Below, piece after piece: positions 1-30,640 of a stretch of DNA of 30,640 bases (the first letter of the stretch is position 1; each line of letters opens with the position of its first letter). The notes beneath the pieces were generated by a model. That model saw nothing but the letters and a program-made list of their open reading frames with translations. It searched no databases and was not told the origin of the DNA. The translations under genes and the position numbers were made by a program. Source of the stretch: a virus (lineage: Duplodnaviria > Caudoviricetes). The stretch is from the IMG/VR virus record IMGVR_UViG_3300020325_000054, positions 1 through 30,640 of that record; one strand, 5' to 3'.

Positions 1-159
1 GACATGAACAGTTGCGTTGGTTGTATCCATTTGTTGAAACCACCATGCTCTCATCTGTGTGTAATCTTCAAATGCATATGCTCTACCATCAGGATATTCT
101 ACTTGATAGAAATGTCTATCATATAGTTTATCTGATGTTTGTGTAAATGTTTTAGTCAT
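1..159 (-). CDS. Hypothetical cyanophage protein (runs off the window edge)
   Basis: Hand-translated: MTKTFTQTSDKLYDRHFYQVEYPDG...RAWWFQ. Start overlaps the end of the upstream ORF. Not in the ORF track. Confidence 0.7.
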   Translation of the reverse strand, partial: MTKTFTQTSDKLYDRHFYQVEYPDGRAYAFEDYTQMRAWWFQQMDTTNATVHV

Positions 160-322
160 TTAGGTGTCGTGTATGATGTGTTTGTTCTGCTAGTTTATCA
201 CGTAATTGATTAATACGTTGTTCATCATACTGTTGAAAGTTACCACGTTTATCTACTTTCTTGTAATAATGTAGGGCGTTAAGGATAATAGTATAATCCT
301 CCATTGTCAGATCAAACTGCAT
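152..322 (-). CDS. Small hypothetical protein (56 aa)
   Basis: Hand-translated: MQFDLTMEDYTIILNALHYYKK...RDKLAEQ. Tightly packed with both neighbours. Confidence 0.7.
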   Translation of the reverse strand: MQFDLTMEDYTIILNALHYYKKVDKRGNFQQYDEQRINQLRDKLAEQTHHTRHLND

Positions 323-437
323 TTTTCAGAGTAGTAATGAGATGCATATTACCATGAATGTATCCTGCATAGATGGTAATAAGTGTCAGTACAAATAGTG
401 TCACAAGGGCGATGACATTTGGTACAGGTGGTGTCAT
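312..437 (-). CDS. Small putative membrane protein (41 aa)
   Basis: MTPPVPNVIALVTLFVLTLITIYAGYIHGNMHL has one hydrophobic segment. ATGA overlap with the upstream oxygenase stop. Confidence 0.6.
   Translation of the reverse strand: MTPPVPNVIALVTLFVLTLITIYAGYIHGNMHLITTLKNAV
346..404 (-). promoter_or_regulatory. Possible degenerate fourth copy of the palindromic early-promoter motif
   Basis: GTGACACTATTTGTACTGACAC, then 31 nt, then TAATAT, then 23 nt to the ATG at 322. Same spacing as the three clearer copies. Confidence 0.4.
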
Positions 438-1105
438 TCTAGGCAAGTGTAAATATCTTGTCCACGTAACTCCAACATGGGATTGTTATCATTAGGAACA
501 ATGAATGAATTAAGGGCAATACTTAGGCGTCCACCAGGGGATAGTTTAGGCATAGCATGATGTTGTACCCATGATGGGAAGACAACCAACTTACCTGTCT
601 TTGGTACTACACGCCAACGTTGTGCAGTATACTGATTAAAAGTAGCAGTACAGTTATAATCTCGTTCTGAGTGAATAACCATCTGTGCTTCAGTGACTGG
701 ATTAATGAGTTCTAGTGGACCAAAATCATCATCCAATACTTCAGGATAGTATACAGATACAAATGATGCTCTTGGGTGAGTATGTGCTAGATCAAATCGA
801 TCATGATTATCAGCATTTGCCCAACCTTGTTTAAACACGTGTTTCCACTGTTGTGACAGACCAGTATCATAATGAACTCGATCGATTGCATCCATTGTAG
901 CAGAGTAATACTCTTCTAGTTCTGGTTCATCAAAGGTTAAATTAACCCTGTTGGTGCAATCTTCTGCTTGAGAATAGATCCAATCACGAACTTTATTGTG
1001 ATCAATGTCAAGTTGAAACTCAGCAAGGAATGAACTAAACAGTGGTTGCAATCGATAATTATCTTGACTGTATTGGTTTAGTTTATCGTATTGATTAATG
1101 TCCAT
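434..1105 (-). CDS. Putative 2OG-Fe(II) oxygenase, TIGR02466-like
   Basis: Motifs HTHP..FVSVYY, GKLVVFPSWVQH and RLSIALN. The HxH...H iron triad and the 2OG-binding RxS are intact. Confidence 0.85.
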   Translation of the reverse strand: MDINQYDKLNQYSQDNYRLQPLFSSFLAEFQLDIDHNKVRDWIYSQAEDCTNRVNLTFDEPELEEYYSATMDAIDRVHYDTGLSQQWKHVFKQGWANADNHDRFDLAHTHPRASFVSVYYPEVLDDDFGPLELINPVTEAQMVIHSERDYNCTATFNQYTAQRWRVVPKTGKLVVFPSWVQHHAMPKLSPGGRLSIALNSFIVPNDNNPMLELRGQDIYTCLE

Positions 1106-1256
1106 GTGCCCGATCTATGAGGAATTTAATTTTATCTTGTAGTTTCTTATGTTTTACTGTTGGAAGATCAATTTGCTCTGCTCTAGCAATAGTATAAGAA
1201 GAGGTAGTAGATAGAACATTGTACAAATACTCTAGTTCTTCTGGCGTGAAATTCAT
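1095..1256 (-). CDS. Small hypothetical protein
   Basis: ORF track 1095..1289. The ATG at 1256 (MNFTPEELEYLY) directly follows the upstream stop and is the likelier start. Confidence 0.6.
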   Translation of the reverse strand: MNFTPEELEYLYNVLSTTSSYTIARAEQIDLPTVKHKKLQDKIKFLIDRAHGH

Positions 1257-1257
1257 G

Positions 1258-1554
1258 TTACTTGATTGTGTTACTGTACTTAGAATCACGTGATCCCATA
1301 ATAGTTATATCACCCCAATTCCAGTTATGACATACCACAAGGCAGTGATGTTTTTTATGTGGTGTGTTCTCTTGTTGACGTTCAGTCATGTCTCTTGTTG
1401 AGATTTCAATTGTAATGTATTCCGAGTCAGAAAAATAGACCCATCCTTCGATGAGTCCAGTATGACTATGCCACATCACATAATCATTAACTTGTGGTTG
1501 AATACTATTGCCACCGCTTGGTTCTGAGATACTTGAGCACATCTTCCCGTACAT
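1258..1554 (-). CDS. Hypothetical cyanophage protein (start uncertain)
   Basis: PQVNDYV..EGWVYF..EYITIEI..HCLVVC resembles small cyanomyovirus ORFs as I recall them. Confidence 0.7.
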   Translation of the reverse strand: MYGKMCSSISEPSGGNSIQPQVNDYVMWHSHTGLIEGWVYFSDSEYITIEISTRDMTERQQENTPHKKHHCLVVCHNWNWGDITIMGSRDSKYSNTIK

Positions 1555-1681
1555 CCATCAATTCATGATAACATTTTTGGTTATGGGCACACTGACGTAG
1601 TTTATGATCTGGTTTGAGAACTGATTCAACAAACAAATCTAACCCACGATTCCATTTGTCTTGTTTAGTTTCATTGTCCAT
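1505..1681 (-). CDS. Hypothetical cyanophage protein (58 aa)
   Basis: Hand-translated: MDNETKQDKWNRGLDLFVESVLKPDHKLRQCAHNQKCYHELMDVREDVLKYLRTKRWQ. Below the ORF-track cutoff. Confidence 0.75.
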   Translation of the reverse strand: MDNETKQDKWNRGLDLFVESVLKPDHKLRQCAHNQKCYHELMDVREDVLKYLRTKRWQ

Positions 1682-1865
1682 GTAGTTTCCTCAATGTCAT
1701 TGTGTTATCTAGTTCTACATGACATTGTAGCACATCTCCTGTATTCCATCGTAGCTTTGTTAGTAATTCTTGAGGAATTGGAAGGACGAGATCATCACCG
1801 CTCTCCTCCAGTGTAACAGTATAGTTTGTACTTTGGACGATAGCGTTCAATGTACTTTCTTGCAT
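1671..1865 (-). CDS. AbrB/MazE/SpoVT-like swapped-hairpin DNA-binding protein
   Basis: YTVTLEESGDDLVLPIPQELLTKLRWNTGDVLQCHV..MTLRK fits the AbrB pattern (G..l.iP..l...l....GD.l). Start at ATG 1865 is inferred. Confidence 0.7.
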   Translation of the reverse strand: MQESTLNAIVQSTNYTVTLEESGDDLVLPIPQELLTKLRWNTGDVLQCHVELDNTMTLRKLHGQ

Positions 1866-1968
1866 GTTCTTCGCAGGTGAACCAACACTTCTTCTTTTCG
1901 GATTGATCATCGAGATAGTATGGAAAGGTTTGAACATGAGGGAATAACTCTAGTTTCCTAGAGTTCAT
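1795..1968 (-). CDS. Hypothetical cyanophage protein (possibly N-terminally extended to 2289)
   Basis: MNSRKLELFPHVQTFPYYLDDQSEKKKCWFTCEEHARKYIERY; the ATG sits 4 nt after the upstream stop. Confidence 0.7.
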   Translation of the reverse strand: MNSRKLELFPHVQTFPYYLDDQSEKKKCWFTCEEHARKYIERYRPKYKLYCYTGGER

Positions 1969-1972
1969 GACT

Positions 1973-2293
1973 TTAATCCCAGGATCCTTGCGCTTCTGGC
2001 GAGTGGTACGCTTGACCGAAGGTTTCTTTTGCTGTTTCTGTGATGTACTGGTCGTACCTTTCGTCGAAGTCGTTGTGCTCTTTGCCTTCGCTTTCGCTGT
2101 TGTAGTACGTTTCGATGTACTCTTGCTGGTAGTTGTTAGTTTGCTGAGGTTCTCCTGTAGTTTCTTTTGCGTAGTCGGTGAGGACTTTGATGAAGTCCTC
2201 CGCTTTGAAGTGCTTGAAGATTTCGTTTTCTGGTCCTTCTTCGTCCCAGCTGATGGTGAGCGTCCCGTCTGCGTTTTCTTTGACATCAATCAT
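1973..2293 (-). CDS. Acidic hypothetical protein
   Basis: MIDVKENADGTLTISWDEE; ATGA overlap with the upstream ORF. Confidence 0.7.
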   Translation of the reverse strand: MIDVKENADGTLTISWDEEGPENEIFKHFKAEDFIKVLTDYAKETTGEPQQTNNYQQEYIETYYNSESEGKEHNDFDERYDQYITETAKETFGQAYHSPEAQGSWD

Positions 2294-2430
2294 TGTGAAT
2301 AGTATGAGTAAAAGTTAAGGAATGCACAGACATTAGGTGTCACTCCAAGAGAATAACAACAATCAAGATATGATGTAAACTCCTCATTGAGTTGTTTACT
2401 GAGCGTTATGCTCAAAGTTTTTGATTTCAT
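2290..2430 (-). CDS. Small hypothetical protein (46 aa)
   Basis: Hand-translated: MKSKTLSITLSKQLNEEFTSYLDCCYSLGVTPN. GGAGG ribosome-binding site upstream. Confidence 0.65.
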   Translation of the reverse strand: MKSKTLSITLSKQLNEEFTSYLDCCYSLGVTPNVCAFLNFYSYYSQ

Positions 2431-2548
2431 TGTGTATTTCCTCCGCTAGTGAGTAATTACCATCAGCATATGCCTTGAAATACGATAGAATTAACTGTCG
2501 TAGTTCTTCTGGTAGATCATTGTACGTCTGATCCTTGAGTGAGTTCAT
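2396..2548 (-). CDS. Small hypothetical protein (50 aa)
   Basis: Hand-translated: MNSLKDQTYNDLPEELRQLILSYFKAY. Fills the gap between two ORFs. Confidence 0.55.
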   Translation of the reverse strand: MNSLKDQTYNDLPEELRQLILSYFKAYADGNYSLAEEIHNEIKNFEHNAQ

Positions 2549-2753
2549 CGTAATACTGAATTAGTGTGCGCTCATCAATGAACAGCGTCTCTTCTTGTTC
2601 ATGATTCTCGGGATCCATCCACTCAAACCATTCATCTGCAAAACAAATGGCATCATCATGACGATCTTCTTCAATCAGTTCGCGGAAACGCTCAACAACC
2701 CACTCACACAGAGTGTCGCGACGTTCGGAAATCAGTACGTCCATGTTGTTCAT
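2517..2753 (-). CDS. Acidic hypothetical protein
   Basis: ORF track; ATGA overlap with the upstream gene. Confidence 0.75.
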   Translation of the reverse strand: MNNMDVLISERRDTLCEWVVERFRELIEEDRHDDAICFADEWFEWMDPENHEQEETLFIDERTLIQYYDELTQGSDVQ

Positions 2754-3043
2754 AGTTTGATCAGAGTGAGTTTGTTGTTGAGGTGGTCGTATGAGACGAA
2801 ATCTACGTCTTTGGGCAGCGACTCAATGAGTGCTTTGGTAAATTCTAGCGTGAAATGACCATGATAGCGCCAAAACCGTCTGTAATCATCAGACATTGGG
2901 TCAGCAGTTGTAGTGACTGGCACGGAATACTCACCACGTGTGTAACGATTGGGGAGTGGTGCCAGCATATTCTTGATGTCAGAGACAATCAATGGTGCTG
3001 CGTGTTGTGGTTTTGTCTTAGTATAACAAGAACGATAGATCAT
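2750..3043 (-). CDS. Hypothetical protein
   Basis: ORF track; ATGA coupling on both sides. Confidence 0.75.
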   Translation of the reverse strand: MIYRSCYTKTKPQHAAPLIVSDIKNMLAPLPNRYTRGEYSVPVTTTADPMSDDYRRFWRYHGHFTLEFTKALIESLPKDVDFVSYDHLNNKLTLIKL

Positions 3044-3270
3044 TTGACAAATACCTCATTGGTTTGCTCTTGGTGCAGTTGTGCTGCTTGCTTCAAATAA
3101 TAGCACATGTGTGCCACATACTCAACATCTTCTTCATTAGGATCAAAATCATAAGAACAATCCCAATCTACAGTGCCATTGTCATCGACAGGAGCACCAA
3201 ATGGTGTCCCATCGTCATCAATAGCAAAAGCATGGTCATCAGCAACAAGATAGAACTGAGGAGCAGACAT
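3040..3270 (-). CDS. Acidic hypothetical early protein
   Basis: ORF track; first gene after a near-consensus sigma70 promoter. Confidence 0.8.
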   Translation of the reverse strand: MSAPQFYLVADDHAFAIDDDGTPFGAPVDDNGTVDWDCSYDFDPNEEDVEYVAHMCYYLKQAAQLHQEQTNEVFVK

Positions 3271-3294
3271 TGGAGGAGAAGCGAGTGGATTTAG

Positions 3295-3323
3295 AGTATA
3301 CTATGTATGGGCGAGGGTGTCAA
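3295..3323 (-). promoter_or_regulatory. Sigma70-type early promoter
   Basis: TTGACA (3323-3318), 17 nt, TATACT (3300-3295), 24 nt upstream of the ATG at 3270. Confidence 0.85.
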
Positions 3324-3772
3324 CCCTGGTAGTATGCGTTCTTGTAGAGGTAACCGCCAGACCAGTCACACTTTTCAAGAACAAACTCACGCTCAGTGAT
3401 GATACGAAGATCGAAACGTGGTTCTTTCACAGGTGCTTTGAATGATGCTGCCTTGTGCAGTTCACCTGTCTTCATGTTGATGAAGGCATGAACACTACGG
3501 GAACCACCATCAGTTTCCATGATGATCTTGTGATACTTGCGACCACTCTCAATGTAGAACTTGTACATGTCCTCACCGTTCTCAATAGCAGCGAGACGCT
3601 TTGCTTTGTACTCAGGATCAGTGCGTTGGAAGAAATTGGCACGACGGATGCTGTCTGCCTTGAAGTCCTGCTCAAGTGCCTCACACAGCATCAGAGCATA
3701 CTCGCGGACCTTGAGTTGAATGTCGTTGCGAGCGTCTTGGGTGGCACAGAATTCAGCGAAGGTGGCAGTCAT
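3320..3772 (-). CDS. Conserved-looking cyanophage early protein (150 aa)
   Basis: GRKYHKI..SRSVHAFI..TGELHKAASFKAP motif. Start moved to ATG 3772 because an early promoter lies at 3796-3854. Confidence 0.85.
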   Translation of the reverse strand: MTATFAEFCATQDARNDIQLKVREYALMLCEALEQDFKADSIRRANFFQRTDPEYKAKRLAAIENGEDMYKFYIESGRKYHKIIMETDGGSRSVHAFINMKTGELHKAASFKAPVKEPRFDLRIITEREFVLEKCDWSGGYLYKNAYYQG

Positions 3773-3795
3773 GGGTGTCTTGCGTTGATGTGTAT

Positions 3796-3854
3796 AGTAT
3801 AAGGGGTCAGGAGAGCAGTTCTTGTGCCTCGTAGGACAGTTCCTCAACTGGCAT
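3796..3854 (-). promoter_or_regulatory. Palindromic cyanophage early-promoter motif plus -10 box
   Basis: TGCCAGTTGAGGAACTGTCC, then ~31 nt, then TATACT, then 23 nt to the ATG. Confidence 0.8.
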
Positions 3855-3938
3855 GTCCTTGTCCATCTCGATCATGTCGTATTCTTCTTCAATCTGCTCC
3901 AGGAGCCAGCGATCGAGCATTACTTCAGCAATAGTCAT
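3807..3938 (-). CDS. Small acidic hypothetical protein (43 aa)
   Basis: Hand-translated: MTIAEVMLDRWLLEQIEEEYDMIEMDKDMPVEELSYEAQELLS. Confidence 0.6.
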   Translation of the reverse strand: MTIAEVMLDRWLLEQIEEEYDMIEMDKDMPVEELSYEAQELLS

Positions 3939-3941
3939 GGT

Positions 3942-4124
3942 TCAAATGTGTGTGTTTTCAATAAGGAGGAGTTCATCGACAGTAACTTCTAGTTCTGCCG
4001 CTTTTAGTTCAAGATGATCACAACATGTGTCATCATCATGGAGATCAATCATGTCAGTGTCTGTCAAGCAAGTCAACTTACCAAAGAGAAAATCAATGAA
4101 GTCAGTGTCTGATTTAGAAAACAT
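3942..4124 (-). CDS. Small hypothetical protein
   Basis: ORF track; packed in an operon-like array. Confidence 0.65.
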   Translation of the reverse strand: MFSKSDTDFIDFLFGKLTCLTDTDMIDLHDDDTCCDHLELKAAELEVTVDELLLIENTHI

Positions 4125-4281
4125 TGGTCCAGCGAGTGTGTTGTGCTTTGGTAATACGTCCTTCTGCTAACATGTTGTCACACACATTGCAGAATACTTG
4201 GAACTTTTCTGTCTTGGTAAGAGCACTGCCTGTGCAGCACGTCTTAATCACATTGATAATTTGTGCTTTAGATGCAATCAT
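4114..4281 (-). CDS. Small hypothetical cyanophage protein (55 aa)
   Basis: Hand-translated: MIASKAQIINVIKTCC..EKFQVFCNVCDNMLAEGRITKAQHTRWTNVF. Confidence 0.75.
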   Translation of the reverse strand: MIASKAQIINVIKTCCTGSALTKTEKFQVFCNVCDNMLAEGRITKAQHTRWTNVF

Positions 4282-4283
4282 GA

Positions 4284-4469
4284 TCAGTAGAGTTCGTAGG
4301 GTTCGACGTTGTACTCAATCACGTCCATGATGTCATCAAAGGTGTTGAGTGCTTTAACACCATCAGCACAGAACTGAGAATAGAACTTGAGAGCATAGGT
4401 AGCACGGGTCTCTGGTTGTGCCAGGTGACGGTCACGCTCTGCTCGGATCTCTTGGATGGTGCGTGTCAT
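4284..4469 (-). CDS. Small hypothetical early protein
   Basis: ORF track; first gene after an early-promoter motif. Confidence 0.75.
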   Translation of the reverse strand: MTRTIQEIRAERDRHLAQPETRATYALKFYSQFCADGVKALNTFDDIMDVIEYNVEPYELY

Positions 4470-4494
4470 GTGCTGTTCCCTTGACGACTTCTAT

Positions 4495-4551
4495 AGAATA
4501 CATCATTCAGGTGGTCTGTGGGCATCAGGTAGACAGTTCTGCAACTGGTCG
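4495..4551 (-). promoter_or_regulatory. Palindromic cyanophage early-promoter motif plus -10 box
   Basis: GACCAGTTGCAGAACTGTCT, then ~29 nt, then TATTCT, then 25 nt to the ATG at 4469. Confidence 0.75.
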
Positions 4552-4691
4552 TACAGATGACCTGAGTTGACATTGTGATGGTAGGAATACTGTTCAGTGT
4601 GACCTAGGGGACATCCCATCATCATATCCAACAGGAATCGAATCTGCGAGACGCTTAGGGAGACATTAATGGTATCGGTAGTCATGGGCAA
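4503..4691 (-). CDS. Small hypothetical protein
   Basis: ORF track; ATG 4685 is an alternative start. Confidence 0.6.
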   Translation of the reverse strand: MPMTTDTINVSLSVSQIRFLLDMMMGCPLGHTEQYSYHHNVNSGHLYDQLQNCLPDAHRPPE

Positions 4692-4731
4692 TTGGACGCC
4701 TTACAGGCGATTGTAGAGGGGTCTCAGCGGG

Positions 4732-4893
4732 TCATTCACCCAAGATGGGGATCACGTCAACAGTGCTCACGTCTGGTTCTTGTTGAATATGCTTCACGAA
4801 GTGTAGCACATCCTCATCAGTGAACATAACAACGGACTGACGCTTACTGTGCAGTCGGTCTTGCCGTTGCCACCATTCGATACGATATTTCAT
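4732..4893 (-). CDS. Small hypothetical protein (53 aa)
   Basis: Hand-translated: MKYRIEWWQRQDRLHSKRQSVVMF. ATGA overlap with the upstream ORF. Confidence 0.7.
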   Translation of the reverse strand: MKYRIEWWQRQDRLHSKRQSVVMFTDEDVLHFVKHIQQEPDVSTVDVIPILGE

Positions 4894-5207
4894 AGAGAAT
4901 TTCCTTGTTGAAATCGGTTAATGTCGTTCATTGTGATATGAGCAGCATACTCATATGTGTTTACGTTGGGAGCATCAGTATCTACTTTATTAGTGCTATG
5001 ATGTCCAACAATCAATTCTAAAGCACCTTGTGCTCTACTCTTACACATTTCATGATATGAAATAATGTCCTCTAGACAATCTCTAATGTCATTATACATC
5101 TCTAGAACACTTACGTCATCATCTTGCAGATAATCATCAACTACGTCTTGCAATCGTGACTTACGCTGTTCCGCGTATGTAGTATTATTTGTCTGTTTTA
5201 GTTTCAT
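4890..5207 (-). CDS. Hypothetical protein
   Basis: ORF track; helical and acidic (EQRKSRLQDVVDDYL). Confidence 0.75.
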   Translation of the reverse strand: MKLKQTNNTTYAEQRKSRLQDVVDDYLQDDDVSVLEMYNDIRDCLEDIISYHEMCKSRAQGALELIVGHHSTNKVDTDAPNVNTYEYAAHITMNDINRFQQGNSL

Positions 5208-5319
5208 CTTTTTTCACCACAGTGTCATTATTGTTATGTAGACCCAGCTTACGCCGCTTCTCATATAGATCAGGATGCGGAGCATAAAGCGGACCTTGAT
5301 AATCTTTCTTCTCTGTCAT
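5185..5319 (-). CDS. Small hypothetical protein (44 aa)
   Basis: Hand-translated: MTEKKDYQGPLYAPHPDLY. ATGA overlap with the upstream ORF. Confidence 0.6.
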   Translation of the reverse strand: MTEKKDYQGPLYAPHPDLYEKRRKLGLHNNNDTVVKKDETKTDK

Positions 5320-5612
5320 AAGAAATTAAGCACAGTTGGAGCAAGTGGTTTTAGTATCTGCATAGCAGTATACGGTGTAGTGCTATTAATGTCTACCTGA
5401 TTTCCGCACTTGGTGGAGTTAATAGGCGCGTAGTATGTTCTTTGCTTGGTGTTGTAGAATCCCCAGATAGTTTTTGTAGTGCTCCCATCGTTATATACAA
5501 ATTCAGTGTGGTTAACACACCAAATAGACAGATAGTTACGCTTGTGTAAACGGCATTCATAAGAGTATCCTTTGGGTGGTTTGTGTGGAAAATCAACTGG
5601 TAGTTCAATCAT
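5316..5612 (-). CDS. Hypothetical cyanophage protein
   Basis: FPHKPPKGYSYE..IWGFYNTK..YAPIN..TTPYTAM; ATGA-coupled to the helicase. Confidence 0.8.
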   Translation of the reverse strand: MIELPVDFPHKPPKGYSYECRLHKRNYLSIWCVNHTEFVYNDGSTTKTIWGFYNTKQRTYYAPINSTKCGNQVDINSTTPYTAMQILKPLAPTVLNFL

Positions 5613-6856
5613 GATTCAGTAGCAGCAACACCTTTGGTGAAAATAAGATCAACGATGCGTTGCAGTCGCTGCTCAGTTTGCTTACCGTAGTTGGTGAACA
5701 CAGGTACTGTAACATATCCTGTGCTCTTGCGGTAGAACTCAAGTTTACCAGGAATGATCTTACCGTCACGAATATCAGCAGCATCCTGCTTGTCAAGACG
5801 AATGACACGACCGATGGTCTGTGCCATCTCAATCACAGGCAAGTTGCGAAGCAGAATAGTGTGAGTGAGACCAGGAACGTTGATACCTTCAGACAGAATG
5901 CTGTAGTGGAACATGATGAACTTCTTAGAAGGATCTTTGCCCCACTTATCAAGAGTATCAAAGAACTCTTGACGACCAACCTTGGTTTTGTTGACATATG
6001 CACCATGCTTGCTGGTAATATGCATCACCTCATAACCACGATCAGCAAATTCTTGCATCACATTGGTGCCTGAGAGCAATGCCCACAACACACGGGTGTT
6101 AGGAGCAGCGACAAGAATTTTCTGTGCTGCATCCTCATCAAGTTTGTTGATGATGTCAACCAGCACCTCACGATCATTCTCAGCAGCAGCAAGATTCTTG
6201 TTACGCTCAAAGTCCACAACATGTGGTTGAATCGTGGGAGGAATGATGCTACCGTTGTTGATCAGTTCAGGTGCAGGAACACTGATAAGTTCAGAACCAT
6301 ACACTGCAGTGTTGTTCATGCTGATAACACCACCACGATACTTAGGAGTAGCAGTGAAATAGTATGCATTCTTAGCAGTCAGTGATGCTGCAGCAACCTC
6401 TTTGAAGAAATCACGACGCACAGAGTTGTGTGCCTCATCATAATAAATGGTGTCAACATCAATACCTGCCTCATTGATACGACGCAGAGAGTTGTAGGTA
6501 GTGAAGATCAACTGGTGAATACCAGCAGCATCACATACACTAGCGTGACACTGAATCTTAGCAATCTTGGTGCTGCTGTTGCAATCAACCTCACCACTGT
6601 GGACATGCATGACAGCAGCATCCACAGTGCCATTGAGAGCAGACCAGAACTCTTCATAGAGTTGAACTGCTAGCAGGATACGAGGAGCAACCACAACAAT
6701 AGTTTGTGGTGTGGTAGCATTGAGAAGACGACGTTTCACGTCTTCAATCATTACGAGGGTCTTGCCACCACCTGTTGGGATGGTAACACGACCGATGTCA
6801 GCAGTCAGCAGCGCATCGAGAGCACGCTGCTGGTGAGGACGAAGGGTCAGGGTCAT
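5609..6856 (-). CDS. Superfamily 2 (DEAH, ResIII-like) helicase
   Basis: Q motif LRPHQ, Walker A PTGGGKT, Walker B YYDEAH, motif III TAT, motif V LSEGINVP, motif VI QTIGRVIR. Confidence 0.95.
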   Translation of the reverse strand: MTLTLRPHQQRALDALLTADIGRVTIPTGGGKTLVMIEDVKRRLLNATTPQTIVVVAPRILLAVQLYEEFWSALNGTVDAAVMHVHSGEVDCNSSTKIAKIQCHASVCDAAGIHQLIFTTYNSLRRINEAGIDVDTIYYDEAHNSVRRDFFKEVAAASLTAKNAYYFTATPKYRGGVISMNNTAVYGSELISVPAPELINNGSIIPPTIQPHVVDFERNKNLAAAENDREVLVDIINKLDEDAAQKILVAAPNTRVLWALLSGTNVMQEFADRGYEVMHITSKHGAYVNKTKVGRQEFFDTLDKWGKDPSKKFIMFHYSILSEGINVPGLTHTILLRNLPVIEMAQTIGRVIRLDKQDAADIRDGKIIPGKLEFYRKSTGYVTVPVFTNYGKQTEQRLQRIVDLIFTKGVAATES

Positions 6857-6878
6857 GCGGTGCGTTGCTGATGTGAAT

Positions 6879-6936
6879 AGTATAGGGCATGGGGTGAGTG
6901 TGGGAAGACCCCATGTGACAGTTATTGATCGTCCAC
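6879..6936 (-). promoter_or_regulatory. Palindromic early-promoter motif, inner inverted repeat and -10 box
   Basis: GTGGACGATCAATAACTGTCAC, a perfect 8-bp inverted repeat CATGGGGT/ACCCCATG (6888-6915), then TATACT and 22 nt to the helicase ATG. Confidence 0.75.
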
Positions 6937-7167
6937 TCGGTCCACTGACTGAATGTCACATACAGGAACCTCATGTTCACCAGCAATAAGATACCAATGC
7001 ATCATTTGTCCATGATATTCTGGATGAGCAGCATATTCAGTGGTGTATTCTCTCTCACCACAATACATCAGTTCACTTTCAGGAATATCATGCTCCTTCA
7101 ACATTGCCTGTAGTTGCATATGCTGCAACTCTACTTGTGTTGGTACATTCATTAAATTACTACTCAT
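6922..7167 (-). CDS. Hypothetical cyanophage protein
   Basis: ORF track (ELQHMQLQAML..HWYLIAGEHEVPVCDI). Confidence 0.8.
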   Translation of the reverse strand: MSSNLMNVPTQVELQHMQLQAMLKEHDIPESELMYCGEREYTTEYAAHPEYHGQMMHWYLIAGEHEVPVCDIQSVDRVDDQ

Positions 7168-7820
7168 TGAGTTTTTAGTCGCGATGTCACATTAAATGGA
7201 GCATTAATTCCAGTATGACCCAGAGATCCTTTAAACCATACATTGAAAAATAATCTCCTAGATTCTAACAATGCAGATGATGCCGCTCTCATCTCAACTA
7301 CACTTTTATAAGGATTGATCATATATGCAATTTTTGACGGCCACAAAGATAGTTTGCCTGCTTCGTGTTCGGATTTTGCGTGTGGAATTGTCACATATGG
7401 AAAATCAATTCCAGGGAACAAACTAGATCTACCATCGTTAAAATTAATTGGTGCTCCCTCTTCACTTATGCAAAGAGATCCAGTAAATACACTATTGTGA
7501 TGATAGTTTGGTGCTTGTCCAATACCAGGCTCATATGCAGATATCCATGATGATGAAATATAAAACTCTACATCTTTCGTTACTTGAAGGATTTCTTCAG
7601 CATACACATTAATATGTTTTAGGATATATGCCTTGATATCAGAAAATCCTTCATTCTCCAACACATCTGTATCAGAGACCATAGATTTATCCAAACCAAC
7701 ATTTGGTCTAAATGCATTTACTCGGTTCATTGCATTATATTCTGACGCAGAAAACACATAGTTTTCTTCAACCGTCTGATACAAAATTGGACCTTGAATC
7801 CTCTCCGCAAGGTATTTCAT
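7164..7820 (-). CDS. Degenerate TIGR02466-like 2OG-Fe(II) oxygenase-fold protein
   Basis: SSWISAYEPG..PNYHHNSVFTGSL, GKLSLWPSKIAY and RRLFFN align with the family motifs, but two iron-binding His positions are substituted. Confidence 0.7.
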   Translation of the reverse strand: MKYLAERIQGPILYQTVEENYVFSASEYNAMNRVNAFRPNVGLDKSMVSDTDVLENEGFSDIKAYILKHINVYAEEILQVTKDVEFYISSSWISAYEPGIGQAPNYHHNSVFTGSLCISEEGAPINFNDGRSSLFPGIDFPYVTIPHAKSEHEAGKLSLWPSKIAYMINPYKSVVEMRAASSALLESRRLFFNVWFKGSLGHTGINAPFNVTSRLKTQ

Positions 7821-7843
7821 AATATAAACAATACTACAAATAT

Positions 7844-7872
7844 ATTATACTATTCTGCTATTCCTTTGTCAA
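7844..7872 (-). promoter_or_regulatory. Perfect consensus sigma70 promoter
   Basis: TTGACA (7872-7867), 17 nt, TATAAT (7849-7844), 23 nt upstream of the ATG at 7820. Confidence 0.9.
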
Positions 7873-8214
7873 TCTCAAGCTAGTGTAGGGAATGCCCCCA
7901 GATGGAGTAATAACTTGTACTTCAATAAAATAATCTTGATCTTCTAAATCTGTCGTTTGAGGGAACCAGTCAGTTGCAATTTCTGTAGCAACTGCTTGAG
8001 ATGAAAATTCATAGAATGTGTATTTGTTATCAAATACCTCACCAATCTCATCTACAGGGATTGAATCATCATAAAATTCTCTGACTTCTGTTTTTTTAGT
8101 ATCAGAAAGAGTAAAATAGTGGGTATTATCAATTAAAAGAACAAACTTTTCTTTTGTTTTTGCATAATGAGCAACCATCTCATAGATCCTCATCGCATTC
8201 ATTGATACTAACAT
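7858..8214 (-). CDS. Hypothetical protein of the tail-fibre operon
   Basis: ORF track; TAATG coupling to the upstream chaperone gene. Confidence 0.8.
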   Translation of the reverse strand: MLVSMNAMRIYEMVAHYAKTKEKFVLLIDNTHYFTLSDTKKTEVREFYDDSIPVDEIGEVFDNKYTFYEFSSQAVATEIATDWFPQTTDLEDQDYFIEVQVITPSGGIPYTSLRLTKE

Positions 8215-9137
8215 TATACTTCTCCGTTAGCGATACGTGTAATCAATTCTTCTAGATATTTGTCTGCTTTCTCTGCTGACCCGAGATTTTCAATGACTGT
8301 ATTTCTCATGTCCTCATTTTGATTATTTGAAGCGATCTTAAATGGTTCAACTTCAATTCTACCATATGGACCATCATCAGTAGTGAATGCTTTGAGTGCA
8401 ATATATGTACTCATTCTTTGAGCAAATGATCTCATTGCATTTGAAGATAATTTCCAAAAATGATATTTACTAGTCAGATAATCTTCATCACATCCTTGAT
8501 TCCCATAAACACCAACCTGCAATTCTGACATTTCAAAAGATTTTCTATTCAAATATTCAGTTGGAGTAATTGGAAAGATTACATCATATGGACTCTGCGC
8601 TGATTGTAATTTAAGAAAATCTCTCAAATATTGTCTATATTGTCTCCACAATGCTTTTTCTTCATCAGTTAATTCAGTGTCTGGCAATTGAGTATAATCA
8701 CTATCTTGTAAAAGAAATGTGCGAATGAGTTTTACTTTTGCCCAAGTAAGAATTTGTCCAACAGCAAACTTTCTTTGAACAGCTGCTTCATAAGTTGCCT
8801 CAGATTCTTCCTTGTATGCAAGAAATTTCTCTTTTAAATTCTCAAGTAATTCAACAACAGAAACTGCACTTACACCATCGGGGTCGAATTCATATCCTAC
8901 CCACTTGTATTCACCTGTCTTAAAATTCTTCTTGTACTTGTTCTTTTCGATCAAATACGTACCATCTTCTCTATATACGAACAATTCCAACCTATCTTTT
9001 GGATTGTCCCAAAGAGGATAAAGGATAGGAACAAAATGCTCCTCCCAAAAACTATCATTTATTTCTTTCTGAACACCTTTATAACTAATAGTTTTTTCGT
9101 AAGCGTTCAAAAATAAAGTAGCATTGCTTCTTGCCAT
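8214..9137 (-). CDS. Phage tail-fibre assembly chaperone-like protein
   Basis: RTFLLQDSDYTQLPD..EKALWRQYRQYLRD matches the tail assembly chaperone motif R..LL..sDwtqlpD..W..YRq.LRD; lies downstream of the fibre genes. Confidence 0.8.
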   Translation of the reverse strand: MARSNATLFLNAYEKTISYKGVQKEINDSFWEEHFVPILYPLWDNPKDRLELFVYREDGTYLIEKNKYKKNFKTGEYKWVGYEFDPDGVSAVSVVELLENLKEKFLAYKEESEATYEAAVQRKFAVGQILTWAKVKLIRTFLLQDSDYTQLPDTELTDEEKALWRQYRQYLRDFLKLQSAQSPYDVIFPITPTEYLNRKSFEMSELQVGVYGNQGCDEDYLTSKYHFWKLSSNAMRSFAQRMSTYIALKAFTTDDGPYGRIEVEPFKIASNNQNEDMRNTVIENLGSAEKADKYLEELITRIANGEV

Positions 9138-9160
9138 TATACTAGTCCCTTTATCATTGA

Positions 9161-9168
9161 TATTTATT
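9161..9168 (-). promoter_or_regulatory. T4-type late promoter
   Basis: AATAAATA in the short intergenic gap, 23 nt before the ATG at 9137. Confidence 0.7.
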
Positions 9169-12100
9169 CTAAAATGCTTTAATTAAATATTTTGAGCGAT
9201 GATATCTAGTTAGCAAAGGAATATCCTCTGTAGTTCTCGCTTCAGCAGTAACAGAAACTGGTGTTGATCCAGTCAATGTCAATAAACCGTCAGTAAATCT
9301 AATATTTGAATCTTTAGCAGTTACTGTCCTTTTAACTACATTAATTCCTGCATCTGGTCCACAAGTTCCTGTATTGTTTCCAGGCAGTGTAGCATCACTA
9401 GAAGGAACAAATACATTGTTTGTAACTTCACCATATACCATACCAAATTGTGCTAATCCCCAGTTATCATTAGTTAATCCACCTGGGACATCATCATTAT
9501 CACCAGCAGCATCTGGTCTATTCTGTCTTATAACAAGATAAATGCCACTCTTGCGAGCATCATTTTCCTCATCTAATTCAATAATATAGTTTTCATATCC
9601 TGCCGAACCACCAGGACCGCCAGCAGCAATACGCTCAAGATTAGTTTCTGAAGGAGAATCTAAAGAAGTTTTAAAGAACAAAGAAAAATCTTCCTCTGGT
9701 GTATCACCACCATTAGATCCATTACCTTTGATGACTGTAAATATCAACTTTTCCACAAAAGTGAGATTAAGTGGACCTATTTGCAACCAACGACTCCCTG
9801 CACCCTTAAATTCAACAAATCTCTGTGCTTTGCTATCAGAAAGTGTTGTTGCTGCTGGGAAATTAGATCCCGTTGGAGATCTAACATTCACACCAGAACT
9901 CGCTGAATGCCAGATATTACCAGTTGAAAATGTATCTGGGAAATCTGGAGTGTTAGTAGGCATTCCAGGAACTTCATAATATCTACCTTTAGGACTTGTG
10001 AGTTCAGCTTCCCCAACCTCTGTTGCTGTAATTTCATATGCTTCTACACGGACTTCACCGTCAGCACCCTTGTTACCGTTACCAGCACCACCACCTCCAC
10101 CAGAACCAACACTAATAATTAATTGGGTTGAGATATCTTCATTAATATAATCATTGACAGCAAAACTTAAACCAATTCCAGCGCCAGCGCCACCACCACC
10201 ACCTGGGTCATTTTCTACTTCTCCCTCATAATAAACTTTATATGTGACATAACCTTTACCACCAGATCCAGATGTCTCAACTGCACTACTTATGTGGTTT
10301 TGGTTAACTGCAGATCTACCTCTAAATCCACCATCACCAGATCCAGTGAGAGCATGACCAGCGCCAGCATCACCGCCGCCGCCACCGCCGCCACCGCCAG
10401 CTGGTCCAAAACCACCTCCACCGCCGCCGCCGCCTCCAGCGGTACAACCAGAAGTGCCTCCAGCGGATCCTTGATCTGTACCTACTGAAGATACGGATCT
10501 AAGTCCTCCACCTTGATTATAAGCTACACCACTTCCACCAACCCAGCAAGGATCTTCTGGTGCGCTGCCACCATTCCATCCACCACCTGATCCGCCACCG
10601 CCGCCACCGCCGCCAGCACCCATAATAATACCAACTCCAGTTCTAACTGATGATCCACCGCCACCAGCACCACCTGTCGCTCCGTTACCGCGAGCGCCAC
10701 GACCTCCATTTCCTCCTCTAACTTCACCCTGTCCTGGATTGTCATTTGTATCTTCTGCAATTTTAGGAAATGGACCAATGTTGTTAAATCCGTTACCGCC
10801 TTTTGTTCCAATTTTATGAGTAAAATTGGTAGATCCAGAATATGTTCCCTGAACATATGCACCATTACCACCATATCCTCCTCTAAAACCAGCACCACAT
10901 CCAGAGTTAGCATTGTTGTTGCCATCACCACCAGCACCGCCTGAAAGACCAATAACAACCTTGTCAACGCTACTATCAGATGGTATATAATCTCCTGGTC
11001 TAAAAGTACCATCAGAATTATAAGTTTTAGTGACGTTACCTTCAATTGTAGTAGTGTCAAAACCACCATCACCACCATCTGCTCCAATTGTTCCAGCACT
11101 TCCGCCATCACCACCAGAAGAAGCGTTGGAACCACTACCTCCTAAGTATTCATTTATGCTAAATCTATCATCATTTAAAAGAGCTCCAGGAATTACAGTA
11201 GTACCACGTGTTCCCCCATTGCCACCACCATTTCCAGATCTACCACCTGCTCCTCCATTAGCAGTGACGGTATAAGAAACACCATCAACAAGAAAAGAAA
11301 CACTTGTGTTTCCTCCAGCAATACCATTACCTGATGACCCACCGCCACCGCCACCACCAGCTCTAATCTGCATATCAAAAGAAGATGTTCTAGCTAGAGC
11401 TGGTACTGTATGTGATCCAGGACCATATATTTCCTCAAGACGAAGTTCACCAACACCAACATTAACTCCAGGAACAACTTTTCCACCAATAGTAGTAACA
11501 TTATCAACTACATATACTCTTGGTTCTGGAGTGTATTTTTGCTCCTCGAAAAAACCAGCAGCTTCTCTTATTTGTCCATCTGCACCACCGCCACCAGTAG
11601 TGTTGGCAATGTTTATTGATGTAGAAGTAAGTCCATCTTCTAGAACTTCATATGTACCATCAACAGAAGCGTTTCCTGTTCCTTGTACAACAACAGTATC
11701 ACCTTTAGCAAGTCCATGATCAGTTGTTGCAACAATTGTTATTACTTCTCCATTTCCCGTCCAACTAGAAATGTTTATAGCTGGTGCTTCTGTAATACTA
11801 TATTGTGGACAACCTAAAGCATCTGTTGTATTAGAACCTATGCCATCGGTATTGCCATATGTTGCAATTCTAGAATTACTTGGTCTAGTTCCAAATAAAC
11901 CATGCGAGTGACCTAATGCTTCTTCTCCTTCTGGAACAAATGAAATTACTGATCCTCTTTGTTGAATGTATACGGTTGAATAATTATCAACACCACCAGT
12001 AGTAGCAAACGTACTCGGATCTGGTTGACTATGCAATATTTGGTGTTCGTGTGATGGAGGTTTTGCGTAAATATAATCTTGGATTGGTCCAACAATATAT

Positions 12101-13725
12101 TTTTTCTCACCAACCAAATATGGTTCGATTTGTGTGGTTACATTACTATAACCAGTAGTAATCACATCACTAATTTCAAAAAATTCCTGTGGCGTATTGA
12201 TAGTCTCTCTTGAGATATACCATCTACCACCAGTATCACCCATATTCATAGTGATTCTACTTTCAACCAGTGGAGTTCCTGCCCCTTCAACACCTTCACC
12301 AAATCCAATTAGTTTTCTATCCCTATAATCAGGCACTCTGAATTTGCCCAAAATATATGGATAGTCCTTTAATTGAAATCCTTTTCTAATTCTAACTGTT
12401 GGGTGTCCTGTTACTGGACTTGCAAAAACATCCTGAGGATCAAATGCAGTCCAATCAGCTTCTAAATTTGTAGCGCCAGCACCGCCACCACCTGGCAATC
12501 CAGAACCTCCACCAATAACATCTAAATTACGTTCAAACCATGGTGTTTTTACAAAAAGTTGAGGAATAAATGTTCCAGAACCAAAAGTAAAATCAATATA
12601 CTCAACCAATGACTGACCATCAGTCAAATATGCTTTGACATATAATCTGTAAAGGTGCTCTTCACCCTGAGGTGGTTGAGGACCACAATATCCATTATTG
12701 TACCACTCTGAATCTAATCCCCAAGTAGTAAATTTTTGCTCAACATCACCAAAAGTAACCCCACTTGGCCAAATGCCATTTACATCAATAAAAGTAGTAG
12801 TTGCTGGAATATTTTTTACATGCCAATGAACAAATGCTACTTCTGTTTCACTTGTATCTGGATTATCTCGCGATCCTCCCATTGTAGAAAGATCTTCTAA
12901 AAGAATTTCATATTGATCAATAACAGCTCCCTCTGGAAGACCAGACATTTGTCCCCAACTAAGTGCTATTGTATCATTCTTTGCTCCAGGATAATTTGGA
13001 TATCCAGTTGGATATATTAAATTCCCTGGGTCAAATTCAGGAACAGTTCCGACGTGTGCTATCGGTAATTTTAAATATGTACTACCATCGTTAATTAAAC
13101 TGGAAGATGTAATTTGCCATGTAACAGTTCCACCAGGAGATTCTCCTCCACCACCTCCACCACCAGGATTTGTATTTAAATTAGTAGTAAGAACTCTGTA
13201 TACATGAGTATCAGTTTCTTGAGCGAGAGATTGAAATTGCTCTGTGTAATTTAAACGATATACTCCATCAGATTCAATGGTGGTTCCAGGATTCCAACTA
13301 CCAAGTTCAGGAAATTCAATTGTTGCCCCATCTGGAATTACTCGTTCATAATATGTCGAACCATCTGCCTTTCTTTGACTACGACCATATACTTCAATAA
13401 AAAGATTCCCATTATCAACAAAAGTTCTGTTGATAGATCCTGGTTGTCCATGATATGTATATACTAGTGAATTCCTTTGGACATCAGTTGTTTTGATATA
13501 TTCATCACCAATTACTTGGTATAAATTTGGATAGTCATTGATATTATATTCTGCACCATCACAATACAAATATCCCCTGTAGTCAAATTCAGGGTCTTTT
13601 GCACTGCTATTTTCAATCCGATCAGTATTAGTACCAACAAGAGTCGGGACAATAGCACCCACACTTACATAGGATCCTCCCTTGTCGGAATAGTAATTCG
13701 GTAACGTAGATCTGTAAACTGCCAT
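9169..13725 (-). CDS. Tail-collar-domain, glycine-rich tail fibre (1518 aa)
   Basis: Collar motifs VGAIV, GYLYCDG..YPNLYQVIG and FRVPDYR; HxH motifs (HEH, HSH); long Gly-rich tract; C-terminal KYLIKAF. Confidence 0.85.
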   Translation of the reverse strand: MAVYRSTLPNYYSDKGGSYVSVGAIVPTLVGTNTDRIENSSAKDPEFDYRGYLYCDGAEYNINDYPNLYQVIGDEYIKTTDVQRNSLVYTYHGQPGSINRTFVDNGNLFIEVYGRSQRKADGSTYYERVIPDGATIEFPELGSWNPGTTIESDGVYRLNYTEQFQSLAQETDTHVYRVLTTNLNTNPGGGGGGGESPGGTVTWQITSSSLINDGSTYLKLPIAHVGTVPEFDPGNLIYPTGYPNYPGAKNDTIALSWGQMSGLPEGAVIDQYEILLEDLSTMGGSRDNPDTSETEVAFVHWHVKNIPATTTFIDVNGIWPSGVTFGDVEQKFTTWGLDSEWYNNGYCGPQPPQGEEHLYRLYVKAYLTDGQSLVEYIDFTFGSGTFIPQLFVKTPWFERNLDVIGGGSGLPGGGGAGATNLEADWTAFDPQDVFASPVTGHPTVRIRKGFQLKDYPYILGKFRVPDYRDRKLIGFGEGVEGAGTPLVESRITMNMGDTGGRWYISRETINTPQEFFEISDVITTGYSNVTTQIEPYLVGEKKYIVGPIQDYIYAKPPSHEHQILHSQPDPSTFATTGGVDNYSTVYIQQRGSVISFVPEGEEALGHSHGLFGTRPSNSRIATYGNTDGIGSNTTDALGCPQYSITEAPAINISSWTGNGEVITIVATTDHGLAKGDTVVVQGTGNASVDGTYEVLEDGLTSTSINIANTTGGGGADGQIREAAGFFEEQKYTPEPRVYVVDNVTTIGGKVVPGVNVGVGELRLEEIYGPGSHTVPALARTSSFDMQIRAGGGGGGGSSGNGIAGGNTSVSFLVDGVSYTVTANGGAGGRSGNGGGNGGTRGTTVIPGALLNDDRFSINEYLGGSGSNASSGGDGGSAGTIGADGGDGGFDTTTIEGNVTKTYNSDGTFRPGDYIPSDSSVDKVVIGLSGGAGGDGNNNANSGCGAGFRGGYGGNGAYVQGTYSGSTNFTHKIGTKGGNGFNNIGPFPKIAEDTNDNPGQGEVRGGNGGRGARGNGATGGAGGGGSSVRTGVGIIMGAGGGGGGGGSGGGWNGGSAPEDPCWVGGSGVAYNQGGGLRSVSSVGTDQGSAGGTSGCTAGGGGGGGGGFGPAGGGGGGGGGDAGAGHALTGSGDGGFRGRSAVNQNHISSAVETSGSGGKGYVTYKVYYEGEVENDPGGGGGAGAGIGLSFAVNDYINEDISTQLIISVGSGGGGGAGNGNKGADGEVRVEAYEITATEVGEAELTSPKGRYYEVPGMPTNTPDFPDTFSTGNIWHSASSGVNVRSPTGSNFPAATTLSDSKAQRFVEFKGAGSRWLQIGPLNLTFVEKLIFTVIKGNGSNGGDTPEEDFSLFFKTSLDSPSETNLERIAAGGPGGSAGYENYIIELDEENDARKSGIYLVIRQNRPDAAGDNDDVPGGLTNDNWGLAQFGMVYGEVTNNVFVPSSDATLPGNNTGTCGPDAGINVVKRTVTAKDSNIRFTDGLLTLTGSTPVSVTAEARTTEDIPLLTRYHRSKYLIKAF

Positions 13726-15089
13726 CAGATTTTAATTAAATATTCCGTGATGATATATGGCTGAATATATTTATCTGCCTTTCTTGACGTATTTACTTTG
13801 ATAGTAATTCGTGATGATAATCTACCAGATGGTTGTGCAGTAGCTGCTCTGGTTTTCAATTGATATGTATGTGGATCATCTGCATTAAAATCCATTCTAT
13901 GTCTATGAGTACCATCATAACCAACTTCACCTGTTAATGATGTAATATTTTGAACTCCAGGTGTTCCGACCAAATAGTATTGATCATCGTATGATGTCCA
14001 TGGAAGATTTACACCTTGATCTGCTGTCCAGTTTGTCAATTCATCGGAATTTTTCTCAGGTCTGTTTTTTCCAACAGCACCACCAATACATTCACCAAAA
14101 AAACCGAATGTGCATTCACAGGATTGAGTATATGTAGGAGGATAATTAATTCTTCCATAATCTGTACCGTCTGAACATACAGATGGACCTTCTGGAGCAC
14201 TGTCTTTATTTTTTGATTGACACCAATCTTTATTATCAACTTCTGGACATAGACCATCATCTGGCCATAAGCAGAATCCATCACTACCGATAAATCCAGA
14301 ACAAACATCATTAAAACAACCACCATATTGTTCACAATATGATGTTGGTTCAGGCATGAATATACCAGCAGATTTCTTTCCACTAAGCCAGATGCTACTC
14401 ATTGCCCAATAGCACAAATCTTGTCTCGTGTGTTCCCACCACTGACAAACATTTAAAGAACTAGGAGATTTAGCATGATTGACTGCAAATGCACTAAAGT
14501 CGGCATTTCCCCTTGCTCTCTGTCTAGCACGTGTTGTTGTAGTTCTATGCATATGTGGTTGGAATGCAGTATGCGGAACATCAATAAATTCGGTATAGGC
14601 ACCTGTACTAACACTAAATGCTGGTTCGCCACGCAAATCTAATGTTTGGGGAGGGATATAAAAAGATCCTGTATATGTTAGTTCATACGGACTTTCAATA
14701 TTTTGAATAACATCTAGACCAACACCAGCTTTAGGGATCACATCATCCTGAGCGGTTGTCACAAACAAATCATTATATTGTCCAATATTTGAGGATGTCG
14801 TTGCTCTGATATTTTTATTTCTTAAATCAGGTAATTGTATTTGATTTAATCCTAATGCTTGATTCTCTTTTCTAAATTTGCATTCATTGCCTACACCGAG
14901 AACTTCTGCAAGTAAAGGATATTCTTCAGCGAATAATATTCTACCATCACACCTTAAGTAACCAGCTGGTATTAATGCTTTGTTAATGGAACTAGCAGGA
15001 TCATCTGACGTTATTTCAACAGGGAATGATATAATCATCCCCGTCAGAGAACCCATCTTTGATTTTTCTTTGTTGTAAAATACTGCCAT
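13725..15089 (-). CDS. Tail-collar protein with a Cys-rich tip (short tail fibre-like)
   Basis: PAGYLRCDG..YPLLAEVLG..LPDLR collar; HMH and HRH motifs; C-terminal QPYIITEYLIKI. Confidence 0.85.
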   Translation of the reverse strand: MAVFYNKEKSKMGSLTGMIISFPVEITSDDPASSINKALIPAGYLRCDGRILFAEEYPLLAEVLGVGNECKFRKENQALGLNQIQLPDLRNKNIRATTSSNIGQYNDLFVTTAQDDVIPKAGVGLDVIQNIESPYELTYTGSFYIPPQTLDLRGEPAFSVSTGAYTEFIDVPHTAFQPHMHRTTTTRARQRARGNADFSAFAVNHAKSPSSLNVCQWWEHTRQDLCYWAMSSIWLSGKKSAGIFMPEPTSYCEQYGGCFNDVCSGFIGSDGFCLWPDDGLCPEVDNKDWCQSKNKDSAPEGPSVCSDGTDYGRINYPPTYTQSCECTFGFFGECIGGAVGKNRPEKNSDELTNWTADQGVNLPWTSYDDQYYLVGTPGVQNITSLTGEVGYDGTHRHRMDFNADDPHTYQLKTRAATAQPSGRLSSRITIKVNTSRKADKYIQPYIITEYLIKI

Positions 15090-16516
15090 TAGAATGCCCG
15101 AATAATGTACATCATTGTCAAAGATGGTGTGTTAATATCCATTTGAATACTCAATGCAGTATCTACATTCAAAGGAATTGCAGAACTCGTTCCAATATCA
15201 TTTACCAATATAGTGGTTGGAACCGATAAACTACCTTTAGTCATGACAATTTCCATCGACTCATGGGTATGTGAATCAAATCCAGTTTCTACCCATCTTT
15301 CATATGGATGATTAAGAGTAGTAGTGAAAGTATTAGTTACTGCAGTATTTATAGGTTGTGACTCACCCGCTTCATATGGAATATCATCAATATATTCTGC
15401 TGGCATTGAAGATCCTCTATGAAAAGATGGAATATCAGGAGAGGCATAATAATTTCTCTTACCTTGATATTTACCAGCAGGAGGAAAAGTTCCAGTGTAT
15501 GCAGGTTGCTGAATATTAGCAACAGCACGATTATCTTCTGTATATGCAACTTCAATACTGTTTCTTTCCTCAATCGCTCTGGTGCCAGCTGCCGCAACGT
15601 TATCTGGAACTAATGATTTCGACGCATCGATAACAACTCTAGAATCACCAGGAACCATAATGTCAGATGGATTATCAGGATTATACCAAGTAAGACTAGC
15701 TTCTGGATTACTATTAAAAGAATGAGGGAAAGGTGAACCTCTTTGACCAATAGCAGTAACACCAGTAATCTGACCATCAGAATTCAATGCTTCTTCAGCT
15801 CTTCCTGGTTGGAATTCTAAAAGATGTTGTCCTGTTGGTTGAGCAGACCAAAATTGATCAAAATCAGAATCAGACGCTGGTCTGTGAGTGTGTTGTGGTA
15901 TGTGATTAATGCCCAATTTCCTAGGCAAAACGTAAACCGTATCAAAATAAATTGGTTCTTCCATCACAATACCAGTAATTCTACCAGCAAGATTTTGAGA
16001 TACTTCAAGAGTAAATGTGATATCTACATTAGCATCTTGCAAAACGTCTGGAAGATCTCCTTCACTACCATTTCTACTAACTGTAGTAGTTAGAACAGAT
16101 AAATCATTAACCGTTAAAGCACTATCATTTGCAGGTTCGCTATCAGATCCTCTATTAGCTTCAATATCAATTAAGGATAATTGATTTAAGTTTGGTAAAG
16201 CAAAAGTATCTACATGCCTATTTGGATTGTGTCCAATTTGACCAGCAGGTGGATTATAAGGAAAATCATTAACTATTCCCCAATTAATTCCTGTCTCATA
16301 ACTAGTATCTGGCACTGGAGGACCATATGTATTACCAATTATCTTGGCAAGCAAAGGATAATTTGCAGCATTTAATTGTATTGCTGCTGCATTACAAATA
16401 ATCCACCCAGGAGGAACATTGTCCAAATTTTCCCCTGATGTAGAACCCCCGCCCCATGGCATAATTGTGCCAATTGGGGCTATTTTTGTTGATTTGATTC
16501 GATTATAACTCGCCAT
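15089..16516 (-). CDS. Tail-collar protein (short tail fibre/baseplate-associated)
   Basis: PIGTIMPW..PPGWIICN..YPLLAKIIGNTYG..FALPNL collar; two HTH motifs; C-terminal PSLTMMYIIRAF. Confidence 0.85.
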   Translation of the reverse strand: MASYNRIKSTKIAPIGTIMPWGGGSTSGENLDNVPPGWIICNAAAIQLNAANYPLLAKIIGNTYGPPVPDTSYETGINWGIVNDFPYNPPAGQIGHNPNRHVDTFALPNLNQLSLIDIEANRGSDSEPANDSALTVNDLSVLTTTVSRNGSEGDLPDVLQDANVDITFTLEVSQNLAGRITGIVMEEPIYFDTVYVLPRKLGINHIPQHTHRPASDSDFDQFWSAQPTGQHLLEFQPGRAEEALNSDGQITGVTAIGQRGSPFPHSFNSNPEASLTWYNPDNPSDIMVPGDSRVVIDASKSLVPDNVAAAGTRAIEERNSIEVAYTEDNRAVANIQQPAYTGTFPPAGKYQGKRNYYASPDIPSFHRGSSMPAEYIDDIPYEAGESQPINTAVTNTFTTTLNHPYERWVETGFDSHTHESMEIVMTKGSLSVPTTILVNDIGTSSAIPLNVDTALSIQMDINTPSLTMMYIIRAF

Positions 16517-16519
16517 CTA

Positions 16520-19500
16520 TTAGACCTCCTTGAGCCACCAACCTTGTACTCCTGAAGAAACAATTGTTCCATTTGAATCTGTGCCACCAAGGTAGACAAG
16601 GGTAAATCCAGCATTTGGTGTTTGTACAATCAATTCACCAGCAGAATAAGGTGTAGTTCCACCAATACCAATTGTAGTACCAGTAGAATCTCCCTGAACC
16701 CTAGTTCCGATTCCCTGTGCTCTCATGATTAGTGATGTATCATAAGTTAGATTTCCACCAACTTCAATGACAGAAACTGTATCGCCAGATTGAGGATTCT
16801 CTGGTAGATATAGAATTAATGCATCACCTTGATCGACATTTGCAAAATATTGAACATTTGGAGTTAAGAACTTAGCAGAAGGATCAGATCCACTCGCTAC
16901 ATATCTAGCGTGTCTACCACCAGATGATGTATAGAAGTTTGTAAGTCCAAATGCATCAATTGATTGATCTTGGTTTACAGTAAATGTATTAGCACCATTG
17001 GGTCCTAGATTTAAAAGATCAAGTTGTGGTACTTTAGGTGGAATTTCTAATGCTGTACCACGAATGGTTAAACTCTTTCCAGCTAAAACATCACCGTCAA
17101 GATCAACAGAGAATGTTGGACTACATGAGCTGATTGAGTCACTTTCTGGACAAGAAGCAGAGTAGAGTTTAATGTCTCCTCTACCAACAATACCAGCATT
17201 AAATTCAATGTTTCCAGGGTGATCAGCATGACCATCATCATTGTTAACAAACAGAACTGGTGTCTTATTAACAGAATCACTTACAAGAATGCTACCACCA
17301 AGTAATTTAAGATCCTCATTCAGTTTTAGAGATCCAGTTCTATATGGAACATCTCCAACCTGGATAGCATCATTCATTATTGGTGAATGATACTTACCAA
17401 ACAATCCACCATTAACAAAGAACCATTCATCTTTACTATTGTTTCTTACATCAACAAAACGTACCCAGTTGGGGTAATCAAGTTTCTGTTGTACAATATG
17501 ACCGTCACTAATAATTGCTGATACAAAACTACCAGTTCCACTACGAGATCTTAGCTCAATATCATATAAACCAGAACTCTCAGGATGCTTGAGAATTCTT
17601 ATGACACTTGTAGTTGAAGCAGGGTAAACACTCAATCCTTGAGTATTTGTTCCCTCTTGACCAGGCAAACATCTTAAAGTCTTACTTGGTGCATCAATAG
17701 CAGCAATTTTCATGATCTCCCAATTATTGCCAGTCAATCCATTCTGACTAATATCAGAAGTTGCACCAACAATAATTAAATCATCAACAGCAAATTGACC
17801 ATTACCAGTTCCAAGTTCTGCAACTGTTAAATAAGTAGATCCAGCAATAGGACCATTTGCTGCATCTGCATTAAGAGTGGTAGTTGGACCACCTGCGTTA
17901 ATTGTTAGTGGATCTACCCAATAAGAATATACCCTAACATCAGATGTAATATTGTCATATGAAGATACTGTAGTAGAGGGAGTTTCAACATCTGGATATA
18001 CTCTACTAATATCCAATCTCCTTGCCTGATTACCAATTTCAAGTTCAGAGTTGCAAGTATCATAGAAGAAACCAGTTTGTCCTTTGTTGTTAGTGATTAC
18101 AAACTCTTCATTCTTATAAACAATTACCTTTACAGTAAATGTTGCATCAACCTCTAATCTTCTAGTTAATACAATGGTGTTGTTGTCAGTTGCATATCTA
18201 ATCTCCTTGATACGTGTTCTTGGGTAGATACTAAATCTAGTATAGTTCTCGGCAGGATCAAATTTAACTAAATCACCAATTTCAACATTTGCAATATCAG
18301 CATCAGAAATTGCAGTTATGAATTCTGATGCAACATCCTTATAAGTACCAGTGATAGATCCAGTAATTGTTCCACGTATTGGAGAATCACATCCACCATT
18401 GATAGTTAAACCATTATTAATAATGACATCACCCTTAATAGTGGTGTCTCCAGTTACAGAATTAACTATAAACACATCTCCATCAGAAGAATCACAATCA
18501 CCAGAAATTCTAAATTTCTTAGCAACTTGATCGATTAATGTCTTAACTTTAAATACTTCACCTTCATCATCAACACCATCTCCAGATGGAATTCCGTCAT
18601 CACGAGAAATAATTACATAATCTCCAATGGCAATAGTTCCACCAAATTGAGCGAGATAAACATTGTCTTCATTTCCAGAATTATCAATATTTTGAGTAAT
18701 CCAAGTAGAATTAAACTGAACATTACACTTGTAAATCGGTGTAGTATCACTATGATCACTTCTAGTAGAAGTAAATGTTCCAAATGGTAAACGCTCGACT
18801 ACTAAGAAGAATGGAGCAACATTAATTCTTGGTAGAGAGACAACTCTAACAAATTCTGGATGCTGAGCTCCAACTGTAGGTGTATCAATCAATAAAATAT
18901 CATTTTCAGAAATATATTGATCACCTGTTGCAGTAACTGGTTTATTTTTGATCGGTAAGTAATACTGTTCACCAGATAGAGCAGGTAGAACCTGAGGTTG
19001 AATAATTGGTGTTCCACCAATCGTAGTGATTTCATTTTGGAATACAGAACCACCCCAAGTACCGCTACCAGAAGTATCTACAGCATTGTATTCTGCATCA
19101 GCAGTAGTTTTCCTAGCAACACTAATAATATCAACATTAGAGTTGAACAAATTGTTTCCTAGAATGCCACTAGTGTGACTAATTGTGGTAGAACCAATTT
19201 GTCCTCTATCTGCTACAAATGAGTAAGAAGCAACTCCACCACACAAAGTGACATCTGAGTTGAACGTAGCAGTAGAATCAACAATTAGATTATTTCTAAT
19301 TCTTGTATCTCCACCTTGACCAGCAATGGTAATGTCAGAAGCATTGGTAGCAAAATCAATTTTAGTTGTAGCAGAGTTACCAGAGAAAAATTCAACTATA
19401 CCTGCAGTAGTTGACAACTTAACAGTATCAGTAAGACCTCTTCTAGTTCCTAACTGGAAATCTCCAGCAGTTTTGAATGCTTTACTGCCAATTAGGGTAT

Positions 19501-22500
19501 ATGATAAGGTTTCGTTATTATCATATGCACCACCAACTATAATCTGAGAAATGTTACTACTAGTATCAGGAGTATTTCCTAACCAGATATAACTTTCAGT
19601 GGATGCATTTCCAAGATAAGTTCTCTGCTTATCTGTACTAGTATTAAGAACATACAGATCACTTACTTTGTTACCAATATTAAGTGTACCAGTAAATGTA
19701 GAATCTGTAACTAGATTAAATATGCCTGATGTCTGTGATGTTCTAATCTCAGCAGTTACACCATTATCACCATTAACTTCAATGTCATGCTCAAAGCGAG
19801 CATCATCAGTAAATCTAGATAGACCATCAACAACCAATGCTCTGTCTAGTTCAGCATTAGTTACGTTGATACCAACACGACCATTATTTGTAGTTGCAAC
19901 TCTTAGTGTTGCCTCATTGTTTGGAGTTGCACTATCACCACCGACAAGCAATGCATTATTTTCAGCAACTTCAGTTCTGTTACCATATACAGTGTGATCA
20001 AGATAATCAGGAATTGTCTTACCACTAATGAATGCAGTACCAACAACGTCAAGATTTGCACGTGGTGTGGTAAATGGATCAACAAATCCTGTCTTCCATG
20101 CTTCATGCTCAGATCTTGCTACAGTATTGATACCCAACTTATAGTTACCAATAGCAGAAGTTTCAGTTCTTAATGTTTCAGATCCAAGAACTCCAACTTC
20201 CTTCCAGGAAGAGTTGGAGAATTCCATCAATACATTAGGATTGTTAGAAACTTCATTAGACCACAAGCGTGGGTTATCGTTTGCTACATTTCCTCTATTT
20301 TCAAGAATTGCAATCTCGCAACTGGTATCTTCTGGATCAAATCCGTTAGAAAGAATTTGCCAGTTACCATTAAATCCACTATCACTAAAGTTACTAATTC
20401 TAATGTTAGAACCAGAAGTAACACCGACCTGCTTATTCTTAAGATTATTGCCCCAATTAATTTTAATGACAGTGCTGCCATTCATTTGTAGGCTTTCAAT
20501 ATTTGCAGCAGGAATTGCCTGGAAGAAGTTGGCATAAATCCAACCAAGGGATCCAGTAATACCAACTTCATTACCTTTAAGTAGAATATCTCCTGCTAAT
20601 GGTGCTCCTGCATTGCCATATTGTACTGCTTGGAGGGGATCAAGAGCAGTTCCCAATCCAGTGCTATAAAGTGAACTCTGGTTTGGAGTATAGTTAGATC
20701 CTTCATTTCCGACAGCATGGTTCTGGATCTTATATCCTTGTGCAGCACCATTTGAACCACGTGGATTAAACTGGAATACAGAAGCAGCAACTCTGTTCCT
20801 AGCAATAACAATGTCTCCAAATGTATCCTGGTTTAGGAATTGCTGGGTCTTGTCAAGCAAACCATCATCACCATCACTTGGAGAGACATTGGAGATAACA
20901 TTTAAAGCGTAATCTCTTACTCTACCAAGAACATTGATGACAACTGGTGAGTTAAATGTGCTTACCTTATCTTGTTGATCACCACCGTTAACTGTAATAT
21001 TCTCATTGAATGTTACAGGAGTATCAAATGTAGTAACTAGATTACCTACATCTTCAGCATCATCATCAGAATCGACCAATTGTGCAGATTCTAGGAATTC
21101 TTCTTCACCAGTGATAGCATCAATCTTACGGTTACCAATGTATAGGTCACCATTAGAGTTTAGACCAGTGTAGAATACAAGACCACCATCTTGCTTCTTG
21201 GACTGTGCATAGAAGTCCTGAGTTGGAGTCAGAACAATCTCTTGACGAGCAGGAAGACCTGTTGAATAGTTACCAGGACCGAAACCAAGGTATTCAAACG
21301 TATGGTTACCAGCACGGGCAATAGATGGTCTACGTAGTTCAACGTAGAGACGCATATCAGACATTACAGTGCTGTCACCAGCAATAGGAATGCGACGATC
21401 TTCAGAACCAGAAGTTGCGTTACCTTTTTGTGCCTTGATTCTATTATCAACTACAGAAGATACTTGTGTATAAGTATTTCTAGATAATGCTGCCTGAGAA
21501 ATGAAGTCCTCAACCATCTCTCTGGTCATCGAACCCTTAAAGTCGTTAACCGTTACTAAACCATGGGTGTAGTTGTCTGCAGCAGAGTATGTCTGTGGTG
21601 GATCAACAGCATTGACATCCAATTGCTTGAACCAAAGAGGATCGTTCTTGTAGTTCAGTGGATATAGTTTGCTGATTGGTTGAGAGAACTTCATGTTTCT
21701 GAAGTTGCCCTGGTTACCAGCACCAGTTGGGAATGGAGATACATTACCGCGTACAGCAGTTAGATAGTAGATACCATCTTGCTGACCGTAAATACGACGC
21801 TGAATTTCTAAAGAGTCGAAGATGTAGAAGGTATCATCTAGTTCACCAGTATCAGTGACTGACTCAACATAGTATTGAACGTTTGCATCATCAGTGATAA
21901 TGTCACCAGGGGTTACAGTGTAAACTGATGCACCTTTTTGTCTATAGTAATATTCTGGATATCCCTTAGCGATTAGATCCTTGATGTATAGTGACTTACC
22001 AAAGTCAGGATCATTTAATAGATCTGCAAATACGGATCCCTGAGAGAATCTGATGTTATCAAATTCAGAGTAATCAATCTTGCCAGATACACCCTTAATA
22101 ATTAGATGCCACTCTGAAGTTCCAGGAACATTGAGTGCTGCATGTAGATAACCATAACCAGAAGAATTACCAAACCATTCAATTCTATTAGTAGAATCTA
22201 AGGACTGAGTTCTATCAGCAACAAAATTACCACCCTGTGGAGCAGTAATTTTAACTGTAGTGAAGGTCTCATTTAATAGTCCTAGATTTGTAACACCTAA
22301 GTCAAATACATCTAACTCTAGTAATTCATCTCCACTGCTTCCATCAATGAAGTATCTACCAGATTGAATTGTCATTGAGACATAATTTTGTGTCTCAATA
22401 ACCTTGGCATACTGTGTACCACCTACAATATCCCTCTTATAGGGATCATATGCCACTTCTTCATTCAAGCTGTTATCGATAAAATCTTGCTTGGTATAAC

Positions 22501-25500
22501 CAATGACTTCATTTGCCTGAACTGGGTTGAAGAATCTTGCTTTTGTTACAGAACCAGTGACTGGTCTGAGGACAAGTTTCTGTGGCAAGAGTTTTCTAGT
22601 TTCGTCCTTACGAACTTTAATTGAGAATCCATTAATAGGATCACGAACTGCCTGAAGATACTTAGGAATTACATAACGTAGACGATAGATACGCTCATCT
22701 GCTTCTCTTTCATCCTTGATTCTCTCAAACCACGTATCATTGGTCTTATCCTGTCCAGATAGATCGCTATAAGTGTTTTCATGCAATCTAGTTAGAATAT
22801 TGTAAGTATACTGTGGATCGTTAGGATTCTCAGAGTGATTTTCTACCTGTAAATACCACTTACCATAAATTTGAGGTGACGTATCTGGATTTTGATACGT
22901 TGGGTCAAATCGCATTGGCGCTTCACGCTTATCAGCGAATGCTGCAAAGTCATAAGTTCCTGGTTGGAACGTAATTGGATTTACATTAGCAATAGCATCT
23001 GCTTTCGTAGTGTGAATTGTAAATACCTTTTCATTCTGGTATCTTGCCCAGAAAGAAGCATTTTGTTTAATTCTACCATTTGAGTCAGAAACACTAGGAT
23101 CCTGAGCATATGCAGCACCAACGAGTGGTAAAGATCCGCCCTCATTTGCACGGAAGAATACTTGATGTCCTGTGACACTTGCAAAAGGAACATCGAAGAT
23201 ATGAGGAACATCGGTACGAATACCAGAGTTTACAGCAGTATCTAAAATACAATTATATTGATGCAGATCATACTTGTCATCTAGAACAAACTGATAGATA
23301 TCGATCTCAATATCAGGATCAATCGCCTCAACTTCTGATGAGTGAATGTAAATACCAGCAGCAGCATTCTCTTTACTGCTTGCAAGCATCAACTTAGTTT
23401 GGTCACTACCATCAAATGCACCAACTCCAGAATAATCTTCTGGTTTGGTTGTTCTACCAGGAGCAATTACATAATACTTTTCATTAGTATCAAATCCACT
23501 AGGCAATCTAACCTTTCTCTTATCAACATCAACATACTGATTCGTTACTGTATCGTATCTTGGACGTGGTACTAGTCGAACTGGAGTACCAGATTCTAGA
23601 TTGTGTGGGTTGGTTCCAGTAGAATCTCTAAGTGTCCAAACTGTTGCTCTAGAAGCAAGTTCAGTTGTTAATTGTGTTGGTTCATTTCTAGGAACAGTAT
23701 TGAGACCTGTCTGAATAATAGTTGTGATGTTAGCAAAATACTGACGGATAGCAGATGCTTGATCAGCACACTCTGGATACGTAGTATGTTGAGTAATCGT
23801 CTCGTCTACCGTTGGACTAAACTCAGATGTGTATGTTCCAGATGTAAGAGTAAAGTATAGATACAGATTGCTACTCGTAGCATTAGCATTGACTGATGGT
23901 CCAAATGCTAATCCAAGAGGAGCTTCCTGTCTTTCAATCGACTCAAGATATCCAGAATTAGTGATAGTATCAGTAAGAATCTTAAACAAAGTTGTAATAG
24001 CAGATGCTACATTTTGACAAGATCCATTTGATATGGTTCTTCCAACTGAAGAAAGTGTGCTAGGAGTAATTACAGCATCCTGAACAATTGTGAACAGAGT
24101 GTTGATAGTTGATCTCACATCCTCACAAGATCCTACAGACACTGTTCTTGGAACACCAGCAAGAGTACCAGGAGTAGTAATTGCATTAGTTACAATGGTA
24201 GTAAGAGTTGTTAATGCATCTCTCACATCATTACAAGGTCCTGCAGATACTGTTCTAGTAACACTATAGAGTGTGCTGCCAGCAGAAATAGTATTTGTTA
24301 ATAATTGTACCAAAGAAGCAATTGTAGTTGCTTGATCAACACATGCAGGATTATTGGTGTCTGTAGTAATTGTGTTGTCAAATGTTTGAGAAAGTGATGT
24401 ATAGCTACCAGCAGTAACAGTTTCATTTCTCATGACTTCAATCATCAAATCTCTTGCTTCATTGAAAGCATATAGAGTTTGTGTTTCTTCACCAGAAACA
24501 TGCTGACCAGTTGCATAAAGATTTGCAGCGTCCCAGGTGCGATCGTTTCCACCAAATGCCAGGTTGTGTGCAACAACTTCAATGATATCTTTAATATCAT
24601 CAATACAATCAGTATCATTGTTAGTAGGAACAGCAAATGTTGGATACTGATTCTTCATTCTACCAAAAGCAACTTCAGCGATGAAGTTTTTGTTAGATAG
24701 AATTAGATCCTTGGCATCAGCTGATTTATTGTTGACAGGTGTGGCAATATTATCAGTAATTGTATTGTCAAACGTTTGTGTATGACCATGAGAACCTACT
24801 TTGAGAACCTTTTCATTTCTCAGCACTTGAATCATAATGTCACGAGCATAATCAAGAGCATCAACTGTCTGAACTTCTTCACCAGCTACATGAGCTCCCT
24901 GGACATATAGATTAGACATGTCCCAGACACGATCATTTCCACCAAATGCAAGGTTATATGATACTTCCTCGACAAAATCTTGAATATCATCAATACAATC
25001 TAGAGGATTGCCAGTTGGTACAGAGAATCCAGGATGTTCTGCAAGCATTCTTGCATATGCTTCATATGCAATTAAACTCTTGTTTGCTAAAATTAAATCT
25101 CTAGCATCACCATTGCGGTCAACTACTGGATCAGGAATATCATATGTAATTGTTGTGTCATAGGTTTGTGTTAAACCATGAGATCCTATAGAAAGAATCT
25201 TCTGATTTCTCATTACCTGAGCAGCCATCTCTTTTGCTTGCTCAAAGACATAATTGGTCTCTGCTTCTTCACCTGCTACGTGAGCACCATGAACATATGA
25301 ATATGCAGCATCCCACGTCTTATCGTTGCCACCATATGCAACGTTATCTGCAACTGCTTCTAGAAGATCTACAACGTCATCAATACAGTTCTGATTACCA
25401 CCAGCAACAGTGAATGAAGGGTAAACCGCAAGCATTCTAGCAACCGCTTCTGCCGCGATTAGATCCTTGTTAGCAAGAATCAAGTTACGAGCATCACCAT

Positions 25501-28396
25501 TACGGTCAGTGACTAGTTCTGGTGCAACATATGTAATGCTGGTGTCTTTGGTTTGTGTTAAACCATGTGCGCCAAATACAAATACATCCTCATTACGCAT
25601 TACCTGAATCGCCATGTCTCTGGCATATTCAAACGCACGAATAGTTTGTGCTTCTTCACCAGCAACATGTGCTCCTGTTTCATACAAATATGCAGCATCC
25701 CATGTCTCTGCGTTACCACCATATGCTGTATTTTCAGAAACTGCTTCTAAGACATCGATGATATCATCGATGCAGTCCTGTTGATTTCCTGTTGGGGTAA
25801 CAAAACCAGGAAAATCAAGAACCATACGCTCATATGCTTCAGTAGCAATGAAATTCTTGTTAGCAAGGATGAGATCTTTAGCGTCACCATATCGATCAGA
25901 TACTACTTTCTTTTCAGAAAATACTGCCTTCTGTCCAATCTCAATGAATGAAGAGTTAACAATACGCTTGACATATGTCCCATCAGGGATTACTGGAGAT
26001 GAAGGTCTAGTTGCATTTTCATTTAATTTTCCATCAGTAAATTCAGATGGATCATAATCTGCAATAAGCATACCCTGAACAATTCCAGAGGTATCACCAA
26101 CATCAACTAAAGATGCTCCAGCAGTAGATGCTCCACCTTGACGAAGGTAAGAGAAATTACGCATTGCTGCGATTGCAAGGTCTCTAGCGTAATTGTAACC
26201 CTCTAAAGTTTCAGTTAGTTCTCCTGTAATGTAAGAGAGGTTATTACCAACGTAATAAGATTCCGCTGCTTGAATAGTATTAATATTACCACCAAGACGG
26301 AGATCTTGAATAGTAGCATCAATTAGATATCCAATATCACGACGACATTTTTCAATCGTGATGTTTTCCTTAATCGTGATGTTAGGATACTTACCAGTGA
26401 TATATCCATATGCTTCATATGCAATGAAGTTTTTATTTTCTTCAATCCTATTTGCAGCATCTAGATCCTTATTGTTAATCGTTACTGTTCCAGGATTTAG
26501 AATATCAGCAGTTGCCGTAAATTTCTTAAATCCGTTTGGAGTAAGAGTTGCATTAAAAATATTATCCGATCCAGCAGACCTTGGAGTTAATTTAACATAT
26601 AATTTTTCATCAGTTCTAGAACCGATTCTAAAACCGTCAATAGATGCTGCTGGACGGTCAGCAGGATCAAAACCATCATCATTACCAAGATATACTTTAG
26701 TATGATTATTTGGATCGTTAGATGCTTTTACATCGATGGTGTAATATGCATTCTTTTTGGTATTTCCAGTTGTTTCTGGAACAATTTGAGGTGGGATAAT
26801 ATCAGTAATATATCCACCTTTATCTTGATTGAACGCAAATCCTTTAAAACCGATTGCGTGCAGTGAAGTATTACCGAAGTTAGAGTTAGAGTTGGTGATA
26901 GACATGTCACCACCCGACTCCATCAGGAAGTGATCAGCGAAACCAACAGCGAAGATCGAAACGTTCTGAATAAATGCGTCTTCAGATGCACGAACGTGGA
27001 AGTTTCTCCAGTCATCCTTCCAGTATGCATCACCTTTGGTGTGATAAGGAACCGTTGCAAACGCATCAGTTAGTGATGCTTGGTTCCAAGTATTGGTATA
27101 CTCGTCGTAACGAATGAACGCTCTGTCGTCTTTCTGTAGTGAAACACCAGTGTACTGAGCGATAACCATGGATTTAAATCCAGTGGCTTTCAGACCGTTT
27201 GCCCAGATTCCGCAAATACCCCAGGTAGAACGAATAGAGCAGTTAAAGACATACGGAGATGCGGATTCAACAGAGTCAACTTCCGCTTTAACTACCGCGT
27301 TTGCACTTAATCCATTCTGAGAAGTATAGGTTGTTCCGCTTACAAGACCAGCAGTAGTTCCTAGAGCGGCAACAGTTCCACCAATTTGATACTTAAATTT
27401 TCTAGAGTCAACTAAGTCAATCTCACTGATTGGGAATGTGCCATTAAGTTGATCATCCAGACCATTGCCTTCAATTGCAATAAACTGGTTCTTAAAATAT
27501 CCATGATCAACTTTAGTTGTAATTTCAACAGTGATAGTTCCTGCAGGAGAGGAATCTGTACACTTAATACTCTCAATAGAGCGAATATCTGAGAGAGGAC
27601 CAACAATTCTGGTCTCCTGAATTCTTTCAGTGAATTCACCTGGATCATCAATTGTTGGTTGATATTGAGAGAATGCCTTTGCAATCTTTCTATAGTACAG
27701 ACCAAGTTCTTCCTTGTCTGCATATTCAAAAACAGTTAATTTGTGGTGAGAATAGTTAGGAACTGCTAACTGGTCCCAATATCCATTCTGATAGTAAACT
27801 TTACCTACACCTTCATTCTTGTCATAGAGAGGAGAAGAAGGTTCTAGGTCACCATCCTTAATGGTGAATTGCCAGAAGTAACATGCACCCGTAACATTAA
27901 AGATAGCAGAACGCTTCTCTAATCTATCAGCAGGGTCAGGAACATATAGAGGACGAACAACAGTACGGCGAAGGTCATAACCTACAAGAGATGAACCTCT
28001 AGGAAGGATAGCACCACCTTCAGTGTTGTTAAAGAGATATAACTTGTTATTTGGATCAGAGATATCAAGGTTAGAGCTATCTTCCCACTCATTTAATGCT
28101 TGATTGAACGAGAAAGCATCAATACCATTAGTATCTACAAGACCTGGACGGTTATCAATATAGTGATTACCAGGCATCAACATGATCGTGAACTGGTCAA
28201 AACGATCATTGTCGGGACCAGGCAGATAAGAATACCTAGCAATTTCTAGGAATGCTCTCTGAATGGACTTGAATGGTCTAATAGGCGAATTGCCTCGGTT
28301 ATTCAACTCATCCGACGCATTAAAATCGTCAGGAGAAACATACAAATACTTACCAGTTTTGGAGCTGATAAGGTTATCAAGTCTAGTCAAAGCCAT
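16520..28396 (-). CDS. Giant virion structural protein / long tail fibre (~3958 aa)
   Basis: Late promoter upstream; N-terminal YVS..D..RG....PFKSIQRA; internal repeats; fibre-type GRVGIN/KLGIN motifs; gp34-like LP..PQSGDTV repeat at the C-terminus. ATG 28396 preferred over TTG 28405. Confidence 0.85.
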   Translation of the reverse strand: MALTRLDNLISSKTGKYLYVSPDDFNASDELNNRGNSPIRPFKSIQRAFLEIARYSYLPGPDNDRFDQFTIMLMPGNHYIDNRPGLVDTNGIDAFSFNQALNEWEDSSNLDISDPNNKLYLFNNTEGGAILPRGSSLVGYDLRRTVVRPLYVPDPADRLEKRSAIFNVTGACYFWQFTIKDGDLEPSSPLYDKNEGVGKVYYQNGYWDQLAVPNYSHHKLTVFEYADKEELGLYYRKIAKAFSQYQPTIDDPGEFTERIQETRIVGPLSDIRSIESIKCTDSSPAGTITVEITTKVDHGYFKNQFIAIEGNGLDDQLNGTFPISEIDLVDSRKFKYQIGGTVAALGTTAGLVSGTTYTSQNGLSANAVVKAEVDSVESASPYVFNCSIRSTWGICGIWANGLKATGFKSMVIAQYTGVSLQKDDRAFIRYDEYTNTWNQASLTDAFATVPYHTKGDAYWKDDWRNFHVRASEDAFIQNVSIFAVGFADHFLMESGGDMSITNSNSNFGNTSLHAIGFKGFAFNQDKGGYITDIIPPQIVPETTGNTKKNAYYTIDVKASNDPNNHTKVYLGNDDGFDPADRPAASIDGFRIGSRTDEKLYVKLTPRSAGSDNIFNATLTPNGFKKFTATADILNPGTVTINNKDLDAANRIEENKNFIAYEAYGYITGKYPNITIKENITIEKCRRDIGYLIDATIQDLRLGGNINTIQAAESYYVGNNLSYITGELTETLEGYNYARDLAIAAMRNFSYLRQGGASTAGASLVDVGDTSGIVQGMLIADYDPSEFTDGKLNENATRPSSPVIPDGTYVKRIVNSSFIEIGQKAVFSEKKVVSDRYGDAKDLILANKNFIATEAYERMVLDFPGFVTPTGNQQDCIDDIIDVLEAVSENTAYGGNAETWDAAYLYETGAHVAGEEAQTIRAFEYARDMAIQVMRNEDVFVFGAHGLTQTKDTSITYVAPELVTDRNGDARNLILANKDLIAAEAVARMLAVYPSFTVAGGNQNCIDDVVDLLEAVADNVAYGGNDKTWDAAYSYVHGAHVAGEEAETNYVFEQAKEMAAQVMRNQKILSIGSHGLTQTYDTTITYDIPDPVVDRNGDARDLILANKSLIAYEAYARMLAEHPGFSVPTGNPLDCIDDIQDFVEEVSYNLAFGGNDRVWDMSNLYVQGAHVAGEEVQTVDALDYARDIMIQVLRNEKVLKVGSHGHTQTFDNTITDNIATPVNNKSADAKDLILSNKNFIAEVAFGRMKNQYPTFAVPTNNDTDCIDDIKDIIEVVAHNLAFGGNDRTWDAANLYATGQHVSGEETQTLYAFNEARDLMIEVMRNETVTAGSYTSLSQTFDNTITTDTNNPACVDQATTIASLVQLLTNTISAGSTLYSVTRTVSAGPCNDVRDALTTLTTIVTNAITTPGTLAGVPRTVSVGSCEDVRSTINTLFTIVQDAVITPSTLSSVGRTISNGSCQNVASAITTLFKILTDTITNSGYLESIERQEAPLGLAFGPSVNANATSSNLYLYFTLTSGTYTSEFSPTVDETITQHTTYPECADQASAIRQYFANITTIIQTGLNTVPRNEPTQLTTELASRATVWTLRDSTGTNPHNLESGTPVRLVPRPRYDTVTNQYVDVDKRKVRLPSGFDTNEKYYVIAPGRTTKPEDYSGVGAFDGSDQTKLMLASSKENAAAGIYIHSSEVEAIDPDIEIDIYQFVLDDKYDLHQYNCILDTAVNSGIRTDVPHIFDVPFASVTGHQVFFRANEGGSLPLVGAAYAQDPSVSDSNGRIKQNASFWARYQNEKVFTIHTTKADAIANVNPITFQPGTYDFAAFADKREAPMRFDPTYQNPDTSPQIYGKWYLQVENHSENPNDPQYTYNILTRLHENTYSDLSGQDKTNDTWFERIKDEREADERIYRLRYVIPKYLQAVRDPINGFSIKVRKDETRKLLPQKLVLRPVTGSVTKARFFNPVQANEVIGYTKQDFIDNSLNEEVAYDPYKRDIVGGTQYAKVIETQNYVSMTIQSGRYFIDGSSGDELLELDVFDLGVTNLGLLNETFTTVKITAPQGGNFVADRTQSLDSTNRIEWFGNSSGYGYLHAALNVPGTSEWHLIIKGVSGKIDYSEFDNIRFSQGSVFADLLNDPDFGKSLYIKDLIAKGYPEYYYRQKGASVYTVTPGDIITDDANVQYYVESVTDTGELDDTFYIFDSLEIQRRIYGQQDGIYYLTAVRGNVSPFPTGAGNQGNFRNMKFSQPISKLYPLNYKNDPLWFKQLDVNAVDPPQTYSAADNYTHGLVTVNDFKGSMTREMVEDFISQAALSRNTYTQVSSVVDNRIKAQKGNATSGSEDRRIPIAGDSTVMSDMRLYVELRRPSIARAGNHTFEYLGFGPGNYSTGLPARQEIVLTPTQDFYAQSKKQDGGLVFYTGLNSNGDLYIGNRKIDAITGEEEFLESAQLVDSDDDAEDVGNLVTTFDTPVTFNENITVNGGDQQDKVSTFNSPVVINVLGRVRDYALNVISNVSPSDGDDGLLDKTQQFLNQDTFGDIVIARNRVAASVFQFNPRGSNGAAQGYKIQNHAVGNEGSNYTPNQSSLYSTGLGTALDPLQAVQYGNAGAPLAGDILLKGNEVGITGSLGWIYANFFQAIPAANIESLQMNGSTVIKINWGNNLKNKQVGVTSGSNIRISNFSDSGFNGNWQILSNGFDPEDTSCEIAILENRGNVANDNPRLWSNEVSNNPNVLMEFSNSSWKEVGVLGSETLRTETSAIGNYKLGINTVARSEHEAWKTGFVDPFTTPRANLDVVGTAFISGKTIPDYLDHTVYGNRTEVAENNALLVGGDSATPNNEATLRVATTNNGRVGINVTNAELDRALVVDGLSRFTDDARFEHDIEVNGDNGVTAEIRTSQTSGIFNLVTDSTFTGTLNIGNKVSDLYVLNTSTDKQRTYLGNASTESYIWLGNTPDTSSNISQIIVGGAYDNNETLSYTLIGSKAFKTAGDFQLGTRRGLTDTVKLSTTAGIVEFFSGNSATTKIDFATNASDITIAGQGGDTRIRNNLIVDSTATFNSDVTLCGGVASYSFVADRGQIGSTTISHTSGILGNNLFNSNVDIISVARKTTADAEYNAVDTSGSGTWGGSVFQNEITTIGGTPIIQPQVLPALSGEQYYLPIKNKPVTATGDQYISENDILLIDTPTVGAQHPEFVRVVSLPRINVAPFFLVVERLPFGTFTSTRSDHSDTTPIYKCNVQFNSTWITQNIDNSGNEDNVYLAQFGGTIAIGDYVIISRDDGIPSGDGVDDEGEVFKVKTLIDQVAKKFRISGDCDSSDGDVFIVNSVTGDTTIKGDVIINNGLTINGGCDSPIRGTITGSITGTYKDVASEFITAISDADIANVEIGDLVKFDPAENYTRFSIYPRTRIKEIRYATDNNTIVLTRRLEVDATFTVKVIVYKNEEFVITNNKGQTGFFYDTCNSELEIGNQARRLDISRVYPDVETPSTTVSSYDNITSDVRVYSYWVDPLTINAGGPTTTLNADAANGPIAGSTYLTVAELGTGNGQFAVDDLIIVGATSDISQNGLTGNNWEIMKIAAIDAPSKTLRCLPGQEGTNTQGLSVYPASTTSVIRILKHPESSGLYDIELRSRSGTGSFVSAIISDGHIVQQKLDYPNWVRFVDVRNNSKDEWFFVNGGLFGKYHSPIMNDAIQVGDVPYRTGSLKLNEDLKLLGGSILVSDSVNKTPVLFVNNDDGHADHPGNIEFNAGIVGRGDIKLYSASCPESDSISSCSPTFSVDLDGDVLAGKSLTIRGTALEIPPKVPQLDLLNLGPNGANTFTVNQDQSIDAFGLTNFYTSSGGRHARYVASGSDPSAKFLTPNVQYFANVDQGDALILYLPENPQSGDTVSVIEVGGNLTYDTSLIMRAQGIGTRVQGDSTGTTIGIGGTTPYSAGELIVQTPNAGFTLVYLGGTDSNGTIVSSGVQGWWLKEV
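23960..24350 (-). repeat. Four 36-aa helical repeats (C..V...I.TL..I.T..I)
   Basis: Cys codons at 24343, 24235, 24127 and 24019, exactly 108 nt apart. Confidence 0.9.
24360..25894 (-). repeat. Four tandem ~130-aa repeats (DA..LILANK..CIDD..GGN..WD..HVAGEE)
   Basis: Repeat-start Asp codons at 25885, 25495, 25108 and 24718 (spacing 390, 387, 390 nt). Confidence 0.95.
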
Positions 28397-28437
28397 ATTA
28401 CTCAACCGCTGCGGTTATCTAAGATCTGATCTCAGAT

Positions 28438-28445
28438 TATTTATA
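28438..28445 (-). promoter_or_regulatory. T4-type late promoter
   Basis: Exact TATAAATA in the intergenic region upstream of the giant structural gene. Confidence 0.9.
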
Positions 28446-28465
28446 CAACTCTGGGTGTAGGATTT

Positions 28466-29056
28466 CTATTTAAAACAGGGTCCATTCATCCAAGCAACCA
28501 ATGAAATACGCTTCCCAGATTTTACTGGTCGAACTCTATGTGGCATCCAAGCAGGAAATATTAATGCATCACCTTTTTTGGGTTTTGTCGAAATAAAAAA
28601 GTTTTTATAATAATGAAATTGCAACTCTCCACCAGTGTATTCTTCTGGATCACTCAGAATCAAAGAACATGATAATTTTCTTTCAGTTACAACGCCATCC
28701 TCTCTTTTCATAGCACCTGCACCAGAATCAACATGCCAAGTGTAAAAATCTTTATTAGATCCATTATAAATGGTCGCCTGTATATGAGTTTGAAAATGAG
28801 TTAAATCATACTTAAAATACTCTTTATTTGCTGATATCATTATGTTGTGAATGATTCCTGCAATCCACTCATCCCAATTTATCCAAGCAACTTTTGAAGA
28901 TCTATATGGTTCGTTATTACTAGGCATAGGCATAATTCCACCTATACTAGCATCTTCGTATTCCATTTCTTCTACGTATTTGATCATAGAAGAAATTAGA
29001 TCATCAGGAAGTTTAGATGGAATTGTATATACTAATCTATCAGTGAACGATAACAT
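28466..29056 (-). CDS. 2OG-Fe(II) oxygenase (prolyl-4-hydroxylase/PKHD-like)
   Basis: WHVD, RKLSCSL, YTGGELQF and GDALIFPAWMPHRVRPVKSGKRISLVAW give an intact HxD...H triad and RxS. Confidence 0.92.
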   Translation of the reverse strand: MLSFTDRLVYTIPSKLPDDLISSMIKYVEEMEYEDASIGGIMPMPSNNEPYRSSKVAWINWDEWIAGIIHNIMISANKEYFKYDLTHFQTHIQATIYNGSNKDFYTWHVDSGAGAMKREDGVVTERKLSCSLILSDPEEYTGGELQFHYYKNFFISTKPKKGDALIFPAWMPHRVRPVKSGKRISLVAWMNGPCFK

Positions 29057-29071
29057 TTATAAGAAGCATAA

Positions 29072-29143
29072 CTCCCCTTCCTGGGATCGAACCAGGGACC
29101 AAACGATTAACAGTCGTTCGCTCTACCGCTGAGCTAAAGAGGA
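29072..29143 (-). tRNA. tRNA-Asn (GTT)
   Basis: Cloverleaf; anticodon loop CTGTTAA; GTTCGAT T-loop; no encoded CCA. Confidence 0.95.
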
Positions 29144-29152
29144 TTGGGAATA

Positions 29153-29266
29153 CCCCCTGCTCGTCAGCAGGGGAGGCTCGAGAAGGATCCCACTTCTCTC
29201 TCACATGGGTTGGGATTCCGATTCTTTTTTCTCTCGGAGATGTGAGCACGGATGTCGCCAATCCGT
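29153..29266 (-). ncRNA. Candidate structured RNA between tRNA-Ala and tRNA-Asn
   Basis: Five perfect stems and a 6-bp pseudoknot can be read directly from the sequence (see finding). Confidence 0.7.
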
Positions 29267-29269
29267 TTA

Positions 29270-29342
29270 TGGAGAATAGCGGACTCGAACCGCTGACATC
29301 CTGCTTGCAAAGCAGGCGCTCTACCAACTGAGCTAATTCCCC
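29270..29342 (-). tRNA. tRNA-Ala (TGC)
   Basis: GGGGAAT/ATTCTCC acceptor stem with G3:U70; anticodon loop TTTGCAA. Confidence 0.97.
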
Positions 29343-29617
29343 AGAGGGGGTATCCCACCCCCAGTAGGTTATTTGGGTAACAAGGCTAACCTAACCCCGA
29401 TCTCCCATATCAGGCAGCAACGGTGCTGCGGGAGAATGCTACGATGTTGTTCGCAGCGACATCAGATGTGTTTGCATCTATTGGTTGCTTATCCAAGCAG
29501 GTTTCAGTCACGCTCCTTATACCCCGTCGAGACCATTGCGCCCCCATGAGTGGAAGCGAGGAGAATCGAACTCCTGTCCGAAATATCGGTGGCGTCACCT
29601 ATTCCACAAAAGTGGAA
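29343..29617 (-). ncRNA. ssrA: Circularly permuted (two-piece) tmRNA
   Basis: Acceptor piece ..GGACAGGAGTTCGATTCTCCTCGCTTCCA ends at 29551. After a 5-nt spacer, the coding piece starts GGGGGCGCAATGGTCTCGACGGGG at 29545. G3:U70 is present and the tag frame ends ANNIVAFSRSTVAA-stop at 29410. Outer ends are inferred from the flanking tRNAs. Confidence 0.93.
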
Positions 29618-29691
29618 AGCCACATGTCGGACTTGAACCGACGACCTACGGTTTACAAAACCGTTGCTCTATCCAGCTGAGCTAAAGTGGC
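29618..29691 (-). tRNA. tRNA-Thr (TGT)
   Basis: Cloverleaf; anticodon loop TTTGTAA; one U:U mismatch in the acceptor stem. Confidence 0.95.
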
Positions 29692-30148
29692 GCATGAATT
29701 CTAGATGTCCCCATTGAGAACCCCAGATTTTTTGTCCTGTTTCGGGGTCAATTCCCGAATCCATGACCTTGTAGATATTATATCCTAAAACAATGTCGTT
29801 TGTCAAGTAAGTTTTAATTCCTTTCCAATTGACCCAACAATTACAATCTGTGTTGTGTCCATGATATTCACTACCAACTAACTCAAAGATTGTATCACAT
29901 CCTTTTTTGTATACATCACCATTTTTGTCATAATTTTTGATGCGAAATTTTTCTCCTTCTGGGAAAACTCGCATCCGAAAATGCCTGTATGGTCTATCTT
30001 GTGAGTGATAGTATGCTTGTTTACCTTCAAACCATTCACCGCCTATCCATTCATGTGTGATGATTATTCTAGCATATCTTGTGGGATATTGCATCGCTTG
30101 CAAGCGATTATCAAAAGTTCCCTCAAGATAGTCATGAAAATGTGTCAT
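29669..30148 (-). CDS. cpeT: CpeT/CpcT-like phycobiliprotein lyase
   Basis: LEGTFDNRLQAMQYPTRYARI..QAY....RPYR..GCD..D.G.D..TGQKIWGS.WG.LEF matches phage T-type bilin lyases. Confidence 0.88.
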   Translation of the reverse strand: MTHFHDYLEGTFDNRLQAMQYPTRYARIIITHEWIGGEWFEGKQAYYHSQDRPYRHFRMRVFPEGEKFRIKNYDKNGDVYKKGCDTIFELVGSEYHGHNTDCNCWVNWKGIKTYLTNDIVLGYNIYKVMDSGIDPETGQKIWGSQWGHLEFMRHFSSAG

Positions 30149-30428
30149 CAGGCAATAGTTCTGGATTCATAAGTTCTACATTGAATAAACATGGATGGCA
30201 TTCTTCTTCAATCAAGTAAGAGGAACATTGATCTAGTTGATCAAGAGTGAACTCAGGATTGAGTGCTGCTTCTGCTTTAATCCACTTATCATCAAGTTCT
30301 TCTTTCTCTACAGTATCAAAAGTAAATGGCACCCCTTCAATAAAATACATTCTCACTATTGTCTCGTAATTTTCAGGAAAAGTACAAAAGACGTATTTTG
30401 AAGTGATCTGGTATCCTTGGAATGACAT
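30132..30428 (-). CDS. Hypothetical cyanophage protein upstream of cpeT
   Basis: ORF track (RMYFIEGVPFTFD..SSYLIEEECHP); late promoter upstream. Confidence 0.8.
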   Translation of the reverse strand: MSFQGYQITSKYVFCTFPENYETIVRMYFIEGVPFTFDTVEKEELDDKWIKAEAALNPEFTLDQLDQCSSYLIEEECHPCLFNVELMNPELLPDDTFS

Positions 30429-30451
30429 TATTTTGTTTTGTCTACCTGAAC

Positions 30452-30459
30452 TATTTATG
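30452..30459 (-). promoter_or_regulatory. T4-type late promoter
   Basis: CATAAATA, 23 nt upstream of the ATG at 30428. Confidence 0.65.
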
Positions 30460-30474
30460 TGGGTTTGCCCACAA

Positions 30475-30559
30475 TAGGAGTGGGGGGACTTGAACCCCCA
30501 CGACCGTAATGGTCAACAGATTTTAAGTCTGGTGTGTCTACCGATTCCACCACACTCCC
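30475..30559 (-). tRNA. tRNA-Leu (TAA)
   Basis: Cloverleaf with a long variable arm; anticodon loop CTTAAAA; no intron. Confidence 0.95.
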
Positions 30560-30563
30560 TAGG

Positions 30564-30636
30564 TGCTTCCTGAGAGGATCGAACTCTCCTTAGGCAAATT
30601 ATGAGTTTGCTGCATTCACCAGATTGCTAAGGAAGC
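30564..30636 (-). tRNA. tRNA with CAT anticodon (elongator Met or Ile2)
   Basis: GCTTCCT/AGGAAGC acceptor stem; anticodon loop CTCATAA; lacks initiator hallmarks. Confidence 0.9.
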
Positions 30637-30640
30637 AGAT

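Follow-up and report, generated by a model that had tools for sequence, protein, structure and literature searches.

The virus fragment analysed here (the window, meaning the whole 30,640-nucleotide stretch) carries on its minus strand, at 29617–29346, a complete circularly permuted tmRNA gene of cyanobacterial type. The added part, relative to the host form, is a likely extension of the tag together with a predicted hairpin at the site where translation resumes, both present in phages and absent in hosts. The gene is intact, and we infer from the sequence that it probably supplies an extra, working ribosome-rescue RNA during infection.

At gathering threshold, the Rfam model RF01851 (cyano_tmRNA) matched over its entire length at 29633–29346, minus strand (score 169.9 bits, cut-off 70 bits, E 1.7e-47), and RF04321 (tmRNA_permuted) matched at 29599–29410 (96.3 bits, threshold 47 bits). 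ARAGORN called a permuted tmRNA with the tag ANTSDVAANNIVAFSRSTVAA closed by a stop. The preliminary description, made from the letters of the window, had proposed a phage-encoded, permuted two-piece tmRNA inside a tRNA array; the whole-model match and the permuted call bear this out, the gene lies between tRNA-Thr and tRNA-Ala, and a phage-borne permuted tmRNA of picocyanobacterial type is thus supported by sequence. A second ARAGORN call, a one-piece tmRNA at 29270–29525, borrows the tRNA-Ala and was rejected. Overlapping contig pieces from marine DNA run X2 spanned 29317–29672 with 0 differences, and those from run X1 spanned 29317–29653 without differences except in one 65-base piece (3 differences). 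Because independent marine runs reproduce the region base for base, the gene is not an assembly artefact. Contigs of relatives from RNA-library runs X15, X16, X17 and X20 covered parts of the gene (for example 29373–29655, with 21 differences); neither transcription nor RNA ends nor CCA can be read from contigs, and such libraries can contain DNA.

At 30.6 kb and 16% completeness, the window is a piece of a T4-like cyanomyovirus genome; its T4-like flanks include genes for tail collar and short tail fibre proteins, for 2OG-Fe(II) oxygenases and for CpeT. No close cultured relative of the phage was found: the best record matched at 81% over 9% of 22.6 kb, and the best matches were Synechococcus phages. 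On the minus strand the local order is cpeT, tRNA-Thr, tmRNA, tRNA-Ala, a 125-nt spacer, tRNA-Asn and a 2OG oxygenase. The features of the locus, in the direction of the gene, are as follows.

29777–29806, minus strand: predicted sigma-70-type promoter (12/12 consensus, 18-nt spacer), inside the 3′ part of cpeT
29618–29691, minus strand: tRNA-Thr(TGT), by ARAGORN, abutting the tmRNA gene
29602–29617, minus strand: hairpin opening the acceptor piece at its 5′ end (6 bp with a T4 loop; from the sequence), matching the first stem of RF01851
29551–29601, minus strand: acceptor piece (Rfam, folding and covariation), CCA not fully encoded
29598–29592, minus strand: helix 2b strand of the acceptor piece
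29586–29579, minus strand: helix 2a strand of the acceptor piece
29575–29559, minus strand: T arm
29558–29552, minus strand: acceptor 3′ strand CGCTTCC, with the discriminator A at 29551
29546–29550, minus strand: intervening sequence CTCAT, 5 nt (from the sequence; excision predicted)
29486–29545, minus strand: 5′ part of the coding piece, with G1 at 29545 and the acceptor 5′ strand at 29545–29539, then the D-loop
29526–29519, minus strand: helix 2a strand of the coding piece
29513–29507, minus strand: helix 2b strand of the coding piece
29499–29486, minus strand: 5-bp hairpin of the coding piece
29463–29480, minus strand: resume-site hairpin, phage-specific, positions −5 to +1 pairing with +8 to +13 around a 6-nt loop
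29410–29475, minus strand: tag reading frame (ARAGORN, positional and motif tests), with the predicted resume codon GCA at 29475–29473 and TGA at 29412–29410
29401–29435, minus strand: tag-end hairpin, outer stem 29435–29430 with 29406–29401, inner stem 29429–29424 with 29419–29414
29365–29399, minus strand: H-type pseudoknot, stem 1 29399–29395 with 29385–29381, stem 2 29393–29387 with 29371–29365
29346–29362, minus strand: 3′-terminal hairpin of the coding piece (Rfam and alignment), no U run after it
29269–29343, minus strand: tRNA-Ala(TGC), by ARAGORN and Rfam, directly downstream of the tmRNA gene

The structure was examined in an alignment of the window gene with 29 related phage genes, picked from 76 full-length ones by similar tag length. 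Taken over these 30 genes, the named structure is paired in 92.8% of its cells and has two-sided changes in 22/61 pairs, a level reached in 0/500 shuffles; sliding the partners lowered pairing to 46–53%. The acceptor stem (7 bp, with G3:U70 and A73) and the T stem are 100% paired, with two-sided changes present, and the D-loop has no stem. As the preliminary description had it, the 3′ half precedes the 5′ half (29575–29551, then CTCAT at 29550–29546, then G1 at 29545), the alanine determinant G3:U70 is present, and helix 2 can form between the pieces. Helix 2a comprises 8 bp, including 3 G:U, and helix 2b contains one G:G mismatch; two-sided changes occur in 4/6 and 3/8 pairs of the helix. Single-sequence folding recovered neither helix 2 nor the pseudoknot, so both rest on covariation. 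Two further elements of the earlier model stood in part. In the tag-end hairpin, the outer stem TCTCCC/GGGAGA pairs in 174/175 cells with two-sided changes, and the inner stem, which sits in a part of variable length, is complementary in sequence only. In the pseudoknot, stem 2 stands (two-sided changes in 5/7 pairs), but the GGGT/ACCC pairing proposed for stem 1 fails: it pairs in 105/119 cells, with A:A in 12/30 rows and no two-sided change. Stem 1 is instead CGGGG/CCTTG (CGGGG/CCUUG in RNA), which pairs in 150/150 cells, switches from C-G to G-C in 14/30 rows and matches the Rfam structure line.

Blastn gave long matches to the gene in only 16/50,697 phage records, the relatives being Sf-FS3 (the closest cultured, 87% over 98% of the gene), S-CAM1, S-CAM3, AG-345-P14, S-SSM7 and S-SSM6a; a tmRNA annotation was absent in all five carrier phage records examined. 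Pattern scans of IMG/VR and GTDB brought together 318 sequences (317 loci and the window), of which 302 could be parsed and 16 could not, yielding 210 distinct genes: 116 from hosts, 88 from IMG/VR, 5 from cultured or single-cell phages, and the window. Twelve viral and 3 host genes without a complete cyano-type tag were dropped before tags were counted. The patterns all stem from the window or the Rfam consensus and the host scan took in 120 of ~420 stretches, so the gene sets lean to similar genes. The scan with the acceptor pattern also turned up three IMG/VR permuted tmRNAs of non-cyanobacterial type (L178, L254 and L203), with 27- and 21-nt spacers and a different coding piece.

A FastTree tree, midpoint-rooted, was built from 30 of the 103 distinct host genes and 81 phage genes. 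All 30 sampled host genes fall into one compact group (support 0.78), separate from the far more diverse phage genes, which look mosaic in the tree; the window tmRNA shares 93% identity with the best-matching phage gene and 75% with the best-matching host gene. This suggests long residence of the tmRNA in phages, on a midpoint-rooted tree that gives no direction of transfer.

Parsing required G3:U70, which together with A73 is found in 94/94 viral and 116/116 host genes. The window has an extra wobble, G4:U69, in 19/94 viral versus 0/116 host genes. The intervening sequence is short in phages, at 5 nt in 47/94 viral genes and 4–9 nt in 87/94; among hosts, 5 nt occurs in 1/116 genes and 6 nt in 12/116. 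Separately, 4/94 viral genes (L023:2054–2126, L026:2052–2127, L044:1865–1937 and L046:1908–1983) hold a whole tRNA-Asn(GTT) gene inside an 81-nt intervening sequence; a similar case, a tRNA-Ala in the tmRNA of a nominally archaeal MAG, is called unique in one account (PMC11915505).

Host tags are uniform: 113/113 have 16 residues, all ending in Ala-Ala. The 82 complete phage tags, by contrast, run from 14 to 32 residues, each frame closed by a stop, and only 28/82 end in Ala-Ala; the other 54/82 end in TA (23), AV (14), TV (11), LV (3) or otherwise (3). Extension ahead of the ANNIV/ANKIV core is found in 66/82, by seven codons in 62 and by six in 4. The window tag is of the seven-codon type with a VAA end, 21 codons in all, likely read as ANTSDVA-ANNIVAFSRSTVAA, with the extension at 29475–29455 and the host-like core starting at 29454. 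The tag is host-like (ANNIV) in its core and not at its start, where the preliminary description had overlooked the seven extra codons and the hairpin. Core codons 8–12 vary almost only synonymously among phage tags, extension codons 1 and 7 are Ala with third-position variation, and codons 3–6 vary in residue; given this variation in extension residues, selection may act mainly on hairpin and frame. Variants reading ANNIDTA-ANNIV (L023, L024, L044 and L217) point to tandem duplication of the tag start as the source of the extension, and on this sequence evidence the extra leading codons probably arose in that way. The longest phage tags, of up to 28–32 residues, carry in-frame insertions after ANNIVAFSR and end in TA, TV, AV or LV (L013, L023–L026, L034–L046, L177–L183 and others).

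The hairpin at the predicted resume site pairs in 173/180 cells of the alignment, two of its pairs being changed on both sides in 8/30 rows, and in the window fold its pair probabilities are 0.88–1.0. Folding also suggests a second hairpin immediately behind it. From −6 to +15, the 66 extended genes collapse to 21 distinct sequences, all of which (21/21) form a 4–6 bp hairpin there: 15/21 have a 5–6 bp stem (−4 to +1 with +8 to +12) and 6/21 a 4-bp stem (−3 to +1 with +9 to +12). Compensatory switches are seen from G-C to U-A at −3:+11 and from A-U to C-G at −2:+10, and one variant of the other register has U-A switched to C-G. These changes may go back to a small number of events passed down within a clade, but more than one group in the tree contains the two registers next to each other. 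Four stacked pairs at the resume site were found in 0/15 host variants and in 3/10 short-tag phage variants, the remaining 7/10 having no hairpin. In local 42-nt folds, pairing above 0.5 at −3 to +1 was obtained for 46/49 extended, 7/12 short and 6/42 host sequences.

How such a gene would act can be laid out step by step. Transcription would be early, by host RNA polymerase and together with the neighbouring tRNAs; judged by its sequence, the promoter likely drives tRNA-Thr, tmRNA, tRNA-Ala, the spacer RNA and tRNA-Asn. Of 72 phage loci, 31 have a site matching 11–12/12 positions within 400 nt upstream; the opposite strand gives 3 and shuffles give 2. For the S-CAM1/S-CAM3 group, the best such site is 40 nt ahead of helix 2. 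Host tRNA-processing enzymes, which the preliminary description had likewise invoked with inferential support here, would then cut the precursor into two base-paired pieces. A cut 3′ of tRNA-Thr would create the 5′ end of the acceptor piece, a second would fall after A 29551 and be followed by CCA addition, a third would fall at G1 (29545), and RNase P cleavage at the 5′ end of tRNA-Ala would leave the 3′ end of the coding piece. The window's 5-nt spacer falls at the lower limit of host lengths and 9 viral genes make do with 4 nt, so the RNase P and 3′ cuts are assumed to be efficient; the Prochlorococcus tmRNA appears as two pieces on Northern blots (PMC1242208). In 38/80 evaluable phage loci a tRNA-Thr(TGT) precedes the tmRNA by no more than 25 nt, and in 32/80 a tRNA of some kind is found within 85 nt of the tag stop, so that borrowing ends from flanking tRNAs is common and not required. 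The RNA would next be charged with alanine and used with host SmpB, a dependence already suggested in the preliminary description and consistent with the lack of any smpB match (PF01668) in the window record or in 5/5 complete carrier genomes (control positive in 10/14). Until use the resume site would be held in its hairpin, to be unwound on the ribosome; the 21-codon tag ANTSDVAANNIVAFSRSTVAA would be added to the stalled protein, and its VAA end would direct ClpXP-type degradation. C-termini of the VAA type are known to lead to degradation of this kind.

Translation likely resumes at the upstream GCA (29475). Here the upstream site lies 70 nt from G1, compared with 71–73 nt in 113/113 hosts, and an internal ANNIV site would sit 91 nt from G1. 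A working tmRNA that instead resumes at the internal GCG (29454), with the tag ANNIVAFSRSTVAA and the 21-nt insert serving only as a structural hairpin, seems improbable. Such a reading would suit the nearly invariant ANNIV core beside varying extension residues, a hairpin that uses sequence equal to 16–18 of the 21 inserted bases and sequesters the upstream site, and the motif-like site found one codon ahead of the core in 16 IMG/VR genes and AG-345-P14. It is opposed by the pyrimidine-A at −5/−4, present in 113/113 hosts and at only 1/66 internal sites of extended genes (missing in 65/66), by the short-tag phages, whose ANNIV lies at the same G1 distance as the first Ala of extended tags, and by the inserts themselves, which are of 21 or 18 nt, multiples of three, in frame and stop-free. 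Those points, with the third-position variation of the extension's Ala codons, are the grounds for the upstream site. The upstream site's own motif match is circular, as the site was chosen by a motif rule; no such circularity affects the distance test or the failure of the internal site. Positions −5/−4 set the frame and are read by SmpB in E. coli structures (PMC8363625), and a preference for AUAG/AUAA is on record (PMC4236655).

Other accounts concern the role or origin of the gene. The phage copy might compete with host tmRNA for SmpB and so change the fate of rescued proteins, with less or rerouted proteolysis, or might act as an inhibitor in the manner of the tRNA-like-domain-only RNA of mycobacteriophage DS6A (PMC4131195). 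No SmpB was found in the five complete carrier genomes, and an Ala-Ala end is lacking in 54/82 phage tags and present in all host ones; yet the window tag ends in VAA as hosts' do, and the whole coding piece, tag frame, tag-end hairpin and pseudoknot are kept with covariation, none of which a pure decoy needs. For the window this is unlikely, and competition that alters proteolysis is more plausible for relatives without the Ala-Ala end. An SmpB-titrating fragment strictly of the DS6A type (tRNA-like domain only, no tag frame) was rejected, the full conserved coding piece and tag frame being present. Somewhat less doubtful, though still not to be favoured, is that the gene is kept specifically because a defence nuclease or phage RNA breakdown destroys the host tmRNA, the resume hairpin giving resistance; a backup for cleaved host tmRNA had been suggested in the preliminary description. 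The hairpin does cover an otherwise single-stranded stretch in far more extended phage than host sequences, and a parallel hypothesis has been published for phage tRNAs (PMC10264068). Set against this, no data on the fate of host tmRNA in infection were found, most short-tag phage variants do without the hairpin, and E. coli has a similar hairpin with no phage context. As a reason for retention, replacement of destroyed host tmRNA is compatible with the extra-rescue-RNA reading preferred here. It is extremely improbable, and already largely refuted, that the gene is a relic in decay, is left over from an integration site or is host DNA brought in by misassembly. Presence is patchy and tmRNA genes are common integration sites (PMC9004378, PMC11915505), but the gene is complete with covarying stems, its nearest relative is a phage gene and the sampled hosts group apart, the flanks are those of a T4-like cyanophage, and the sequence recurs unchanged in independent runs. 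More speculatively, as a tentative possibility of rather low probability, these genes may form a long-diverged cyanomyovirus tmRNA family in which duplication of the tag start gave both a longer degron and a hairpin shielding the phage RNA from nucleases that cleave the exposed resume region of the host RNA, and in which the variable tags (14–32 residues, many without Ala-Ala) re-route proteases or adaptors. If true, the phage tmRNA would be no spare copy but a re-engineered device for quality control.

The novelty implied in the preliminary description does not hold. Permuted tmRNAs are listed for seven named cyanophages (S-CAM1, S-CAM3, S-SSM7, S-SSM6a, S-CBWM1, S-CRM01 and AG-345-P14) in a supplementary table of 2022 (Buchholz et al., Table S1, PMC9004378), so the phage permuted tmRNA is not new as a kind; the same source gives a two-piece tmRNA for Methylophilales phage Melnitz and counts 53 of 133 unique phage tmRNAs as two-piece. 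One-piece phage tmRNAs are given, beside the DS6A case, in PMC4131195. The cyanomyovirus genes of Table S1 share gene form and virus group with the window, and S-CAM1 and S-CAM3 read ANTSDSAANNIVAFSRSTVAA, one residue off the window tag, and carry the same resume hairpin; the table gives gene topology only, and the tag extension, resume hairpin, promoter and empty site are not described in it. Melnitz resembles the window in having a phage-encoded permuted tmRNA with an early promoter in a marine T4-like myovirus, under the same idea of maintaining translation, but its tmRNA is of alphaproteobacterial type with a reported glutamine riboswitch (PMC9004378), whereas no Rfam riboswitch family matched in the window. 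With the two-piece tmRNA of marine and freshwater picocyanobacteria (Synechococcus, Prochlorococcus, Cyanobium; RF01851) the window shares permuted order, helix 2, a single pseudoknot, the ANNIV core, the VAA end and G3:U70. These hosts have a 16-residue tag, a mostly longer spacer (5–98 nt as parsed), G4:C69 and no resume hairpin, whereas the window has 21 codons, a 5-nt spacer, the hairpin, G4:U69 and flanking tRNAs.

The principle of the hairpin is already known, as E. coli tmRNA has a comparable one: at U88–A100 the resume codon is covered by a short stem, for which a protective role until use has been proposed (PMC8363625). That tmRNA is one-piece and its hairpin has a different register; in the window the stem also covers the −4/−5 positions read by SmpB and is backed by compensatory changes across phages. 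No report of the cyanophage tag extension or resume hairpin was found in the open-access literature covered, and the 79 phage tmRNAs counted in PMC11915505 may already include annotations of such tags. Host tags are invariant in length and end and phage tags are not, and the hairpin is kept by compensatory change, which together supply concrete mutations for frame, RNA stability and proteolysis.

Synechococcus phage Sf-CH1b has the same cpeT–Thr–Ala–Asn–2OG order without the 272 tmRNA bases, its tRNA-Thr and tRNA-Ala lying 2 bases apart, and a junction of tRNA-Thr with tRNA-Ala is seen as well in contigs from runs X15 and X5. Given these empty sites, the tmRNA gene is an optional cassette, dispensable in relatives. 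The gene is present in four Synechococcus phages in culture and missing from one cultured relative with the same local order; these natural with/without pairs make testable a neglected question, namely what a phage tmRNA does.

Several minor observations concern the surroundings. The stop codon of cpeT (29669–30148, minus strand) at 29671–29669 lies inside tRNA-Thr (29618–29691), so that an RNase P cut would strip the cpeT mRNA of its stop and make it a possible substrate for tmRNA. The overlap also exists in Sf-CH1b, which has no tmRNA, and is therefore not tied to the gene. Between tRNA-Ala and tRNA-Asn, 29144–29268 (minus strand) is a 125-nt unannotated, conserved structured RNA candidate. 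It has 82–93% matches in 17 Synechococcus phage records, lies between two tRNAs in 6/7 of those examined, and is represented by 34 distinct full copies with visibly compensatory stems (z −2.3); no Rfam family matched it near threshold, and its presence in Sf-CH1b makes it independent of the tmRNA. A 3961-aa tail-region protein (16520–28405, minus strand) exceeds the Pfam threshold of PF00502 Phycobilisome with a summed score of 38.7 bits, none of its stretches being significant by itself (best at residues 644–694), a match that may reflect repeats or a phycobiliprotein-like insert. A 1518-aa collar-domain fibre protein (9169–13725, minus strand) contains a PBP/YbhB-like domain (PF01161) at residues 270–369.
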